From: an uncultured Draconibacterium sp.
GTDB lineage: Bacteria > Bacteroidota > Bacteroidia > Bacteroidales > Prolixibacteraceae
Direction of reading: 5' to 3'
Length of the DNA stretch: 64,000 nt
Assembly (NCBI GenBank): GCA_963662825.2
Contig: CAXXTY010000001.1
Coordinates: forward strand, 739,884-803,883
Of this stretch, positions 1 through 64,000 are shown one piece after another. Positions within the stretch are counted from its first letter, which is position 1. Every line of letters begins with the position of its first letter. The notes under the pieces were generated by a model that saw only the letters and a program-made list of their open reading frames with translations, was not told where the DNA came from and made no database searches. The position numbers and the translations under genes are program-made.

Positions 1-371
1 TTGGTTGCCAGGTAAATTTTTTCTGCCAGGTTTCCTGAAGAAACCACTTCTGCAATCGAAGTTGTATCCGAAAGCCCTGACGATTCAACAATTATCGCTT
101 CGGGCCGGTGCTCATCAATAAAACTTTCGAGCGACCGCGTAAAAGTCCCCAGCAGGCAAACACAAAAAACCGATCCGTTTTTAATTTCCAGCAAACTAAA
201 ATTCCTGCTTGTTTTTTTCAAAAACACACCATCGATACTTGCAGGGGCAAATTCATTTTGAATAACCCCAATTCTTACCTCATCGGAATATTTCCCTAGG
301 ATTTGCTTCAGAAAGGTAGTTTTTCCGCTTCCCAAAAAACCGGAAATAATATGTAACGGAATTTTTTGCAT
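1..371 (-). CDS. CobW/COG0523-family GTPase metallochaperone, N-terminal part (gene runs off the left edge of the window)
   Basis: Absent from the ORF track because it is edge-truncated. Translating from the ATG at 369-371 gives MQKIPLHIISGFLGSGKTTFLKQILGKYSDEVRIGVIQNEFAPA, i.e. a P-loop GxxGxGKT followed by a VIxNEF motif typical of COG0523. Confidence 0.7.
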   Translation of the reverse strand, partial: MQKIPLHIISGFLGSGKTTFLKQILGKYSDEVRIGVIQNEFAPASIDGVFLKKTSRNFSLLEIKNGSVFCVCLLGTFTRSLESFIDEHRPEAIIVESSGLSDTTSIAEVVSSGNLAEKIYLAT

Positions 372-586
372 CGCTTGATTAAAAGTTTTTCAAACCCCGG
401 CAAAATTATAATTAAAACCGGCAAACCTGTTGACTTAAATTCAGAACAAGATAAATAAACCGTTAAAGAGGAAGAAGAATTCTGGCTAGCGGTTAAACTG
501 AACAGAAAATACAATATTTATTTTCCGTTACTTGGATAACAATTCCATAATCCTAACTTTAGGGCTGAAATCCTAAACTTAATTAA

Positions 587-1945
587 ATGTCGACTTCATT
601 TCTGATTTTTATCGTTATTTCCGCAGTTGCGCTTCTGCTTTTTCTGGTTTTAAAACTTAAAATCAGTGCATTTATTTCACTGTTAATCACTGCAATTTAT
701 GTTGGAATTATTGCCGGAATGCCTATAAACAACATTACCAAATCTATTCAGGACGGCATGGCCGGAACGCTTGGATTTGTTGCCACGGTAGTCGGGCTGG
801 GCGCCATTTTCGGACAGATGCTTGAAAGTTCGGGCGGGGCAGAATCGCTAGCGCATTACCTCGTAAAAAAGTTTGGTACCGACAAAGCTTCGTGGGCCAT
901 GGTAATTACCGGATTTATTGTTGCCATCCCGGTTTTTCTCGATGTGGGTTTTATCATCCTTGTCCCGATTATTTATGCACTTTCACGCGACACAAAAAAA
1001 TCGCTGCTTTACTACGGAATTCCTTTACTGGCAGGATTGGCAGTAACCCACAGTTTTATTCCTCCCACTCCGGGACCTGTTGCTGTAGCCGACATTGTAA
1101 ATGTTCAGCTCGGATGGGTAATTTTGCTGGGAATAATTTTGGGATTTCCAACGGCGATAATTGCAGGGCCAATCTGGGGAAAATACATTTCAAAAAAACT
1201 TTACATTGAACCGCCGGCAGAAATAAACCTTCAACAAAATAAAGACTACGACGAAAATAATCTGCCTTCGTTTCGTCTGATTGCCATGATAATTGCCGTT
1301 CCGTTGTTTTTAATTCTTGTGAACACATTTACATCACTGGCAGTTGACAAGGAACTGATTCAAAAATCAGTTTTTACCGATATTCTGGAATTTTTAGGAC
1401 ACCCGTTTTCTGCTTTAATAATTGCCACCTTAATTGCTATTTATCTGCTTTGTGTGCGCCGGGGAATGGAAAAACAAAAGATTTTGGATTTAAGCACCAA
1501 AGCGCTTGGGCCGGCAGGAATTATTATACTGATAACCGGCGCCGGTGGAGTTTTGAAACAAATTCTCGTGGATAGTGGTATCGGAAAAATCATGGCCGAG
1601 TCGATGGCCGGTTCGGCGCTCCCACCAATTTTACTGGCCTGGATTTTAGCCGCTGTCGTTCGAATAACTCAGGGTTCTGCAACGGTAGCGATGATTACTG
1701 CTGCCGGAATTATCGCACCTGTTTTAGGTGAATTCGGACTAAACGATCCCCAGCGGGCGCTCGTGGTTTTGTCAATCGCTTCGGGTGCAACCATACTTTC
1801 GCACGTTAACGACAGCGGATTCTGGCTTGTTGGAAAATATTTCGGAATGAACGAAAAACAAACCCTGCAATCGTGGACAGTGATGGAAACCATAATTGCT
1901 TTCTGCGGCCTTGGGTTTACAATGCTTGCCAGTTTGTTTTTTTAG
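587..1945 (+). CDS. GntP-family (gluconate/organic anion:H+) permease
   Basis: 452-aa polytopic membrane protein. GntP-like blocks FLDVGFIILVPI, SFIPPTPGP and ITQGSATVAMITAAGI; paralogous to the ORF at 31209-32528. Confidence 0.85.
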   Translation: MSTSFLIFIVISAVALLLFLVLKLKISAFISLLITAIYVGIIAGMPINNITKSIQDGMAGTLGFVATVVGLGAIFGQMLESSGGAESLAHYLVKKFGTDKASWAMVITGFIVAIPVFLDVGFIILVPIIYALSRDTKKSLLYYGIPLLAGLAVTHSFIPPTPGPVAVADIVNVQLGWVILLGIILGFPTAIIAGPIWGKYISKKLYIEPPAEINLQQNKDYDENNLPSFRLIAMIIAVPLFLILVNTFTSLAVDKELIQKSVFTDILEFLGHPFSALIIATLIAIYLLCVRRGMEKQKILDLSTKALGPAGIIILITGAGGVLKQILVDSGIGKIMAESMAGSALPPILLAWILAAVVRITQGSATVAMITAAGIIAPVLGEFGLNDPQRALVVLSIASGATILSHVNDSGFWLVGKYFGMNEKQTLQSWTVMETIIAFCGLGFTMLASLFF

Positions 1946-1978
1946 AATTAACAATGAAATAAGTTTTACAAAGCCATT

Positions 1979-2437
1979 TTGTTTACAATGATTTTTGATT
2001 TCAAACATTTTTCTGATTTAACGCTAAGCGAACTTTACGATATTCTGAAACTGCGTTCCGTAATTTTTGTGGTAGAACAAAATTGTGTTTACAACGATTT
2101 GGATGATTTGGACAAAGACGCTGTACATCTTTTTCTGAAAAAAAACAATGAAATTGTGGCTTACTCAAGGCTTTTAAAACCGGGAACTCGCTTTCCCGAT
2201 TTTTCGATAGGCCGCGTAGTAGTAAAAGAAACCGAACGCGGCACTTGGTTGGGAATTTTAATGATGAAAGAAGCGGTTCGTTTTCTTTTAGAAAAAGAAA
2301 ATGCACCGCGAATAAAAATTAGCGCTCAAAAATACCTGCAAAAATTTTATGAAAACCTGGGGTTCAAAATTGTAACTGAAGAATATCTCGAAGACGGAAT
2401 TCCACACTTCGGAATGATGTACGAAAAAAAGGATTAA
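1979..2437 (+). CDS. GNAT-family N-acetyltransferase (ElaA-like)
   Basis: 152 aa. LSELYDILKLRSVIFVVEQNCVYNDLD resembles the ElaA N-terminus; C-terminal acetyl-CoA-binding-like KFYENLGF. Confidence 0.75.
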   Translation: MFTMIFDFKHFSDLTLSELYDILKLRSVIFVVEQNCVYNDLDDLDKDAVHLFLKKNNEIVAYSRLLKPGTRFPDFSIGRVVVKETERGTWLGILMMKEAVRFLLEKENAPRIKISAQKYLQKFYENLGFKIVTEEYLEDGIPHFGMMYEKKD

Positions 2438-2438
2438 C

Positions 2439-2858
2439 TCAGGAGTTCCACAACAAATGATGCGAATGATTTATACGGAATGTTTTCCTGTTGCATTTTG
2501 GACAAATGGCTTTTTTCAGGCGGTGAATATTTGTAAGTTTTAACCTCGACCGGCACCCTGCACACCTGAAATCACTTCGATGAACTACTTTTTCGTTATT
2601 ATAAATTACAACCTCAATTTTATCGTGCAAAACCTTGCATTTCGGGCATTTATAAACCTGGAAACCGGCCTTTATAAATAAACCGGAATGTTCTTTTGCC
2701 AGTTTTTTTATGAGGTTGTGTGTTTTGTAATGAAAAAGCTGTGTACGCTGTTCCAGATAATCTTCAACCCGCTGCGAATGCACAAGAAAACCATGGCCTT
2801 GTTTGAAATCTTCTTCGTAGCCACAACGTTCACACCTGTAGGAATATGTATGCCCCAT
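2439..2858 (-). CDS. Hypothetical double zinc-ribbon protein (four CxxC pairs)
   Basis: 139 aa with CERC, CPKC, CAGC and CPKC pairs. No family recognised. Confidence 0.45.
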   Translation of the reverse strand: MGHTYSYRCERCGYEEDFKQGHGFLVHSQRVEDYLEQRTQLFHYKTHNLIKKLAKEHSGLFIKAGFQVYKCPKCKVLHDKIEVVIYNNEKVVHRSDFRCAGCRSRLKLTNIHRLKKAICPKCNRKTFRINHSHHLLWNS

Positions 2859-3104
2859 TTCAAACTAATTTCGAATAAAGTTAGCCAAAATAGCACTGAT
2901 TGTTAAGAAAATACAGAAACTTATAATTCACAATTTTCTCATCTTATCAACAAACGATTGTTTATGTTTTCTTTAATACGAACTACAAAATAATACTCGG
3001 AAGATGGGAACAATTGTATTTTCAAACTTTATCTATTTGCGCATTTTCATAAAATACTGAATAAGAAATTATCTTTCCTACTGTGTTTTCTCGGTATAAA
3101 CTGG

Positions 3105-4451
3105 TTAATCGAGCAGGTTTCCGGGAAGTTCTTTTGTTGATTTTGCTCCCAGTTTTTTAATTGTTTCAACTCTTTTTATAAGATTGCCGCTTCCTGTAGA
3201 TAATTTCCCCATGGCTGAATCATACGTTTTACGCGTTGCGTCGATACTTTTCCCGATACCTTCCATATCGGCTATAAAACCTACAAATTTATCGTAAAGA
3301 GCGCCACTTTGCCTTGCAATCTCTATGGCGTTCCGGGTTTGATTTTCCTGCTGCCAGATGGATGCAATAGTGCGCAAAGTTGCCAATAATGTCGACGGAC
3401 TAACAATTACCACTTTCTGATCCCAGGCAAATGAAAACAGTTCCTGATCTTCCTGTATGGCCACACTAAACGATGCTTCAACCGGAATAAACAACAACAC
3501 AAAATCGGGAGAATTTAATGTTTTGGCAGTTTGATAATGTTTTTCGCTTAGTCCTTTTATGTGTGATTTTAAACTCAGCAAATGCTCTTTGATGTGTGCA
3601 GCACGATCTTCTTCGGTGGTCGAATTAACTGCTCTTTCGTATGCAATGAGCGAAACTTTCGAGTCGATAATAATATGTTTGTTGTCGGGTAAATTAATTA
3701 CAATATCGGGTTGAATCCGTCTGCCGTCTTCCGATAAATCGCTGAATTGTTTCTGGTACCCCTGTTCCCCCTCGTTTAACCCTGAACGTTCGAGAATACG
3801 CTCCAACACCACTTCCCCCCAGTTTCCCTGTTTCTTTACATCGCCTTTTAAAGCCCGTGTTAAATTGTTGGCTTCTTCACTGATCTTAGAGTTTAAATCG
3901 TAGAGTTTTTTTAATTCGGCCCGCAAATCAGTTTGATCTTTTAACCCCTTTTGGTAGGTGTCTTCCACTTTCTTTTCAAAAAGCTGAATTTTTTCCTTTA
4001 ACGGATTTAAAACATCGCCCATATTTTTCTGATTGGCAGCTGTAAACTCCTCACTGTTTTTCTTCAGAATTTTGTTGGCGATATTTTCGAATTCGGTGGT
4101 AAATTTTTTCTGAATTTCTTCGAGCTCAGTTTTCTGTTCCTGCAGTTTCTTTTCCTGGTTTAAAAACTGAACCTTAGCATTTTCGAGCCGCACATTTAAC
4201 TGCGTATTTTCGTCCCTGTATTTTGCCAATTCGGCTTTCCATTCGTCTGCTTCAGTTTTTAAATTCTGAAAACGTTCTTCCAAAACCAAGCTTTGTTTTT
4301 CAGCCAAAACCTTTTGATCTTCCAAAACTTTCGATTTCTCCAGAAACTCATTTTGGATTTCAGCCTGTTTTTTCTGACTTCTCGAATTAACCAGTAAAAA
4401 TCCGGTAAAACCGCCGAGAATAATTCCGGCAAGAAGATAAATAAATTCCAT
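3105..4451 (-). CDS. rmuC: DNA recombination protein RmuC
   Basis: 448 aa. N-terminal TM helix, long coiled coil, and a C-terminal RmuC nuclease-like block (DIVINLPDNKHIIIDSKVSL, VLLFIPVE). Confidence 0.9.
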   Translation of the reverse strand: MEFIYLLAGIILGGFTGFLLVNSRSQKKQAEIQNEFLEKSKVLEDQKVLAEKQSLVLEERFQNLKTEADEWKAELAKYRDENTQLNVRLENAKVQFLNQEKKLQEQKTELEEIQKKFTTEFENIANKILKKNSEEFTAANQKNMGDVLNPLKEKIQLFEKKVEDTYQKGLKDQTDLRAELKKLYDLNSKISEEANNLTRALKGDVKKQGNWGEVVLERILERSGLNEGEQGYQKQFSDLSEDGRRIQPDIVINLPDNKHIIIDSKVSLIAYERAVNSTTEEDRAAHIKEHLLSLKSHIKGLSEKHYQTAKTLNSPDFVLLFIPVEASFSVAIQEDQELFSFAWDQKVVIVSPSTLLATLRTIASIWQQENQTRNAIEIARQSGALYDKFVGFIADMEGIGKSIDATRKTYDSAMGKLSTGSGNLIKRVETIKKLGAKSTKELPGNLLD

Positions 4452-4533
4452 CAGGGTAAAATTTAAGCATAAAAAAACCGGTACAATTTAACCAAATCGC
4501 ACCAGTTTTAATGTATTTTTTAGAAAAGATTGG

Positions 4534-5616
4534 TTACCACTTGTAAACGATGGAATTGATGTTCATTCCTGCACCAACCGAGCAAAGAATGGTGTAATCG
4601 CCTTCGTTCACTTCTTGTCCTTCAATTTTTCCTTTTAAAACCAAATCGAGTAGAGTAGGAACTGTAGCTGTGGATGAATTTCCCAATTTTCGGATACTCA
4701 TTGGCATAATTCCTTCGGGAATGTGTTTTTCGCGGTAAAGTTTGAACACACCGTTCAGAATGGCCTCGTCCATTTTTTCGTTGGCCTGATGAATAAACAC
4801 TTTTTTGATGTCGCTCAAATCGAGCCCGGCTTTTTCAATACTCTCCTTTACCACGCCGGGAACAGTATTAATGGCGTAAATATAAAGTTTGTGGCCGGCC
4901 ATTTTTATAAAAAATTCGTCGCTTTCGAATTCAGGATTGCTTGATTCACCCAAAGTTAAAAGGTTGGCATAAGTAACCGAATCGGAACGACTGGCGTGCG
5001 AAATAATACCGATAGGTTCATCGCTTTCAATGGCTTCAACCACTGTAGCCCCAGCACCGTCGGCATAAATCATGGTATCGCGATCGTGCGGATCCGAAAT
5101 ACGAGAAAGTACATCAGCACCAACCACAACGCCGCGTTTCATAAAACCGCTTTTTATGTATGCATCGGCTACAATCATTCCCTGTGTCCAGCCCGGGCAG
5201 CCCGAAATCACATCGTGGCAAATGCACGACGGATTTTTAATGTGAAGTTTCATTTTCACTTTATTGGCCAGAGCAGGCAAAATATCGGTTCTGTTGTTGC
5301 CTTCCTTAATATCGCCAAAGTTATGTGCAACAATAATAAAATCGAGGCTTTCCTCAGTAATTCCAGCCGATTTGCAGGCATCTTTAATTGCCAAAGCTGC
5401 CAAATCAGAAGTCATCTGATCTTCAGCAACGTATCGTCTTTCTTCAATATTCGTAATTTCCTGAAATTTCTGAATAATTTCTTCGTTCGATTTTTCCAGC
5501 TTCTTTTTTGAGGAAAGATCAAAAAATTCGTTGTTCTGAAAATGGCTGTTTTTTATCACTTGCGGAGGCAGATAACTTCCTGTCCCAATAATACGGGTAT
5601 AAATTTTCTTTGTCAT
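4534..5616 (-). CDS. 3-oxoacyl-ACP synthase III family protein (FabH-like)
   Basis: 360 aa. Catalytic-triad context SGCPGW (Cys), IHQAN (His), GNSS (Asn). Confidence 0.85.
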   Translation of the reverse strand: MTKKIYTRIIGTGSYLPPQVIKNSHFQNNEFFDLSSKKKLEKSNEEIIQKFQEITNIEERRYVAEDQMTSDLAALAIKDACKSAGITEESLDFIIVAHNFGDIKEGNNRTDILPALANKVKMKLHIKNPSCICHDVISGCPGWTQGMIVADAYIKSGFMKRGVVVGADVLSRISDPHDRDTMIYADGAGATVVEAIESDEPIGIISHASRSDSVTYANLLTLGESSNPEFESDEFFIKMAGHKLYIYAINTVPGVVKESIEKAGLDLSDIKKVFIHQANEKMDEAILNGVFKLYREKHIPEGIMPMSIRKLGNSSTATVPTLLDLVLKGKIEGQEVNEGDYTILCSVGAGMNINSIVYKW

Positions 5617-5641
5617 AATTACTTCAACATCTATTCTTTCG

Positions 5642-6391
5642 CTACTCCTTAAAAATTTTCAATTCAAATTTCTCACCGTCAAAAACACCAAAGGAATTAT
5701 AATTTATCCAGTCGCCAAGTAAGATAAAATTCGTTTTACTGTCTATTTTTTCATTCACCATTTGATGCCGGTGTCCAAAGATAAAATAATCTACGTACTC
5801 CTTTTGTAAATAGTTTGCGGCAAATTTGTACATACCTTCATTCTTAACCTTAAATTCTTCTTTCTCATCCATTTTTCCCAAACGGCTTGATTTTGACCAT
5901 TTGTGGGCAATATAAAAGGCGAAGTTGGGATGCAGTCGTGAAAAGAGCCACTGCAAGGTTTTATTTACAAAAATCTTTTTCAAGAAAAGATAACCTTTGT
6001 CGTCCGGATCAAATCCGTCGCCGTGGGCAAGAAAAAACTTTTTCCCGTTTATTTCAGTTATAAATTCTTTTCGGTGGAGAATCACCCCTGTTTCTCCAGG
6101 AAGATAATCGAACACCCAAACATCGTGGTTTCCGGTAAAAAAATGAACGGGAATTCCCCTGTCGGTTAATCCGGCTATTCGACTTAAAATACGCGAAAAT
6201 CCGCGTGGCGCTACTTTTTTATATTCGTACCAGAAATCGAAAATATCACCCAAAAGGAACAATGCAGAAACATCGTTTTCAATTGAATCGAGCCAACGCG
6301 CAAAACGCAATTCCCGCTCCCGGTTATTTTTTAAAGCCGGCGCGCCAAGATGAACGTCGGAAACAAAATATATTTTCCCTTTTACTGGCAA
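5642..6391 (-). CDS. lpxH: UDP-2,3-diacylglucosamine diphosphatase
   Basis: 249 aa calcineurin-like phosphoesterase. Motifs VSDVHLG, LGDIFDFW, GNHD and GHRH match the LpxH pattern. Confidence 0.8.
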   Translation of the reverse strand: MPVKGKIYFVSDVHLGAPALKNNRERELRFARWLDSIENDVSALFLLGDIFDFWYEYKKVAPRGFSRILSRIAGLTDRGIPVHFFTGNHDVWVFDYLPGETGVILHRKEFITEINGKKFFLAHGDGFDPDDKGYLFLKKIFVNKTLQWLFSRLHPNFAFYIAHKWSKSSRLGKMDEKEEFKVKNEGMYKFAANYLQKEYVDYFIFGHRHQMVNEKIDSKTNFILLGDWINYNSFGVFDGEKFELKIFKE

Positions 6392-6436
6392 TTTCTGCTG
6401 TTTTTAATGCTTTTCTGACAAAAAAGCTAAGTTGGC

Positions 6437-7591
6437 TTATTTAAAAACACCGGCAAGCGCACGGTCTAATGCCGGCCCGGTAAGATTTTGCGCAACGATA
6501 ACCCCATCTTTATCTAACAGATAATTGTACGGAACGGCCTTAATGTTATACGTTTGAACGGCTCTGGCGCTTCCTTTCATATCACCAACATTTATCCAGG
6601 TTAACTGATCCTTGTCGATGGCATCGACCCATTCAATTCTGTTTTCGTCGATACTTACCTGGTAAATCTCGAAACCTTTGCTTTTGTATTTTTTATAAGC
6701 TTCAACCAAAACCGGATTTAAAATTCTGGAACCCTGATCAACAGCTGCCCAAAACTGGACCAAAACAACTTTCCCCCGGAGCGAGGAAAGTGCAACTTCT
6801 TTTCCATCGACATTGGGTAACACGATATCCGGACTGTTTTCACCATTTTCCTGAATAAATTTCTGCATGTTAGCGCTCGACTGATTTTTCAGTAACTGCA
6901 ACGTATTTGCATAAAGAGCTTTAACATGTTCCGACTGCGGGTAAACTGAATTCAGTGCAGAGGCAGCCACACGCATGGTTTGCAAATCGCTGATAACATA
7001 ATTCTGCCCGTCGAATTTCTGGTACAACGCTAAAATACTGGCCATCGAAAACGGATTGTCCATTACAAACTTTTTTGAAAAATCAATTTGATCCTGAACA
7101 GCCTGATCGTATTCTTTTTCCCATTGTTCCTTTTTCAGTTCGTAATCCGGGTTGCCTCTGTACAAATTGTTCAGAGAACTTAACGAATCGAGTGTATGCC
7201 GGGTTGAAGCCAGTTTTTTATTCAAATCCTGAACCAATTTTGAACCGGACGAACCTTCAATAAAATAATCATCGGAAAAGTTGGTAAAATCGGCATTCAC
7301 AGTAATTTTATCAGTTGAATCCACCAGCAAAGTAATAAATTTCCCTTCATCCAGTTTTAAAAGATAAAAGGCAGGAATACCAGTTTTTCCTTTTAATTTA
7401 TAGTCTCCGCTATCATCAATTTTAGCCGAATCAACCAGATTTGTAGAACTCAGCAGCAACTCTTCAAGATAAATAGTTTTACCCTCGGCATGGGTAATTT
7501 TTCCCTGAACCACAAACTGATTGTCTTTTTTACAACCGTTCACAAACACTGCTGCCAGAGCTACAACTACTAAAAATCTGATAATCTTCAT
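6437..7591 (-). CDS. TlpA/AhpC-family thiol-disulfide oxidoreductase lipoprotein with an N-terminal DUF4369-like domain
   Basis: Thioredoxin-fold C-terminus (VVLVQFWAA...). I prefer the start at MKIIRFLVVVALAAVFVNGC (lipobox) over the upstream ATG at 7663. Confidence 0.75.
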   Translation of the reverse strand: MKIIRFLVVVALAAVFVNGCKKDNQFVVQGKITHAEGKTIYLEELLLSSTNLVDSAKIDDSGDYKLKGKTGIPAFYLLKLDEGKFITLLVDSTDKITVNADFTNFSDDYFIEGSSGSKLVQDLNKKLASTRHTLDSLSSLNNLYRGNPDYELKKEQWEKEYDQAVQDQIDFSKKFVMDNPFSMASILALYQKFDGQNYVISDLQTMRVAASALNSVYPQSEHVKALYANTLQLLKNQSSANMQKFIQENGENSPDIVLPNVDGKEVALSSLRGKVVLVQFWAAVDQGSRILNPVLVEAYKKYKSKGFEIYQVSIDENRIEWVDAIDKDQLTWINVGDMKGSARAVQTYNIKAVPYNYLLDKDGVIVAQNLTGPALDRALAGVFK

Positions 7592-7761
7592 ACTGTATAA
7601 ATTAAAGCCCGTAAAATTAACAATTTTGGGTTTATCAAAAATAACAAAAGCCGAAAATAACATATTTTAAAGATTTAGTTTCCAATTCTGAATTTTTACC
7701 TGAATTTTGTGTCCATCTCACGAAAAAAGTTTATGTTCGCTTTTTTTGAGGAAATAGACAG

Positions 7762-8694
7762 GTGAAAACGCACAGCGATTTAACAGATTTTCAGGCTAAA
7801 AACCCCGTGGTTACCATTGGAACTTTTGATGGTGTTCACCTTGGGCACCGCATTGTGATTGAACGATTGAAAGAGTATGCAAAAAAATACGGCGGCGAAA
7901 CGGTTATTTTTACGTTTTACCCGCACCCGCGCCTGATTACTTCGCCTGAGGAAACCAATCTGCGCCTGCTGACTACCCTTGAAGAAAAAAAACAACATTT
8001 TGCAGAACTGGGCATCGACCATCTGATTATTTACCCGTTTACAAAAGAATTTTCTGAACTTACCTACACCGAATTTGTAAAGCAAATTCTGGTCGACAAA
8101 ATAGGGACACATTGTCTTGTTGTTGGCTACGATCATAAATTTGGAAAAAACCGGGAAGGTGGTTTTGAATACCTGCAACAATGTGCCAGCAAATACAATT
8201 TTGAAATAGAAAAACTGGAACCGCTGCTCATCGACAACATTCACATCAGTTCAACACGAATAAGACAGGCATTGCAGGATGGCGACATTAAAACAGCCAA
8301 CCATTACCTGGGTTACGAATTTACTTTGCACGGTTCGGTGGTTGAAGGTCAGCGGGTTGGCCGAAAAATAGGTTTTCCAACGGCAAATATCGAGTCGTCC
8401 GACGTACATAAATTAATTCCCGGCTACGGTGTTTACGCTGTAAAAATTACTCTTGAAGGGAAAAAATATAACGGAATGCTCAACATTGGCACCCGACCAA
8501 CTTTTAATCAAAATGCCGATAGCCGAAGTATCGAAGTAAACATTTTTGATTTCGACGGCGACATTTACAACAAGGAAATTACTTTGTTTTTTGTGGATAA
8601 AATTAGAAACGAACAGAAATTCAGCGGTGTTGATACGTTGGTTAAACAGCTGAAAAAAGATAAAATTACTGCATTCGAAATCCTTTCCGAATAA
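7762..8694 (+). CDS. ribF: Bifunctional riboflavin kinase / FMN adenylyltransferase
   Basis: 310 aa with a GTG start. Motifs GTFDGVHLGH, and GFPTAN plus the riboflavin kinase C-terminus. Confidence 0.9.
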   Translation: MKTHSDLTDFQAKNPVVTIGTFDGVHLGHRIVIERLKEYAKKYGGETVIFTFYPHPRLITSPEETNLRLLTTLEEKKQHFAELGIDHLIIYPFTKEFSELTYTEFVKQILVDKIGTHCLVVGYDHKFGKNREGGFEYLQQCASKYNFEIEKLEPLLIDNIHISSTRIRQALQDGDIKTANHYLGYEFTLHGSVVEGQRVGRKIGFPTANIESSDVHKLIPGYGVYAVKITLEGKKYNGMLNIGTRPTFNQNADSRSIEVNIFDFDGDIYNKEITLFFVDKIRNEQKFSGVDTLVKQLKKDKITAFEILSE

Positions 8695-9810
8695 TTAATT
8701 CTTTATCAATACACAGGAAACCGGCAAATGATCCGACATGTGAAAATCGATGGTTTTGAAATTATAGGAATCAAAACCGTCGTTGTGTAAAATGTAATCG
8801 ATTCGAAACGAAGGTAGTTTGCCAATATAAGTTCGCCCGATTCCATGCCCCGATTCTACAAATGCATCCTGCAGTTTTCCCTTCAGTTTATGATAAGCAA
8901 ACGAACAGGGAGTGTCGTTAAAATCGCCGCAAACCATTACTTTGTATGGCGATTCATCGATGTATTTTCTGATTTGGCGAACCTGTTCAGCCCGAAGTTC
9001 ACAGGCAGTTCTGTATTTCATACTTATTTCGAGAACTTCCTGAATATCTTTCTCTTCGGTCAAATCGGGTGAGTCAATCACTGAATACCGGTTGGGATCG
9101 ATGTGATAACTTTGAAGGTGTACATTAAAAATCCGAATGGTGTCTTTTTGAATCAAAACATCGGTGTAAATCGACATATTCCGTGAATTTTCAAATCTGA
9201 TTTCGCCCATCGCAATTATCGGGTAGCGGGTCATAGTTACCGAACCGTATGTTGTGCTCGACCTTGCGTATTGATAGTGACTGATATTTTCGAGTTTATC
9301 CACAGCATTCTTCAGATTAAAAATACTATTCTTTCGCAACCTGACCTCCTGAAGACAAATTATATCGGCTTGTTGTTCGTCCAGAAAATCAACAATTTTT
9401 TCTGCCACATCTTTCTGGTCTACTTTGCCATCTCCCTGAAAATGCTTTACGTTGTACGAAAGGATTTTAATTCCGTTTTCATCGGTAGATTTTCCTTTAA
9501 TTTGAAAATACCGGCTGACAAATCCCCACCCGAGCAAAATTGTAAAAAACGATAAAAACAGGTATTTGGGTTTGGTAAAAAGCCATAAAAAAATAAAAAG
9601 AAGGTTTACCAGTAAAATAAAAGGGTAAGCAAGACCAAACAATGTCGGAATCCACCATTTATCCGGAGGGATAACGGTGGAAATGTACGAGGCCAGAAGT
9701 GAAAAAATCGCAATTATATTCAATCCCAGCAAAAAATATTTTCCCGCTTTTTTCAACTTGTTTCTGTTTTCACTTGGGTGCAAGATAAAAAAAAACCTGA
9801 CATCCCGCAT
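8695..9810 (-). CDS. Endonuclease/exonuclease/phosphatase (EEP) family membrane protein
   Basis: 371 aa. N-terminal TM helices, then EEP motifs (ILSYNV, CLQEV, GDFND, SDHLPV). Confidence 0.75.
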   Translation of the reverse strand: MRDVRFFFILHPSENRNKLKKAGKYFLLGLNIIAIFSLLASYISTVIPPDKWWIPTLFGLAYPFILLVNLLFIFLWLFTKPKYLFLSFFTILLGWGFVSRYFQIKGKSTDENGIKILSYNVKHFQGDGKVDQKDVAEKIVDFLDEQQADIICLQEVRLRKNSIFNLKNAVDKLENISHYQYARSSTTYGSVTMTRYPIIAMGEIRFENSRNMSIYTDVLIQKDTIRIFNVHLQSYHIDPNRYSVIDSPDLTEEKDIQEVLEISMKYRTACELRAEQVRQIRKYIDESPYKVMVCGDFNDTPCSFAYHKLKGKLQDAFVESGHGIGRTYIGKLPSFRIDYILHNDGFDSYNFKTIDFHMSDHLPVSCVLIKN

Positions 9811-9880
9811 CTCCCGTTCTTTTCAGTTGTTAACAATTACGGAAACCGGCTGAATTGCAAAAGAATAAAATTCGCAGTTT

Positions 9881-10720
9881 TCAGATTTCGCAACGAAGCA
9901 TTCGGTTTTTACCCTGCAGATCGATTTTAATCTGAATATTTCTGAATCCCAAATCCGACAATAAACCCGTCATTTCAGCCCCTAAATATTCATTGATTTC
10001 AAAATATAACGAACCTCCGGTTTTAAGATTTTGAAGAGCAAATTTTGCTATCTCACGGTAAAAAATCAGTGGATCGGAATCGGAAACAAACAAAGCAGAA
10101 GCCGGCTCAAATTCCAAAACATTGGAATGCATCCTGGCTTTTTCAAGTTCCCTTACATAAGGAGGATTGCTTACAATTACCTCATACTTTTCCCAGATTC
10201 CCGATCTCCAATGTAAAATGTCGGCATGTATAAATTCAACTTTCAGCTGGTATTTCGCCGCATTTTCTGCCGCTGTTTCCAGGGCCTTTTCCGAAACATC
10301 GACTGCAAAAACCTGCGAATCGGGGATTTCACTTTTTAACGCCAGCGCAATACAACCACTGCCGGTACCAATATCAATAATTTTCGGCGTTTTGTTTTTT
10401 TCATAACTTAAAATCCACTGAACTAACTCTTCGGTTTCGGGTCGCGGAATTAAAACGGAAGGATTTACATTCAACTTTAATCCATAAAACTCTGTTTCAC
10501 CTAAAATGTATTGCAGCGGTTCAAAACTTTTCAACCGCTGAACTATCGATTCAATTTCCTTTCTTTCTGAATCCGGGATTTTTTCATTCTTCCGTAAAAC
10601 AAACTGTGTATAATTTATTCCGCAAACATGCTCAGCAATTATTCTCACAAAACCCTGAATTTCGGTTTTAGGAAACAATCCCTGCAATTCTTTTTCGATA
10701 TATTGAATAACCGCCTGCAT
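9881..10720 (-). CDS. prmC: Peptide chain release factor N5-glutamine methyltransferase
   Basis: HemK/PrmC motifs IDIGTGSGCIA and SNPPY. The start is trimmed to MQAVIQYIEKE at 10720, because the upstream extension overlaps ribD. Confidence 0.85.
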   Translation of the reverse strand: MQAVIQYIEKELQGLFPKTEIQGFVRIIAEHVCGINYTQFVLRKNEKIPDSERKEIESIVQRLKSFEPLQYILGETEFYGLKLNVNPSVLIPRPETEELVQWILSYEKNKTPKIIDIGTGSGCIALALKSEIPDSQVFAVDVSEKALETAAENAAKYQLKVEFIHADILHWRSGIWEKYEVIVSNPPYVRELEKARMHSNVLEFEPASALFVSDSDPLIFYREIAKFALQNLKTGGSLYFEINEYLGAEMTGLLSDLGFRNIQIKIDLQGKNRMLRCEI

Positions 10721-10757
10721 TGTGTTACTTTTACGCAAATTTAGTTTTTCCGGCGGA

Positions 10758-11801
10758 ATGAACACCAACGAAAAATACATGAAACGCAGCCTTGAACTCG
10801 CACGGCTCGGTGCAGGCGAAGTATCGCCCAATCCGATGGTGGGTTGTGTGATTGTTCATGAAGGAAAAATTATTGGTGAAGGTTTCCATCGAAAATACGG
10901 CGGTCCACACGCCGAGGTAAATGCAATTCATTCGGTAAAAAACCCGGAATTTTTAAAGGAAAGCACACTTTACGTAACCCTGGAACCCTGTGCACACTAT
11001 GGTTTAACACCGCCCTGTTCCGATTTAATTGTTGAAAAACAAATTCCTAAAGTGGTGATTGGAACGGTTGACCCGTTTGCGGAAGTGGCCGGAAAAGGCA
11101 TCGAAAAAATGAAAAAAACCGGTATTAAAGTGGAAGTGGGTATTTTGCAGGAAGAGTGCCGCGAAATCAACAAACGCTTTTTTACTTTTCATGAAAAAGG
11201 AAGGCCCTATATTTTTTTAAAATGGGCACAAACGCAAGACGGTTTTATAGATAAAGAACGAGTTTCGGAAGATTTTGGCGAACCCACCTGGATTACCGGA
11301 GATTTGGCGCTGCGGCTGGTACACAAAATCCGTTCGGAGGAAGATGCCATTCTGGTAGGAAGAAAAACTGCGGAAAAAGACAATCCTTCGCTGACAGTCC
11401 GCCACTGGACCGGAAAAAATCCCACTCGGCTGGTTATCGACAACGGGTTGCAATTGAACAACGATCTAAACCTTTTCAATGGTTCAGCTAAAACTCTTGT
11501 TTTTAATTCATTAAAATCAGAAAACCTGGAAAATCTTCTTTTCATAAAAACCGACAATAAAAAAAACACCCTGTCTCAGATTCTCGAAGAAATGCACAAA
11601 CAACGCATATTATCGGTAATTGTGGAAGGAGGGAAACAACTGCTGGAAAGTTTTATTGAACAAAATCTCTGGGATGAAGCCCATGTTTTTACCGGCCCTA
11701 AATTTTTTGGCACTGGAATTCAGGCACCCAAAATTAGTGGGAACCTTGTTTCAACCGAAAAACTCGACAACGACACACTGTTTGTTTTTAAACCTCTTTA
11801 A
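10758..11801 (+). CDS. ribD: Bifunctional diaminohydroxyphosphoribosylaminopyrimidine deaminase / 5-amino-6-(5-phosphoribosylamino)uracil reductase
   Basis: Cytidine-deaminase zinc motifs HAEVNA and LEPCAHYGLTPPC, plus a RibD C-terminal reductase domain. Start trimmed to MNTNEKYMKRSLELA. Confidence 0.9.
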   Translation: MNTNEKYMKRSLELARLGAGEVSPNPMVGCVIVHEGKIIGEGFHRKYGGPHAEVNAIHSVKNPEFLKESTLYVTLEPCAHYGLTPPCSDLIVEKQIPKVVIGTVDPFAEVAGKGIEKMKKTGIKVEVGILQEECREINKRFFTFHEKGRPYIFLKWAQTQDGFIDKERVSEDFGEPTWITGDLALRLVHKIRSEEDAILVGRKTAEKDNPSLTVRHWTGKNPTRLVIDNGLQLNNDLNLFNGSAKTLVFNSLKSENLENLLFIKTDNKKNTLSQILEEMHKQRILSVIVEGGKQLLESFIEQNLWDEAHVFTGPKFFGTGIQAPKISGNLVSTEKLDNDTLFVFKPL

Positions 11802-12217
11802 TGTTTAACCGAATTGGGACCGTTCGACATGATTTCAATTTTTAACACATTTTCAACGTACTGAAAATAGCTAAACAATTTGTGGTTCATTTCAAAACCA
11901 TAATTAACCGTAGGTTCGTACCCGATAACCGGCTCAAAAAACCAACTTTTCCGCGGGTTCATTGCGTTTAAATTCCAGGCATTTATATATTGCTGGTTCC
12001 ACATTTCGTAGTACTGTTGCGAACGGTACAAAGCCGGGTTATCGTTCATTTTGTACCACGATTCGAACCTTGCGTCAAAAGTTTCAACATCATATTCCAC
12101 ACTGTCTTCGGCCACTTTTTCAACGGTTATACTCTGATGTTTGTTAATGGCACTTTTTTGCGTTGAACACGCGGCAACTAAAAACACAATTCCCAGAACA
12201 AAAACATATGGTTTCAT
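11798..12217 (-). CDS. Hypothetical lipoprotein
   Basis: 139 aa with a lipoprotein signal MKPYVFVLGIVFLVAAC. No function recognised. Confidence 0.55.
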   Translation of the reverse strand: MKPYVFVLGIVFLVAACSTQKSAINKHQSITVEKVAEDSVEYDVETFDARFESWYKMNDNPALYRSQQYYEMWNQQYINAWNLNAMNPRKSWFFEPVIGYEPTVNYGFEMNHKLFSYFQYVENVLKIEIMSNGPNSVKH

Positions 12218-12323
12218 ACCCGATCCTTTTATTAATGCACTAATTTTTCGTACGAATTCAACAACAAAATGGTTTTTTCATTCTAAATTTAAGAAATTTT
12301 ATCACACAATTTTTTATTTCAGA

Positions 12324-13775
12324 ATGATTGAATGGAGAATAGTTTGGGAAATTTTTTCACTGATTTTTTTGCTTACTGCAATTCCGGTGAGTATCATGAT
12401 TATTCTTGAAAAACGTTCGCCGTACAAAACGGCTGCGTGGATTCTGGTGCTAATTCTGGTTCCTGTTTTTGGTGTTATATTTTACCTGATTTTTGGGCAG
12501 GAATACAGAAAACGCAAACTTTTTTCGCGTTCAGGAATAAAAAGCCTCGGTAAAATCAGAAATCTTTCGAACAAACAATTGCGTGAAATCGGGCAAAAAC
12601 ACAAAAATCTGAGCAAGGTAATCCAGGAAAAGGAAAACATTGTTCGTTTGTTGCTGAACAATTCAAATTCGCTGCTTACCACAGGCAACGAGGTTAAAAT
12701 TCTGGAAGGTGGTGTAACTACTTTTGAAGCCATTTTCGAGGCCATTCAAAATGCAAAACATCACATTCATTTGGAATATTACATTTTTTCTGACGACAAA
12801 ATCGGTAACCGGCTGAAAGATTTACTCATTCAAAAAAGCAGCGAGGGTGTTGAGGTTCGTATAATTATCGACGATGTTGGAAGTTGGGGATTAAAGAAAA
12901 AGTTTATCAATCGTTTGAAAGAAAACGGTATAGAGATTTATCCGTTTATGGAAGTTCGTTTTCCGCGACTGACTTCGCAGGTGAATTTCAGAAACCACCG
13001 AAAAATTCTGATTGTAGATGGGATTGTTGGTTTTACCGGCGGAATAAACATTGCCGATCGTTATCTGGAAGGTATCAAAAAAATTGGCCCCTGGCGCGAT
13101 TTGCACATTCAAATTACCGGCGATGCTGTGGCTTGTTTGCAGGTTGTTTTTGCCGCCGACTGGTTTTTTTGCATCAACGAAAATCTAAGTGGCAGGAAAT
13201 ATTTTCCCGCATTTTCCGAAAAACCCGGCAAAGCCATCCAGGTTTCGGCCAGCGGCCCCGACTCCGACTGGGAAAGTATTGCTCAGGCCTTTTTCGCCGC
13301 CATCGCCAACGCTCGCAAAAAAGTGTACATTGTAACACCCTACCTCATGCCGCCGCCCAATATTTTATCGGCTTTAAAAACCGTTGCACTCAGCAACATC
13401 GATGTAAGAATTATTATTCCCCGGAAATCGGACGCGGTAATTCCGCGCTGGAGTTCGTTTTCGTATGTTGGCGAATTGCTCGAAGCCGGTGTGAAAATGT
13501 ATTTTTATGAAGCCGGTTTTATTCACAGCAAATACCTTATTGTGGATGATACTTTTGCAACTGTTGGCACTACTAATCTCGATTTCAGAAGTCTGGAAAC
13601 CAATTTTGAAGTAAACGCCTTTATTTACGACAAAGATTTTGCAACCCAACTGGAAAGAGTATTTATTACCGACCTCGAAAACAGCCGCGAAATACATTTG
13701 GATAAGTGGGAAAAACGAGCATGGCACAAAAAACTCCGCGAATCGGTCGCACACATTGTTAGTCCGATGTTGTAA
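12324..13775 (+). CDS. cls: Cardiolipin synthase
   Basis: Two HKD phospholipase D motifs (NHRKILIVDG and IHSKYLIVDD) after N-terminal TM helices. Start trimmed to MIEWRIVWEIF at 12324. Confidence 0.9.
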   Translation: MIEWRIVWEIFSLIFLLTAIPVSIMIILEKRSPYKTAAWILVLILVPVFGVIFYLIFGQEYRKRKLFSRSGIKSLGKIRNLSNKQLREIGQKHKNLSKVIQEKENIVRLLLNNSNSLLTTGNEVKILEGGVTTFEAIFEAIQNAKHHIHLEYYIFSDDKIGNRLKDLLIQKSSEGVEVRIIIDDVGSWGLKKKFINRLKENGIEIYPFMEVRFPRLTSQVNFRNHRKILIVDGIVGFTGGINIADRYLEGIKKIGPWRDLHIQITGDAVACLQVVFAADWFFCINENLSGRKYFPAFSEKPGKAIQVSASGPDSDWESIAQAFFAAIANARKKVYIVTPYLMPPPNILSALKTVALSNIDVRIIIPRKSDAVIPRWSSFSYVGELLEAGVKMYFYEAGFIHSKYLIVDDTFATVGTTNLDFRSLETNFEVNAFIYDKDFATQLERVFITDLENSREIHLDKWEKRAWHKKLRESVAHIVSPML

Positions 13776-13781
13776 GAATTT

Positions 13782-14726
13782 TCAAAACGGTAACCTGCCC
13801 AAATCCAGATTTCCGCCGGAAAGAATAATACCGACTTTTTTATTTTGAATATCGACTTTTCTTTCAAGAATGGCGGCCAACGGAACTGCAGATGATGGTT
13901 CAATAATAATTTTCATTCGCTCCCAAATCATGCGCATGGCTTCCACAATTCTTTCTTCAGAAACGGTAACTATATCATCTACTTTATCCATAATAATTGT
14001 AAAATTCCGTTCTCCCAGCGAAGTTAAAAGTCCATCGGCTATGGTTTTTGGCTGAACCGACGGGATAATTTTATTTGCATGGAACGAACGAAAAGCATCG
14101 TCGGCGCCTGCAGGTTCGGCTGCAATTACTTTGCAACCCGGCAATAAATATTTGGTTGAAATGGCTGTTCCGCTCAACAATCCGCCACCGCCAACCGGAG
14201 CCATAACAATATCAAATTCACCAAAATCCTCTATCATTTCTTTGGCTGCAGTTCCCTGTCCGGCAATAACATGAAAATTATTGTACGGATGAACTTCGGT
14301 TGCTCCTGTTTCTTCAATTACTTTTGCCAGGGTACTTTCGCGCGCCTGCAAAGTGGGTTCACAAAAGGTAATTTTTGCACCGTAACCCGCCACTGCTTTC
14401 TTTTTTATCTCCGGAGAATTATCGGGCATTACAATGTGTGCTGCCACTCCCCGCATTTTTGCTGCCAGTGCCAATGCTGCAGCATGATTTCCGGAAGAAT
14501 GCGTTGCCACACCCTTTCGAGCGTCTTCTTCAGAAAGAGAAAATACTGCGTTACATGCCCCGCGAAATTTAAAAGCTCCTACCTTTTGCAGGTTTTCGCA
14601 TTTAAAAAACAAACTGCCTCCCACTATTTTATTGATGCTCGACGATGTTAAAACCGGCGTGTGGTGCGCATATTTCCGCACTATTTCGTGTGCTTTTTCA
14701 ATATCGGAAAAAACAGGAATATTCAT
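13782..14726 (-). CDS. PLP-dependent serine/threonine dehydratase (serine racemase-like, fold type II)
   Basis: 314 aa. PLP lysine context KCENLQKVGAFKFRGA and glycine loop GGGGLLSG. Confidence 0.85.
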   Translation of the reverse strand: MNIPVFSDIEKAHEIVRKYAHHTPVLTSSSINKIVGGSLFFKCENLQKVGAFKFRGACNAVFSLSEEDARKGVATHSSGNHAAALALAAKMRGVAAHIVMPDNSPEIKKKAVAGYGAKITFCEPTLQARESTLAKVIEETGATEVHPYNNFHVIAGQGTAAKEMIEDFGEFDIVMAPVGGGGLLSGTAISTKYLLPGCKVIAAEPAGADDAFRSFHANKIIPSVQPKTIADGLLTSLGERNFTIIMDKVDDIVTVSEERIVEAMRMIWERMKIIIEPSSAVPLAAILERKVDIQNKKVGIILSGGNLDLGRLPF

Positions 14727-14727
14727 T

Positions 14728-15432
14728 TTACTCTTTTTTTGAAAAGGTTTGATTCAGTAAATCGTAATTGGTATTATAAATCGACTGGTCGGAAAGTGTT
14801 TTTATTCTTTTCAATGCCGATAGGTAAAGAAAAACCACAAAGCCAATCCAGAAAATCAACAGCCAGTCGTAGCCGGTCATCAAAATAAAATCGTAAATGC
14901 CATGCAAGAGAATGGGCATTCCAATGGCCTTTTTCAACAGTTGTTTTTTTTGTTTGACATAAAACCGCGCCTGCCCGGCATAAAATCCCATGGTAATTCC
15001 AAAAACTGCGTGTGCCGGAACTGCAGTCAGTGCCCGCGAAATTCCGGTGGAATAACCAAACTCCATTACATACATCACATTTTCAACACCGGCAAAACCA
15101 AGCGAAATAAAAGTGGCGTAAACAATTCCGTCGAATTTTTCATTAAAAATGTTGGTTCGCCAGAAAAGCAGAAAAAGCGACAGAAATTTAAACGATTCTT
15201 CGGTGAAAGCCGCCACAACAAAACCGTGGTAAGCAGCATTCAGAATTCCTGGAAAATATGGTAAAAACACAGATAAAAACTGCTCGACAAAAATTACCGG
15301 AATAACAATAATTGCTCCTGTCAGCAAAGCTTTCCAAAGCAATTTCAGAGGTTCTTTTTCATATTTGTCGCGGTAGTAAATGTAGCCGGCAATAATAAAA
15401 ACCGGTGCAAGAGAAAGAATGAGCAGGTCCAT
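14728..15432 (-). CDS. PrsW-family intramembrane glutamic/metalloprotease
   Basis: 234-aa polytopic protein with the EExxK-like motif FTEESFKF and HAVFG / HGIYD motifs typical of PrsW. Confidence 0.7.
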   Translation of the reverse strand: MDLLILSLAPVFIIAGYIYYRDKYEKEPLKLLWKALLTGAIIVIPVIFVEQFLSVFLPYFPGILNAAYHGFVVAAFTEESFKFLSLFLLFWRTNIFNEKFDGIVYATFISLGFAGVENVMYVMEFGYSTGISRALTAVPAHAVFGITMGFYAGQARFYVKQKKQLLKKAIGMPILLHGIYDFILMTGYDWLLIFWIGFVVFLYLSALKRIKTLSDQSIYNTNYDLLNQTFSKKE

Positions 15433-15441
15433 ATTAAACGT

Positions 15442-16386
15442 TTAAAATTCGGCTTTGAAAAAATAAGCATTCACACCCTTTACACCGGGAACGGTTTTAA
15501 AAACGCTTCCGGCATTGGGAAATTTAGCCAGCTCTTCGTCGGTTGTTGCCTGCCGGGCAGTTGTAATATAAAGCGTTCCCAAATCGTCGTCACCAAAAGC
15601 GCAGGAAGTTACATTTTTTGCCGGCACCTCTATTTTTTGCAACAATTCGCCGGTTTCAGGATTCCAGCACCCCACAGCCGAACCGCCCCAAAGCGCCACC
15701 CACAAATTTCCGTCAGCATCAATGGTCATTCCGTCGGGAGAACCAATTTCAGCAGGAACGTCAACTGCAACTTTTGGATTACTGATTTCTCCGGTAGAAT
15801 TGTCGTAATCGTAGGCCATTATTTTTTGCGTCGGAGTGTCGATATAATACATTTTTTTGAAATCGTGCGACCACACAATTCCGTTGGAAATACTAACGTT
15901 TTCAATCATTTTATGAATCGTTGAATCCGTGTCGAGACGATAAAGTGCTGCTACGCCTTTTTCATTGTTCAAACTTAGTGTTCCTGCCCAGAAACGGCCG
16001 ACAGGGTCGCATTTGCCGTCGTTAAAACGGTTGGTTGGAATATCTTCTTCCGGGTCGACGATTAACCTTTTAGTGCCGGTTACGGGATCAAGTTCATAAA
16101 TACCGTTTTGAAGCGCCACCAGAACCATCCCCGACTCAGCCGGAACCACGGTTCCAATCATTTGCCCGGTAAACATTTCCTTGTTGTTACCGGTTCTCGG
16201 CGTATAAATATTCAGTATTTTCCCGGTAATATTAATCCAGTATAATTCTCCGGTTTTGTAATTCCAGATGGCACCTTCACCCAAATCCGATTTTGAGTCG
16301 ATGACAAGTTCCACATTTTCTGATTTTTGAGTAGAACATGCAACAGTCAGAAAAACTGCCGCAAACAAAACCGATAACTTTTTCAT
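15442..16386 (-). CDS. SMP-30/gluconolactonase/LRE-family lipoprotein
   Basis: 314 aa. Lipobox LTVACS, six-bladed-propeller-like repeats, and GEGAIW, NDGKCDPVGRFW and PDGMTIDADGNLWVA motifs. Confidence 0.85.
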   Translation of the reverse strand: MKKLSVLFAAVFLTVACSTQKSENVELVIDSKSDLGEGAIWNYKTGELYWINITGKILNIYTPRTGNNKEMFTGQMIGTVVPAESGMVLVALQNGIYELDPVTGTKRLIVDPEEDIPTNRFNDGKCDPVGRFWAGTLSLNNEKGVAALYRLDTDSTIHKMIENVSISNGIVWSHDFKKMYYIDTPTQKIMAYDYDNSTGEISNPKVAVDVPAEIGSPDGMTIDADGNLWVALWGGSAVGCWNPETGELLQKIEVPAKNVTSCAFGDDDLGTLYITTARQATTDEELAKFPNAGSVFKTVPGVKGVNAYFFKAEF

Positions 16387-16442
16387 TATCTATTTGAATT
16401 TAATTTTATCGTTTTATGTCTTTCTGATTTCAGATTTTTTAC

Positions 16443-16481
16443 CACAAAGTGTCTCAAAGGTTTTCACAAAGTAACGCAAAG
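16443..16481. repeat. Array of four CAAAG-core boxes (CACAAAG, CTCAAAG, CACAAAG, CGCAAAG) spaced about one helical turn apart
   Basis: Read directly: accACAAAGtgtCTCAAAGgttttCACAAAGtaaCGCAAAG in the intergenic gap between 16386 and 16597. Confidence 0.6.
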
Positions 16482-16530
16482 ATTAATTGAGAAATTTTCC
16501 AATGACAATTGACAAATGACTAATTTCCTG

Positions 16531-16590
16531 CCCACTGCAACTGACCACTTTCTTCCAACTTCCAACTTCCAACTTCAGGCTTCCAACTAT
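16531..16590. repeat. Low-complexity intergenic repeat: a CCCACTGCAACTGACCACTTTCTTCC unit followed by (CCAACTT)n
   Basis: The unit closely resembles two units at 58263-58294 and 58303-58334. The tandem CCAACTT heptamers are visible at 16554-16590. Confidence 0.6.
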
Positions 16591-16596
16591 CTATTT

Positions 16597-17409
16597 TCAA
16601 ATACTTTCAATCAATCTTTTCAAAATGAAAGTCATGTTTGGTTCAGCTTTCATGGCAACCTCCTGAACTTCTTCGTGCGAAATTTCAACAATTTCACCGG
16701 GCACACCGCTGTCGGTAATTATAGAAATTCCAAATACTTTCATATCCATATGGCGGGCAACAATTACTTCGGGCACGGTTGACATTCCTACCATGTCGCC
16801 ACCCAGAATGCGGAACATTTTATATTCTGAAGGCGTTTCAAAAGTTGGCCCCGAAACTCCTACGTATACTCCTTCTTTCAGATTAATCCCATGTTCCAGG
16901 GCAATAAGTTTGGCCCGGTTACTCAATCTTTTTTCGTAGGTTTTGCTCATGTCGGGGAAACGCGGACCGAGTTCATTTTCATTTTTCCCGCGTAACGGAT
17001 GTTCCGGAAAAAAGTTAATATGGTCGTTGATTAAAACAATGTCGCCCACTTTGTAACCGGGGTTTAATCCGCCGCTGGCATTGGAAACAAACAAATGTGT
17101 TACACCCAGAAATTTGAAAACACGAACCGGAAAAGTTACTTCCTTCATCGAATAACCTTCGTAATAATGAAAACGTCCCTGCATAGCCAGCACTTCTTTT
17201 TCGCCCAATTTGCCATAAAGTAACCTGCCGTTGTGGCCTTCTACCGTTGAAACCGGAAAATTTGGAATCTCCTTGTAGGGAATCGATTCAATAATTTCTA
17301 TTTCGTTGGCCAGGCCGCCGAGACCAGTGCCTAAAATTATCCCGAATTCAGGACTTGCTTTGATTCTTTCTTTGATGTAGTTCGCGGTTGCTTTTATTTT
17401 CTCCAACAT
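16597..17409 (-). CDS. Purine nucleoside phosphorylase (trimeric PNP/PunA type)
   Basis: 270 aa. Motifs GIILGTGLGG, GRFHYYEGY and VGMSTVPE. Confidence 0.9.
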   Translation of the reverse strand: MLEKIKATANYIKERIKASPEFGIILGTGLGGLANEIEIIESIPYKEIPNFPVSTVEGHNGRLLYGKLGEKEVLAMQGRFHYYEGYSMKEVTFPVRVFKFLGVTHLFVSNASGGLNPGYKVGDIVLINDHINFFPEHPLRGKNENELGPRFPDMSKTYEKRLSNRAKLIALEHGINLKEGVYVGVSGPTFETPSEYKMFRILGGDMVGMSTVPEVIVARHMDMKVFGISIITDSGVPGEIVEISHEEVQEVAMKAEPNMTFILKRLIESI

Positions 17410-18454
17410 AACCTAAAATCTTTTTGTTGAACAACTTCCCTTCCTCGTCGAGAAACCTGATTTTTACCGGAAGGTAATACAATGCATCTTTAAATTCCAC
17501 GGTTAAATAGCCGAGGTCTTTAAAATGCATAGCATCTTTTTCGGTTGTTACAATTATTTTCTTTTCTGAATTAATTTCTTCAAACTTACAAAATATCGCC
17601 CGAATATCAGCTTCGGAATAATGATGATGATCTGGGAATTTCATCGTTTCCATTTTCTGAGTGAATCCTTCCATGTAATTGTAAATCAAAAACGGTGAAG
17701 CAATTCCGGTAACCACCAAAATTGCAAATTCCTTTTTACTGAAAAAATCGGAAGGCAGTTCTTTTCCATCAAATACGGGTAGAATTTTATCGTAAACCAA
17801 TGTGGTAAAAAACAGTTCCTGGTAAGGTTTTAACCGTACTTCCTTTTGCATAATCCTCCGCATTATTGGCGTAATTTCCCCGGGGCATTTGGTGAAAATA
17901 ATCATATTGGCGCGGCGCATTTGGTAACTGCCTTCGCGCAGACGGCCTGCCGGAAGCAAAAAATCGTCTTTTACCGGGCGGTTGTAATCGATAAGTAAAA
18001 TATTAATTCCCGGTGAAATACGGCGGTGTTGAAAAGCATCGTCAAGGATTACCACATCGGGAGATTTTACTTCTTCTGAATCCAGAATTTTTTTCACACC
18101 GGTAACCCTGTTTTCGCAAACGGCCACTGTTATTTCAGGAAATTTCTTTTTGATTTGCAGCGGTTCGTCGCCTACCGAAGAAACAGGCGAACCGGGTTGC
18201 ACTTCGAGAAAACCCTGCGTTGTACGTTTGTATCCGCGGCTTAAAGTGGCCACACGAAACTGCTCTTTCAACAAATTAACCAAATATTCCACATGCGGCG
18301 TTTTACCCGTTCCGCCTACCGTAATGTTCCCTATAGAAATTACAGGAACATCGAATTCCTTCGATTTCAGAATGTGCAAATCGTAAAGCCGGTTGCGAAA
18401 ATAAACAACAATTCCGTACAGTAAAGAAAACGGGTAAAGCAAATATTTGATCAT
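17348..18454 (-). CDS. lpxK: Tetraacyldisaccharide 4'-kinase
   Basis: 368 aa with the P-loop GNITVGGTGKTP typical of LpxK. The 3' end overlaps the PNP start by 62 nt. Confidence 0.85.
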   Translation of the reverse strand: MIKYLLYPFSLLYGIVVYFRNRLYDLHILKSKEFDVPVISIGNITVGGTGKTPHVEYLVNLLKEQFRVATLSRGYKRTTQGFLEVQPGSPVSSVGDEPLQIKKKFPEITVAVCENRVTGVKKILDSEEVKSPDVVILDDAFQHRRISPGINILLIDYNRPVKDDFLLPAGRLREGSYQMRRANMIIFTKCPGEITPIMRRIMQKEVRLKPYQELFFTTLVYDKILPVFDGKELPSDFFSKKEFAILVVTGIASPFLIYNYMEGFTQKMETMKFPDHHHYSEADIRAIFCKFEEINSEKKIIVTTEKDAMHFKDLGYLTVEFKDALYYLPVKIRFLDEEGKLFNKKILGYVGENKSNRELHQRKNQSKS

Positions 18455-18481
18455 ATATTTCGATTAATGAACGACTAAAAT

Positions 18482-18516
18482 AATAAAAAAGGATGCACCC
18501 ATTTAAGAACGCATCC
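18482..18516 (-). terminator. Rho-independent terminator after sppA
   Basis: On the minus strand, AGGATGC / GCATCCT stem followed by a T run. Confidence 0.6.
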
Positions 18517-18540
18517 TTTCTTCCTTTGTTTTATATGAAA

Positions 18541-20319
18541 TTAATTCACATAAATATCGTAAGGCATTCGGGCAAAGATTCCGGTGTAGCCGGTTGCCTT
18601 TTTGAAATATTCGTAGTACCGGTATTTATCACCCAGTTCATTTTTCAGGATTTTACCGCGCAAGTTGTCGGTACCTGTTTGGAAAAGTTGCTGAAACGGG
18701 TCGGCCAGTTCGGGCAACGAAACGGTGCGGTAATCTTCCACTCCGGCAATTTCAGCAGCCAGATTAATGGCATCCTGCAAACCGCCAAATTCGTCAATTA
18801 AACCGATTTCCATTGCATTTTCGCCGCTCCACACGCGACCTTGTCCAATAGAATCGACTGCTTCCTTTGTCATGTGACGCCCTTCGGCAACATGCGAAAG
18901 AAATGTATCGTAACCTTTTACAATATAATTTTGCATCAATTCTTTTTCATAACCGGTCATTGGCCGGGTAAGCGTTAACAAATCAGAATTTTGGTTGGTT
19001 TTAACCACGTCGGTAGTAATTCCCAGTTTGTCGTTCAGCAGTTCACCAAAATTAGGAATTGTACCGAAAATACCGATGGACCCTGTGATAGTGTTGGGTT
19101 GGGCTACAATTTTATCGGCAGCGCACGAAATGTAGTAACCGCCAGAAGCAGCCACATCGCCAAACGAAACCACCACTGTTTTTTCTTCGGCAGCCAGTTT
19201 TACTTCGCGCCAGATTACTTCAGAATCAAACACAGCTCCACCCGGTGAATTTACACGCAAAACAATGGCTTTGTATGTACTGTCCTGGCGAACTTTCCGA
19301 ATTTCGCGCCCCAGTTCATCACCAATAATTGTTTCACTTCCCATGGCAACGCCAATGTCGCCGCTGGCATAAACAACTGCTATTTTATTGCGGCTGAATT
19401 TTTCGGAATAACCTTTCACTTCAACATCGGCATAATCATTAGCTCCAATTACCGGTACTCCTTTTTTCTCTGAAATTCCGGTAATTTCACGCAAATCATC
19501 AACAACTTCATCTTTGTATTTGGCATGGTCAACCAAACCGGCGTCCACCATATCACTGCCTTGTCTGAAAGTCTGCACCTCGTCGGCCAAAGTATTTAAA
19601 TCATCGACTGAAATATTTCTGGTTTCTGAAATTCCCTTTAACATTTGGTTCCACAAACTCGACATATAAACCAACTGCTGTTCGCGGTTTGCTTCACTCA
19701 TTTTATCGAGCATATACGGTTCAACAGCCGATTTAAATTTGTTGTTTGGCCCCCGAACTACCTGAATTTCAACTCCCACTTTTTCGAGCAGATTTTTATA
19801 AAACATCATTTCACCTCCCAGTCCGCGAAAATCAACAGCTCCCATCGGATGAATCACAATATCGTCGGCAACAGTAGCCACGTAGTACGATTTCTGGTCG
19901 TAGCTATCGCCGTAAGCATACACCGGTTTATCGCACTTTTTCTTGAATTCGAGCAACATGTTCCTGATTTCTTCTGCCGAAGCCATTCCTCCGCCAAAAG
20001 CCGAAACTTTCAGGTAAACACCTTTTATACGGTCGTCGTAAACTGCTTTATCGAGCGCTTTTTTAATGTCATCGAGACCAATGGTTTTTGCTGTTTGAAA
20101 ACCCGGAATTTCCAAATCTTCAAACGGATCGTTGGGGGCGCGATCAACTACCTGGCGGCCAAGGTCGAGCACCAGCATCGAATTATTATCAACAACAACC
20201 TGCTTTTCAGCCGATGAAACCAACGCTCCAATTACGGCAAACATTAGAAAAAAACCGATTACTGAAATAGCAAAAATACCTACAACAGTAGCCAGTACAT
20301 ACTTAAAAAATTCCTTCAT
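18541..20319 (-). CDS. sppA: Signal peptide peptidase SppA, 67K type
   Basis: 592 aa. N-terminal TM helix and two ClpP-fold S49 repeats (GDVAASGGYY region). Confidence 0.9.
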   Translation of the reverse strand: MKEFFKYVLATVVGIFAISVIGFFLMFAVIGALVSSAEKQVVVDNNSMLVLDLGRQVVDRAPNDPFEDLEIPGFQTAKTIGLDDIKKALDKAVYDDRIKGVYLKVSAFGGGMASAEEIRNMLLEFKKKCDKPVYAYGDSYDQKSYYVATVADDIVIHPMGAVDFRGLGGEMMFYKNLLEKVGVEIQVVRGPNNKFKSAVEPYMLDKMSEANREQQLVYMSSLWNQMLKGISETRNISVDDLNTLADEVQTFRQGSDMVDAGLVDHAKYKDEVVDDLREITGISEKKGVPVIGANDYADVEVKGYSEKFSRNKIAVVYASGDIGVAMGSETIIGDELGREIRKVRQDSTYKAIVLRVNSPGGAVFDSEVIWREVKLAAEEKTVVVSFGDVAASGGYYISCAADKIVAQPNTITGSIGIFGTIPNFGELLNDKLGITTDVVKTNQNSDLLTLTRPMTGYEKELMQNYIVKGYDTFLSHVAEGRHMTKEAVDSIGQGRVWSGENAMEIGLIDEFGGLQDAINLAAEIAGVEDYRTVSLPELADPFQQLFQTGTDNLRGKILKNELGDKYRYYEYFKKATGYTGIFARMPYDIYVN

Positions 20320-20404
20320 ATTCTTATTATTATTGTGTTTTCGCTAACTTTAATTTTTAAAATAAGTACAACATTCATTCGCATAGTTACAAATATACAA
20401 TTCA

Positions 20405-20893
20405 ATGCACAAGGTTTTTTTAGGAATAGGAGGAAATTTGGGAAATAAAAAGGAAAATTTCATACGCTGTGAAAAGCTGATTGAGAACCGTGTGGGAAAA
20501 ATCACTTCACATTCGTCGGTTTTTGAAACGCCGCCGTGGGGTTTTCAGTCTGAAAATAATTTCTGGAATTGTGTGGTTTGCCTTGAAACCGAAATGCCGC
20601 CGGAAGAACTGTTGTACGAAATTCAGCAAATTGAAAATGAATTTGGCCGTGAACGCAAATCTACCGGTTATGTTTCGCGAGAAATGGATATCGACATTTT
20701 ATATTTCGACGATTTATTTCTGGAAAATAATACGCTGATAATTCCTCATCCGCGCATTCACCAGCGTTTGTTTGTTTTGGTTCCGCTTGCCGAAATTGCG
20801 CCCGAATTTAAACATCCGCTACTCAGGCAAACCAGTTTACAAATGCTTGAAAATTGCAAAGACACCTCGGTAATTACAAAGGTGAATTTTTGA
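20405..20893 (+). CDS. folK: 2-amino-4-hydroxy-6-hydroxymethyldihydropteridine diphosphokinase
   Basis: 162 aa. Motifs LGIGGNLGN, ETPPWG, DIDILYFD and PHPRIHQR. Confidence 0.9.
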   Translation: MHKVFLGIGGNLGNKKENFIRCEKLIENRVGKITSHSSVFETPPWGFQSENNFWNCVVCLETEMPPEELLYEIQQIENEFGRERKSTGYVSREMDIDILYFDDLFLENNTLIIPHPRIHQRLFVLVPLAEIAPEFKHPLLRQTSLQMLENCKDTSVITKVNF

Positions 20894-20895
20894 AT

Positions 20896-21765
20896 TTATA
20901 GAATTCTGAAAATCTTTTCGAGTTTGCGGTTGAACATTTCGGGCGATTCGTTAAAAAACTGTCGCAGCCTTGGCGAAAGTTTTAACAAATTCAATTCGCG
21001 CTGATGCTCGACCTGATTCTCGAGAATCATAATTTCTTCTTCCGAAAAGTCGTATTCTTCCTGGTTTATTTCTTCCATAAAAACAGCCAAATCGTGATCT
21101 TCACCCAGTTGTTCTGTAATTTTATTTAATTGATCCGATTTCATGCGAAAATAACGCGGGTGCATAAATTTGATAAAATCGAGCTGGTACCACAAGCTTT
21201 TCAACGACTTGCGCAGTTCGTGCATGTTTTCAGGATTCGTATCCTGGTCAATCCGTTGGAAGAAATTATAACTTTCGGCGAATCCTTCTGAAATTTGTTT
21301 TTCCATTTGCGAAATTGTGGGTATGTCGATGCCTGCTTTTTCTGGCAACTCATCAAAACTTTTAACAAACTGCAAAATGTTTTCAGACAGGTTATTTCCA
21401 AAATATCCATTTTCAATCAGCGCCCTGTTTTTTTCAAGAAGGTGTTCCCTCGCCTGTTTTGTTTTTCGCTCCGGAATATGACTGTCAACTTCAGTTATCC
21501 GTTCAAAAACCTGTATATTAACGTAAGATTCACGGATGGGCGACAAAATTTTTCCTGCTGCTTTTATTTCTGAATTATACTTTTCAGCATAATTTTCAGG
21601 CGTTTCGATATAAAATTTAAGGAGAGCACGCATTCGTTTAAAAGATTTACGAATTTCATGCACCGAAACGTTGGGTGAAATATTTTCCGACGAACAAAAA
21701 TATTCGATTCTTTCCGTCTGTTTTAAAAATGCTAAAATCAGTCTGTTCCCCGTATCCTGAACCAT
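20896..21765 (-). CDS. CHAD domain-containing protein
   Basis: 289-aa helical protein with a repeated HE[IL]RKSxKxxR signature (VHEIRKSFKRMRALL, MHELRKSLKSLWY). Confidence 0.65.
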   Translation of the reverse strand: MVQDTGNRLILAFLKQTERIEYFCSSENISPNVSVHEIRKSFKRMRALLKFYIETPENYAEKYNSEIKAAGKILSPIRESYVNIQVFERITEVDSHIPERKTKQAREHLLEKNRALIENGYFGNNLSENILQFVKSFDELPEKAGIDIPTISQMEKQISEGFAESYNFFQRIDQDTNPENMHELRKSLKSLWYQLDFIKFMHPRYFRMKSDQLNKITEQLGEDHDLAVFMEEINQEEYDFSEEEIMILENQVEHQRELNLLKLSPRLRQFFNESPEMFNRKLEKIFRIL

Positions 21766-21810
21766 AATTTCATTTTTTTCAGGAAAAACAAAAGTAACAA
21801 AATTTCAAAA

Positions 21811-21840
21811 CAAAAAAGCTGTCCTATTTTGAACAGCTTT
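21811..21840 (-). terminator. Rho-independent terminator after serS
   Basis: On the minus strand, AAAGCTGT / ACAGCTTT stem followed by TTTTTT. Confidence 0.6.
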
Positions 21841-21865
21841 GTATAAGAGCGAAATATCTTTTCTT

Positions 21866-23140
21866 CTAATTAATTAAATCAAATCCGGTGTACGGAATTA
21901 GCGCTTTGGGTATTTTAATTCCTTCCGGAGTCTGGTTGTTCTCGAGCAATGCGGCAACAATTCGCGGCAAAGCGAGCGCACTTCCGTTTAAAGTGTGAGC
22001 CAGTTGCGTTTTTTTTGAAACTTCGTCGCGGTACCGCAGTTTAAGACGGTTGGCCTGAAATGATTCGAAATTCGAAACCGAACTTACTTCAAGCCACATT
22101 TTTTGTGCGGCTGAAAACACTTCAAAATCGTAAGTTAATGCCGAAGTAAAACTCATATCGCCACCACACAAACGCAAAATACGGAAAGGCAGTTCCAGTT
22201 TTTCCACCAGCGTCTGCACGTGATTTACCATTGCTTCAAGTGTTTCGTACGATTTTTCGGGATGTGCAATCTGCACAATTTCCACTTTGTCGAACTGGTG
22301 CAAACGGTTCAATCCGCGAACATCTTTTCCGTACGAACCGGCTTCTCTACGGAAACAGGCACTATACGCTGTATTTTTGTATGGTAAATCTTTGGCTTCG
22401 AGAATTACATCGCGGTAAATGTTGGTTACCGGAACTTCAGCGGTTGGAATGAGATACAAATTATCGAGCGTTGCATGGTACATCTGGCCTTCCTTGTCGG
22501 GCAGCTGCCCTGTTCCAAACCCCGATGCTTCGTTCACCATCAGCGGAGGCTGTACTTCTTCATAACCGGCTTTTGTAGCCTCAGCCAAAAAGAAATTAAT
22601 AAGTGCGCGCTGCAATTGTGCGCCTTTTCCTCGGTACACAGGAAACCCGGCGCCGGTAAGTTTTACACCCAGTTCAAAATCGATGAGGTTGTATTTTGCT
22701 GCCAGTTCCCAGTGAGGAAGCGCATTTTCAGGTAACTCCGGAATTTTTCCCGACTGTTTTACCACCTCGTTGTCTTCGGCGCCTTTTCCAACCGGAACCG
22801 AATCGTGTGGAAGATTGGGCAGCAGAACCAGCAAACTGTTCACTTTTTCTTCAATTTCAGCAAACAGATCATCGTAATTTTTAATGTTCTCCTTAATTTC
22901 GGCAGTACGTGTTTTTGCTGCCTCTGCCTCGTCTTTTTTGCCTTCGCGCATCAGCAAACCAATTTCCTTCGAAATTTTGTTCATTTCTGCTTTGGCCTGA
23001 TCGGCCTGATTTTGCAACTGGTTTTTCTGACGATACAATTCAATTATGGTCGAAACAATTTCCGAGGCATCGAACCTTTTCTTTTTCAATTTTTCGATAA
23101 CCAACTCCGGATTGTCCTGGATGAATTTCAGATTGAGCAT
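21866..23140 (-). CDS. serS: Serine--tRNA ligase
   Basis: 424 aa. N-terminal coiled-coil arm and class II core motifs (FRREAGSYGKDVRGLNRLHQF, GSALA). Confidence 0.95.
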   Translation of the reverse strand: MLNLKFIQDNPELVIEKLKKKRFDASEIVSTIIELYRQKNQLQNQADQAKAEMNKISKEIGLLMREGKKDEAEAAKTRTAEIKENIKNYDDLFAEIEEKVNSLLVLLPNLPHDSVPVGKGAEDNEVVKQSGKIPELPENALPHWELAAKYNLIDFELGVKLTGAGFPVYRGKGAQLQRALINFFLAEATKAGYEEVQPPLMVNEASGFGTGQLPDKEGQMYHATLDNLYLIPTAEVPVTNIYRDVILEAKDLPYKNTAYSACFRREAGSYGKDVRGLNRLHQFDKVEIVQIAHPEKSYETLEAMVNHVQTLVEKLELPFRILRLCGGDMSFTSALTYDFEVFSAAQKMWLEVSSVSNFESFQANRLKLRYRDEVSKKTQLAHTLNGSALALPRIVAALLENNQTPEGIKIPKALIPYTGFDLIN

Positions 23141-23343
23141 ATTAATTTCGTTAAATAAACTGCAAATTTAATAAATGTTGCGGCACAACATCATAATTGA
23201 GTTGTATTTTGAATTGTAATTAAGGGTTAAAGTTTATCAGATTTCAAAACAGAAAAAACGATATGTAAAAATTTTTGATTCCGAAAAATTACCTTTACAA
23301 AAACTAAAACAAAAATAAAATCAATAAAAATGAAAAAACTTTA

Positions 23344-24333
23344 TTGCATATACGAGATACTGCCACTAATATATAAAATGCTATCTTATGGGAAACAGAA
23401 ATGATATGAATATTATCAAATTTATTGAATCCTTTCCTGACGAAGAAAGTTGCAGGGAGCATTTTAAAGGAGTACGTGAGAAGCAAGGTGTTATTTGCAA
23501 AAGATGTGGGTGTACCAAACATTATTGGTTGAAAGCCAAATGGCAGTGGCAGTGTTCAGAATGCCGTTTCAGAACTGGTTTACGAAGCGGTACAATGATG
23601 GAAAATTACAAGCTTCCAATCCGCAAATGGTACCTTGGCATGGCATTTATGAGTTTTAGTAAGAAAGGTATCTCTGCGACAGAGTTGCAACGACAGCTGG
23701 GGCACAGCAGATATGAAACAATTTGGGTTATGATGCACAAGATACGCGAAGCTATGGGCAAGCGTGACAACATGTATGGATTGACCGGGATGGTGGAATT
23801 TGACGAGGCCTATTTTGAAACCGAAACCAGTGAGAAAGACAAGCAAGACTTGAAGCGAGGGAAAGGTAGTCAGCGCCAAATGAACGTTGCCGTTGCAGCA
23901 GAATCAACTCCACTGGAAGACCTTGAATCAGGGAAAAAAGGGAAACATTGCAGGTATTTTAAAATGAAAGTCCTTGATGGGCACACTTCAGATAAAGTCA
24001 ATGAGTTTGTTGAGCAAAATATTGCTGAGGAAAGTATCGTTTTTAGCGATAAAAGTGTAAGCTACATTAATATTGCTGACTTTGTTGAAGTTCACATTAC
24101 AGAGAAATCAACAAATGAGACAACCAAAACAACTTTACAATGGGTACACATAGCAATAAGCAATGCGAAACGTACTCTTTTGGGAATATATCATAAAATT
24201 AAAGGCAAATATTTACAGCTTTACCTTGACGAATTCTGTTATAAGCTGAATCGAAGATATTTTGGCGATAGGCTTTTCGACAGGCTAACCATTGCAGTGG
24301 CTTCGAATTACTGGCATGATAACGGATAAGCAA
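23344..24333 (+). mobile_element. IS1595-family insertion sequence (990 bp) with imperfect terminal inverted repeats and an 8-bp target-site duplication
   Basis: Left end TTGCATATACGAGATACTGCCA. Reverse complement of the right end TTGCTTATCCGTTATCATGCCA (16 of 22 positions match). AAACTTTA lies directly outside both ends, at 23336-23343 and 24334-24341. The element holds a single transposase ORF. Confidence 0.8.
23388..24329 (+). CDS. IS1595-family transposase (N-terminal zinc ribbon plus DDE domain)
   Basis: 313 aa. CKRCGC...CSECRF zinc ribbon, then an ISXO2-like DDE region (VEFDEAYF...). Confidence 0.85.
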   Translation: MGNRNDMNIIKFIESFPDEESCREHFKGVREKQGVICKRCGCTKHYWLKAKWQWQCSECRFRTGLRSGTMMENYKLPIRKWYLGMAFMSFSKKGISATELQRQLGHSRYETIWVMMHKIREAMGKRDNMYGLTGMVEFDEAYFETETSEKDKQDLKRGKGSQRQMNVAVAAESTPLEDLESGKKGKHCRYFKMKVLDGHTSDKVNEFVEQNIAEESIVFSDKSVSYINIADFVEVHITEKSTNETTKTTLQWVHIAISNAKRTLLGIYHKIKGKYLQLYLDEFCYKLNRRYFGDRLFDRLTIAVASNYWHDNG

Positions 24334-25380
24334 AAACTTTATCACTCCATTTTAACCGTATTTCTAATTGTTGGCGCAATTACCAATTCGTATTCACAAC
24401 AGGAAAAAACCGAACGAAAAACCATTCCCGGGATGGGCAATCTTTTAATTCCGCTAGAAATAAAACCGTGCGATAACAGCACCAGTACCGTCCTTGACGG
24501 AATTTCGAGTGAAAACCGGATGATTCAGTCGGTGCCTGAAAATGTAAGTTTGATTGAAAATGTAGTTTTTCACGAAACCAAAAGTTCCGATGGAAATCCC
24601 ATGTCGATGAAAATGGACATTGTACGTCCAAAAGATAACAAAAAATACCCTTGTGTAATTTTTATTACGGGCGGCGGTTTTATGTTTGCTCCCAAAAACA
24701 GCAGTTTATACAACCGAGTACAAATTGCATCGGCGGGTTATGTGGTTTGTAGTATTGAATACCACGTGGTTTCGAACGGTTTGTTCAGCGATGCGGTAAA
24801 AGATGTAAAAGCTGCAATCCGGTTTATGCGTGCCAATGCTGAAAAATATGCAATCGACCAAAAACACATTGCCGTTTGGGGCGAATCGGCCGGAGGTTAT
24901 TTAACTGCCATGACCGGAACCACCAACGGAGTAAAAGATTTTGAAGAAGGAGAAAACCTGGATCAGAGTAGCGATGTTCAGGCTGCAATCGATGTTTACG
25001 GATTGTCGGATCTTACAAAAATTGGCGCCGATTACGACAAGGAAGCCGAAGAAGCACATTTTACCACCGATGCTCCGGAAGCAGGTTTTGTACACGGCAA
25101 AAACAGCGGATTAACCATTCTCGACAAACCGGAAGTGGTTGCCAAATCGAATCCGGTAAATTATGTCGATAAAAACGACCCTCCTTTTCTTTTTATTCAT
25201 GGAACAGCGGATGCACTGGTTTCGCCGAGCCAGACAGTTCTGGTGCACAGCGCATTATTGAAAGCTGGGGTAAATTCAACGCGTTACGCCATTACCGGCG
25301 CCAACCACGGTGGCGGCCATTTTTCCGACCCAAAAGTGATTCAGATAATGATTGATTTTCTGGATAAAAACCTGAAATAA
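24316..25380 (+). CDS. Secreted alpha/beta-hydrolase (carboxylesterase/lipase-like); 5' end displaced by the IS, current start supplied by the IS right end
   Basis: Nucleophile elbow GESAGG and an FIHGTAD block. The native ATGAAAAAACTTTA is stranded at 23330-23343. An in-frame ATG at 24316 inside the IS gives MITDKQKLYHS... in place of MKKLYHS... Confidence 0.75.
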   Translation: MITDKQKLYHSILTVFLIVGAITNSYSQQEKTERKTIPGMGNLLIPLEIKPCDNSTSTVLDGISSENRMIQSVPENVSLIENVVFHETKSSDGNPMSMKMDIVRPKDNKKYPCVIFITGGGFMFAPKNSSLYNRVQIASAGYVVCSIEYHVVSNGLFSDAVKDVKAAIRFMRANAEKYAIDQKHIAVWGESAGGYLTAMTGTTNGVKDFEEGENLDQSSDVQAAIDVYGLSDLTKIGADYDKEAEEAHFTTDAPEAGFVHGKNSGLTILDKPEVVAKSNPVNYVDKNDPPFLFIHGTADALVSPSQTVLVHSALLKAGVNSTRYAITGANHGGGHFSDPKVIQIMIDFLDKNLK

Positions 25381-25395
25381 GAGCTTCTATAAAAT

Positions 25396-25431
25396 GGATG
25401 CTATCTTCAATGAAAAGATAGCATCCTTTTC
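25396..25431 (+). terminator. Rho-independent terminator after the hydrolase gene
   Basis: Perfect 12-bp stem GGATGCTATCTT / AAGATAGCATCC, 7-nt loop, then TTTT. Confidence 0.8.
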
Positions 25432-25451
25432 TTTATCAAAAATTTGACAAA

Positions 25452-25485
25452 AAAAAACTTCTGCTGAAAACGACAGAAGTTTTTA
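25452..25485 (-). terminator. Rho-independent terminator after rpmA
   Basis: On the minus strand, ACTTCTG / CAGAAGT stem followed by TTTTTTT. Confidence 0.65.
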
Positions 25486-25506
25486 ATATTTTAAGTAAAT
25501 CAGTTT

Positions 25507-26106
25507 TTACTTTTCGAGACCGCCGTTCAACCGATCCTGCAACTCTTTTAATTCATCCCATTTTCCATCGGCGGCAAGTTTTGCCTGCTGTGGCCATGTT
25601 GACGGATTTTTAGAGGCATAACGACTTCCTGCATTTGCAAGAATCTCTTTCAGTTGATCAACCGAAGCTTCTGCTAAACCTGCATAAGTAACAATACCTG
25701 CTTCGTTGAAAATTTCAGCGATTTTAGGTCCAATCCCTTCGATTTTTTTCAGGTCGTCGCCCTGCGTTTCTGTTTTTGGAGCTTCCACTTTTGGTTCAGC
25801 CTTTTTTACCGGTTTTTCTTCAACAACCGGAGCTTCTGCAACAGCCACTTCAACAACCGGTTCAACCGATACGTAAGAGCGGTTTTTCATTTTCTTTTTG
25901 AAAACTACAGTTCCGTCGATCAATGCGAAAAGGGTATGATCTTTTCCCATTCCAACATTTTCACCCGGATTGTGAGTTGTTCCACGCTGGCGAACTAAAA
26001 TATTACCAGCTTTTGCAAACTGACCTCCGTAAATTTTTACTCCAAGTCGTTTACTTTCCGATTCGCGTCCGTTCTTCGAACTACCTACACCTTTCTTATG
26101 AGCCAT
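25507..26106 (-). CDS. rpmA: 50S ribosomal protein L27 fused to a C-terminal helix-hairpin-helix extension
   Basis: Residues 1-85 ([24 protein letters not shown]...) are a canonical full-length L27. About 114 more residues follow with no stop: a Pro/Glu/Lys/Val linker, then [29 protein letters not shown]... Confidence 0.9.
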
Positions 26107-26122
26107 GGTAAATTTTTTTTAG

Positions 26123-26434
26123 TTATCCAACAATTGTTTCAACCTGAATTTGTGTGAACTGTTGACGGTGACCATTCATTTTCTGGTATGTTTTTCTTCT
26201 TTTCTTTTTGAAAACAAGAACTTTTTCACCTTTCACATGCTGCAGCACTTTGGCTGTAACTTTTGCACCTTTTACGGTGGGAGTGCCAACGGCTACTTTC
26301 CCGTCGTTGTCAACAAGCAAAACTTTTTCAAATTCTACTGAATCACCTTCGTTTAATTCGAGGTGATGTACGAAAAGTTTCTTGTCTTTTTCCACTTTGA
26401 ATTGCTGTCCTGCAATTTCAACAATAGCGTACAT
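26123..26434 (-). CDS. rplU: 50S ribosomal protein L21
   Basis: [20 protein letters not shown]... is a canonical L21 N-terminus. The 157-aa track ORF is an upstream over-extension. Confidence 0.9.
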
Positions 26435-26519
26435 AATTTCAATTTTAATGTTTACACCGTCAGGCGGGAATCTCGCTTGTTTCCTCTTTTTTGGCCTGAA
26501 CGATTCAAAATTCGGACTG

Positions 26520-26550
26520 CAAAAGTAGTTATTTTTAGATATTTGACAAA
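26520..26550 (-). promoter_or_regulatory. Bacteroidota-type sigma-A promoter for rplU-rpmA
   Basis: Minus strand reads TTTG-(19 nt)-TACTTTTG, matching the TTTG / TAnnTTTG (-33/-7) consensus. It lies about 85 nt upstream of the rplU ATG. Confidence 0.55.
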
Positions 26551-26691
26551 TTAATGCCAAATTATTTCTCAATGAAATAACCTTTTTCTGAACCAATAAA
26601 AAATCGATTCTTGTTGTGGTTCCAATTGCTCAAATTGTGCGTATTTCTTTCAGAACGATAAAAACGACCTTGCTTTCTGACTGAATAAAAT

Positions 26692-27426
26692 TCAGAAACC
26701 AATTTTTTTCAAAATAAAAACAAGCAATACAAAACCAAAAACAAGTACAAGACCTAAAAGTAATTTGTTGGTACGATCTTGCTTTTGCTGATTTTCTATG
26801 TGTTGCGAAACCGAGGCGAAAACATTGTCGTTCATTTCCGACAAACAGGTTTCGAGATGTTTGATGTTGTATTTTACCTGCCCGTAATTTGCCGCAAAAT
26901 TTACAACTATTCCGATAATACAAAACACAACAAACACAAATACATCCATGTTGTCGAGTGGCCGTACTTTTCCGTAAACGGCATAAAAATAAACCAGCGA
27001 ACCGGCAATAAAAAAGAAAAGATAAGTTGATGCCACCGACAAGACCGCGGTAAAAAAACGGCTTCGTAAAAAAGTAAGAATGCCCGAAAGTTTTTCACGC
27101 GTGTTTTGAGCATAATCCGACACTTTGGAAAATCTCTTCAAAACAATAAATTCATACCAAATGAGCGGTGCCACTAAAACAATTCCAGCAACACATACAT
27201 AAAACACATTCAATTGAATTTTTACAAACAGAACGGCGTTTACCACCAGGACCAAAACAACCAGCAATTTTAATGCAACATCGAATTGGAGCATTTTTGA
27301 TATTTTGCCGGCTACTGAGTTCGAACGGGAATTCAGAAACCGTTCAATGGTTTCACTTTCGTACCCCGGAACTCCGGCATAGTTTCCCGCATTTTTCCAC
27401 ATTTCCTTCAATTTTTCTTCGTACAT
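26692..27426 (-). CDS. Hypothetical multi-pass membrane protein co-transcribed with an ECF sigma factor (candidate anti-sigma)
   Basis: 244 aa. Soluble N-terminal segment of about 45 aa, then several TM helices. Its start overlaps the sigma gene stop by 19 nt. Confidence 0.5.
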   Translation of the reverse strand: MYEEKLKEMWKNAGNYAGVPGYESETIERFLNSRSNSVAGKISKMLQFDVALKLLVVLVLVVNAVLFVKIQLNVFYVCVAGIVLVAPLIWYEFIVLKRFSKVSDYAQNTREKLSGILTFLRSRFFTAVLSVASTYLFFFIAGSLVYFYAVYGKVRPLDNMDVFVFVVFCIIGIVVNFAANYGQVKYNIKHLETCLSEMNDNVFASVSQHIENQQKQDRTNKLLLGLVLVFGFVLLVFILKKIGF

Positions 27427-27932
27427 GACTCTTGTTTAATTGTTTCAGTGACTAACTCTTCCAGTTTTTTCTTAATTCGCATGAGTTTCACGCTGACATT
27501 CGATTTTGAAAGCCCGGTTACCAATGCAATTTCATCGTAACTTTTTTCGTCGAGCCATAGCAAAATAAGTGCTTTATCAATTCGGTTCAATTTTGAAACA
27601 GCAGCATACAATTGACTGATGTTTTCACCATCGGGCATTGGTTCAGCCGCAATTTGTGTGTAATTGTTCAAGGGAACTGAATCGGGTTGCTTTTTCATTT
27701 TTCTGGCATTGCTTATGGCTGTATTCAGTGCAACGCGGTACATCCAGGTACTAAACTTCGATTCTTCTCTGAATTGGGAATACGAACGCCAAAGCTGAAG
27801 ACAAATCTCCTGAAACAAATCTTCGCGATCGTCCGGATTACCGGTATAAACCAAAGTAATTTTATGAATGATTCCCTGGTGTTGTTCAATCAATCTGCTG
27901 AACTCTTTTTTATTTCTTTTTTCCAGTTGCAT
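27408..27932 (-). CDS. RNA polymerase ECF-type sigma-70 factor
   Basis: 174 aa. Region 2 (DREDLFQEICLQLWRSYSQF, STWMYRVALNTAI) and a region 4 HTH. Confidence 0.85.
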   Translation of the reverse strand: MQLEKRNKKEFSRLIEQHQGIIHKITLVYTGNPDDREDLFQEICLQLWRSYSQFREESKFSTWMYRVALNTAISNARKMKKQPDSVPLNNYTQIAAEPMPDGENISQLYAAVSKLNRIDKALILLWLDEKSYDEIALVTGLSKSNVSVKLMRIKKKLEELVTETIKQESCTKKN

Positions 27933-28112
27933 CTTTTTTGTATTGAACCATTAGTCGAAGGATCAAAGGAAAAACTACACTAAAATAAGGTTATCTGAAT
28001 TTTTTCTATGAAAATTAATTCCTGAAATAAAACAGCTTTTGATTTTCGGTATTAACCAAAAATGATTGTTATATTTGCTTTCACAGTAAAAAAAACAGGC
28101 CTGATTTTTAAC

Positions 28113-28706
28113 ATGCAAAAGATTCGTTTGAACATTTTGGGGCTTTCGGTAAGTCAGACACAGTCAGGTGCTTATGCGCTTGTACTTGCAGAAGAAAATG
28201 GCGACAGAAGAATTCCGATAATAATTGGGCCTGTGGAAGCACAAGCAATTGCCATTCAGTTGGAAGGACTGAAACCACCACGCCCGTTAACGCACGACCT
28301 TATAAAAAATATTGCACTTGCTTTTAATATTGCACTGCTCGAAGTAACCATTTACAAACTTGAAGAAGGTATTTTTTATTCGGAACTTACCTGTGAAATG
28401 GATGGAAAAGAGATTAAAGTTGATTCCAGAACTTCTGATGCGGTAGCACTGGCATTGCGTTTTCGTTGCCCCATTTACACAACCGAAGATATTTTAAAAA
28501 AGGCTGGAATTGTGCTTGAAATTGAAGATGAAAATTCACCGGTACGTAGTTTTGCCGATGAAGAGGAATTTGATGAACCGGAAAATACAACTTATTCACA
28601 ATATTCTTTCAGCGAGCTTAGTGAAATGCTCAACGAAGCCATTCAAAATGAAGATTATGAAAAAGCTTCCGTTATCAGGGATGAATTAAAGAAAAGAGAA
28701 AAATAG
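28113..28706 (+). CDS. Bifunctional nuclease family protein (DUF151) with a C-terminal UVR motif
   Basis: GAYALVLAEENGDRRIPIIIGPVEAQAIA is the DUF151 signature, and the C-terminus has YEKASVIRDELKKRE (UvrB/C motif). Start trimmed to MQKIRLNI. Confidence 0.8.
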   Translation: MQKIRLNILGLSVSQTQSGAYALVLAEENGDRRIPIIIGPVEAQAIAIQLEGLKPPRPLTHDLIKNIALAFNIALLEVTIYKLEEGIFYSELTCEMDGKEIKVDSRTSDAVALALRFRCPIYTTEDILKKAGIVLEIEDENSPVRSFADEEEFDEPENTTYSQYSFSELSEMLNEAIQNEDYEKASVIRDELKKREK

Positions 28707-28716
28707 CACGAAAATT

Positions 28717-29994
28717 ATGTCAATAAAATTAAGGTTGATCGTGATGAACTTCCTGCAATTTGCTGTGTGGGGAGCTTATCTTACTTCGATGGGAAATTAC
28801 CTCGGTAAAATTGGATTAGCATCCGACATCGGACTTTTTTATGCCATGCAAGGCATTGTATCAATTTTTATGCCTGCCATTTTAGGAATTGTTGCCGACC
28901 GCTGGATTCCGGTACAAAAACTGCTGGGAATAAGCCATGCCCTTGCCGCCGGTTTTATTTTTGCTGCCGGTTATTACGGAATGCAGGCAGGAGAAAATGC
29001 CCAGTTTACTGTACTTTTTACTTTGTATTCGCTGAGTGTTGCTTTTTATATGCCCACCATTGCGTTATCAAATTCAACTGCTTACAATATTTTGGTTCGT
29101 TTTAACTTCGACACGATAAAGGCATTTCCACCAATTCGTACTTTTGGCACCATTGGTTTTATCTGTGCCATGTTGTTTGTCGATTTCACCGGATTTCAAA
29201 ACAACCAAATGCAGTTTTTTGTATCGGCTGTTTTAGGAATTTTATTGTTCTTATACTCGTTTACTTTACCCGATTGCCCGGTGAATAAAAGCGGCGAGAA
29301 AAAATCGCTTTACGACGCTTTGGGTTTAAAAGCATTTAGCCTCTTCAAAAATAAAAAGATGGCTGTTTTTTTTATCTTTTCGATGTTGCTGGGTGTGTCG
29401 CTACAAATTACAAATGGTTACGCCAACCCGTTTATTACAAGTTTTAAAAATATTCCGGGATTCACAACAACCTGGGGCGCCAACCATGCCAATGCACTTA
29501 TTTCGTTGTCGCAGGTTTCCGAAACGCTTTGCATTTTGCTTATTCCTTTCTTTCTGAAAAGATTTGGAATAAAAAAAGTGATGCTCATGTCGATGTTTGC
29601 CTGGTTTTTACGTTTTGGTTTTTTTGGTGTTGGAAACCCGGGAGGCGGTGTTTGGATGTTTGTTTCGTCGATGATTGTGTACGGAATTGCATTCGATTTT
29701 TTCAATGTTTCGGGCTCTTTGTTTGTCGATAAGGAAACCGACAAAAGTATCCGTTCAAGTGCGCAGGGCGTTTTTATGATGATGACCAACGGTTTTGGTG
29801 CAACCCTCGGAATGCTTGCCGCCGGAAAAATTGTTAACCACTTTGTTTTTTCGCATACAAATCCGGTGGAACAACTTGAAGGATGGAGAACTTCGTGGTA
29901 TATTTTTTCGGGTTATGCTTTTGTGGTTGCATTATTATTTGCTGTTATTTTCAAATACAAACACAGTGCTGAAGAAACCAACAAACCCAGTTAA
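28717..29994 (+). CDS. Nucleoside:H+ symporter (NupG/XapB-like MFS permease)
   Basis: 425 aa, 12-TM. N-terminus LRLIVMNFLQFAVWGAYLTSMGNYL resembles NupG. Confidence 0.8.
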   Translation: MSIKLRLIVMNFLQFAVWGAYLTSMGNYLGKIGLASDIGLFYAMQGIVSIFMPAILGIVADRWIPVQKLLGISHALAAGFIFAAGYYGMQAGENAQFTVLFTLYSLSVAFYMPTIALSNSTAYNILVRFNFDTIKAFPPIRTFGTIGFICAMLFVDFTGFQNNQMQFFVSAVLGILLFLYSFTLPDCPVNKSGEKKSLYDALGLKAFSLFKNKKMAVFFIFSMLLGVSLQITNGYANPFITSFKNIPGFTTTWGANHANALISLSQVSETLCILLIPFFLKRFGIKKVMLMSMFAWFLRFGFFGVGNPGGGVWMFVSSMIVYGIAFDFFNVSGSLFVDKETDKSIRSSAQGVFMMMTNGFGATLGMLAAGKIVNHFVFSHTNPVEQLEGWRTSWYIFSGYAFVVALLFAVIFKYKHSAEETNKPS

Positions 29995-30066
29995 CCAAAA
30001 TATTTCGAGAAATTATTTGAAAAATATTTGTTCGCAATTTATTTTCAACAAAATACAAATACAAAA

Positions 30067-30090
30067 AAAGGCTGTCCACCGACAGCCTTT
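30067..30090. terminator. Bidirectional hairpin terminator between convergent genes
   Basis: AAAGGCTGTC-CACC-GACAGCCTTT, flanked by A runs upstream and T/A runs downstream. Confidence 0.7.
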
Positions 30091-30129
30091 AAAAATTCTA
30101 ACTAAACTAAACCATTTGCGTTGTGACAA

Positions 30130-30477
30130 TTATTTTGTATTCCAAACTTTTTCGTTCAACATCCACGACTCCAGTTCAAGACCGGTTTCAATTTCAATTT
30201 TAAAACTTTCTGCTTCTTTGTTTTGCCATGCAGTTTCATCGGTCATCCAGTTTTCAAGCTCAAGATTTTCTTCAGAAACCTGGTCGATAAAATAAACTGC
30301 ATCAAAATTATTCCAGTAAATTTCATTTACCATCCAGTTTTCAACATCCAATGCCGATTCTGTACTATTTTCATCGTTCGAAAAAATAAACTCAGTACCT
30401 TCTGCTTTTGCATTTCCACCTATAAATAAGAGCGAAAAAATTGATGCGATAACAAAGTGATTAATTTTTGTTTTCAT
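30130..30477 (-). CDS. Small secreted repeat protein with three E-[NS]-W-M-x-[ND]-E-x-x-W repeats
   Basis: Signal peptide MKTKINHFVIASIFSLLFIGGNAKA, then LDVENWMVNEIYWNN, LELENWMTDETAWQN and LELESWMLNEKVWNT. Start trimmed to 30477. Confidence 0.5.
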   Translation of the reverse strand: MKTKINHFVIASIFSLLFIGGNAKAEGTEFIFSNDENSTESALDVENWMVNEIYWNNFDAVYFIDQVSEENLELENWMTDETAWQNKEAESFKIEIETGLELESWMLNEKVWNTK

Positions 30478-30895
30478 AGTTTCTGTTTTTTCTGTTTTCT
30501 TACTGATTGAATTTGTTTTCTCTGCTTTTGTTTTCAATAACATAGACTCACACTTTTCAAAAAGTTTAAAAATCAAATTGTTAAAAAATATGAAATTTCA
30601 TTCAAAAAATCCAGGAAGGCAAGTAAATCAGAGGCTTCAGTGTAAAAATGAAACAATTAAAAAAGTTTACTTTCCAAATTTTTCATTTTTAGGAGAATTA
30701 AATACAGTAATAAATTGAAATAATATTTTCAAAAGAGAATTAAACATAACTACAAAAACAGAGTCCAATAAACACGCAATTAAAACATTAATCTGCTAAC
30801 CTGCTAAACGGGGCTCCTTGTTCTGAATAAGGAGCCTCATATTTCAAATGTTTAAGAATGTATTTTAAGAAAGTGTTGAAAACGTAAAAATAAGG

Positions 30896-31135
30896 TTAAC
30901 CAAATTTTACTTGTTTTTCATTTTGCTCCAGATTCCAACGGCTATGAAACCGATCAGGAACAAAATAATGAGAACCAAAATTACCCTGAGAAAATAATAC
31001 ACGGCTTTTAGATTTATTGAACTTAATATTTACTGAACTCAAAAATAGAAAAATTTTGAATTCACCACTGTCAATAAATAATTCCTCACCATCTTTCTCA
31101 AACAATACATCTGAAATAATATTTGCAAAACTCAA
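30896..31135 (-). CDS. Doubtful small hypothetical ORF
   Basis: 79-aa ORF in an AT-rich gap. A GGCTCCTT/AAGGAGCC hairpin lies downstream at about 30812-30838. No recognisable motifs. Confidence 0.2.
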   Translation of the reverse strand: MSFANIISDVLFEKDGEELFIDSGEFKIFLFLSSVNIKFNKSKSRVLFSQGNFGSHYFVPDRFHSRWNLEQNEKQVKFG

Positions 31136-31208
31136 TTTTATGGTTTGAAATAGCTTGCTATCTTTGAAAGAAATAACCGGATATTTTCCGCTGAATGAAC
31201 GACCAACT

Positions 31209-32528
31209 ATGATGCCTTTAATTGTTGTTTTTACCGGAGTTTTACTTCTACTTTTGCTGATAACCCTTGCCAGAATAAATGCTTTTATTTCGTTTACACT
31301 GGTTTGTATTTATGTGGGTTTAATGATGGGGCTACCGCTTGAAACCATTGTTGAATCGATAAAAAAAGGAATGGGTGAAACTCTTGGATTGCTGGTATTG
31401 ATCCTCGGTTTTGGCTCCATGCTCGGTAAAATAGTTGCCGACAGTGGCGCTGCACAAAAAATCACACAAACGCTTGTGGCAACATTCGGCCTGAAAAAAA
31501 TCCACTGGGCATTAATGTTAACCGGGTTAATTGTAGGAATTCCGATGTTTTACTCCGTTGGATTTGTAATTCTGATACCGATTGTTTTTACCGTTGCCGC
31601 GTCAACCGGCCTGCCTTTGATTTTTGTCGGGCTGCCCATGCTGGCCTCTCTGTCGGTTACGCACGGTTATCTTCCGCCACACCCCGCGCCGACTGCCATT
31701 GCCGGGATGTTTGGCGCCGATTTGGGTAAAACCATTTTTTACGGACTTTTGGTTGCCATTCCTGCAATAATTGTTGCCGGACCGGTACTTTCTCCACGTT
31801 TTAAGAAAATAAAAGCCATACCGCTAAAAGAATTTACCGGGCAAAATATTTTGGATGAAAAAGAACTCCCTTCGACATTTATAAGCATTTTAACTGCATT
31901 AATGCCTGTAATTTTAATTGGAGTTTCCGGGATTCTTGCTTTCTTTTTTACTGAATCATCTTTTGTTTATCCGTTTATTAAAGGAATCGGCGACCCCGTA
32001 ATTGCAATGCTTTTGTCGGTACTTTTTGCTGTTTTTGTGCTCGGAATGCGAAATGGTAAAAAAATGAAAGAGGTAATGGAAAGTCTGGTTCAGGCCATTT
32101 CTAGTATTGCTATGATTTTGTTGATCCTGGCCGGAGCCGGTGGTTTGAAGGAAGTTCTGGTAACCAGCGGAATCAGCGATTATCTGGGAGAATTATTACG
32201 ACATTCGGGAATGTCGCCCATTTTACTGGCGTGGCTGATCGCTGCTGTGATTCGTGTTGCTGTGGGTTCTGCCACAGTTGCGGGAATGACCGCTGCCGGA
32301 ATTGTTTTACCGCTGGTTTCACAACCCGGTGTTTCTCCTGAATTGATGGTGCTTGCCATAGGTGCCGGAAGTTTGATGCTTTCGCACGTAAACGACGGCG
32401 GTTTCTGGATGTTCAAGGAATATTTCAACATTTCGGTGAAAGAAACCTTTTTAACCTGGACTGTAATGGAAACTACAATTTCGATTGTTGGATTAATTGT
32501 AATTTTACTGTTGAACAATTTCATTTAA
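31209..32528 (+). CDS. GntP-family permease (DsdX-like candidate D-serine / small organic acid importer)
   Basis: GntP blocks as in 587-1945. Start trimmed to MMPLIVVF. It is the first gene of a tightly spaced four-gene cluster. Confidence 0.8.
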   Translation: MMPLIVVFTGVLLLLLLITLARINAFISFTLVCIYVGLMMGLPLETIVESIKKGMGETLGLLVLILGFGSMLGKIVADSGAAQKITQTLVATFGLKKIHWALMLTGLIVGIPMFYSVGFVILIPIVFTVAASTGLPLIFVGLPMLASLSVTHGYLPPHPAPTAIAGMFGADLGKTIFYGLLVAIPAIIVAGPVLSPRFKKIKAIPLKEFTGQNILDEKELPSTFISILTALMPVILIGVSGILAFFFTESSFVYPFIKGIGDPVIAMLLSVLFAVFVLGMRNGKKMKEVMESLVQAISSIAMILLILAGAGGLKEVLVTSGISDYLGELLRHSGMSPILLAWLIAAVIRVAVGSATVAGMTAAGIVLPLVSQPGVSPELMVLAIGAGSLMLSHVNDGGFWMFKEYFNISVKETFLTWTVMETTISIVGLIVILLLNNFI

Positions 32529-32533
32529 ATAAT

Positions 32534-33001
32534 ATGAACACAATAGAAGAAAAAATAAAAGCTTTGGGTCTGGAATTGCCGCCCGCACCGCCACTCGGAG
32601 GAATTTATCATCCTGTAGTTGTTGTTGGAAACCAATTGTATGTTTCGGGGCAGGGACCGTTAAAAAGTGACGGAACGTTGATAAAAGGAAAAGTTGGCAA
32701 AGACCTTACTCTCGAAGAAGGACAACTGGCTGCGCGTCAGGTTGGGTTAACAATGCTGGCCACTATAAAAGCACAAATCGGTGATTTGGGAAAAATTAAA
32801 CGCCTGATAAAAACGCTCGGAATGGTAAACTGCTATCCTGAATTTGAACAACACCCGCAAACCATCAACGGATTCAGTCAGTTAATGGTAGATATTTTAG
32901 GCGAACAAAACGGAAAAGGGGCACGCAGCGCCGTGGGAATGACTCTACCCGGAAATATTGCCGTTGAAGTAGAATGTATTTTTGAACTGAACGAGGAATA
33001 G
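32534..33001 (+). CDS. RidA/YjgF-family reactive enamine-imine deaminase
   Basis: 155 aa with YjgF/YER057c/UK114-like architecture (LYVSGQGP..., ...AVEVECIFEL). Confidence 0.8.
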   Translation: MNTIEEKIKALGLELPPAPPLGGIYHPVVVVGNQLYVSGQGPLKSDGTLIKGKVGKDLTLEEGQLAARQVGLTMLATIKAQIGDLGKIKRLIKTLGMVNCYPEFEQHPQTINGFSQLMVDILGEQNGKGARSAVGMTLPGNIAVEVECIFELNEE

Positions 33002-33009
33002 AACCCAAA

Positions 33010-34098
33010 ATGTGGTACAAAATAAAGAACGAAAATGAAATTTTTACTCCGTCGGTGCTGATTTACCCCGACCGGATTCAGGAAAATATTCGACGGATGA
33101 TAAAAATTGCAGGCGATGTTTCTCGATTGAGGCCGCATGTAAAAACGCACAAAATTGCTGAAATAATTCAACTCCAGGTTCAGCAAAACATCACCCGTTT
33201 TAAATGTGCCACACTCACCGAAATGGAAATGACAGCTGCCAACGGCGCAACCGATATTTTGCTGGCGTATCCGCTTTTGGGTCCCGACGTTAAAAAATAT
33301 TTCAGCATTAATAAAAGTTACCCGCAGGTAAAATTTTCGGTGCATGTTGATAATGAAAAATCGGCCGGAATACTTTCAAATGAAGCTAAATTTCAAAACC
33401 AGAAAGTGAATGTTTTTATTGATATTGACAACGGCATGCACCGCACCGGAATAGAAGCGGAGCCTGCTTTTGAACTGGCAAAATCTATTTCGGAAAATTC
33501 GTGGTTAAATCTGGCCGGACTTCACATTTACGACGGTCACATTCATGTTTCTGATTTTAATATCCGGGAAGAACAATGTGAAAACGATTTCAACGCCGTA
33601 AATAAATTGGTTGAAAAATTAACCGGCATTGGCATTAAAATCGAAGAACTGGCCTGCGGAGGAACATTTACTTTTCCAATTCATGCAAAATACAAAAACC
33701 GGACGCTTTGCCCCGGAACATCTGTTTTGTGGGATGCCGGTTATGAAAAAAATATTCCTGATCTCGATTTTCAGGTGGCAGCCGTTCTTGCCGGGCGGGT
33801 AATCAGCAAACCTCACGAAAAGGTTTGTTTTGATTTGGGTTACAAAGCCATGGCTTCAGAAATGCCGCAGCCACGACTGCAATTCCCTGAAATTCAAATT
33901 AAAACCATCGAAAACCAAAGCGAAGAGCACCTTGTAATTTCAACACCTGAAGCTGAAAAATTACAACCCGGCGATTTTGTTTATGCTGTGCCTGTTCACA
34001 TTTGTCCAACCATGGCACTTCAGGAACGCGTTTATGTTGTAAAAAACCAGGAAGCTGCTGAAACATGGGAGGTGGTTGCCCGAAAACGAATCTATTAA
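33010..34098 (+). CDS. D-TA family PLP-dependent enzyme (D-serine dehydratase DSD1-like / D-threonine aldolase-like, fold type III)
   Basis: 362 aa. Alanine-racemase-like N-terminal barrel with PLP lysine context RPHVKTHK, and a C-terminal D-serine-dehydratase-like domain (EEHLVIS..., VPVHICPT). Confidence 0.75.
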   Translation: MWYKIKNENEIFTPSVLIYPDRIQENIRRMIKIAGDVSRLRPHVKTHKIAEIIQLQVQQNITRFKCATLTEMEMTAANGATDILLAYPLLGPDVKKYFSINKSYPQVKFSVHVDNEKSAGILSNEAKFQNQKVNVFIDIDNGMHRTGIEAEPAFELAKSISENSWLNLAGLHIYDGHIHVSDFNIREEQCENDFNAVNKLVEKLTGIGIKIEELACGGTFTFPIHAKYKNRTLCPGTSVLWDAGYEKNIPDLDFQVAAVLAGRVISKPHEKVCFDLGYKAMASEMPQPRLQFPEIQIKTIENQSEEHLVISTPEAEKLQPGDFVYAVPVHICPTMALQERVYVVKNQEAAETWEVVARKRIY

Positions 34099-34110
34099 AA
34101 CTGAAAGAAT

Positions 34111-35196
34111 ATGAAAAACTCCAACGATAAAATCCTTTGTTTTGATGCACACCTTGACATTTCGATGAATGCCATGGAATGGAACCGCGACCAGCGCTGG
34201 ACTGTGCAGCAAATCCGTGAAAGTGAAAGAGGAATGACCGACAAACCCGATCGCGAACGAAATACGGTTTCGTTTCCGGCGCTTCGTGAAGGTAAAGTCG
34301 GACTGGTAGTGGCAACACAAATCAGCCGGGTAGTAAAACCCGGAAGCCCGATTCAAGGGTGGTTTTCACAAGAACAGGCTTGGTCGCAAACGCAAGGACA
34401 GTTGCAGTGGTACCGCACCATGGAAGAAGCAGGCGAAATGAAACAAATTACTGATAAAAAGTCGCTGGAAGAAAGTTTGAAACTCTGGGAAAACCCCGAT
34501 GAAAAAACTCCTGTTTGTTACTTGCTGAGCCTCGAAGGCGCCGATTCTATTGTTTCGATGGAACATTTGCACCGTGCCTACAATTCCGGATTGCGAGCTA
34601 TTGGACCGGCACATTACGGACCGGGAATTTATGCCAACGGAACCGATTCTTCAGGACGTCTAAACGAAAAAGGCATTGAACTGCTCAAAACCATGGAAAA
34701 GCTGAATATGATTCTGGATGCCACCCACCTGAACGACGACGCATTCTGGCACGCCATGGAAATGTACGACGCACCGGTTTGGGCAAGCCACAACAATTGC
34801 CGGAAATTTGTAAACCACAACCGCCAGTTTTCGGATGAAATGATTCAGGAACTAATTCAGCACAATGCGGTAATCGGAATTGCCCTGGATGCCTGGATGA
34901 TGGTTCCCGGCTGGATTCGCGGTGAATCGACACCAAAATCGCAAAATGTTACTTTGGAAATTATGGCCGACAACATCGACCACGTTTGCCAGTTGGCGGG
35001 AAATTCGTTACATGCCGGTATTGGCAGCGACCTTGACGGCGCATTTGGAACCGAACAGTGTCCGTACGATTTGGACACCATTGCCGACATTCAGAAAGTT
35101 CCGAAAATTCTGGAAAAACGGGGTTACAAAACAGAAGACATCGAAAATATTATGCACGGAAATTTTATCCGTTTTTTGAAGAATTGTCTTCCATAA
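34111..35196 (+). CDS. Membrane (renal-type) dipeptidase, peptidase family M19
   Basis: 361 aa. FDAHLD metal motif, LEGADSI, DATHLND, SHNNCR...HNRQFSDE and GIGSDLDG blocks. Confidence 0.8.
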   Translation: MKNSNDKILCFDAHLDISMNAMEWNRDQRWTVQQIRESERGMTDKPDRERNTVSFPALREGKVGLVVATQISRVVKPGSPIQGWFSQEQAWSQTQGQLQWYRTMEEAGEMKQITDKKSLEESLKLWENPDEKTPVCYLLSLEGADSIVSMEHLHRAYNSGLRAIGPAHYGPGIYANGTDSSGRLNEKGIELLKTMEKLNMILDATHLNDDAFWHAMEMYDAPVWASHNNCRKFVNHNRQFSDEMIQELIQHNAVIGIALDAWMMVPGWIRGESTPKSQNVTLEIMADNIDHVCQLAGNSLHAGIGSDLDGAFGTEQCPYDLDTIADIQKVPKILEKRGYKTEDIENIMHGNFIRFLKNCLP

Positions 35197-35225
35197 AGTG
35201 TAGAAATTTCATTCAAATAAAAACA

Positions 35226-35291
35226 CGTGCTGAAATCAGAATAAAGTTCAATAAAAATTTGTGTTAAACTTTATTTATTGAATTCAGCACG
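35226..35291. repeat. Long imperfect inverted repeat (about 23-25-nt arms) downstream of the dipeptidase gene
   Basis: CGTGCTGAAATCAGAATAAAGTT ... AACTTTATTTATTGAATTCAGCACG. Possibly the operon terminator, but it lacks a T tract. Confidence 0.45.
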
Positions 35292-35326
35292 CATTGACAG
35301 CACTTTAAACTTTCAACTTTTCCTTG

Positions 35327-35334
35327 TACATTTG
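35327..35334 (+). promoter_or_regulatory. Candidate -7 box (TACATTTG) of the valS promoter
   Basis: Matches TAnnTTTG, 39 nt upstream of the valS ATG. I saw no clean -33 TTTG. Confidence 0.35.
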
Positions 35335-35372
35335 CACCTCAAATTTTATTTACATTTCTGAAAGAAAAGAAC

Positions 35373-38300
35373 ATGGAAATTGCGAGCAAATACAATCCGG
35401 CCGAAGTTGAAAACAAATGGTACAAATACTGGACGAAAAACAAGTATTTTCATTCTGAACCCGATGAACGTGAACCGTATACCATTGTTATTCCGCCTCC
35501 GAATGTCACGGGAGTACTGCACATGGGGCACATGCTCAACAATACCATTCAGGATATTCTGGTTCGCCGTGCCCGAATGACGGGTAAAAATGCCTGCTGG
35601 GTTCCGGGAACCGACCACGCATCGATTGCCACCGAAGCCAAAGTGGTAAATAAACTTCGCGACCAGGGAATAGACAAATACGATCTTTCGCGCGAAGAAT
35701 TTCTGAAACATGCCTGGGAATGGACCGACAAACACGGCGGTATTATTCTGGAACAGCTGAAAAAACTTGGCGCTTCCTGCGACTGGGACCGCACTGCATT
35801 TACTATGGACGAAGCACGCAGCGAATCTGTTATCAAAGTCTTTATCGATTTGTTCAACAAAGGATTGATTTACCGCGGTGTTCGTATGGTTAACTGGGAC
35901 CCCGCTGCAAAAACAGCTCTTTCCGACGAAGAAGTGAATTACAAGGAAATGCAGGGAAAACTGTATTACCTGAAATATAAAATAGAGGAAGCCCCCCTTA
36001 ATCCCCCCGAAGGGGGGAAAAAGAATCCCCTGTACCAAACAGCACGTAAATCGGAATATGAATTATTAAAAAAGAATGCCAAAGAATTACGCCATTTTTC
36101 AACTGAAGCTGAAAGTGCATTGTGGGAAATGGTACGTGCAAATAAATTGGGTGAAAAATTCAGAAGACAACATATTATTAATGATATAATTGTTGATTTT
36201 GTATGTCTTCCTGAAAAGCTTGTAATAGAAGTTGATGGGGGTTATCACAAGAATCCTGAAATTCAAAATCTGGATATATTGAAAACTGATATTCTGAACG
36301 AATTAGGATATACAGTAATTCGATTCTCCAACGAAGAGGTATTGGGAAATATCGATTCAGTGATACGATCGATTGAAGATGCGTTAAAAAGCTCCCCCTC
36401 CGGGGGAGTTGAGGGGGCTGAGTATATAACTATCGCAACAACACGTCCCGAAACCATTTTAGGCGACACCGCGGTTTGTGTAAATCCGGCCGATGAACGT
36501 TTTGCACACCTTGTTGGTAAACGTGTGCTGGTTCCGCTCATTAACCGCTCTATTCCTGTAATTGCCGATGATTACGTTGATATGGAATTTGGTACCGGTT
36601 GTTTAAAAATTACTCCGGCACACGATATTAACGACTACGAAATCGGGATGCGCCACAACCTGCCTTCCATCGATATTTTTAACGACAATGGAACACTGAG
36701 CGAAAAAGCCGAAATTTTTATCGGAGAAGACCGTTTTGCGGTTCGCGATAAAATTATTCCCGAACTTGAAAAAGCAGGCAATCTTGCCAAAATCGAAGAT
36801 TACACCAACAAAGTGGGCTTTTCAGAAAGAACCGATGTAATTATCGAACCTAAACTTTCGGCACAGTGGTTCCTGAAAATGGACGAACTGGTAAAACCCG
36901 CGCTGGAAAATGTGATGAACGACACCATCAAATTCCACCCGGCAAAATTCAAAAATATTTACAACCACTGGATGGGCAACATCAAGGACTGGTGCATTAG
37001 TCGCCAGTTATGGTGGGGACACCAGATTCCGGTGTATTATATTGAAGCCCCCCTTAATCCCCCCGAAGGGGGAAGTTGGGGTTTTGTGGTTGCGGAAAAC
37101 GAAGAAGAAGCGCGAAAAATGGTGCTTGCTAAACACCCCTCCCTCGGAGGGGAAGGGGGAGGCTTTACCTTAAAACAGGACGAAGACGCGCTCGATACCT
37201 GGTTTTCGAGCTGGCTGTGGCCTATTTCTGTTTTCGACGGAATCCGTTATCCTGAAAACGACGAAATAAAATATTACTATCCTACTTCGGATTTGGTAAC
37301 TGCGCCCGATATTATTTTCTTTTGGGTAGCCCGGATGATTATTGCCGGTTACGAATACCGTAACGAATTCCCGTATAAAAATGTGTATTTCACCGGAATG
37401 GTTCGTGATGCACAACGCAGGAAAATGTCGAAATCGCTGGGTAATTCGCCTGATCCGCTCGATTTGATTGCCAAATACGGAGCCGACGGCGTTCGCGTGG
37501 GAATGTTACTTTGTTCTCCTGCCGGTGGTGATTTGCTTTTCGATGAAGGGCTGCCACAGCAAGGAGCAGGTTTTGCAACAAAAATATGGAATGCTTTCCG
37601 ACTGGTAAAAAACTGGGAAGTTTCTTCAGAAATTGAACAACCGGAACATTCAAAACTGGCCATCGAATGGTTCAGAAATAAATTAAGTGAAGTTGTTTTC
37701 ACCTTAAATAATCAATTTGATCAGTTCCGTATTTCGGAAGCGTTAATGACTGTTTACACCACAGTTCGCGACGAATTTTCGGGTTGGCTGCTTGAAGTTG
37801 TAAAACCGGCGTACCAACAACCCATTGATGCAAAAACGTATGCTGAAGTTGTTGAACTTTTCGACCAGATGCTGCGGCTGATGCACCCGTTTATGCCGTT
37901 TATTACTGAAGAAATCTGGCAAATGCTGACCGACAGAAAAGAAGGTGAAAGTATTATGATCAGCCAGCTTCCAAAAGCCGAAACATTTGATGCCGATTTA
38001 CTGGCTGCATTTGAAAATGCAAAAGAGGCGATTTCAGGAATTCGTAAAATTCGCACCGACAAAAATATTCCGAACAAAGACACACTTGCTTTAAAAGTTC
38101 AGCAGGGCGACAAAGGTTTTGAACCTCAATTCAACAGTGTTGTACTAAAAATGGCCAATCTTTCGTCGCTCGAAATGGTAAACGAGGAAGTAAAAGGCGC
38201 CTCTTCATTTTTGGTAAAATCAACCAATTTTTATATTCCGCTCGAAGGATTTATTGATGTTGAAGAAGAATTGAAAAAACTTCAGGAAGAACTAATTTAT

Positions 38301-38456
38301 ACACAAGGGTTTCTGGCTTCGGTTATGAAAAAACTGAGCAACGAAAAATTTGTCAGCGGTGCGCCGGCAGCGGTAGTTGATAAAGAACGCGCCAAACAAG
38401 CCGACGCCGAAGCCAAAATAAAAGTATTGGAAGAAAGAATCGCCGGGTTAAAATAG
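35373..38456 (+). CDS. valS: Valine--tRNA ligase carrying three in-frame repeat-element insertions
   Basis: 1027 aa. Class I motifs HMGH and KMSKS, TTRPET editing-domain motif, C-terminal coiled coil. It is about 165 aa longer than expected because of the inserts at 35991-36419, 37047-37082 and about 37134-37163. Confidence 0.95.
35991..36419 (+). mobile_element. 429-bp GC-hairpin-bounded element encoding a DUF559 (Vsr-like PD-(D/E)xK) endonuclease domain, inserted in frame in valS
   Basis: Left end GCCCCCCTTAATCCCCCCGAAGGGGGG. Reverse complement of the right end AGCCCCCTCAACTCCCCCGGAGGGGGAG. The interior is visibly AT-richer and encodes [43 protein letters not shown]...[13 protein letters not shown]. 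At 143 codons exactly, it has no internal stop and no start codon of its own. Confidence 0.75.
37047..37082 (+). repeat. Solo miniature copy of the same GC-rich palindromic element, in frame in valS (encodes [12 protein letters not shown])
   Basis: GAAGCCCCCCTTAATCCCCCCGAAGGGGG (37044-37072) is identical over 29 nt to 35988-36016. It is followed by AAGTTGGGG, which resembles the right-end arm GAGTTGAGGGGG. Confidence 0.7.
37134..37163 (+). repeat. Third GC-rich hairpin repeat in frame in valS (encodes [10 protein letters not shown]), resembling the right end of the element
   Basis: CCCCTCC-CTC-GGAGGGG hairpin followed by AAGGGGGAGGCT. The architecture matches the right end at 36392-36419 (CTCCCCC-TCC-GGGGGAG then TTGAGGGGGCT). 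Confidence 0.6.
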
Positions 38457-38461
38457 AAAAC

Positions 38462-38495
38462 ACTTTTTCGAATTAGCACTTTGAAAAAGTATTTT
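38462..38495 (+). terminator. Weak AT-rich hairpin terminator after valS
   Basis: ACTTTTTC / GAAAAAGT stem followed by ATTTT. Confidence 0.35.
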
Positions 38496-38538
38496 CCGGC
38501 GAAATGATACAGAATAAATTCTCAGAAGAACAGGGCAA

Positions 38539-39426
38539 ATGATTGAAGCATTCTTCACCACGCTGGCTGTTTTGCTGAGAATTTTTTCTAATCCGGTGGG
38601 AAATGTATTTCAGAAAAAACTAACCTCGCAAGGCAAACATCCGTTAATGGTCAACTTTCTGACCTATCTTTTTTTATCAGTAATCAGCATTTTTATTGCA
38701 ATTCAGTTCGATTGGAAAGAATTACCCCGGCAGTTTTGGTTTTATTCAGTTTTGGGCGGAATTGCAGGTGCACTTGGAAACGGTTTTTTGGTAAAAGCCC
38801 TGCAAAAAGGCGACCTTTCAATCCTCGGCCCAATCAATTCATACAAATCGGTAGTCGGAATAATCGTTGCCTTATTTTTATTGCACGAAGTACCAAACTA
38901 TTGGGGAATTGCAGGCGTAATCCTGATTATTTTTGGAAGTTACTTTGTTCTCGACACCACCGACGAAAAGTTCACCTGCCGGCTGTTTAAAAAACCGGAA
39001 ATTCAATTTCGTATCTGGGCTATGATTTTAACTGCCATCGAAGCTGTCTTTATCAAAAAAATCATCCTGTTCTCGTCGGCAACTCTTGCCTTTATAAGCT
39101 GGTGCTGGTTTGGCGCTTTATTTTCGCTTTTTATCCTGATTTTATACCGCGTTAAAATTCGCGACGAATTCAAAAAAACAGAAAAAAATTCGCTGATAAA
39201 ATACCTGTGGTTGGTTGGGTGTGTAGGAATTATGCAATTTTCAACCAACTATGTTTTCGATCACATGCAGGTGGGTTTTGCGTTGTCGCTGTTTCAGCTC
39301 TCTACCATTGTTAGCGTTATTCTCGGGTATAAAGTTTTTCAGGAATCAGAAATCCGCAAAAAACTTATCGGAACTACGGTTATGATTGTAGGTTCAATAT
39401 TGATTATTCTTTTCAAAAACTTGTAA
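38539..39426 (+). CDS. EamA/DMT-family transporter
   Basis: 295 aa, about 10 TM helices in two EamA-like halves. Confidence 0.75.
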   Translation: MIEAFFTTLAVLLRIFSNPVGNVFQKKLTSQGKHPLMVNFLTYLFLSVISIFIAIQFDWKELPRQFWFYSVLGGIAGALGNGFLVKALQKGDLSILGPINSYKSVVGIIVALFLLHEVPNYWGIAGVILIIFGSYFVLDTTDEKFTCRLFKKPEIQFRIWAMILTAIEAVFIKKIILFSSATLAFISWCWFGALFSLFILILYRVKIRDEFKKTEKNSLIKYLWLVGCVGIMQFSTNYVFDHMQVGFALSLFQLSTIVSVILGYKVFQESEIRKKLIGTTVMIVGSILIILFKNL

Positions 39427-39606
39427 ATTCAAAATTGAATTCAAACTTCCGGTTTGGTTTTGAATGTTCCGGCAGTATTGAATTTCAGTTTGAGCAGATT
39501 GTAACCCCTGCAACTTAAATCTTGTTAAAAAACCCGTTAAAATATGTTATCTTTCTGGCCTTACTGATACGAATACGATACTTTTGAATTCGATTTCAGA
39601 ATAAAA

Positions 39607-40362
39607 ATGAAAAGATTAAAAACTATCCTATTTATTGCTTTTGTCTTTTTCTCCGGGCTGGTTTTCGGACAGGATGACGATCTTGTTGATCCGATGCTGA
39701 TTCGCTTGCAGGCCAAAATCATCAGCGCCGGCGACAGTTCTGCAGTTCCTTACGCCAACATTGTAAACAACCGCACCCACAGCGGAACGATTACCAATGC
39801 GGAAGGTTTTTTTTCGTTGGAAATGCTGAATATCGACAGTTTACAAATTTCTTCTGTTGGTTTTGAAAAGGCCGTTTTTAAAGTACCTTACAATTATTCC
39901 GGTAATAAAATTCTGGTTTTCATTTTAAAACCGATGAATTACAATCTGGGTGAAGTTCAGGTGCAGGGGGAGCGGCCTAAAATTGATTTGGGGCTGGGAA
40001 CAGGAAAACCTACCGATATTTCACCCGAACTGCGTGGCGACGCTTTTAATGAAAATCCACCGGTAATTGCCGCACTTTTTAACCCGATTTCTTTCTGGCA
40101 GTATTACCTGAGCAAGCGCGAAAAACAAAAACGCGAAGTACGAAAAGCCATGGTTTTGGAAAAAAACTGGGAAATGCATTCGCAAAATTACAACAAAGAT
40201 ATGGTCATATTTTTAACCGGAATGACCGAACCCCAAGCCGACACTTTTATGGTTTGGTTCAATTCGCTCGATATTTTGCCGTATACTTCGAGCGAATACC
40301 AGGTTCGCGCTTCCATTTTGCAGTATTTCGAGATCTATAAAGAAGAAGGCCGTCTGAAATAA
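39607..40362 (+). CDS. Secreted protein with a carboxypeptidase-regulatory-like (CarboxypepD_reg) domain
   Basis: Signal peptide. The VPYANIVNNRTHSGTITNAEGFFSLEM motif is typical of the CarboxypepD_reg fold. Confidence 0.55.
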   Translation: MKRLKTILFIAFVFFSGLVFGQDDDLVDPMLIRLQAKIISAGDSSAVPYANIVNNRTHSGTITNAEGFFSLEMLNIDSLQISSVGFEKAVFKVPYNYSGNKILVFILKPMNYNLGEVQVQGERPKIDLGLGTGKPTDISPELRGDAFNENPPVIAALFNPISFWQYYLSKREKQKREVRKAMVLEKNWEMHSQNYNKDMVIFLTGMTEPQADTFMVWFNSLDILPYTSSEYQVRASILQYFEIYKEEGRLK

Positions 40363-40395
40363 AAAAGCCACCCAAAAATTGAGTGGCTCCTGTTT
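40362..40395. terminator. Bidirectional hairpin terminator between convergent genes
   Basis: AGCCAC-(11 nt)-GTGGCT, flanked by an A run and a T run. Confidence 0.6.
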
Positions 40396-40996
40396 TATAA
40401 TTCAGTCAGATAAATATTCCGCCATTTGACTTTTATACCGCCGCCGTCGTGAATCTGAAGTGCAATTGCACCTTTTCCTTGCGCAATTTTTTCATCTTCC
40501 AGATCAACCATTTGCACGCCATTTAACCAGGTGGTAACATGTCCGCCAACTACACGGATTTTCATTTTGTTCCACTCGCCCATTTTCAGAATGTTTTCCT
40601 TTTCGTCGGGAATCTGAACCAGCCAGCCGCGGCCGTACGATTCATAAATTCCGCCGGTATCGTGGTTTGGCGGAGCAACTTCAACCTGCCAGCCGCTCAC
40701 TTTTGTACCTTCGAATGTTGAACGGAAAAATACACCCGAGTTTCCGTTGGCTTCCTGCAAAAACTCGATTTCAAGTTCAAAATTATTGTAGAACTTTTCA
40801 GTTGAAAGATAACCGTACGCTTTATCAGGGCCGCTTTCGCAAACCAGCAGACCATTTTCAACATACCATTTTTCGGTACCATGAATTACCCAGCCTGTTA
40901 AATCTTTTCCGTTAAACAGTGATTTTGCATTTTGAGCACCGCTGTAAAAAAACCGACGGTCAGCAAAAGGATAAAAAATAAAAATGTTCTTTTCAT
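40395..40996 (-). pseudogene. DUF1080 (3-keto-disaccharide hydrolase-like) secreted protein, interrupted by a frameshift in a homopolymer
   Basis: The ATG at 40996 encodes the signal peptide MKRTFLFFILLLTVGFF. The DUF1080 body (SLFNGKDLTGWVIHGTEKWYVENG...IALQIHDGG...WRNIYL) lies in another frame. The frames meet at the A7 run at 40946-40952, and one extra base would fuse them. Confidence 0.7.
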
Positions 40997-41036
40997 GTCG
41001 TTAGTTAGTTTTTATTGATATTCAGAAAATTCGGTT

Positions 41037-41693
41037 TTAGCGACCCAGTTCTTTTTTCAACAGTTTTACATTGTTTTCCAAACGTGTGATGGTGGCGTCT
41101 TTCTCTTCCATCTGTTTTTTGAGTGCGACAGTTTCAGCCTTAACTTTATCGAGATCGGCCTGCAACCCGGCAAGTTTTGTTTCCCCGGTTTTTTTGTCCG
41201 ATTCAAGCAGGGTAATCTTTTCCTGCAACTGTTTTTTGTCGAAATTGAATTGATCGATTGCTGAAGATTGTGTTTCTGATTCGTTTTCCAATTGCGCCAC
41301 TTTTGCTTCCAGTGTCCTAATCGACTGATCCTTCTGTGCTATAGTAGCATTTAACTGTTGTTTTTCGAAACCCATGTTAAAACTGGTTTCTTTCATCGAC
41401 TGTTTTTGTTCCGACAAAGTTTCATTCAGCGCAAACACTTCTTTTTTCAGCGAATCAATATAATTATCCTTTAAAGCGTTGCTTTGCATCAACTCGTTTT
41501 TCATGGCTTCAAAATCCGAAATCAGCGCTTCAATGCGTTTTGCGCGCGCATTATTTTCGTCGGTTAACTGACGCACCTGTTCTTCGGCTTTCAGACGCCC
41601 GTTTTGCATTTCAACAAATTTCTTCTTCGAAACACACGAGGTAAATATGAATAAAACGGAGAATATAAAAACTGATAGTTTAATTCGTGACAT
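41037..41693 (-). CDS. Coiled-coil lipoprotein, function unknown
   Basis: Lipobox FIFTSC after MSRIKLSVFIFSVL. The remainder is heptad-rich and Glu/Lys/Gln-rich. Confidence 0.55.
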   Translation of the reverse strand: MSRIKLSVFIFSVLFIFTSCVSKKKFVEMQNGRLKAEEQVRQLTDENNARAKRIEALISDFEAMKNELMQSNALKDNYIDSLKKEVFALNETLSEQKQSMKETSFNMGFEKQQLNATIAQKDQSIRTLEAKVAQLENESETQSSAIDQFNFDKKQLQEKITLLESDKKTGETKLAGLQADLDKVKAETVALKKQMEEKDATITRLENNVKLLKKELGR

Positions 41694-41794
41694 AATTTTC
41701 AATCGTTTTAACAAAGATATAAATAATAATTCCCTTTAATAACGTTATATAAGTGCGGTTGGTATTTATTTACTACTTTTAATTTAAAAAGAAA

Positions 41795-42919
41795 ATGAAG
41801 ACAATTACTATATTTTTCGGGCTGATTTTACTTGTTTCCGGAGTTTGGGCACAGGAAGCCGGCAAAACACAAAAAATTGTAAAAGGAAAGGTGATTGACG
41901 AAGCTTCTCTCGAACCGGTTTCGTACACCAACATTGGTTTGGAAGGTACTTATTTCGGAACGGCCAGCGATGCAGAAGGAAATTTCGAGCTAAAAATTCC
42001 GGACGATTTATCAGCAAAAAATGTCTTCTTTTCTGCAGTGGGATTCAAAAACAAAACTTTCCCCGTTTCCGATCTTTTTGAAAAAGAATTTAATGTGATT
42101 AAACTTCAGTCGCAATCGTACGACATTGGCAATATTGATGTGGCTGCCCAATCAAAAGTCCTCATCCGCATTTTGCGAATGGCGTCTGAAAATATACCGT
42201 ATAATTTTCTGGCCGGACCGTTTAACCTGGTTTGCAGTTACGAAAATACAGTAATTACCGACGACACCTTACACACCGACCAAAAAGCAAATGTTGTGAT
42301 TTACGACAAGAATGGTTATACCAATCCGGGCAAACAGAATGCGTTTGAATCGGTAAAATATACATTTGAAAAAGCAACGCCCGATGCATCAGACTATCGT
42401 TTTTCAACCGGGATAAACAATCTCGACGAATTACTTGGACTGGATTGGGTTCGCTCCGGATCGTCGGTTTTAAATCCTGCACTTATTTCTGAATTTAAAC
42501 TTTCACTTTCCGAAGAGCCGGTTATCGACGGAAAAAACTGCTGGGTAATTGTTTTCAGCCAAAACAAACCGACACTGGCAGTAAGCGGCGATTTTTACGC
42601 TACTTCTTTTGAAGGAAAAATTACCGTTGCCAAAGAAGATTATTCGGTAATAAAAATTGAGGGAAAGGTAAAATCTGTCAAAAATAGTTTGCAGGGAAGA
42701 TCGGTAGCCGTTTCTGATGAAAGTGTTAAGGTTAGAAAAAATGTTGCATACGATTTTTCGGTTCTTTACTCGGGTTTAAAACCAAGTGAAATTTCGCTTC
42801 ACAAAACATACGAATGCGACGGACAGCAAATTCAGGAAGACTCAAAACTGATAATTGACCGGGTTCAAACAACAAATATTACAGCTTTAAAAACCAGGGA
42901 TTATTTTTCAGGAAAATAA
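41795..42919 (+). CDS. Secreted CarboxypepD_reg-like domain protein, function unknown
   Basis: Signal peptide, then VKGKVIDEASLEPVSYTNIGLEGTYFGTASDAEGNFELKIP. Confidence 0.55.
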   Translation: MKTITIFFGLILLVSGVWAQEAGKTQKIVKGKVIDEASLEPVSYTNIGLEGTYFGTASDAEGNFELKIPDDLSAKNVFFSAVGFKNKTFPVSDLFEKEFNVIKLQSQSYDIGNIDVAAQSKVLIRILRMASENIPYNFLAGPFNLVCSYENTVITDDTLHTDQKANVVIYDKNGYTNPGKQNAFESVKYTFEKATPDASDYRFSTGINNLDELLGLDWVRSGSSVLNPALISEFKLSLSEEPVIDGKNCWVIVFSQNKPTLAVSGDFYATSFEGKITVAKEDYSVIKIEGKVKSVKNSLQGRSVAVSDESVKVRKNVAYDFSVLYSGLKPSEISLHKTYECDGQQIQEDSKLIIDRVQTTNITALKTRDYFSGK

Positions 42920-42920
42920 A

Positions 42921-43163
42921 TTATTTATCAAGTAAAGCGGCAACCGAAATATCTTCATCAAGAGATTCCCAGTGAATTCCTATTCCGTTTCCGATAAAAC
43001 GCCAATTGTTTAGTTCTGCTTTGGTTGCTTTTCGTAATCGTGAAAACCATAAAAGAGGAACACCAATTTCACGCCCATCATGCAATTGAACATAAAGCAT
43101 ATCTTCGGTAAACCATATTTTACTTGCCGAAACCGGAGATGTTCTATTTGCTAAAGTATTCAT
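42921..43163 (-). CDS. DUF2442 domain protein
   Basis: 80 aa. The pattern L.V.L.DGREI.VPL.WF.RL..AT..EL.NW...G.G..IHW..LDEDISV matches DUF2442. Confidence 0.65.
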   Translation of the reverse strand: MNTLANRTSPVSASKIWFTEDMLYVQLHDGREIGVPLLWFSRLRKATKAELNNWRFIGNGIGIHWESLDEDISVAALLDK

Positions 43164-43359
43164 TCCACCTTAATTTAAATAACTCTTTGTTATCATCAAT
43201 AACTTCACTAATCAATCTTAACTCTTTACTATTAAAACCATAATTAGCTACATTAACAACAGGATCAAGCCAAAATTTCGCGTAACAATCTGCTTTTTCG
43301 ATATGAATATGAATTGGTTCATTTCCTTCATTACTAAGAAAAGAAAAAACGAAATCCAT
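43144..43359 (-). CDS. DUF4160 domain protein
   Basis: 71 aa. SNEGNEPIHIHIEKADCYAKFWL matches the DUF4160 core. It overlaps the DUF2442 gene by 20 nt. Confidence 0.6.
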   Translation of the reverse strand: MDFVFSFLSNEGNEPIHIHIEKADCYAKFWLDPVVNVANYGFNSKELRLISEVIDDNKELFKLRWNEYFSK

Positions 43360-43477
43360 GTATTTTTAATACAGTTGGCAGGAACAAATTTAATCAATAA
43401 AAAAAGGCTGTCCAAAAAGTAAAGAACTTATGTAAATCTTTCCTTTTGCGCAGTCTCTTTTATAAATTTTCTTACAA

Positions 43478-44809
43478 TTATTTCTTATCTCCTTTAAACA
43501 GCTCTTCCTGGGTAACCACTTTTACCTGCATGCTGTCTTTTAACGAACGGGTGATGGCATTGTAAGGTGCAACAACCACTTCTTCGCCTCCAGACAAACC
43601 TTCGAGAATTTCGATGCTGTTGTTGTCCTGGATACCGGTTTTTACTTCCACTTTAAAAACTCGTCCGTCACGCACCACAAAAACAATTTCCTGTTTTTCT
43701 TCTTTTTTGGTGGATTCTTCATCTTCTTCAGTAAGAGTAGCTTCAGTTTCGTCTTTAACTTCTTCGGTACCGCCACCTTCTTTTTTAACACGGGTAGTCA
43801 CTGCCGAAATGGGCACAGTAATTACGTTATTTCGTGTTTCGGTCTGAATATCGACAGTAGCCGACATTCCGGGGCGAAACGGATAAAGTTTTCCTCCCAC
43901 AGAATCAACCAAATCGGAATATGAATCCGAAAGTAAAAACACTTTAACATCGAAATTGGTTACCTGGTCGGTTGTTGTTCCGGTAGTAATTGCAGAATTG
44001 GCAATTTCGGTAACCACACCTTTAAACTTGCGCTGCAAATACGCATCAACTTCAACCAGCGCAGTATCAAGTTTGGCTACTTTTACAATATCGTTTTCGT
44101 TAACTTCCACCTGCACTTCCATACGATCCAAGTCGGCAACAATCATCATTTCAGTTCCAACCATCATACTTGTCCCAACCACACGCTCACCTTTTTCAAC
44201 ATTTAAAGCTGAAATAGTACCTGGAATAGGGGCATAAATTTTTGTTTTTGTAAGTTGCTCCTGAGCTTCGGAAACCGATGCATCGGCGCTTTTTACAGAA
44301 AATTCAGCAGCTTTAACTTCCGACTGAGCCACTTTATATGCAACTTCGGCAGATTCGAATTCAGAAACAGGAATGGCGCCGGCGTCGAAAAGTTGTTTTG
44401 CCCTTTTAAAGGCCAGGTTCTTTTCAAGTTGTTGTGCTTCGGCCTGCGCCTGCCGCGCCTTCGATGAGTTTAATGTTGCTTCGGCACGGTTTAGTGCCGA
44501 CACGTACATTTCGGGTTTTATCACACAAAGCAATTGGCCTTTTTCTACCTGGTCGCCTTCTTCAACATACAATTCAACAATTTCCCCGGCAACATCAGGA
44601 CTGATTTTTACTTCGGTTTCGGGTTGAATTTTACCGTTGGCAGTAATCAACTCAGTAATGGTTTTGCTTTCTACTTTTTCAGTTGCTACGCTAACGGCAA
44701 AGTCCTGCCCGAACCAACCTGCCTTTTTTCCAACAACCAAAAAAATGATGATGATAACAACAAATCCAATTGCGAATGGTAAAATCTTTTTTTGCTTCAT
44801 TTCCGACAA
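43478..44809 (-). CDS. Efflux transporter periplasmic adaptor subunit (HlyD/MacA-like), with no pump gene adjacent
   Basis: 443 aa. N-terminal TM anchor, lipoyl/barrel-sandwich motifs, coiled-coil hairpin, and an acidic insertion near the C-terminus. Confidence 0.8.
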   Translation of the reverse strand: MSEMKQKKILPFAIGFVVIIIIFLVVGKKAGWFGQDFAVSVATEKVESKTITELITANGKIQPETEVKISPDVAGEIVELYVEEGDQVEKGQLLCVIKPEMYVSALNRAEATLNSSKARQAQAEAQQLEKNLAFKRAKQLFDAGAIPVSEFESAEVAYKVAQSEVKAAEFSVKSADASVSEAQEQLTKTKIYAPIPGTISALNVEKGERVVGTSMMVGTEMMIVADLDRMEVQVEVNENDIVKVAKLDTALVEVDAYLQRKFKGVVTEIANSAITTGTTTDQVTNFDVKVFLLSDSYSDLVDSVGGKLYPFRPGMSATVDIQTETRNNVITVPISAVTTRVKKEGGGTEEVKDETEATLTEEDEESTKKEEKQEIVFVVRDGRVFKVEVKTGIQDNNSIEILEGLSGGEEVVVAPYNAITRSLKDSMQVKVVTQEELFKGDKK

Positions 44810-44898
44810 AGTTTTGATTAATATGTCAGTTTAATACTAGTAAAATTACACCAGAAAACCGTTACAACAGAAAAAATTATCCGCCAACAACCGGTATT

Positions 44899-46149
44899 TT
44901 ACTGTTTAACCAACATTCTCGCGGTTAAACGGCTGTGCTGCTCCAGATAAATATCCTTTTCCTTCACCATCCAGTCGAGCACTTCTTCGGTATAATACCG
45001 AATGGTAATCAGCGTCAATCCTGTATTGTAACGAATGGAATAAAATGGCGAAAACTCATTAAAAATACTGTCGAGATTTGCTTCCGGGGCAAAAAGCACC
45101 AGGTTTAAATCAATAGCCGACTGCTGCATCAAAGTTACTTTTATATGATTTTCGATGAGGTAAGTTACAACGCGGTTAATATCTTCGATACTGATGAACG
45201 AAAAATCTTTGGGCGACAACGTTATCAAGACAAGGTTTTCCTTCAGAATAAAAATGGGCGGCAGTTCAATCTTATGGTCTATTTTGTGAATTACTGTTCC
45301 CGGGTCTTCAGGTGTGACGAATGATTTTACATAAAGTGAAATTGCCTTGTTGTGGAGTGGTTTCATTGTTTTCGGGTGAATAATCTGAGCTCCCGAATGG
45401 GTCATTTCCACGGCTTCGCGGTACGAAAGTTCGCTGATTTTTACCGTGCCTTCCATTTTCTTTGGGTCAGCGCTTAAAACACCGGGTACATCTTTCCAGA
45501 ATGTCACACTTTCGGCATTTAATGAACTGCCCAAAATTGCCGCTGTAAAATCGGAACCTTCGCGCCCCAGCGATGTGGTTAAATTGGTGGTGGTAGAACC
45601 AATAAAACCCTGCGTAATAAACAGTTTTTCGCCGTTAAAATGAAAAGTTTCGTTTACCAGTTTTTCAGTCAGTTCCCAGTCAACATTGGCGTCGCGGTAA
45701 TCGTCGTCGGTACGCAAACAGGTACGTACATCAATCCATTGATTTTTCACCCCCGAATAATTCAAATAATCGCTGATAATTTGTGTTGAAACCAGCTCGC
45801 CAAAACAAATAATCTGGTCGTATTCAAAATTATAAAACAACGAAGGGGCTTTTTTCAGTTTCATTTCCAATTCCGAAAACAGGTTATTTACCGATTCCGG
45901 AATTCCATTTCCGTCGAACAAATCGTCGATAATTTCAATATGATAATTTTTAAACTGCTGAAAAACCTCCCATTTTTTGGTGTCTTTTTCAAAATAAGCT
46001 TTTACCAGTGTTTCTAATAAATTGGTTGTTTTTCCCATAGCCGAAATCACAACCAGTAAATTTTCATCGTATTGTTTGATAATTTTTTGCACATTTTTTA
46101 CAGCGTCGGCGCTTTTAACTGAGGCCCCGCCAAACTTAAAAATCTTCAT
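44899..46149 (-). CDS. Aspartate kinase
   Basis: 416 aa. MKIFKFGGASV...VVISAMGKTTN kinase N-terminus and C-terminal ACT-like region. Confidence 0.85.
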   Translation of the reverse strand: MKIFKFGGASVKSADAVKNVQKIIKQYDENLLVVISAMGKTTNLLETLVKAYFEKDTKKWEVFQQFKNYHIEIIDDLFDGNGIPESVNNLFSELEMKLKKAPSLFYNFEYDQIICFGELVSTQIISDYLNYSGVKNQWIDVRTCLRTDDDYRDANVDWELTEKLVNETFHFNGEKLFITQGFIGSTTTNLTTSLGREGSDFTAAILGSSLNAESVTFWKDVPGVLSADPKKMEGTVKISELSYREAVEMTHSGAQIIHPKTMKPLHNKAISLYVKSFVTPEDPGTVIHKIDHKIELPPIFILKENLVLITLSPKDFSFISIEDINRVVTYLIENHIKVTLMQQSAIDLNLVLFAPEANLDSIFNEFSPFYSIRYNTGLTLITIRYYTEEVLDWMVKEKDIYLEQHSRLTARMLVKQ

Positions 46150-46374
46150 AATGTTTGTTTATTTTGAATAGAACCAGAATCATTTAATAATTTAACTTCC
46201 GCAAATTCAGAAGTAAAAACTTCGGCAAAACTAAAGAAATATTATTTCATCATTACATCGCAAGGTACGAAACTAATTGTTCCTGAAAAAAATCATTATT
46301 TTAGATGTTCTTCAAAAAAGGCAATTAAAAAAGACTTTTCAAGAGTGATTTCAGAATTCTATTACATAAAAACT

Positions 46375-48756
46375 ATGAAAAAACTGCTGCTAATTATTTT
46401 AACTTTTTGTGCATTTACAGGATTTGCACAAATTGAAAAAAACAACAAAAGTGCGTTAACCATCGAAAAAATCATGCAGGATCCCGACAAGTGGATTGGC
46501 ACTTCGCCCGATCGTATTTCGTGGGATTTAAACAGCGGAAAGATTTATTTTACGTGGAACCCGGAGCACGACACGCTTGCTTCGTTGTATTCCTATGTTT
46601 TAAAAACAAAAAAAATTGAAAAGGTATCGAAGGAAGAAAAAGCAACGCTTCCCGACCATTTTTCGAGCTACAATTCCGACCGCTCTAAAATGGTTTGTAT
46701 CAGAAACGGCAACCTCTTTTTGCTTGATTTGAAAAAAGGTACCGAAAAACAACTTACCGACTGGATGCAACGAATTTCGAATCCGGAATTTGCTTTGAAC
46801 GACACACACATTTCGTTTTTGTTCAACCAGAATTTGTTTTTACTGAACCTGACAACCGGAGCAGTTAAACAGGTAACCAATTTTTCATCGGGAGAAGATC
46901 GCCCGGAAAAAAAGAGTTCGGGAGTCGACAAATGGTTGGAAGATCAGCAACTGGAACTTTTCGATGTTTTGAAAGAAAGAAAAGCAATGGACCAGGCACG
47001 CGAAAACCAAAGCAAAGCTGAAGAAACCCCGGAGTTGTTAAAAATAAATATCGGCCGGAACAGGCTTGCCAATGCAGCGCTTAGTCCGACAGGAAATTTT
47101 GTTGTTTATTCGCTTTTTGAAATGCAACGCGAACAAAAACCTACATCGGTGATGCATTTTGTAACCGAGTCGGGGTACGCCGAAGCCCGCGACGGAAGAG
47201 CCAAAGTGGGCAATTCGCAAACAAATTCTGAAATGGGAATTTTTGATGTCGCCGGAAATAAAGCAATTAAAATTCAAACCGAAACCATTCCCTGGTTAAA
47301 AGATTTACCCGATTATCTGAAGGACTACCCTGAAAAAATGCCAAAAGATCCGTCGGCCATTAAAAACCGCCCCATCAATTTAATGGGACCTGTCTGGAAT
47401 CCTGAAAAAGACATTGCTGTTGTAGTAGCGCTCTCGCAGGACAACAAAGACCGCTGGATTTTACTGCTCGACCCTGCCACCGGAAATCTCGACCTGCTCG
47501 ATCGTCAGCGCGACGAAGCCTGGATTGGCGGTCCCGGTGTTGAAGGCTGGGGATTTTCTGCAGGAAATATTGGCTGGATGGCCGATGGAAAATCGATCTG
47601 GTTTCAGTCGGAAGAATCGGGATATTCGCACCTCTATGTTTTGAACACCGAAACCAAAACAAAAAAAGCGCTCACCAGCGGAAAATTTGAAGTTTCGGAT
47701 GTTTCACTTTCAAACGATAAAAAATTTTTCTATTTAACAGCAAATAAAGTTCACCCCGGCGTTAAGCATTTTTACAAACTGCCTGCTGATGGCGGTGAAA
47801 TGGTGCAACTTACATCGGTTGAAGGAAACAACGAAGTAACACTATCGCCCGATGAAAAATACCTGGCTATTCGTTATTCGTTTGCCAACAAACCGGAAGA
47901 ATTGTATTTACAGGAAAACAAAGCAGGAGCGCAGGCCATTCAGATCACCAGTTCAACAACAGCTGAATTTAATAAATATCCGTGGCGGGTTCCTGAATTT
48001 ATAACATTTAAAGCAGAAGACGGCGCTGAAGTTTACGCCCGCTTGTACCGTCCTGAAAACCCAACAAAACAAGGCCCGGCAGTAATTTTTGTACACGGCG
48101 CCGGTTATTTGCAAAACGCCCATAAATGGTGGAGCAGTTATTACCACGAATTTATGTTTCATAATTTTTTGGTGGATAACGGATATACTGTTTTGGACAT
48201 GGATTACCGCGGAAGCGCCGGTTACGGACGCGACTGGAGAACCGGAATTTACAGGTACATGGGTGGAAAAGATCTTTCCGACCAGGTTGACGGAGCAAAA
48301 ATGCTCGTAGAAAAATACGATGTTTCGCCAAAGAAAATTGGTCTTTACGGTGGTTCATACGGTGGTTTTATTACGCTAATGGCCATGTTTAATGCACCCG
48401 ATGTTTTTGCTGCCGGCGCAGCTTTGCGTTCGGTAACCGACTGGGCACATTACAACCACGGATACACTGCCAACATCTTAAATACTCCTGTGGAAGACAG
48501 CATCGCTTATGTTCGCAGCTCACCCATATATTTTGCAGAAGGATTAAAGGGCGCACTGTTAATGTGCCACGGAATGGTTGACGACAATGTAGAATTTCAG
48601 GATATTGTAAGGTTAACCCAACGCCTCATTGAACTGGGAAAAGAAAACTGGGAACTTGCCGTTTTCCCCGTTGAATCGCACGGTTTTGTTGAGTCTTCGA
48701 GCTGGACCGACGAGTACAAACGCATTTATAAACTGTTTGAAGACAATCTGAAATAA
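46375..48756 (+). CDS. S9-family serine peptidase (prolyl oligopeptidase / dipeptidyl-peptidase type)
   Basis: Signal peptide MKKLLLIILTFCAFTGFAQ, beta-propeller region, C-terminal alpha/beta hydrolase with GGSYGG nucleophile elbow and a His in ESHGF. Confidence 0.9.
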   Translation: MKKLLLIILTFCAFTGFAQIEKNNKSALTIEKIMQDPDKWIGTSPDRISWDLNSGKIYFTWNPEHDTLASLYSYVLKTKKIEKVSKEEKATLPDHFSSYNSDRSKMVCIRNGNLFLLDLKKGTEKQLTDWMQRISNPEFALNDTHISFLFNQNLFLLNLTTGAVKQVTNFSSGEDRPEKKSSGVDKWLEDQQLELFDVLKERKAMDQARENQSKAEETPELLKINIGRNRLANAALSPTGNFVVYSLFEMQREQKPTSVMHFVTESGYAEARDGRAKVGNSQTNSEMGIFDVAGNKAIKIQTETIPWLKDLPDYLKDYPEKMPKDPSAIKNRPINLMGPVWNPEKDIAVVVALSQDNKDRWILLLDPATGNLDLLDRQRDEAWIGGPGVEGWGFSAGNIGWMADGKSIWFQSEESGYSHLYVLNTETKTKKALTSGKFEVSDVSLSNDKKFFYLTANKVHPGVKHFYKLPADGGEMVQLTSVEGNNEVTLSPDEKYLAIRYSFANKPEELYLQENKAGAQAIQITSSTTAEFNKYPWRVPEFITFKAEDGAEVYARLYRPENPTKQGPAVIFVHGAGYLQNAHKWWSSYYHEFMFHNFLVDNGYTVLDMDYRGSAGYGRDWRTGIYRYMGGKDLSDQVDGAKMLVEKYDVSPKKIGLYGGSYGGFITLMAMFNAPDVFAAGAALRSVTDWAHYNHGYTANILNTPVEDSIAYVRSSPIYFAEGLKGALLMCHGMVDDNVEFQDIVRLTQRLIELGKENWELAVFPVESHGFVESSSWTDEYKRIYKLFEDNLK

Positions 48757-48765
48757 CAAAATACA

Positions 48766-48811
48766 ACAGGCTGAAAATCATCTGAATAAAATGAATTTTC
48801 AGCCTGTTTTT
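48766..48811 (+). terminator. Rho-independent terminator after the S9 peptidase gene
   Basis: 13-bp stem ACAGGCTGAAAAT / ATTTTCAGCCTGT followed by TTTTT. Confidence 0.75.
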
Positions 48812-48867
48812 AAATAAACCTGAATTTTTGACCAATAAAATACCGATGATTTTCAACCGAACGATTT

Positions 48868-49248
48868 TTGATTGTAAATTTGTATCAATTTAAAATCTCG
48901 GGATTGAAGAGTTTCTTTCAAATATTAAAACCGGTAATCTTTCTGATTTTATACCTGGTTTTTGTTTCAAGTGTTCAAACGCCAACGTTTGATTGCAACT
49001 TTCCCTCCATTTCCAATTCTGATTTAACAACTTTAAACTCAGTAAGTTTTGAAGCAGCCTGCGAAACATCTTCATTTTTGGAAGATTCTGAAGATTCAGA
49101 TAAAGAATTTTTAATTTTTTCGGATAAAACTGATGATGAAAAATCATTTCCGGTAAAAATCAAAACCACAAAAAAGCCCTGCATTCAAAACTATAAAGTA
49201 ATATTTCTGATTCATTACACCGATTTACCTCCCCCTTATTTTACCTGA
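48868..49248 (+). CDS. Doubtful hypothetical ORF
   Basis: 126-aa ORF with one hydrophobic segment and no recognisable motif. Overlapping antisense ORFs of similar length argue against coding. Confidence 0.2.
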   Translation: MIVNLYQFKISGLKSFFQILKPVIFLILYLVFVSSVQTPTFDCNFPSISNSDLTTLNSVSFEAACETSSFLEDSEDSDKEFLIFSDKTDDEKSFPVKIKTTKKPCIQNYKVIFLIHYTDLPPPYFT

Positions 49249-49349
49249 AAATCCTGGTTTCAATTCAGAAAATTAAATCAGGAGTAACTCAACTATTTTT
49301 TTACGTAAAATTGTTTATTCAATAAGGGAATAAAAATCCGCACATTTGC

Positions 49350-50810
49350 ATGTTTAAAGCCAAAATAAATCCGACACTGATTCTCCACTTTGTTTCAATT
49401 GTTATTGCATTTGAAAGCCTTTTTATGTTTCTGTCAGTTCTGGTTTCTTCCATTTACCGCGAAACCATTACCTTCCAGTTGTTTTCAACTGCTTTTGCTT
49501 TGTTTATGGTTGGCATTCTTATAAACGTCCTTACAAAACACAAAAGAAAAGTAGAACCAACCCGCGCCGAAAGTTTTTTTATTGTGAGCATCAGCTGGTT
49601 TGTATTGGGATTAGTTGGAACAATTCCTTATTTGGTCACCCGTTCGATTCCGAATTTTACCAATGCATTTTTTGAATCCATTTCAGGATTTACCACAACA
49701 GGGTCCTCCATTCTTGCCGATATTGAAGCGTTGCCAAAAAGCATTTTGTTTTGGAGGGCTGAAACTCACTGGATTGGAGGAATGGGAATTATTGTCCTTG
49801 TGGTTGCCATTATGCCTTTTTTGAACATCAACGGAATCCATCTTTTTTATTCCGAAGCGTCGAGTGTTTCCGACGAAAAAATTACAACTAAAATTCGTTA
49901 CGCTGCCCGGAATTTATGGCTGGTTTATGTGGGTTTAACCATTCTTGAAATTCTGTTTCTGACCATTGGGAAAATGCCTTTTTTCGACAGTGTTTGTCAT
50001 TCATTCGCAACCATTGCCACCGGTGGGTTCTCAACAAAAAACGACAGTATTGCAGGATATTCCCCTTACATTCAATATATAATTACGTTGTTTATGCTGT
50101 TATCGGGGATAAACTTTACATTGCACGTACTTTTGCTGAAAGGAAATTACAAATCGGTAATCAAAAATGAAGAATTGCATTTGTATCTTGGTGTTATTCT
50201 GGTTGTAGCACTTTCAATTACCGGTTTGCTTTATTTCGGAAAAAATTATGGTCTGGAACGTGCATTCCGCGATTCCATTTTTCAGGTAGTTTCCATTATT
50301 ACTGCCACAGGTTTTGCCACAGCCGATTATTTACAGTGGCCTTTGCAGGCAATGTACTTAATTGCCATTTTAATGCTCATCGGAGCGTCCTCGGGTTCAA
50401 CCGGCGGCGGTGTTAAAGTTATCAGGCATGTGATAGCAATGAAAAAAATCAGGCACTCGTTTAAAAATCTGATTAAACCCAACGCCATCAGCGTAATCCG
50501 CTACAACGGAAATACCGTAAATCCCGATTATGTTTCAGGAGTTCTGGCATTTATAATTTTATACTATGCAATACTTGCCGTTGGTACACTTGTTATGATG
50601 ATTTTCGGACAGGATGCTGCTACCTCGTTTGGCGCCACTGCAACTTGTATGGGAGGTATTGGCCCTGGGTTCGGAACGGTTGGCCCGGTTAGCAATTTTC
50701 TTCATCTGCCCGGTATTGCCAAATATTTTCTCACGCTTTTAATGGTGATTGGCCGTCTCGAAATATATTCGGTCCTTATCCTTTTTACGCGTTCGTTCTG
50801 GAGGTACTAA
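49350..50810 (+). CDS. trkH: TrkH-family potassium uptake protein
   Basis: 486 aa. Repeated M1-P-M2 units with selectivity-filter-like GFTTTGSS, ATGGFST, TATGFAT and GGIGPG. Confidence 0.9.
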   Translation: MFKAKINPTLILHFVSIVIAFESLFMFLSVLVSSIYRETITFQLFSTAFALFMVGILINVLTKHKRKVEPTRAESFFIVSISWFVLGLVGTIPYLVTRSIPNFTNAFFESISGFTTTGSSILADIEALPKSILFWRAETHWIGGMGIIVLVVAIMPFLNINGIHLFYSEASSVSDEKITTKIRYAARNLWLVYVGLTILEILFLTIGKMPFFDSVCHSFATIATGGFSTKNDSIAGYSPYIQYIITLFMLLSGINFTLHVLLLKGNYKSVIKNEELHLYLGVILVVALSITGLLYFGKNYGLERAFRDSIFQVVSIITATGFATADYLQWPLQAMYLIAILMLIGASSGSTGGGVKVIRHVIAMKKIRHSFKNLIKPNAISVIRYNGNTVNPDYVSGVLAFIILYYAILAVGTLVMMIFGQDAATSFGATATCMGGIGPGFGTVGPVSNFLHLPGIAKYFLTLLMVIGRLEIYSVLILFTRSFWRY

Positions 50811-51532
50811 TCCTCAAAATTCTGCATCAGAAATTTATTTTTCCGGCCGATGTTTTTTGCCCAGTAAACAAAAGGAGTGTCGGCAGCAGCAACAATCCAT
50901 TTCAGAAAATAGGTTGTAACGAGAATTTCAATGAGTACGCCGAATTCATAAACACCGTAAAACGCAATTCCTACAAATACAACACTGTCGATCAATTGCG
51001 AAACCATGGTGCTCAGATTGTTTCGTAACCACAACTGACTATCTTTTTCAAATCTCTTTTCCCAGAAATGAAAGGCCCACACATCGTGGCGCTGCGACAA
51101 TAAATAAGCAATTAAACTGGCCACGGCAATGCGGGGCATCACCTTAAAAATAGTGCTTGTGGCTTCGTGTGTAACCAAAGCAAAATCGTCGCCGGCCAGC
51201 GGTTTGAAAAACAACGCCAGGTTCATTAAAAGTGTCATCGAAATCAAGCTAAAGAAACCAATCCAAACCGCTTTTTTAGCGTCTTCCTTCCCATAATTTT
51301 CAGAAAGAATATCGGTCACCAGAAATGAAGTTGCGTAAACAATATTTCCAAGTGTTGCAACCAGCCCAAACAATTCAACGGTTTGAATTACCTGAATATT
51401 TGCCACAATTACAGAAATCGGAATCCACATGATTAAACCCCATTTTCCAAAAAGTTTGTAGGCCAGAATGATTAAAAAGAAATTTGCCAGCAGCATGGCC
51501 AGCCAAAGCAATTCATTATGCATTTTTTTCAT
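50807..51532 (-). CDS. yhhQ: Queuosine precursor transporter (YhhQ / VUT family, DUF165)
   Basis: 241-aa polytopic protein. Blocks GNIVYATSFLVTDILSENYG and TPFVYW are typical of YhhQ. Confidence 0.8.
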   Translation of the reverse strand: MKKMHNELLWLAMLLANFFLIILAYKLFGKWGLIMWIPISVIVANIQVIQTVELFGLVATLGNIVYATSFLVTDILSENYGKEDAKKAVWIGFFSLISMTLLMNLALFFKPLAGDDFALVTHEATSTIFKVMPRIAVASLIAYLLSQRHDVWAFHFWEKRFEKDSQLWLRNNLSTMVSQLIDSVVFVGIAFYGVYEFGVLIEILVTTYFLKWIVAAADTPFVYWAKNIGRKNKFLMQNFED

Positions 51533-51562
51533 TTTTGCCGCAGGGTGATGGAACCTGCGGAT
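51527..51562 (-). promoter_or_regulatory. preQ1-I-like riboswitch overlapping the yhhQ start codon
   Basis: Minus strand reads CCGCAGGUUCCAUCACCCUGCGGCAAAAAUGAAAAAAAUG. Compare my recollection of the B. subtilis queC aptamer, AGAGGUUCUAGCUACACCCUCUAUAAAAAACUAA: the same P1, the GGUUC ... ACCC core and an A-rich tail. Loop CAU can pair with the start AUG as P2. Confidence 0.6.
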
Positions 51563-51601
51563 GTTATACTAAAATTTCGGTGCAAAAGTAATCAAAATCA
51601 G

Positions 51602-52678
51602 CTATTTCTGAAACGAAGCCAGAAATTCAAGAACATTTAAACCAACTTCCCCAAACAGCGAAACCCCGGAAGCGCCTTTATTCAAGGCATTTTCAATTCC
51701 CTGTTTTAGTTCCTCGTCCGATTTAAAATCGGGTAAAAACAAACCGGCGTACAACGGAAATCTTCCCGCTAAAAAATGAATTCCTTCCTCCACTGCATCG
51801 CCAATCCAGGTTACATTTTCACGGTAAAAACCATGGTAAATCATTGGGCAAACTCCATTCAAATTCCAGTTGGTCCAGTCTTGCCGAACAATTCTGCGTG
51901 CAATCTCGGGTGTTGGAAAAACCGCTGCTGTTATGTCTTTTTTGTGTTTGTGTGCAATTTCAGCCAGCGAATTAACAATGTTGTTTATTCGGCTGTACCT
52001 GAACTTTCTCCACGATGGACTTTGATCGGGATATTCCAGTTCGAGCGGGTCTTTGCCGTATTCCGTTTTATATTGCTCACGACACGAGTCACAGTAACAA
52101 AAATCGTATTCCGGTAATTCTTGGGTCTGTTCAATCCCATAATTTGTCCAAAGGTTTACAGGCAAAATAACATCGCAGTAACGCACGTAATCGAGATGAA
52201 TTCCGTCGATATAATCTTTTTGAAGAATTTCTTCCACCTGCTCCTGAAGATACTTTTTTACTTCGGGTTTCGAAGGACACAACCAGCGGTAGTAGTTTAC
52301 GTATGGCGGATTTGTTGCGCACGAATTTCCGTTCCGGCTTACGGCATACCATTCAGGGTGATTTTCAAGCAACGATTTTTCTCCGCGGTTCATGGTCCAC
52401 ATCCAGCGGTGAGTTTCCAGCCCAGCTTTTTTTGCCGCCCGAAAATGCTTTTCACTGTCGGCTTCAAAAAACATCCCACGAATTCCGGCAGCATAAAAAC
52501 GGCTGTATTTTTCCTGCAATTTATCGACAGTTTCTTTTTCATCAGGATTTTCCCAAACCCAGTGTTTGTATTTCGCTGATCCTTTTTGAGAATTCACAGA
52601 CATTCCATTCGATGTTCCCAGAGCAAAAATACCAGCTCCCGCCAAAACCGACGATTTTATAAAATCACGTTTCTTCAT
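51602..52678 (-). CDS. Tat-signal secreted protein, putative TIM-barrel glycoside-hydrolase-like enzyme
   Basis: MKKRDFIKSSVLAGAGIFALG is a twin-arginine-like signal. DGIHLDYVRY and an aromatic-rich barrel-like sequence follow. The family assignment is tentative. Confidence 0.45.
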   Translation of the reverse strand: MKKRDFIKSSVLAGAGIFALGTSNGMSVNSQKGSAKYKHWVWENPDEKETVDKLQEKYSRFYAAGIRGMFFEADSEKHFRAAKKAGLETHRWMWTMNRGEKSLLENHPEWYAVSRNGNSCATNPPYVNYYRWLCPSKPEVKKYLQEQVEEILQKDYIDGIHLDYVRYCDVILPVNLWTNYGIEQTQELPEYDFCYCDSCREQYKTEYGKDPLELEYPDQSPSWRKFRYSRINNIVNSLAEIAHKHKKDITAAVFPTPEIARRIVRQDWTNWNLNGVCPMIYHGFYRENVTWIGDAVEEGIHFLAGRFPLYAGLFLPDFKSDEELKQGIENALNKGASGVSLFGEVGLNVLEFLASFQK

Positions 52679-52859
52679 TTTGTTGCTCTTTCTAATTTTT
52701 CAATTCGATATGCAATAAAAACAAAAATATCAAATTGTTTTTCTCAGCGGTTTTTAGCTTTTGAAAAAAATTAAAAAGATAACAATTTGAATGTTCCGTT
52801 TGAATTGGAACTCACAAACTTGATATTTACAAAAAACAGAGTTTTAGTCCAAGTCCCTG

Positions 52860-53354
52860 TTAATTCATGTCTACATTTCGCGAAATATAATTGGAGTAGT
52901 CTTTCAGAATGGGTTGATAATCTTCGTGAAACAGGGTTGAAGAAACGATAAAATCGGCGGTTGAGCGGTTCGAAGCAGTTGGGATATTATAAAGAACTGT
53001 AATCCGGAGCAGTGCTTTTACGTCAACATCGTGCGGCTGCGGCTGCATCGGGTCCCAGAAAAATATCAGAATATCAACTTCACCTTCAACGATAAGCGCG
53101 CCAAGTTGCTGATCGCCACCGAGCGGCCCCGATTTTAAACGCGTTACAGTGGGAGGCACCACATTTTCTTCCATACATTTTTCGGTGAGGGTTTCTTCAA
53201 TCAGTTTGCCGGTAGTTCCGGTACAAATCAGGTTGTGCGGCACAAGCTCTTTCCAGTTGAAAGATGCCCATTCAATAATGTCTTTTTTGCGGTTGTCGTG
53301 TGCGACAATTGCAATGTTCTTTTTCTTTTTCATTTTCATGACTTTTAGTTTCAT
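52860..53354 (-). CDS. mgsA: Methylglyoxal synthase
   Basis: NIAIVAHDNRKKD...LICTGTTG...GPLGGDQQ... signature. The true start may be one of the internal Met codons at the Lys-rich N-terminus. Confidence 0.85.
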   Translation of the reverse strand: MKLKVMKMKKKKNIAIVAHDNRKKDIIEWASFNWKELVPHNLICTGTTGKLIEETLTEKCMEENVVPPTVTRLKSGPLGGDQQLGALIVEGEVDILIFFWDPMQPQPHDVDVKALLRITVLYNIPTASNRSTADFIVSSTLFHEDYQPILKDYSNYISRNVDMN

Positions 53355-53506
53355 TCTTATAATTAACTGAAAATGAAACTATTGTTTTCGCTACAAAAAT
53401 ACACATAAAGAAAAGAGGTCGCCAAATTTGACGACCCCGGAATATGATTTCTTGATTATTAATTAACCTCAAAATTCATAACAAGCTGAATTTCAATAAG
53501 AAAAAA

Positions 53507-54889
53507 TTAAATCATCTTTTTAATATCTTCAATAATCGTTTCAGCCAGTTTTTGTGCTTTTTCCATCGATTTTGCTTCCGAGTAAATCCGGATAATCGGC
53601 TCGGTATTCGATTTTCGCAAATGCACCCATGAATCAGCAAAATCTATTTTCACCCCGTCGATATCGTTTACATTTTCATGGGCATATTTTTCTTTCATTT
53701 GGAAAAGAATTTCATCAACATCGATTTCGGGAGTAAGCTCAATTTTATTTTTTGAAATAAAATAATCGGGATACGTTTTCCGAAGTTCAGAACATTTCAA
53801 TCCGCTTTTTGCCAGGTGCGATAAAAACAAAGCGGCGCCAACCAGTGCATCGCGCCCGCTGTGGCTCGTCGGGTAAATTATGCCGCCATTTCCTTCGCCC
53901 CCGATTATCGCATTGGTTTCGCGGATTTTGGCAACTACATTTACCTCGCCCACGGCCGCAGCCGAATATTTTTGTCCGTATTTTTCGGTAACATCGCGCA
54001 GTGCCCGGCTCGACGAAAGATTGGAAACTGTGTTTCCGGGAGTTTTTCCCAGCACATAATCGGCAACCGCAACCAGCGTGTATTCTTCGTTAAACATGGT
54101 TCCGTCTTCGTTGATAATCGCCAACCGGTCAACATCGGGATCAACTACAAAACCAACATCCACATTATTCTTTTTGATGATTTCGGAAGTTTCAACCAGA
54201 TTTTCAGGAAGCGGTTCGGGAGTGTGTGCAAAATATCCGGTGGGGTCGCAGTTAATTTCCAAAACATTTTTAACACCCAGCGCTTTAAAAAGAGCGGGCA
54301 TTGCAATTCCGCCCACAGAATTTACTGCATCAACAGCCACCGAAAAGCCAGCATTTTTAATACCATCCACATCTACCAAATCCAAATCCAAAACTTTTTG
54401 AACATGAATGGCAGTGTAATCTTTTTCTATGGTTGAACCCAGTTCATCCACTTCTGCAAACTCAAAATCTTCCGATTCAGCAATTTCAAGAATGGTAGCC
54501 CCTTCTTCAGCATTTAAAAATTCGCCTTTCGAATTCAGCAGTTTCAAAGCGTTCCACTGTTTTGGATTGTGACTTGCCGTTAAAATAATGCCTCCATCGG
54601 CATTTTCTTCGGTAACTGCAATTTCGGTAGTTGGTGTAGTTGCCAACCCGATATTTATCACGTCGCAACCCATTCCGTTCAAAGTTGAAATTACAATTGA
54701 ACTCACCATTGAACCGGAAATGCGTGCGTCTCTTCCCACAACTATTTTTACCTTTTCTTTTTGCGATTCAAATTTTGCCCAAACGGCGTAGGCCGAAGTA
54801 AATTTAACAACATCGAGCGGTGTAAGGCTTTCGCCTGGAGTTCCGCCAATGGTTCCGCGGATTCCTGAAATTGATTTTATTAATGTCAT
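53507..54889 (-). CDS. glmM: Phosphoglucosamine mutase
   Basis: 460 aa. Phosphoserine loop TASHNP, metal loop DPDVDR and GEGNGG sugar-binding motif. Confidence 0.9.
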   Translation of the reverse strand: MTLIKSISGIRGTIGGTPGESLTPLDVVKFTSAYAVWAKFESQKEKVKIVVGRDARISGSMVSSIVISTLNGMGCDVINIGLATTPTTEIAVTEENADGGIILTASHNPKQWNALKLLNSKGEFLNAEEGATILEIAESEDFEFAEVDELGSTIEKDYTAIHVQKVLDLDLVDVDGIKNAGFSVAVDAVNSVGGIAMPALFKALGVKNVLEINCDPTGYFAHTPEPLPENLVETSEIIKKNNVDVGFVVDPDVDRLAIINEDGTMFNEEYTLVAVADYVLGKTPGNTVSNLSSSRALRDVTEKYGQKYSAAAVGEVNVVAKIRETNAIIGGEGNGGIIYPTSHSGRDALVGAALFLSHLAKSGLKCSELRKTYPDYFISKNKIELTPEIDVDEILFQMKEKYAHENVNDIDGVKIDFADSWVHLRKSNTEPIIRIYSEAKSMEKAQKLAETIIEDIKKMI

Positions 54890-54957
54890 TTTTGTGTGTG
54901 AATTAAGAGGCAGTAAAATTAATAAGGTGTTTTAAAAAACAGCAAAAAAAAGGTAAA

Positions 54958-55638
54958 CTATTCGTTAATTTCTTCCAGTTCTTTTAAAGTAAGTTTTAGT
55001 TTAGTGATGTAATTTCCGTACAAACGCCGGAATCCCCAGCGGAAAAGCAGAAATATTCCAAAGGTGAAAATCAACAGCGAAAACAGAGTGATTAGCACTG
55101 TTGTTGCCAAATGGCCAATTTCAATCTCGCTGACCGGAATTCCCAGACTGTGCGCGTTTAAAAGTACACCTTCATAAATTCCTGCAATAAAATTTATTGA
55201 AATGGAAATCAGGATTATAAAAATGGAAATGTAGTACAAAGTGCGGTACAAATCGAGGGTGGAGATTATTTTAATGAGGGTATTTTTCAGGTCGCAACTT
55301 TCGTCGCATGATTTTTTTACTTTTTTGTAACGGAACACAAAGAAAAGAAAAGTAACAACAATGATTAAATCCCCAAATACAGAAAAAATCTGTAGCCAAA
55401 GCGGCAATTCCACGTCCACATCGAGGTTTTTTACAAGTTGTGGAGAAACCACAAAATCGTTCAATATAAAAAGCAGAATCAGCGCAAATAAAACAAAGAA
55501 TCCGATTTTGATGTTCCGTTCAATTCTTTCTATCAGATTTTTTGTCCGTTTGCCAAGCATCTTTTGAATCTGGTCTTCATCCAGTTCTTTGTTCGAAGCC
55601 AGTTTATCCCATGTTTTTTTCAGATCGTCTAAATCCAT
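54958..55638 (-). CDS. Hypothetical multi-pass membrane protein downstream of an ECF sigma factor (candidate anti-sigma)
   Basis: 226 aa. Soluble N-terminus of about 40 aa (DLDDLKKTWDKL), then TM helices. The architecture matches 26692-27426. Confidence 0.5.
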   Translation of the reverse strand: MDLDDLKKTWDKLASNKELDEDQIQKMLGKRTKNLIERIERNIKIGFFVLFALILLFILNDFVVSPQLVKNLDVDVELPLWLQIFSVFGDLIIVVTFLFFVFRYKKVKKSCDESCDLKNTLIKIISTLDLYRTLYYISIFIILISISINFIAGIYEGVLLNAHSLGIPVSEIEIGHLATTVLITLFSLLIFTFGIFLLFRWGFRRLYGNYITKLKLTLKELEEINE

Positions 55639-55639
55639 T

Positions 55640-56128
55640 TCACTCTTCAGTTTCCATAAGTTTTTTCAACTTCTTTTTTATCCGGTTCATTTTTACCCGG
55701 ACGTAATTTTGCGTAATCCCCGTTATTTCAGCTATTTCCTCGTAACCTTTGTTTTCAAGAAAAAGCAGAACAATCGATTTTTCCACTCCTGTGAGTTGAC
55801 TCACGGCACGGTGCAAAAGTTTAATATTTTCTTCGGTTTCAGTGTCGTATTTTTCTTCCTCAATCTGGAAATTTGCGTACGACAGTTGGTTTTGGTCAGG
55901 CCGGCGTTTATTCTTTTTGAATGAAGTGATGGCCGTATTTAAAGCCACACGATACATCCATGTCGAAAATTTCGAGTCGTTCCGGAAAGAGGGAAATGAT
56001 TTCCAGAGCTGGGCAACAATCTCCTGAAAAAGATCATTCCGATCTTCTTCAAAGTCGCAGTAAATATTGCACACTTTGTGAATAATACCCTGGTTCTTCT
56101 GAATTATCTGTAAAAATTCCTTTTCCAA
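55640..56128 (-). CDS. RNA polymerase ECF-type sigma-70 factor (paralogue of 27408-27932)
   Basis: 162 aa. DRNDLFQEIVAQLWKSFPSF and STWMYRVALNTAI are nearly identical blocks to the other sigma factor. Confidence 0.85.
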   Translation of the reverse strand: MEKEFLQIIQKNQGIIHKVCNIYCDFEEDRNDLFQEIVAQLWKSFPSFRNDSKFSTWMYRVALNTAITSFKKNKRRPDQNQLSYANFQIEEEKYDTETEENIKLLHRAVSQLTGVEKSIVLLFLENKGYEEIAEITGITQNYVRVKMNRIKKKLKKLMETEE

Positions 56129-56217
56129 AACTGCACAATTAGTAAAGGAGAATTTGATTTTATTACAATTTTCTAAAGCCTATTTTAATATTTTCCTCCA
56201 ACATATTTTAGTAGGTC

Positions 56218-56238
56218 ATGCTGAACTTGTTTCAGCAT
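56218..56238. repeat. Isolated perfect hairpin ATGCTGAA-CTTGT-TTCAGCAT
   Basis: 8-bp stem between rluB-like and the sigma gene, with no adjacent T tract. It resembles a REP-like hairpin I have seen in Bacteroidota intergenic DNA, from memory and unverified. Confidence 0.35.
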
Positions 56239-56290
56239 CTTTCAAAAGAAGATTCTAAACAAATTTGAAAAAACACAAATTGAATTATTA

Positions 56291-57370
56291 TTAGTTCATT
56301 TTCAAAAACTGAATTTCCTTGTCGGTGAGGAACCTGAATTTTCCGCGAGGCAGATTCTTTTTTGTTAAGCCGGCAAAATAAACCCGGTCGAGTTTTTTTA
56401 CGCGGTACCCGAGATGTTCAAAAATACGGCGGACGACGCGGTTTTTGCCTGAATGAATTTCAATGCCAATTTCAGTATGATCGTCGGCGCTGATATAACT
56501 AATGGCATCGGCAGCCACCAAACCGTCTTCCAGTTCAATTCCGTCGGCAATCTCCAACATGTGCTCTTTTGTTAGCGATTTACTCAGCGAAACCTGGTAA
56601 ATTTTTTTCATTTTATGGCTTGGGTGAGTCAGTTTTTTCGATAAATCGCCGTCGTTGGTAAAAAGCAAAACGCCGGTAGTATTTCTGTCGAGCCGACCCA
56701 CCGGGTAAATTCGCTCGTCGCAGGCATTTTTCACCAAATCCATCACTGTTTTTTCGGCGTGCGGATCGTCTGTGGTTGTCACAAAATCTTTGGGTTTATT
56801 CAGCAAAAGGTACACTTTCTTTTCTGCATTCAGCTTACGGCCGTCGAAACGAACATCGTCGCCGGGTTTTACTTTGGTTCCCAGTTCGGTAACTATTTTG
56901 CCGTTTACGGTAACCACACCCGAAGTTATGTAAGTATCGGCTTCGCGGCGCGAACAAACACCAGCGTTGGCAATAAACCGGTTCAACCGTATGTCTTCTG
57001 AATAACCCGGCTTTTCAGCAACGGTTTTTTTAGGCCGCGGTCTGAATTTGGTAAATGTTTTTTCCGCTCCCTGTTCCGAATATCTTTTCTGACTTCCGGC
57101 TTCCCTTTTTTCTGAAAATTTCCCCGTGCTTTTCCTTTCAGTAGTTTTTCCAAATCTTTCGGTGGTTTTTCCTTCCCTTCTCTCCTGAAACTTTCCGCCG
57201 CTCCTGCTTTCGGGTTTACCTGAACTTCTTTTTGATGAATTTGCTGAGACTTTATTTTCGAGGCTTTTTCCTATTCTTTTTCCGCTTCCTGCTCTTTTTT
57301 GATCGTCTTTTCTGTAATTATTTCTCATTCTATTTGTCTGATTTCTGCAAAGGTCGGAAAAAATCCGCAT
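56291..57370 (-). CDS. RluB/RsuA-family rRNA pseudouridine synthase with a long basic N-terminal extension
   Basis: S4 domain (IRLNRFIANAGVCSRREAD) and catalytic block (VGRLDRNTTGVLL), preceded by about 125 aa of Arg/Lys/Ser/Gly-rich sequence with GKTTER / GKF.E[KR]RE repeats. An alternative start lies at 57328. Confidence 0.85.
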   Translation of the reverse strand: MRIFSDLCRNQTNRMRNNYRKDDQKRAGSGKRIGKSLENKVSANSSKRSSGKPESRSGGKFQERREGKTTERFGKTTERKSTGKFSEKREAGSQKRYSEQGAEKTFTKFRPRPKKTVAEKPGYSEDIRLNRFIANAGVCSRREADTYITSGVVTVNGKIVTELGTKVKPGDDVRFDGRKLNAEKKVYLLLNKPKDFVTTTDDPHAEKTVMDLVKNACDERIYPVGRLDRNTTGVLLFTNDGDLSKKLTHPSHKMKKIYQVSLSKSLTKEHMLEIADGIELEDGLVAADAISYISADDHTEIGIEIHSGKNRVVRRIFEHLGYRVKKLDRVYFAGLTKKNLPRGKFRFLTDKEIQFLKMN

Positions 57371-57441
57371 TATTTTTTTTTGGAAGATAAAATATCAAAA
57401 TGATTATCTTTAATCGAAATTAAAATTTTAAGAAAACAGTT

Positions 57442-58212
57442 ATGCAATCACACGAAATTGACTACAAAATTATTGGCAACGATGTACAATTGGTTGAAAT
57501 AGAACTCGACCCGGGTGAAACAGTAATTGCCGAAGCAGGCGCCATGCTTTATATGGAAGACGGCATTCAGTTTACTGCGCGCATGGGAGACGGTTCGAAC
57601 CCGAATGCAGGCTTTTTTGACAAACTTGTATCGGCCGGTTCACGCCTGATTACAGGGGAATCGTTATTTTTAACCCATTTTACCAACCAGGGATGGGGCA
57701 AAAAACATGTGGCTTTTTCAGCGCCTTACCCGGGAACAATTGTTCCGATGGATTTGGCTCAAATGGGTGGCCGCATTATTGTTCAGCGCGATGCCTTTTT
57801 GTGTGCTGCCATGGGAACAAAAATATCGGTTACTTTTAACCGCCGACTGGGGGCAGGATTTTTTGGTGGCGAAGGTTTTATTCTCCAACAATTACAGGGC
57901 GACGGAAAAGCATTTATTCACGCCGGAGGTACAGTAATCGAGCGGCAGCTCAACAACGAAGTCCTTCGCATTGACACCGGTTGTATTGTTGGTTTTGAAC
58001 CTTCAATTGATTACAGTATTGAACAGGCCGGCGGTTTGCGGTCAATGGTTTTTGGAGGCGAAGGAATTTTCCTTGCCACACTTCGCGGTACAGGAAAAGT
58101 TTGGCTGCAAAGTATGCCAATTCGTAAATTAATTGCACAACTTTCGACCTGGGGACCAAACGCAAGAAAAGAAGCCCGCGGCGGATTATTAAATAGTATT
58201 TTAGAAGGATGA
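57442..58212 (+). CDS. AIM24 / TIGR00266-family protein (DUF124)
   Basis: 256 aa. The [38 protein letters not shown] pattern is typical of the family. Confidence 0.75.
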
Positions 58213-58214
58213 TG

Positions 58215-58289
58215 AAGTTGACAGTGTTCAGTCGCAGTTTTCAGTTATAACCAAGATCCTTGCCCACTGCGACTGCCCACTGCCAACTT
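58215..58289. repeat. 24-nt-arm imperfect inverted repeat built from CACTGCGACTG-type units, starting 3 nt after the AIM24 stop codon; probable terminator
   Basis: AAGTTGACAGTGTTCAGTCGCAGT ... ACTGCGACTGCCCACTGCCAACTT (21 of 24 positions complementary), followed by a T-rich run. Confidence 0.6.
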
Positions 58290-58302
58290 TCTTCTTTTTT
58301 TG

Positions 58303-58334
58303 ATCACTGCGACTGATCACTGCAGACTTTCTTT
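58303..58334. repeat. Second direct copy of the CACTGCGACTG..CACTGC..ACTTTCTT unit
   Basis: ATCACTGCGACTGATCACTGCAGACTTTCTTT versus CCCACTGCGACTGCCCACTGCCAACTTTCTTC at 58263-58294 (25 of 32 identical). Confidence 0.6.
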
Positions 58335-58357
58335 CCTTTATGAATACTGTGGATTTC

Positions 58358-59695
58358 TTAAACCACGCCCGGCAAACTTATGCCTTTTATTTTGCGGTAT
58401 AAATCGAGTGCAAAAACATCGGTCATTCCTGAAATAAAATCGACAACCGACTGAATTTTATGGTATTTCGAATCGCTTTCGGTTTTGTATTGCTCCGGAA
58501 GAAGCGAAAGTATTTTTTTACTGTACATATTGTTTGGATGAAGGACTGCTTCAATAAATTCATCCAACAACGTTCCGATAATTTTATATCCGGCAATTTC
58601 AATTTCAACTACCGAACGGTGATTGTAAACCTGTGAAAATGAAATATCCTTCACAATTTTCATGGCTTCATCCTGTTTGTTTTGAAGAGAACCAATTATA
58701 CCTTTCGACATTTGCCCCTCCATAATTTCGCCATAATTCCGGATAAAAATTTCCATGCTTTCATGAATCAGTTTTCCAATAACACCGGCACGCAAATAAC
58801 TGATTTGTTCGTTTTTATCGGTAACTTTTTGAAGTGTACTATCAATATTTTGCAAAACTTTTCGGTCCGAAATTTCATCATAAAAAGCAAGGTAAAGTTC
58901 TTTGATTTGGTCGTAGGTAAGAATTCCCAATTTAAAAGCATCTTCCAAATCCATTATCTGGTAACAAATATCGTCGGCGGCTTCAACAAGGTAAACCAAC
59001 GGATTTCGCTGGAACGAAACAAACTCATCAGAAACGGAATCAATTCCCAGTTCTGTGGCAATTTTGCGGTAATCTTCCTTTTCCGACTGAAAAAAACCAA
59101 ATTTGGGTTTGGTTGCCAAAACCGATTCGTATGGATACTTTACAATTGATGACAGCGTAGAATATGTAAGTGCAAAACCACCGGGGCGTTTCCCGTTAAA
59201 CTGGTGCGACAAAATTCGGAGCGCATTTGCATTTCCATCAAACAAGGTCAAATCTTTCCACTCGGCTTCCGATAAATCTTTTTGAAATTCCTGCCCGTCG
59301 CCGTTAAGAAAAAAGTTTGAAATGGCAGCTTCGCCCGAATGTCCGAACGGCGGATTTCCAAGGTCGTGAGCCAGACAGGCAGTTGAAACAATGGTTCCTA
59401 TTTCCGAAATCAGCAGATTGTTTGGATATTCACCGGTCAGTTTTTCTGCCAGCAAATTTCCAAGAGAACGCCCAACGCTGGCAACTTCGAGGGTGTGCGT
59501 AAGACGGTTGTGCACAAAAATATGCTCAGGCAAAGGAAAAACCTGTGTTTTGTTTTGCATTCGCCGAAAAGGTGACGAAAAAATTATGCGGTCGTAATCG
59601 CGCTGAAACTGGGAACGGTCTTCTTTCTTTTTCGACGACTCCCAGTCTTCCATTCCCAAACGCTTTGTTGAAAGTAATTTATTCCAATCCATCAA
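58358..59695 (-). CDS. dGTP/dNTP triphosphohydrolase (HD-domain, Dgt family)
   Basis: 445 aa. FQRDYDRIIFSSPFRRMQNKTQVF, HNRLTHTLEV and AHDLGNPPFGH motifs. Confidence 0.9.
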   Translation of the reverse strand: MMDWNKLLSTKRLGMEDWESSKKKEDRSQFQRDYDRIIFSSPFRRMQNKTQVFPLPEHIFVHNRLTHTLEVASVGRSLGNLLAEKLTGEYPNNLLISEIGTIVSTACLAHDLGNPPFGHSGEAAISNFFLNGDGQEFQKDLSEAEWKDLTLFDGNANALRILSHQFNGKRPGGFALTYSTLSSIVKYPYESVLATKPKFGFFQSEKEDYRKIATELGIDSVSDEFVSFQRNPLVYLVEAADDICYQIMDLEDAFKLGILTYDQIKELYLAFYDEISDRKVLQNIDSTLQKVTDKNEQISYLRAGVIGKLIHESMEIFIRNYGEIMEGQMSKGIIGSLQNKQDEAMKIVKDISFSQVYNHRSVVEIEIAGYKIIGTLLDEFIEAVLHPNNMYSKKILSLLPEQYKTESDSKYHKIQSVVDFISGMTDVFALDLYRKIKGISLPGVV

Positions 59696-59764
59696 AATAA
59701 TTTATCCTGCTAAAATAATCGATCCGATAAAGAAAATACAAGTTCCAGCTCCAAAAAACAAATT

Positions 59765-60463
59765 TCAAATGGTGTAGGTTGAAAACTGTTTTACTTCGCG
59801 GGCCAGTTCGCGGGCTTTGTTTCCGGTAATCCGATTTAATTTTTCCCAGAATTTTGGCCCGTGGTTTTTTATTTCGGTATGAACCAGCTCGTGCAATAAA
59901 ATATAATCGATCAATTTATCGGGCAATTTCATCATTTGTAAATTCAAACTAATGTTGTTTTTCGACGAGCAACTTCCCCAGTTTCTCCGGTTGTTTCTGA
60001 TGGTTACTTTATTGAACGAAAAACCGTTTAACTCTGCCAGTTTTTTTAATCTTGCCGGCAATATATTTTTGGCTTCCACCCGGTAAAGTTCAGTAATTAC
60101 CTTTTCCACAAATTCATTGCTTTCTTCCGAAGTAAAATCCTTAACAGTAAGAAAAATCTTTTCTTCCTTTTTTCTGACTTTATTTTCGGTCCCCTGAGAA
60201 AAATAAACGACAAAATGTTTGGTTTTAAATTCCGAACCATCAGCAAACCTGTTCATTCGGGCCTCAAATTTCAATTGTTGCTGACGAATCCATTTTTCAT
60301 TTTTTTGAACAAAAGCCACAACTGTTTTCGAAGGAACAAAGTATGGAAAGGAAACCAGCACCGATTTATCGGGTTTTACGCTGATTTTTATGTTTTTCGA
60401 TCGTAAATTTTTCGAAAAAGTTACCGATCCTATCCCATTCAAGTGAACTACTTTATTCGTCAT
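59765..60463 (-). CDS. YgjP-like (DUF45 / M48-related) zinc metallopeptidase
   Basis: 232 aa. C-terminal HELVHTEIKNHGPKFW (HExxH) and a WGSCS block. Confidence 0.75.
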   Translation of the reverse strand: MTNKVVHLNGIGSVTFSKNLRSKNIKISVKPDKSVLVSFPYFVPSKTVVAFVQKNEKWIRQQQLKFEARMNRFADGSEFKTKHFVVYFSQGTENKVRKKEEKIFLTVKDFTSEESNEFVEKVITELYRVEAKNILPARLKKLAELNGFSFNKVTIRNNRRNWGSCSSKNNISLNLQMMKLPDKLIDYILLHELVHTEIKNHGPKFWEKLNRITGNKARELAREVKQFSTYTI

Positions 60464-60587
60464 TCGTTTATATAAAAAATAAAATCAAAGATATCAATAT
60501 GAATCGAGTCGCAAATATGAGGTTTCAATTTAAAATTCACATTAAAACTTGTTCATTTTGAAAGTAATTAATTAACAGTTTTGTCTT

Positions 60588-61292
60588 ATGGAAAAAAACG
60601 TAACAATGGAAGTATTTGGTAACCTTACAAAATACGATACGGTTCTTGCCATAGAAGAAAAAGTTCTTCCGGGCAGCCTGGTTTTCGATTCATTAAATCC
60701 TTTTCCGGGGTACTACCACGAAACTCCGATGAATGTAAAACCGATTTATTTATACCTGGTCCTCGATAAACAATATCCGCTGGAGGAAGTTATCAGGGCA
60801 ACAAAAACCATAGAAAAAGAATACCAGTGGAATTTTGATGCCGGAAAAGGATACATGAGAATCGGTTCTGAATTTCTGAATGTTATTCGTGTACGCCATC
60901 TTCCCGATATGGAAATGGTAGAAAAAATCCAGGAAGCCTACCTGAAACACGGAATTAACTTTTTAATGAATAAAAAATTAAAGGGAAAACTTGAAGCAGA
61001 AGTGAAAATTGTTAAATTTATGCTTCTCGAAAAATTGAGCGAGGGTATTTATGTCGACAAGAATGAAATTACTTTTGGTTATATTGAAATTCCCAAATAC
61101 CTCCATCACGAGGCGTTTGTAAAAGTTTCGATGGACGTAAAATACAACTGGGACGGACATGAATATGACGCTGCCAGTGGTTCGTTCTACAAAGACGGAA
61201 AATTGTACGAAGTGGTTCGTATCCGTTCAAATAAAATTAATGCTGAATATTTGACAAAGATTCGTAAATTGTACCTGGAAAAAATTCGATAA
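60588..61292 (+). CDS. Hypothetical protein, no family recognised
   Basis: 234-aa ORF with no competing frame, followed by a terminator. Confidence 0.5.
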   Translation: MEKNVTMEVFGNLTKYDTVLAIEEKVLPGSLVFDSLNPFPGYYHETPMNVKPIYLYLVLDKQYPLEEVIRATKTIEKEYQWNFDAGKGYMRIGSEFLNVIRVRHLPDMEMVEKIQEAYLKHGINFLMNKKLKGKLEAEVKIVKFMLLEKLSEGIYVDKNEITFGYIEIPKYLHHEAFVKVSMDVKYNWDGHEYDAASGSFYKDGKLYEVVRIRSNKINAEYLTKIRKLYLEKIR

Positions 61293-61323
61293 AATAACAA
61301 AACTTAAAATTTTTTTCGAAGAG

Positions 61324-61350
61324 GGCTGTCCTGTAAAGGATGGCCTTTTT
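61324..61350 (+). terminator. Rho-independent terminator
   Basis: GGCUGUCC / GGAUGGCC stem (two G-U pairs) followed by TTTTT. Confidence 0.55.
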
Positions 61351-61393
61351 ACTTTTAAACGAATAGCCACCCTCCCGGCGTGTTATGATTATT

Positions 61394-63943
61394 TCAAGTA
61401 GTCAGTTTTGAATTGACAACCGTCTTAAATGACTGGTCAAACTCTATATCATAAATATTTTTATACAAAATAATGTAGTGGTCATAAATTTCCTTGGCCA
61501 GGCTATGTTTTCCCTGGTTACTAAGAATAGTACATTTAAACCTCAGGGCAGTCTCATTTAATTCATCGAATGTGAAAAGAACATCTGAGATTCCCAGTAA
61601 TTCCTTTTCGTTTTTTCGTATATCCAGGAGCTCACAAACTTCCTCCAATCGACTAACGATTCTGCCGGAAATCTCATCCTTTATTACATCTAGCCACTCA
61701 TTTTCAATATTATTGAGGAATTTTCCCTGTTTTAAAATGAACATCATTTTATTGAATTCACCAACCTTTGTGATATCAAAATTGTCAGAATAATAATTTT
61801 TTATGTAATCAATATCACAAAATATATCATCGCCAAGGTTTATTCTCCAATAACTACCATCGTATGAAATAGAAATATTTCCTATATCCTCTAAAATTAA
61901 ACGCAATTTTTTAATATTAACCCCGCGGTTGTTTTTTGCCTTGCCATTTGGTTTGTCGGGCCATAAATAATCCTGAATATTTTTAGATGAAATTCCCTTA
62001 TTCCCATCAATTGTATTTAAAAGAATAAGAAGAAACAATTCCTTTAAAGTAGGTGAAAATCTGAAAGTTAAATCTTTCCCTTTTTTATTAAACACCTGAA
62101 ATCCTCCAAAAGTCAGAATTCGTCCTTTTCCGTCAGTCTCAACTGCATTGGAATTATTTAATACCAGATCAACCTGCGGTTTGGTTGTTACAACTTTAAT
62201 TCCTTTCTTCCTTTTGAGAAAAATTACCAATCCTGCAAGGATTAAAGCCGGAATTACAAAAAATAAATACTTTAAACTGAATTCTTCATCAGCGATACTG
62301 GTAGCCTTACTTAGTTTTGTTTCGGACGGAGGATAATAGAGTGAATAAATATTCAGGATATATTTTCGTTCAGATGCTTCGTGTATGGTAAGCGCAAGTA
62401 ACTTATTTTGAGACTCCCACTTGTAGATGTCGGCAAATGACTTAATATCGTAAAAATGATATGGTATTTTACTTCCGATAAAACGATAATCGGCCTTGTT
62501 CAGATCTGCTTTTAAAAGTTGCAACGAAGTTTCGTTGTTGTGATGAGAAAAACACAAGGTATAAAAACAATTATCTTTATCATTAACAATCATAGAATTA
62601 ACGGGTGTATAATCATCATCGCCAATCTTAATCCCTTCCCATACCTTCATTACATAACCTGCCTCAAAATCTATCTTATATAAATCATAAAAATATTCTT
62701 TGCCAAGAATCTGTTTGCCTGTTTTGTTTCCGAGTCCGCCAAACAAGTAGTAAACATTTTTATCGTACTGACTTTGACCTAATGCAGCCAAATAGCGAGG
62801 CTCAAACAAATCACCCTTAAACTGAAGTTCTTCCCACTTTTTTGTTTTATCATTCAATTTTCTGAATGTATTAAAATAGGTGAAAAAACCATACCCAGCT
62901 ACGGCTACAAATGCACTGTCAACCGGATGCAGCAAACTATTATGATGCCAGTATTTTGGCAGATATGCCAGGGTGTCGTAACTATTATCCCAGGTGCTTT
63001 CTGTTTCGTTGAATGAAGGAACAATACTTTTATAGTCAGTAAAAGTTCTCAGGTTGTTGTCCTTGTCAAAGAATATCTGTTGTGCATCTTCAAATAAAGG
63101 ATTGCCTGATTTATATTCAAGATTTGTTACCGCTGGTTTATTTAGGTCAAATTTAATAACTCCTTTTCCCCTTTCCAGAAAATAGAACGATTCTGAATTT
63201 TTATTAAAGGCTACCTGTGGCATTTCCGTGAATTCGAATGTTCTGAGATGTTGCCAGTTCTGATGTTGTACTTCCACCCAGTCAGGATTAATAATAGCAG
63301 CTGTCTTACCTTGAACAGAGTCTCTTGAAGTAGTTCCGTTCGTATAATCAAGCGGCCAATAATACTTTAATCCATTTTGATCGAAAAACCGGATATTTCG
63401 CACCGACATGGGAGGAACCTCATCATTATCAAATCCGTAACGTTTAACTACACCAAAAATCCAGTCAAGCTTCGATGAACTGGATAGATTGATGGTATCA
63501 CTCACTGTTCTGCCGTTGAAAGTCATTGAAACTTCTTTCGAAATAGTATTTATATCCAAACGGAGTTTATACCATCTGTTCAGCAATTCAATTTCGTCCT
63601 TTGTAAATGCCATTTGCAAACCGGTTTCCATCTTGTCGAATACGATAAAAAGGTCAGGGAAATTGCCATCTACATTATAAATCAATTCCAGATGATGATT
63701 ACCGTTACGTTCATTCAATTGTAAAATGTATCCAAACCTCTCCTCTTGTGCACGAAAAGAAATTTCAAATTCTATGGAAAAACTGGTTTCAATTTTTATT
63801 GGACCTTTCCATGTTAAATCTAATCCTGTCCGGTTTTCAAGACTTACATCCTTTGATTGAAAAAAGAGTCCACGATGCTCGTTGGCACTTCCTTTCAACA
63901 CTAACAATAAAACAAGAGAAAAAAATATAAAAATACCACGCAT
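61394..63943 (-). CDS. Single-pass transmembrane one-component regulator: extracytoplasmic LamG-like plus beta-propeller-like sensor, TM helix, cytoplasmic SARP-type winged-helix and BTAD-like domain
   Basis: 849 aa. Signal peptide; TM helix YLFFVIPALILAGLVIFL followed by KRKKG. The C-terminal 273 aa carry FGGFQV...LKELFLLILL...IQDYLWPD...AKNNRGVNIKKLRLIL, matching the SARP/AfsR DNA-binding pattern. Confidence 0.6.
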   Translation of the reverse strand: MRGIFIFFSLVLLLVLKGSANEHRGLFFQSKDVSLENRTGLDLTWKGPIKIETSFSIEFEISFRAQEERFGYILQLNERNGNHHLELIYNVDGNFPDLFIVFDKMETGLQMAFTKDEIELLNRWYKLRLDINTISKEVSMTFNGRTVSDTINLSSSSKLDWIFGVVKRYGFDNDEVPPMSVRNIRFFDQNGLKYYWPLDYTNGTTSRDSVQGKTAAIINPDWVEVQHQNWQHLRTFEFTEMPQVAFNKNSESFYFLERGKGVIKFDLNKPAVTNLEYKSGNPLFEDAQQIFFDKDNNLRTFTDYKSIVPSFNETESTWDNSYDTLAYLPKYWHHNSLLHPVDSAFVAVAGYGFFTYFNTFRKLNDKTKKWEELQFKGDLFEPRYLAALGQSQYDKNVYYLFGGLGNKTGKQILGKEYFYDLYKIDFEAGYVMKVWEGIKIGDDDYTPVNSMIVNDKDNCFYTLCFSHHNNETSLQLLKADLNKADYRFIGSKIPYHFYDIKSFADIYKWESQNKLLALTIHEASERKYILNIYSLYYPPSETKLSKATSIADEEFSLKYLFFVIPALILAGLVIFLKRKKGIKVVTTKPQVDLVLNNSNAVETDGKGRILTFGGFQVFNKKGKDLTFRFSPTLKELFLLILLNTIDGNKGISSKNIQDYLWPDKPNGKAKNNRGVNIKKLRLILEDIGNISISYDGSYWRINLGDDIFCDIDYIKNYYSDNFDITKVGEFNKMMFILKQGKFLNNIENEWLDVIKDEISGRIVSRLEEVCELLDIRKNEKELLGISDVLFTFDELNETALRFKCTILSNQGKHSLAKEIYDHYIILYKNIYDIEFDQSFKTVVNSKLTT

Positions 63944-64000
63944 TATAAGCCTGATTAAAGTTCCATAAAAGTACGATTTTCATTAAACCTTATAAAAGTG

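Follow-up and report, generated by a model that had tools for sequence, protein, structure and literature searches.

An in-frame DUF559 nuclease gene between inverted hairpin ends in a Bacteroidota valS gene: a probable mobile element

Selfish nuclease genes that reside in essential genes are known to hide in self-splicing introns or inteins. REP and REPIN sequences are extragenic GC-rich palindromes that occur singly or as inverted doublets and whose RAYT enzyme is an HUH/Y1 transposase, and the Rickettsia palindromic elements (RPEs) of Ogata et al. 2000 are reportedly selfish DNA located in frame within protein-coding genes. REP families have been reviewed (PMC3733652). The homing endonuclease I-Bth0305I belongs to the EDxHD / Vsr-like type, which is group I intron-encoded or found beside split inteins, and is a separate multidomain homodimer with a footprint of ~60 bp (PMC3239194, PMC2677866). 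The function of DUF559 itself has not been established (PMC3424549).

In a 64,000-nucleotide stretch of an uncultured Draconibacterium genome (hereafter, the window), the valS gene contains a segment that is probably, at a rough probability of 0.65, a copy of a mobile (selfish) element consisting of a small DUF559 / Vsr-like nuclease gene between GC-rich inverted hairpin ends. Similar to inteins that contain homing endonuclease domains, the segment is a nuclease-bearing in-frame insert in an essential gene and is translated together with its host. Unlike inteins, it has neither a Hint domain nor splice-junction residues and evidently stays in the mature protein. It likewise differs from group I and group II introns, as Rfam returns no match and the valS frame is continuous, with a dN/dS of 0.08 across 28 loci.

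An in-frame insert in valS and its nuclease domain

The host gene, the insert and its parts are arranged as follows.

35373..38456, + strand: host gene valS (valine--tRNA ligase), a single ORF of 1027 aa including insertions, from the ORF list
35991..36419, + strand: complete in-frame element, comprising left hairpin end, DUF559 coding region and right hairpin end
35991..36017, + strand: left end, with C-run GCCCCCC, spacer TTAAT and hairpin CCCCCC-GAA-GGGGGG; encodes APLNPPEGG
36066..36386, + strand: DUF559 / Vsr-like PD-(D/E)XK nuclease domain, ValRS residues 232-338
36390..36419, + strand: right end, with hairpin CTCCCCC-TCC-GGGGGAG, spacer TTGA and terminal G-run GGGGGC(T)

The valS product matches the Pfam families tRNA-synt_1, Anticodon_1 and Val_tRNA-synt_C and shares 88-89% identity with Prolixibacteraceae ValRS, and orthologues without insertions are 875 aa in length. 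A reading of this DNA made from the sequence alone (the sequence-only reading) had described an in-frame insert of 429 bp and 143 codons, with which the ORF and the coordinates 35991-36419 agree. The element comprises 429 nt (ValRS residues 207-349), begins with GCCCCCCTTAATCCCCCCGAAGGGGGG, ends with CTCCCCCTCCGGGGGAGTTGAGGGGGCT and has its junctions between E206 and A207 and between A349 and E350. It contains zero stop codons, its ORF is continuous with valS, and the window sequence has no in-frame ATG, GTG or TTG from the left end to the conserved STEAE motif, just as the earlier description of a coding region with no ATG before the domain and no stop codon had stated. The AT-rich interior that it had pointed out is equally apparent from the GC content, which is 30-33% in the interior of the element vs about 41-56% in valS.

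An alignment with the Thermus thermophilus ValRS (1GAX) pairs its residues 1-205 with residues 1-205 of the query and its residues 204-338 with residues 346-478, which therefore places the insert within the 'EVEGGGF' turn, where the CP1/editing domain begins; the earlier reading had named the same site. We relied upon sequence alignment to 1GAX for this placement because an AlphaFold prediction for the entire 1027-aa protein, based on 68 aligned close orthologues, has a pLDDT of 51.7 and is unusable for domain placement. Where orthologues lack the insert, the sequence is AAA ATT GAA GGT GAA GAT GGT TTT GTA ACC; L171 and L172 are loci with such an empty site, the valS of Maribellus luteus is likewise empty (...AAAATTGAAGGTGAAGATGGTTTTGTAACC...), and the valS of the isolate Tangfeifania diversioriginum DSM 27063 contains the insert. 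The element is housed in a surface turn that borders the N-terminal side of the editing domain. It is translated through and lacks a start and stop of its own, and ValRS therefore has an extra nuclease domain that is tethered by hairpin-encoded Pro/Gly linkers.

The assignment of the insert to DUF559 was upheld by an HMM search, in which PF04480 matched insert residues 26-132 over profile positions 3-108 of 109 (E=3e-33, 114.4 bits, cut-off 20.6); DUF559 and MTES_1575 are the only Pfam families found in the insert. PDB entry 3HRL was matched by sequence (phmmer, E=4.6e-19) as well as by structure, since an AlphaFold model of the insert alone, with a core pLDDT of 81-94, retrieved it with Foldseek (E=1e-7, TM 0.87, 41% identity). 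The closest biochemically characterised structure found by Foldseek is the catalytic domain of the homing endonuclease I-Bth0305I (3R3P; E=2e-4, TM 0.81, 27% identity). In the model, the catalytic core is preceded by two N-terminal helices only, within an insert of 143 aa in total. All of the motif residues are present in the window ValRS (E247, D275, E286, D288, H292, D301, R317 and N320), and the first five are 97-100% conserved across valS, other embedded, and free copies, with motif conservation holding in 58 valS copies. Among the valS inserts, 84% have Lys at position 304, where elsewhere an Arg is 99% conserved. Computed in the valS frame over 28 loci, dN/dS is 0.084 in the insert as compared to 0.056 in the host, at a dS of about 1.5, where synonymous sites are saturated. 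It is from this low ratio (0.08) in the valS frame that we conclude that the insert is translated. These sequence comparisons place the core of the putative nuclease under strong purifying selection, with its active-site-type residues intact.

Several other identities were considered for the domain and set aside. A Vsr mismatch-repair endonuclease was rejected, as Pfam detects no Vsr (PF03852) and the Foldseek matches to Vsr are weak (E=0.15-0.26). The pairing of Vsr with a Dcm-type methyltransferase does not apply either, as the domain sits inside valS with no methyltransferase beside it. A role in a defence system was similarly dropped, the PADLOC match being only a weak one to mREase_II (E=5.6e-4).

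Hairpin ends, site occupancy and relatives in Bacteroidota

Each end of the element is a GC-rich, inverted sequence of ~27-30 nt, made up of a C-run or G-run and a hairpin whose stem is 6-7 bp and whose 3-nt loop is free to vary. The right end is an imperfect reverse complement of the left end, as had been recognized from the sequence, and the chance expectation for the end motif in shuffled windows is 0.00. The terminal inverted repeats (GCCCCC..hairpin and hairpin..GGGGGC) are conserved in 32 elements. Among these orthologous elements, the left-end stem is a perfect 5-7 bp in 29 of 32, with 11 different loops, and the right-end stem a perfect 7 bp in 31 of 32, where 7 loop sequences and a single compensatory stem variant (CTCCGCC/GGCGGAG) occur. 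Pairwise identity at four-fold third positions is 87-92% in the hairpin ends (92% for the left end) vs 44-47% elsewhere, and the codons at the ends are mostly CCC and GGG. Judged from these alignments, constraint on the hairpin ends acts upon the nucleotide sequence itself. The peptides that they encode (insert residues 1-17 and 138-143) have a pLDDT <50 in the model of the insert alone and are accordingly predicted to be disordered, which suits the Pro/Gly linkers proposed earlier. A search for a target-site duplication found no consistent direct repeat; the flanks differ between orthologues, and the insert takes the place of part of the native GEDG loop.

Within the 64-kb window, the end motif occurs in valS only, where a second site harbors two solo ends.

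37047..37073, + strand: solo left-type end within another loop of valS, matching the first site in codon phase and replacing the native 'LPDG' turn
37136..37163, + strand: solo right-type end, CCCCTCCCTCGGAGGGGAAGGGGGAGGC, encoding PSLGGEGGG and replacing the native loop

It should be noted that both were overlooked in the sequence-only reading. The solo left end, together with its three preceding bases (37044-37072), is identical to the left end of the first site at 29 of 29 positions. The solo right end lies 22 native codons downstream, and the two are independent of each other because the orthologues P0236 and P0217 have the left end alone. In general, the left ends of the two sites show no concerted evolution within a genome, even though the two copies in the window are identical.

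Occupancy of the first site proved to be highly variable. Among 121 closely related ValRS, the site is empty in 33, full in 54 and occupied in 34 by a remnant that is either hairpin-only or partly deleted, and the patchy distribution of DUF559 requires at least 25 changes (gains or losses) on the host tree. The sequence-only reading would have abandoned mobility for a segment that is present in all relatives and has no other copies of its ends; these alignments instead recovered empty sites, and further copies of the end sequence were found both in valS and on at least 120 metagenome contigs. The remnants in P0217, P0192 and P0236 are in-frame internal deletions that keep DUF559 fragments, and the nearest relative, L169, has a solo right end that is identical to that of the window at 30 of 30 positions. 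Since some of the nuclease-free units in valS keep either DUF559 fragments or an end identical to that of the window, deletion does generate such units. The two-hairpin unit of L170 is not a simple deletion product, because its right end is unlike those that flank DUF559.

The history of the insert also departs from that of its host. Two DUF559 lineages that are ~60% identical and non-sisters in the DUF559 tree occupy the one valS site, and the lineage-II host P0130 is nested among lineage-I hosts. Pairwise dN of the insert correlates with that of host blocks at 0.02-0.28, as compared to 0.53-0.86 between host blocks. Mosaic tracts are found within the insert, and their breakpoints lie inside it rather than in co-converted flanks, a pattern that exchange among DUF559 copies fits equally well as classical homing. 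The insert is in frame at nearly all of the independently assembled loci, and all of the remnants are stop-free and multiples of three in length. Frame breaks occur in Draconibacterium halophilum P0002 and L003, and homopolymer G/C runs are error-prone.

In most cases the end motif belongs to a short unit, either two-hairpin or solo, that is intergenic or in frame in another protein (e.g. in T9SS C-terminal domains), and DUF559 follows in 4 of 125 copies. A search of 1.84 billion proteins for DUF559 yielded 20,427 matches at E<=1e-3, and the domain is internal to a longer protein in 51 of 147 close representatives. According to Pfam, the split hosts include LeuRS, IleRS, RecJ, RecQ, MetH, DegT, SpoIID, SpoIIE/PP2C and a radical-SAM protein. 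The end architecture at the IleRS and LeuRS loci of Flavobacteriia matches that of the valS element, and an intergenic copy in Prevotella has the same flanking architecture, though a protein linker is unneeded there; intergenic members of the family have their own ATG and stop. The valS insert is one case of a large, widespread Bacteroidota family that is found in many proteins as well as intergenic DNA. In the searchable literature we came across no account of DUF559 elements that are in frame or flanked by hairpins, and the insert family is apparently undescribed. The earlier view of an unusual and undescribed arrangement thus stands with respect to the literature, but the arrangement is not unique to valS. 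A phage vector for the family is unsupported, as one copy of the end motif was found on phage or viral contigs (on an unrelated GC-rich contig) and the DUF559 relatives there are distant (<=44% identity). The plasmid matches are all <60% identical.

Explanations for the insert

Polymorphic sites and further copies of the ends both favor the selfish element that the earlier reading had envisaged; its selfish nature and its mechanism of mobility are what we infer from them. In the mechanism that we propose, the nuclease would break or nick DNA, its target being an empty allele or else the hairpin ends, and recombinational repair would then copy the element in by a homing-like or gene-conversion-like process. 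The hairpin ends would be cis-acting sites, which would account for their conservation at the nucleotide level, and in essential genes the only survivors would be insertions that keep the frame and lie within tolerant loops. Several observations weigh against a mobile element, namely the absence of a consistent target-site duplication, the Lys at position 304, the confinement of the ends to valS within the 64-kb window, the strength and persistence of purifying selection, and a nuclease of 110 residues that, unlike the multidomain I-Bth0305I, has no evident DNA-binding domain.

Because DUF559 follows so few copies of the end motif, the hairpin units could be mobilised by something else. The GC-rich hairpin modules would then be the true mobile units, similar to REP/REPIN or MITE sequences and moved in trans by an unrelated enzyme, and DUF559 would be a second-tier parasite or passenger that either homes into two-hairpin units, with the hairpins serving as its target and homology arms, or became trapped between two modules. 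The 4 of 125 proportion, with the remainder being mostly two-hairpin or solo units, is in keeping with this explanation, as are the solo ends at the second valS site, which were inserted independently of each other and of DUF559, the different module types that the same loop holds in different orthologues, and the L170 unit, which is not simply a deletion product. We nevertheless consider it unlikely, given that the same end architecture surrounds DUF559 in each of the settings examined (valS, IleRS, LeuRS and intergenic Prevotella DNA), that clear deletion derivatives of the full element are present, and that the modules at the loci examined are without another candidate transposase. Domestication, in which a fixed and no longer mobile domain would work for ValRS or the cell and might bind or cleave nucleic acid linked to tRNA or translation, is quite improbable. 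The dN/dS of 0.084 over saturated synonymous divergence and the motif conserved in 58 valS copies would suit such a role; a fixed homing gene does not usually stay under purifying selection of this strength for so long, and the cause could instead be a host benefit or selection for a well-folded insert. Domestication also agrees with the retention of the insert at one site in at least 54 lineages, the lineage-specific R304K that could mark an altered function, and the structural insertion site shared by ValRS, LeuRS and IleRS, which are related synthetases. It is, however, difficult to reconcile with close relatives that have empty or deletion-remnant sites and an intact valS, with the patchy distribution and an insert history decoupled from that of the host, with the presence of two distant DUF559 lineages at one site, and with the same domain being found in >10 functionally unrelated proteins and in intergenic DNA. 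Furthermore, a role for the protein alone would leave the nucleotide-level constraint upon the ends unexplained.

Two further explanations are far less probable still. Removal of the insert before the enzyme matures, as an intein, an intron or by translational bypassing, is suggested by its position beside a strongly conserved motif in an essential gene, which is typical of inteins and introns, and by its GC-rich hairpins in an AT-rich gene, a feature associated with mitochondrial bypass elements. We judge it very improbable in view of the absence of a Hint/intein domain among the Pfam matches in the insert, the junctions at Ala207 and Ala349/Glu350 rather than Cys/Ser ... His-Asn-Cys/Ser/Thr, and the absence of any Rfam family match at E<=1 in 35300-38500, all of which agree with the earlier statement that the insert is neither intein nor intron. 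A ribozyme has no room because the nuclease ORF occupies nearly the whole insert, and neither splicing nor bypassing would need lengths in multiples of three, freedom from stops or purifying selection in the valS frame. The idea that the insert is a chimera of assembly or an artefact of sequencing has no specific support beyond the error-prone homopolymer G/C runs and the frame breaks in P0002 and L003, and it is effectively refuted by independent assemblies, as the same insert occupies the same site in >50 ValRS proteins that were assembled independently and at 33 genome loci, including that of T. diversioriginum DSM 27063.

A mobile DUF559 element between hairpin ends is therefore the explanation that we favor for the valS segment. 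The odds are about even for the broader proposal that hairpin-bracketed DUF559 constitutes an unrecognised class of autonomous Bacteroidota mobile elements that invade protein-coding genes, those of essential aminoacyl-tRNA synthetases, RecJ, RecQ and MetH among them, and are translated as an extra, flexibly linked domain within a tolerant loop, with the two-hairpin and solo-hairpin units as their non-autonomous derivatives and the whole as a PD-(D/E)XK counterpart of REP/RAYT. If true, selfish nuclease genes would have a third route of survival in essential genes, namely as a tolerated extra domain that is kept in the protein, with terminal repeats that double as linkers. It would also provide a first function for the large orphan family DUF559, account for length polymorphism and for the odd calling of genes as 'endonuclease domain-containing' among Bacteroidota synthetases and many other proteins, and supply natural maps of insertion-tolerant loops that could be helpful in protein engineering. 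The cultured T. diversioriginum, with the insert, and M. luteus, with an empty site, would make the movement of a hairpin-flanked nuclease gene tractable.

Comparison with known systems

The analogy to RPEs plus a nuclease cargo, drawn in the sequence-only reading, is an apt one. Both are palindromic repeat DNA in frame in coding genes, essential ones included, both are translated as an extra surface peptide whose presence or absence varies between orthologues, and both have further copies (here in valS and on at least 120 contigs), although the likeness is one of behaviour only. The valS element differs by its complete nuclease domain, as RPEs encode no enzyme, by its 27-30-nt GC-rich hairpin ends, and by its hosts, which are Bacteroidota rather than Rickettsiales. 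With the EDxHD homing endonucleases it shares a Vsr-like catalytic domain, a location in conserved genes next to conserved motifs, and patchy occupancy. In contrast to I-Bth0305I, whose type has additional N-terminal DNA-binding domains and cleaves the empty allele next to its insertion site, the valS insert has no intron or intein, its nuclease is made as part of the host protein, and this nuclease is a single ~110-aa domain with no evident DNA-binding domain and with hairpin inverted repeats around it.

The terminal inverted repeats are reminiscent of TIR transposons and MITEs, except that the only ORF is DUF559 and there is no DDE or other known transposase. By HMM, fold and motif residues, the insert resembles other DUF559 proteins (3HRL, which is Neisseria gonorrhoeae NGO0050, and the Escherichia coli YcjD-type PRK09767), but the described members are free-standing, with no established function, whereas the valS copy is in frame and hairpin-flanked. 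REP/RAYT systems are similar in that their units occur singly and as inverted doublets, their nuclease gene is flanked by repeats, and the repeats far outnumber the enzyme gene. The element described here differs from them in that its enzyme is a PD-(D/E)XK Vsr-like DUF559 protein rather than Y1_Tnp, its units are often in frame within genes, and its enzyme gene is found at many genomic and genic sites.

A DUF559 domain within the valS reading frame

The valS gene of the window is a single ORF in which a block of 143 extra codons interrupts the ValRS sequence.

35373..38456, + strand: valS, single ORF, 1027 aa
35991-36419, + strand: insert in valS, 143 additional codons

The first bases of the insert are GCCCCCCTTAATCCCCCCGAAGGGGGG and the last are CTCCCCCTCCGGGGGAGTTGAGGGGGCT; these are imperfect reverse complements of each other, and each end also contains a C-run/G-run hairpin of its own. 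The count of this end motif expected in the shuffled window is 0.00. The interior has 30-33% GC vs ~41-56% in the remainder of valS and matches nearly the full PF04480 (DUF559) profile in Pfam (E=3e-33, 114 bits; cut-off 20.6), as well as the solved DUF559 protein 3HRL (E=4.6e-19). In an alignment with T. thermophilus ValRS (1GAX), the insert falls between residues 205 and 204-206, in the 'EVEGGGF' turn at the start of the CP1/editing domain. There is no conserved in-frame start codon within the insert, and in the window there is none ahead of M253; therefore, the DUF559 domain can be made only as part of ValRS. The sequence-only reading had proposed the in-frame extra codons, the hairpin-bearing inverted ends, the AT-rich interior, the DUF559 domain, the location at the entry to the editing domain and the dependence upon ValRS translation, all of which agree with these results.

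The DUF559 core has a median dN of 0.126, dS of 1.50 and dN/dS of 0.084 (host valS: 0.109, 1.71 and 0.056, respectively), indicating translation in frame with valS and constraint at the protein level. Eight motif residues (E247, D275, E286, D288, H292, D301, R317 and N320) are 97-100% conserved in valS, other-protein-embedded and free-standing copies alike. An AlphaFold model of the insert alone was confident in its core (pLDDT 81-94) and of low confidence at both ends (1-17 and 138-143), and Foldseek matched it to 3HRL (TM 0.87), then to 3R3P, the catalytic domain of the homing endonuclease I-Bth0305I (TM 0.81, E=2e-4), and more weakly to Vsr. By HMM, fold and motifs, the insert is a member of DUF559. 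At position 304 (window 36282-36284), where other embedded and free DUF559 domains have an Arg that is 99% conserved and 3HRL likewise has Arg, the window and 84% of valS inserts have Lys. K304 may represent a change in activity specific to the lineage. Intein, intron and bypass readings of the insert failed the tests run (junctions, Pfam, Rfam, frame continuity and dN/dS), and the earlier assertion that it is neither an intein nor an intron holds on the Pfam, Rfam, frame and dN/dS results.

Hairpin ends and the second valS site

The ends also occur in valS apart from the nuclease. The 29-nt left end GAAGCCCCCCTTAATCCCCCCGAAGGGGG is repeated exactly, in identical codon phase, at 37044-37072 and a right-type end lies at 37136-37163, both of which the sequence-only reading had overlooked. 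At this second site, the 'LPDG' turn and 'SGN...' loop of the orthologues are each swapped for a solo hairpin end, with 22 native codons separating the two. Site-2 occupancy among orthologues is independent of occupancy at the insert position (site 1), and some orthologues (P0236 and P0217) have only the left end at site 2. Outside valS, the 64-kb window has no C/G runs ≥5 belonging to such ends.

All full valS elements (32/32) share a common plan: GCCCCC(C), 4-6 nt, a hairpin of C-run, NNN and G-run, the DUF559 domain, a second hairpin of CTCCCCC, NNN and GGGGGAG, 4-5 nt, and GGGGGC. The stem is perfect in 31/32 right hairpins (7 bp, seven loop sequences) and in 29/32 left hairpins (5-7 bp, eleven loop sequences). 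A compensatory stem, CTCCGCC/GGCGGAG in place of CTCCCCC/GGGGGAG, preserves pairing through a double change and was observed in two positions and genomes (site 2 left end of L022 and site 1 right end of L024). At four-fold third positions, 92% of sequence pairs agree in the left end and 87% in the right end, compared with 47% for the DUF559 core and 44% for the host. CCC and GGG make up the overwhelming majority of Pro/Gly codons within the ends, which is not the case in the host. Thus, a pure linker role is insufficient to explain the ends. Folded as single strands, they form hairpins of -6.6 to -8.2 kcal/mol, in which the left-end G-run is able to pair with either C-run. A further argument against a pure linker role comes from Prevotella, where a free-standing intergenic DUF559 gene between argG and argC (L164:1441-1960) has its own ATG and stop codon and is flanked by hairpins as in valS, here outside of the coding region. 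At this locus, argC is called from a start overlapping the stop codon of DUF559 (ATGA), and its ORF runs through the right hairpin (..NSLPSGRVRVGVLGAAGYTG), so the hairpin is annotated as the argC N-terminus. The valS insert is thus a translated, selected nuclease-fold domain located between nucleotide-constrained inverted hairpins.

Occupancy and history of the insert among relatives

The closest ValRS are from Prolixibacteraceae (Draconibacterium, Tangfeifania, Maribellus, Mariniphaga and many MAGs; 74-89% identity), and their site 1 is either empty (875 aa; AAA ATT GAA GGT GAA GAT GGT TTT GTA ACC in DNA), holds a full insert (~1013-1040 aa) or retains a short remnant. The remnants comprise four types: two-hairpin units such as APSDSPEGGENSFPFGEGRDGA, solo ends (e.g. 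P0163), in-frame internal deletions keeping an N-terminal DUF559 piece (P0217) and in-frame internal deletions keeping a C-terminal one (P0192, P0236). The insert therefore decays through in-frame deletion and is polymorphic among close relatives. The nearest host relative of the window (L169) has a solo right end identical at 30/30 positions to window 36390-36419. On a shallow neighbor-joining host tree (566 host-only columns, 121 sequences, drawn from the best 120 matches to an insert-bearing query and thus biased toward carriers), DUF559 presence requires at least 25 changes and empty vs occupied at least 15. With the insert as query and one genome per species, we found it at site 1 in 35 valS loci, including that of the isolate Tangfeifania diversioriginum DSM 27063, and the reading frame was intact in almost all, which excludes an assembly artefact. 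Two loci depart from this pattern. In the 4.9-Mb Draconibacterium halophilum genome, a separately annotated 138-aa 'endonuclease domain-containing protein' (P0002) consists of the valS insert followed by ...SLQSQLLVLKRFWAIRPYV, which by hand translation is a +1-frame reading of the subsequent valS sequence; valS is therefore frame-shifted directly after the right-end G-run in this assembly, which may reflect either a sequencing error in the homopolymer or a genuine disruption. In an uncultured Prolixibacteraceae MAG (L003:4001-4480), the element ends in two tandem right ends (..TCCGGGGGAGTTGAGGGGGCTTCTTACTCTCCCCCCACGGGGGAGCCGGAGGGGGCT) and the valS ORF stops prematurely downstream at 802 aa, possibly due to long-read assembly errors.

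The history of the insert is decoupled from that of its host gene. Site 1 holds two DUF559 lineages, I (window type; 78-88% identical internally) and II (P0164 type; 83-93%), which share only ~60% identity with one another and 45-57% with DUF559 domains in other hosts. The two are not sisters on a tree of 320 DUF559 domains, although resolution is weak for so short a domain, and a lineage-II carrier (P0130) sits among lineage-I hosts on the host tree. In dN distance matrices from 28 loci, four host blocks inter-correlate at 0.53-0.86, but the insert correlates with them at only 0.02-0.28. Pairwise profiles also contain mosaic tracts: L026/L041 are 96-99% identical in the insert and 82-90% in the flanks, and L019/L034 have the opposite profile.

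A wider family and its interpretation

The insert is part of a large family with both genic and intergenic members. The exact end pattern GCCCCCCTTAATCCCCCCNNNGGGGGG is present in at least 120 metagenome contigs, and among the matches listed DUF559 follows the end motif in only 4/125 occurrences, three in valS and one (L158) in a gene whose flanking residues resemble a PP2C-type phosphatase. The other listed occurrences are solo or two-hairpin units, typically with a right part of ...PSFGGVRGG, which lie in intergenic DNA or in frame within other proteins. Nine loci (L059, L062, L082, L090, L122, L143, L144, L145 and L153) have two-hairpin units in frame at a shared position (..IYD..G..[unit]..IDISHL.NG.YF..) in proteins whose residues around the unit suggest T9SS C-terminal sorting domains; these units may spread among paralogues or prefer a hot spot, and many of the contigs are presumably from termite-gut samples, as we read the sample ids. 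Single 9-codon ends (APLNPP.GG) lie in frame in L071, L092 and L138; as judged by eye, the proteins concerned resemble, respectively, a phage terminase large subunit, RibD and a transketolase/PDH E1-beta-like protein.

A profile-free search of 1.84 billion representative proteins yielded 20,427 DUF559 matches at E≤1e-3. Among the best 147 near-complete domains, 51 have ≥60 host residues on both sides, 49 are free-standing and 47 have host residues on one side, some of the latter possibly being read-through gene calls or fragments; the DUF559 flanks in this set are Pro/Gly-rich (0.23 vs 0.10 in the remaining protein). Hosts split by an insert, according to Pfam, include LeuRS, IleRS, RecJ, RecQ, MetH, DegT aminotransferase, SpoIID, a TPR-SpoIIE phosphatase, a MiaB-type radical-SAM enzyme and a sugar epimerase, and all hosts with a taxonomic name are Bacteroidota. 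At their genome loci, the Mariniflexile LeuRS and Flavobacterium IleRS inserts have the same end architecture as in valS. The former precedes ..FTTRPDT, the structural counterpart of the ValRS site, and a further IleRS insert (P0254) lies ahead of WTTTPWT, also at the CP1 entry. The LeuRS and phosphatase sites are each occupied by several DUF559 lineages. One LeuRS (P0310, 1079 aa) combines a DUF559 insert at residues 283-384 with a NUDIX domain (PF00293) that is embedded behind the editing domain at residues 520-643; the latter would be a second, unrelated insertion. The top-scoring representative (P0241, 377 aa) matched the query in three separate stretches, suggesting tandem DUF559 domains in one ORF. 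A DUF559 subgroup from different host proteins (P0247, P0249, P0251, P0260, P0261, P0262, P0276, P0280, P0282, P0286, P0295 and P0334) has conserved flanks of its own (..SFAKVWGAH / domain / LQGRAGERL..), which apparently move along with the element.

We favor a selfish element, as the sequence-only reading had concluded essentially correctly for what proves to be a phenomenon far wider than valS. The nuclease would drive copying of the element via break-induced recombination, homing-like or gene-conversion-like, with the hairpin ends as its probable cis-acting sites; in essential genes, selection would leave those insertions that preserve the frame in tolerant loops. A function domesticated in ValRS is a further possibility, whose sole points in favor are how strongly purifying selection acts and the change R304K; the empty and decayed sites of close relatives, the many unrelated host proteins and the nucleotide-level constraint on the ends argue against it. 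An ancient fixed domain likewise fails, given those sites and the further copies of the ends in the metagenome contigs. Least certain is how the abundant hairpin units relate to DUF559: they could be non-autonomous derivatives of the DUF559 element or a separate family of repeats used by DUF559 genes as landing pads. We put the odds at about even that the family is a class of its own, so far undescribed, whose nuclease-driven elements persist through translation instead of splicing.

The sequence-only reading regarded a tRNA synthetase that displays a DNA endonuclease domain as unusual and not known to be described. We found no description of in-frame or hairpin-flanked DUF559 elements in the searchable full-text literature outside subscription journals, and an earlier description may exist. 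Rickettsia palindromic elements behave similarly, being selfish palindromic DNA inserted in frame, but carry no enzyme. The closest relatives of the enzyme itself are the EDxHD/Vsr-like homing endonucleases, which differ in having an intron or intein vehicle and extra domains. REP/RAYT systems share the repeat-enzyme-repeat layout and the many enzyme-less repeats, whereas the enzyme fold of the present family is different and many of its copies are genic.

Follow-up and report, generated by a model that had tools for sequence, protein, structure and literature searches.

We propose, with good confidence, that two GC-rich palindromes within valS (sites 2 and 3) are separately acquired hairpin modules of a Bacteroidota-wide family, that the modules of this family are the ends of a selfish element carrying a DUF559 nuclease gene, and that sites 2 and 3 contribute residues to the host protein and are swapped between valS alleles.

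Four hairpin modules in valS

We analyzed a 64-kb stretch of DNA (the window), in which valS encodes a product that is 88% identical to ValRS from Prolixibacteraceae (by protein similarity search) and that can be aligned to ValRS from T. thermophilus (1gax). The features discussed below are:

35373..38456, + strand: valS open reading frame (1027 amino acids), host of all four hairpin modules (from the ORF list; Pfam tRNA-synt_1, Anticodon_1, and Val_tRNA-synt_C)
35990..36017, + strand: left end of the DUF559 element, A-GCCCCCC-TTAAT-[CCCCCC-GAA-GGGGGG], with a 26-nt core in common with site 2
36066..36386, + strand: DUF559 cargo (Vsr-like PD-(D/E)XK nuclease), in frame with valS (Pfam PF04480)
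36392..36419, + strand: right end of the DUF559 element, [CTCCCCC-TCC-GGGGGAG]-TTGA-GGGGGCT, an inverted repeat with the left end
37047..37082, + strand: site 2, a complete single-hairpin palindrome without cargo, CCCCCC subfamily, 12 codons
37083..37133, + strand: native ValRS segment between sites 2 and 3, 17 codons, which aligns with empty alleles
37134..37164, + strand: site 3, a right-end half-module of the CCCCTCC subfamily, with the same architecture as right ends elsewhere

The preliminary description of this DNA counted three members of one repeat family in valS. They do belong to one family, but the number of modules is four, one at each end of the DUF559 element plus sites 2 and 3. 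The modules occupy a variable insertion between the WWGHxIP and DTWFSS motifs of the ValRS catalytic domain, and sites 2 and 3 are both in frame within the intact 1027-amino-acid ORF (predicted translation). Sequences resembling CCCCCC-N3-GGGGGG, with up to two mismatches, occur 10 times in the window, versus 0.5 expected, and all 10 fall on the four hairpins; the family is thus confined to valS within the 64-kb window. The GC content of sites 2 and 3 is 67% and 77%, while the window is 39.6% GC. AlphaFold2, run on the 1027-amino-acid protein with an alignment of 121 sequences, gave a poor model (pLDDT 52.8, pTM 0.40), which hints weakly that residues 559–570 and 588–598 may be coils between a strand, a strand-helix, and a strand.

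The sequence GAAGCCCCCCTTAATCCCCCCGAAGGGGG is present at 35988–36016 and again at 37044–37072, and the identity of 29 nt with the left end of the DUF559 element that was reported previously is exact (29/29). The 26-nt core that site 2 has in common with this left end had no matches in 100 shuffles. Site 2 is closed on its right side by its own a' arm, AAGTTGGGGT, and the nested palindrome without cargo, first put at about 36 nt, is 36 nt long (37047–37082, or 12 codons encoding amino acids 559–570). As single-stranded DNA, it is predicted to fold with −9.9 kcal/mol (z = −2.1). Relative to empty alleles, which read LPDGT, site 2 swaps 5 native codons for 14 (+9). Some alleles bear a double hairpin at this site (APSNSPEGGELSPSFGGVRGGS), and others a single hairpin.

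Site 3 consists of CCCCTCC-CTC-GGAGGGG-AA-GGGGGAGGCT at 37136–37164, with codons at 37134–37163 (amino acids 588–597), and is single-copy in the 64-kb window even if three mismatches are permitted. In unrelated genes (L075, L082, and L100), complete elements have a right end with this architecture, and the left form of this type flanks DUF559 at L083 and L118. Site 3 had been described as copying the architecture of the right end of the DUF559 element in valS. It is a right-end half-module, but from the sister CCCCTCC subfamily and not the same one. It replaces a native loop of 10 codons, which reads SGNTNLTGTD in empty alleles (general form SGNxxLTxxD), with 12 codons (+2), and is nearly length-neutral. 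So, of the original view that sites 2 and 3 are separate, frame-preserving small insertions, the separate origin and the preservation of frame hold up, but site 3 is a replacement of a loop and not a net insertion. In none of the three valS sites is the native loop simply interrupted; it is replaced. The 17 codons between sites 2 and 3 align with empty alleles (FVCAETAEQALKLAKEK) and with T. thermophilus ValRS, and were correctly recognized at the outset as native ValRS.

We also considered that sites 2 and 3 might be ordinary lineage-specific Pro/Gly loops of ValRS, whose likeness to the DUF559 ends is a coincidence of low complexity. The WWGHxIP–DTWFSS region does vary in length among ValRS proteins, and T. 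thermophilus has a Cys-rich insertion there. However, non-mobile loops are contradicted by the exact match of 29/29 (0 by chance), by identical modules of 26–29 nt in unrelated genes from many families, by near-identical alleles that differ sharply by presence or absence, and by conservation at the nucleotide and not the amino-acid level. This explanation is almost certainly wrong.

Filled and empty alleles

Among close valS orthologues, sites 2 and 3 are either filled or empty, at exactly the same positions; a comparison of valS alleles from relatives, which the preliminary description had suggested as a check, shows inserts in some and none in other close orthologues. There are valS alleles of 875 amino acids without any insert, and the states are patchy across the ValRS tree. 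Between the near-identical proteins P0054 and P0101, residues 552–599 contain 19 mismatches and 15 gaps, versus 0–4 per 30 amino acids elsewhere. P0024 and P0116 differ by a clean gain of site 2 only. Alleles exchange sites 2 and 3, with the codons between them, in a single cassette of about 50 codons. In Prolixibacteraceae, short-tract recombination or gene conversion would swap filled for empty sites 2 and 3 along with the 17 native codons. None of the 120 orthologues has site 3 filled and site 2 empty, and the two sites might conceivably be linked beyond their physical proximity.

Could a single composite element have site 2 as its left end and site 3 as its right end, and move as a unit with its own copy of the 17 ValRS codons, as a replacement cassette and not two insertions? 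In almost all close pairs, the two sites and the intervening residues (with FVCAETAEQALK as one of the two forms) switch together, and the Paludibacteraceae ValRS at L011, which is just 60% identical, bears both modules. At other loci (L075, L082, and L061), complete elements have a left end of the CCCCCC type and a right end of the CCCCTCC type. Also, the predicted fold of 37040–37170 pairs AGCCCCCC with GGGGGAGGCT (−26.8 kcal/mol, z = −3.0). But co-transfer is expected anyway for sites that are just 51 nt apart, and site 2 has its own closing a' arm (AAGTTGGGGT). There are alleles with site 2 only on an otherwise empty-type background (P0116 versus its sister P0024; P0097/L005), and at L094 and L121, site 2 is a complete double hairpin (left plus right) while site 3 has a further right module of its own. 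Synonymous change in the segment between the sites is no different from background (0.54), and the segment has homology to native ValRS, that of T. thermophilus among them. We think that a composite element is quite improbable: site 3 is independent of site 2 in origin.

At the junctions of filled and empty alleles for valS sites 1–3, we see no target-site duplication. Turn codons at the junction (GA[AC]GG or P/D/E-G) fit all three of the sites valS site 1, valS site 2, and the UbiD-like gene.

Conservation at the DNA level

The fraction of conserved residues with identical codons is 0.80 for site 2 and 0.95 for site 3; it is 0.54 both in the rest of valS and in the 17-codon segment between the sites. 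This excess holds in orthologues retrieved by protein similarity only. Synonymous sites are saturated (pS 0.62–0.78). At the right end of the DUF559 element, 17 of 17 codon comparisons among four orthologues are identical. Conservation of the Pro/Gly segments as protein but not as DNA, which would have spoken against mobile repeats, is not what we see: the nucleotides are conserved, synonymous sites included. The hairpins use CCC for 8 of 8 prolines and GGG for 7 of 13 glycines, but the window-wide usage of these codons is 26% and 12%, so we rejected codon bias as the cause of the conservation.

We rejected several other candidates as well. Rfam gave no match at E ≤ 1, which argues against a known RNA family, intron, or riboswitch. 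The valS product contains no Hint/intein domain in Pfam. An intrinsic terminator within valS was rejected because there is no call on the + strand at site 2 or site 3.

The conservation of the DNA raises the issue of whether the hairpins are kept for a function in the host, for example because a structure in the mRNA or DNA sets the pace of translation or folding at domain borders or because the protein loop has a role, with their mobile origin being secondary. Synonymous conservation is far above that of the neighboring codons, including the linked 17-codon segment, so recent spread alone is insufficient; the choice of codons in the hairpins opposes genomic usage; and the DUF559 cargo is itself under purifying selection (see below). 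However, many close relatives have functional-looking 875-amino-acid alleles with zero modules, and decayed variants are common (HPELKEGGFS, HPSLEKTGFS, and SPSPTLPKGEREKDYG). Furthermore, dozens of proteins unrelated to one another contain the same module, as does intergenic DNA. The lack of an Rfam match and of any + strand call resembling a terminator at sites 2 and 3 also weighs against a host function, which we consider improbable.

A family across the Bacteroidota

To survey the family, we used the exact pattern GCCCCCCTWRRTCCCCCCNNNGGGGG and contigs from one genome per species. At least 119 stretches match, nearly all of them from Bacteroidota and from many families; because the pattern is exact, this census over-samples well-preserved copies. 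The preliminary description's reading of a repeat family that resides in frame is thus extended to many unrelated genes, and further copies, whose absence would have told against it, are abundant across Bacteroidota genomes. The matches listed are from Bacteroidales, Chitinophagales, Sphingobacteriales, Flavobacteriales, and Cytophagales-type and Saprospiraceae-type MAGs, with 3–6 copies apiece in several of these MAGs. We rejected carriage by phage, as matches are present in just 3 of about 2.9 million viral contigs and DUF559 is in none of these.

Among the matches listed, ORFs (delimited from stop to stop; many loci are from MAG contigs) contain 83 of 122 copies, and the remainder includes intergenic DNA. 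The copies within ORFs form at least 41 host-site clusters, including ValRS, MetRS, RibD, UbiD-like proteins, and MetH. Pfam confirmed as hosts MetRS, a class-I aaRS, RibD, a P-type ATPase, MetH, M19 dipeptidase, SpoIIE, a transketolase-like E1 beta, amidohydrolase, and DegT, and the UbiD-like host was also confirmed. The domains of the host resume on both sides of the embedded modules. Of the at least 41 clusters, 30 have the canonical codon phase, versus about 50% expected from the avoidance of stop codons (binomial P = 0.002), and the commonest phase reads APLNPPxGG. Given this reading, the modules would be kept in the mRNA and translated as Pro/Gly loops (APLNPPxGG for the left end and PxxGGxxGG/A for the right), in a codon phase that is open and that would be tolerated in peripheral loops of host proteins.

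The copies begin with AGCCCC at their 5' end, and double hairpins are found at L053, L103, L073, L094, and other loci. (Automatic detection of the right end is crude, and length classes shift by one base if a terminal A or T is counted.) A preference for GAA targets had been suggested, but we reject it: among the matches listed, GAA precedes just 15 of 122 copies. In the flanks of these 122 copies, only base −1 is conserved: it is an A in 87 of them, and it is part of the terminal AG...CT.

Association with DUF559

The cargo of the element in valS matches PF04480 (E = 8e-32, amino acids 232–338 of the valS product) and resembles PDB entry 3hrl (E = 5e-19). Among orthologues, it has pN of 0.12–0.14 versus pS of 0.67–0.78, and it is maintained by purifying selection. 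The element has terminal inverted repeats (AGCCCCCC...GGGGGCT). Among the matches listed, a DUF559 ORF lies within 200 nt downstream of 15 copies, and about 7 more copies flank one in inverted orientation; together, about 18% of copies flank DUF559 and about 80% have no DUF559 nearby. DUF559 is in frame within ValRS, MetRS, amidohydrolase, and DegT, and within fragments resembling IleRS, LeuRS, and a RecG-type helicase. It was the only type of cargo found, and the elements examined have no transposase.

We therefore propose a selfish element that in its full form, a-[b-loop-b']-cargo-[b-loop-b']-a', carries a DUF559 nuclease gene and has the hairpin modules as its terminal inverted repeats. 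Site 2 would be the minimal closed form without cargo, a-[b-loop-b']-a', and site 3 would be a lone right half, [b-loop-b']-a', from the sister subfamily. Copying may be driven by a break or nick that the nuclease makes in cis or in trans, and the short modules may be non-autonomous or decayed derivatives. This role for DUF559 is an inference.

It is possible, but we think unlikely, that sites 2 and 3 are instead the footprints of former full DUF559 elements whose cargo was deleted between the hairpins. At valS site 1, there is a series that suggests such decay: from the full element, to an internal deletion in L005 that leaves the left end and 15 codons of cargo, to a cargo-less double hairpin (L006, P0042, and others), to a single remnant (P0116). 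And site 2 is a double hairpin in some alleles and a single one in others. On the other hand, sites 2 and 3 themselves contain no nuclease ORF (the neighboring large element encodes one), and DUF559 is absent from both sites in the 120 ValRS orthologues and in the valS loci from the DNA scan. Also, with about 80% of copies among the matches listed lacking cargo, in many host genes, propagation of the short forms fits at least as well.

Beyond separate acquisition of sites 2 and 3, we tentatively put forward a broader view, which could well be wrong: the hairpins and DUF559 may together form an undescribed autonomous selfish element, with the stretches in valS being non-autonomous or half forms. 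A gene for a Vsr-like nuclease, with GC-rich double hairpins on either side, would invade protein-coding genes and remain translated within the host protein, and the element would be neither an intron, an intein, nor a transposon. Its codon phase would be fixed because integration is seeded on turn codons (P/D/E-G, GA[AC]GG) that resemble the hairpin tip CCC-GAA-GGG-GG, and selection at the DNA level would keep the hairpins.

To our knowledge, in-frame selfish repeats in bacterial genes have been a textbook curiosity, mainly from Rickettsia, and the DUF559 family still has no assigned function. Our results point to a case much larger and older than that of Rickettsia, with a module that is in essential enzymes and tied to DUF559, and the 26-nt module is nearly invariant across families of Bacteroidota, including gut Prevotella, Bacteroidaceae, and soil Chitinophagaceae. 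If our proposal is correct, it gives DUF559 a biological role, provides a natural catalogue of where dozens of enzymes have loops that tolerate insertions, and accounts for many odd Pro/Gly segments, and possibly some split gene calls, in the annotation of Bacteroidota. It would also be a tractable system for studying how a mobile element keeps to one reading phase.

Comparison with known systems

As with MITEs and REP/REPIN-RAYT systems, short hairpin or inverted-repeat derivatives outnumber the protein-coding partner, and like MITEs, the element has terminal inverted repeats. Unlike MITEs, there is no target-site duplication at valS sites 1–3, and the cargo is a DUF559 nuclease and not a transposase. 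Unlike REP/REPIN-RAYT, the modules are mostly intragenic and in frame instead of extragenic, and they lack the GTAG/CGTC tag.

The homing endonuclease I-Bth0305I (PDB 3r3p) has been grouped with Vsr and DUF559 (PMC3424549). The element in valS resembles the Vsr-like homing endonucleases in belonging to the same superfamily clade, in occupying a precise site in a conserved gene, in being present or absent, and in the co-conversion of its flanks. But the vehicles of I-Bth0305I-type enzymes are group I introns or inteins, or the enzymes are free-standing, while here there is no intron and no intein domain, and the DUF559 ORF is fused in frame to its host via Pro/Gly linkers encoded by the hairpins. 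An intron is also disfavored because RNA splicing would make the frame constraint that we see needless. And unlike homing endonuclease elements, sites 2 and 3 bear no nuclease.

WHO elements of yeasts reportedly replace part of the host's coding sequence when they move. Our element is like these unorthodox homing elements (bioRxiv 10.1101/2020.01.20.913210) in being of homing type, in residing in a housekeeping gene, in being neither an intron nor an intein, and in partly replacing the host coding sequence. WHO elements differ in being eukaryotic and in having another family of nuclease, and they are not known to have hairpin termini or to be translated within the host protein.

Double-hairpin elements (DHEs) were reportedly described by Paquin et al. 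in 2000 from the mitochondria of Allomyces and chytrids. Like DHEs and the GC clusters of yeast mitochondria, the modules are GC-rich (double) hairpins in an AT-rich genome and are polymorphic between close relatives. Both kinds are sometimes in frame in protein genes, adjoin mobile endonuclease ORFs, and spread by gene conversion. GC clusters and DHEs are organellar, while our modules have bacterial chromosomal contexts and unrelated sequences; the associated endonucleases are LAGLIDADG or GIY-YIG there and a Vsr-like DUF559 here. Another difference is that in our element it is the nuclease ORF itself that has the hairpins as inverted termini, and the host's reading frame runs through them.

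The literature that we searched contains no description of this hairpin family or of its DUF559 element, which is a bacterial parallel to the Rickettsia palindromic elements (RPE). RPE are said to have been reported by Ogata et al. in 2000 as palindromic repeats that lie in frame in protein genes, and we know of no protein-coding autonomous form of RPE. The preliminary description had compared the repeats in valS to RPE. This is apt for in-frame repeats in many genes, but no high local copy number like that in Rickettsia is apparent in the window, where the copies are only in valS. Like RPE, the family consists of multi-copy palindromes that can form hairpins (at least 119 stretches, with up to 6 per MAG), that lie in frame in protein genes, including essential ones, and that are predicted to add a peptide at tolerated spots; they are also found in intergenic DNA. 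Unlike RPE, the family is phylum-wide in the Bacteroidota instead of being from Rickettsia, and it is presumably unrelated in sequence. And whereas RPE are 100–150 nt, the modules are about 30–36 nt, or about 60–135 nt as double hairpins; they are very GC-rich in an AT-rich genome, and a subset of them comes with a nuclease ORF.

The hairpin modules of valS

In the product of valS, Pfam recognizes a class-I synthetase domain, an anticodon-binding domain, and the ValRS C-terminal domain, with a DUF559 domain embedded at amino acids 232-338. Within valS, we will call the DUF559 element site 1 and the two cargo-less modules downstream sites 2 and 3:

35373-38456, + strand: valS, an ORF of 1027 amino acids (ORF list)
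37047-37082, + strand: site 2, a 36-nt palindrome of 12 codons (amino acids 559-570), formed by a 29-nt string closed by AAGTTGGGGT
37136-37164, + strand: site 3, CCCCTCC-CTC-GGAGGGG-AA-GGGGGAGGCT, 51 nt beyond site 2

As the preliminary description had it, valS contains related palindromic repeats: we recovered the exact 29-nt copy, the closed 36-nt palindrome, and the hairpin at site 3. The window has exactly two copies of the 29-nt string, GAAGCCCCCCTTAATCCCCCCGAAGGGGG (35988-36016 and 37044-37072; 0 copies expected by chance), and the identity takes in the preceding GAA codon and the GAA loop. Folded as single-stranded DNA, the site 2 palindrome has an energy of -9.9 kcal/mol (z = -2.1). 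The sequence of site 3 is found only once in the window, and its codons (37134-37163) encode 10 residues (amino acids 588-597). G+C content rises from 39.6% across the window to 67% and 77% in the two modules. Matches resembling CCCCCC-N3-GGGGGG number 10 in the 64 kb, versus 0.5 expected, and all of them lie in four hairpins inside valS.

Filled and empty alleles

The nearest ValRS proteins (74-90% identity) are from Prolixibacteraceae (Draconibacterium, Maribellus, Tangfeifania, and Mariniphaga). An alignment of 120 of the closest proteins showed three polymorphic sites, and 875-residue alleles have none of the inserts.

States of the three polymorphic sites in ValRS
Site 1, amino acids about 205-352: empty, a 19-residue stretch; filled, the DUF559 element or cargo-less Pro/Gly remnants; net change variable
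Site 2, amino acids 557-570: empty, YY-LPDGT-FV; filled, an 18-residue stretch; +9 codons
Site 3, amino acids 588-599: empty, SGNTNLTGTD; filled, 12 residues; +2 codons

Both modules had been proposed to be separate small insertions. This holds for site 2, but site 3 gains only 2 codons, so it is a nearly length-neutral replacement, with no net insertion. The segment between them was correctly described as native ValRS, because its 17 residues line up with the empty alleles, and the region can be aligned to ValRS of Thermus thermophilus (1gax), which has a Cys-rich insertion at the corresponding spot, between WWGHQIP and DTWFSS.

The annotation of Draconibacterium halophilum lists the DUF559 cargo of valS as a protein of its own, an "endonuclease domain-containing protein" (P0122, 138 amino acids), and the reading continues in the +1 frame of valS; either the gene is frameshifted or split, or there is an assembly error in the poly-G/C hairpin. 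At site 1 in the valS of locus L005 (10001-12730), an internal deletion has spared the left hairpin and ~15 initial cargo codons and removed the remainder of DUF559 together with the right end, which is a snapshot of element decay.

Conservation of the hairpins as DNA

We compared valS with orthologous genes that were picked by protein similarity only (L001, L003, and L006, filled; L002 and L004, empty; L005, site 2 only). The hairpin codons are nearly invariant, including their third positions, while neighboring codons vary freely. Among these genes, synonymous divergence has reached saturation (pS 0.62-0.78).

Fraction of identical codons at conserved residues
Remainder of valS: 0.54
17-codon segment between sites 2 and 3: 0.54
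Site 2: 0.80
Site 3: 0.95
DUF559 element, right end: 1.00

Thus, the modules are not conserved at the amino-acid level only, which is what would have argued against the preliminary description; conservation is at the nucleotide level. Codon bias is ruled out as the cause: 8/8 prolines inside the hairpins are CCC, versus 26% in the window's long ORFs, and 7/13 glycines are GGG, versus 12%.

Modules as termini of DUF559 elements

In valS, the sequence of the large element is A-GCCCCCC-TTAAT-[CCCCCC-GAA-GGGGGG] ... DUF559 ... [CTCCCCC-TCC-GGGGGAG]-TTGA-GGGGGCT, or, in shorthand, a-[b-loop-b']-cargo-[b-loop-b']-a'. Its cargo is under purifying selection and is similar to an endonuclease-like protein from Neisseria gonorrhoeae (3hrl, E = 5e-19). 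DUF559 has been classed with Vsr and the intron homing endonuclease I-Bth0305I (PMC3424549). DUF559 relatives are mostly free-standing proteins (123-130 amino acids), and several of these have a hairpin-encoded PPxPPxGG peptide at the N-terminus. DUF559 is also found in frame within ValRS, MetRS, an amidohydrolase, and DegT, and in fragments resembling IleRS, LeuRS, and a RecG-type helicase.

Among 122 listed copies of the hairpin, 15 are followed within 200 nt by a DUF559 ORF, and ~7 more flank one in inverted orientation. Cargo-less forms include double hairpins (L053, L103, L073, and a ~90-nt Bacteroidaceae/Alloprevotella type), single closed hairpins such as site 2, and lone halves. Site 3 is a member of a sister subfamily. 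The left form of this subfamily, AGCCTCCCC-AAA-CCCCTCC-N3-GGAGGGG, flanks DUF559 in L083 and L118, and its right form, CCCCTCC-N3-GGAGGGG-NN-GGGGAGGCT, lies in frame within unrelated ORFs of L075, L082, and L100. We conclude that the family's modules are the termini of DUF559-carrying elements.

A phylum-wide family

Scanning one genome per species with the pattern GCCCCCCTWRRTCCCCCCNNNGGGGG gave at least 119 matching stretches. Those listed are nearly all from Bacteroidota, and from many families: carriers include Prevotella, Alloprevotella, Paludibacter, Muribaculaceae, Bacteroidaceae, Chitinophagaceae/Ferruginibacter, Pedobacter, Flavobacteriaceae, Phaeodactylibacter, Marivirga, and Prolixibacteraceae, with up to six copies per MAG among the matches listed. 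The family is almost absent from viral contigs. Exact matches in contigs that were assigned to Solirubrobacterales, Caldilineaceae, and Spirochaetota MAGs (L052, L073, L084) reflect either binning contamination or transfer beyond Bacteroidota.

In the 122 listed copies, the stems are invariant and the 3-nt loop varies (GAA, AAA, TTT, GAG, CAA, and others). Most copies (83/122) lie inside ORFs that extend at least 40 codons to either side. Of these, 53 have the sense phase, read as APLNPPxGG, and 16 have the antisense phase, read as PPxGG(F/L)RG(A/G), the one that a right end has. By clustering the flanking protein sequences, we obtained at least 41 host sites; 30 clusters have the canonical phase, where stop avoidance alone would give about half (P = 0.002). 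Pfam-confirmed hosts include MetRS, another class-I synthetase, RibD, a P-type ATPase, the methyltransferase domain of MetH, M19 dipeptidase, SpoIIE phosphatase, a transketolase-like E1 beta subunit, an amidohydrolase, and a DegT aminotransferase. A UbiD-like decarboxylase is also polymorphic (empty, LVLADEGVxIQDY; filled, LVLTAPLNPPQGGTFEESFxINDY), with decayed intermediates.

Some individual loci are worth describing. The M19 dipeptidase with an in-frame module is from a Ferruginibacter MAG (L046); the gene upstream of valS (34111-35196) appears from its motifs to encode an M19-type membrane dipeptidase, and it has no module. The 950-residue MetRS ORF of L030 shows the same multi-hit pattern as valS, with a DUF559 element and at least three more modules (including VPPVEGFREA and VPPMEGFREA). 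In L071 (4225 region), the left module APLNPPQGGTSDPDDS is duplicated in tandem ahead of DUF559 in MetRS, and L014 (3492 region) has an array of hairpin units in the non-canonical phase s2. In a related MAG (L006), the copy AGCCCCTCCTAACCTCCCCGGGGGGGAGG is intergenic (12750-12766), 14 nt past the valS stop. The UbiD-like ORF of L067 has two more in-frame low-complexity repeats, SAVGSQQSAVGSHQS and SNQQPATSNQQPVTSNQQPATS, beside its module; these may represent another family of intragenic repeats.

Exchange and origin of sites 2 and 3

In a neighbor-joining tree of ValRS that leaves out the insert regions, the filled and empty states are all scattered. Also, near-identical proteins differ only locally. 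For instance, P0054 (filled) and P0101 (empty) have 19 mismatches and 15 gaps within amino acids 552-599, versus 0-4 per 30 residues elsewhere; P0010 and P0117, like P0014 and P0099, show clean presence/absence of the DUF559 element. Thus, sites 2 and 3 and the native codons between them are swapped as one cassette of about 50 codons, most likely by short-tract recombination between alleles.

The two modules nevertheless arose separately: the site 2 palindrome is self-closing; P0116 has gained site 2 only, relative to its sister P0024; L005, too, has site 2 and not site 3; and L094 and L121 have a complete left and right pair at site 2 plus the site 3 module. Several different hairpin variants occupy site 2 among the alleles (including APSDSPATAGG), which suggests that the site is either targeted repeatedly or turns over fast in place. 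In L001, the closest relative, site 1 has another variant at its left end (APSNSPEGE), and site 2 matches the window, so the 29-nt identity may reflect ectopic conversion between sites 1 and 2 within the window's lineage.

Target of insertion

A preference for GAA targets had been suggested, but it does not hold: GAA precedes just 15 of the 122 listed copies. In their flanks, only position -1 is conserved, where 87/122 copies have A, complementary to the terminal T. At all three sites with both states known, the empty allele encodes a turn, [D/E/P]-[D/E]-G.

Empty alleles at the three sites
valS site 1: GAA GGA GAA GAA GGT
valS site 2: CCC GAC GGA (Bacteroidaceae outgroup, CCC GAA GGC GGC)
UbiD-like gene: D-E-G-V

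These turn codons resemble the hairpin tip, CCC GAA GGG GG. This likeness could explain the phase bias, as a lead from three cases.

Relation to known elements

The modules have no match in Rfam, the valS product has no intein domain in Pfam, and neither site 2 nor site 3 gave a terminator-like call on the + strand. We found no transposase with the element, and no target-site duplication is visible at the filled/empty junctions of valS. (An AlphaFold2 model of the valS product was too low in quality for use.) Our literature search, which covered few subscription journals, returned no description of the element; an earlier description is possible.

We conclude that sites 2 and 3 are real, were derived separately, and belong to a family of GC-rich, in-frame hairpins that is found across the phylum. 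We infer, rather than observe, mobilization by the DUF559 nuclease, phase-locked integration of the modules, and the reason for the hairpins' conservation at the DNA level. In their behavior, the valS modules are like the Rickettsia palindromic elements, which the preliminary description had invoked, and like the hairpin elements beside mitochondrial endonuclease genes, yet they belong to a different family from either.
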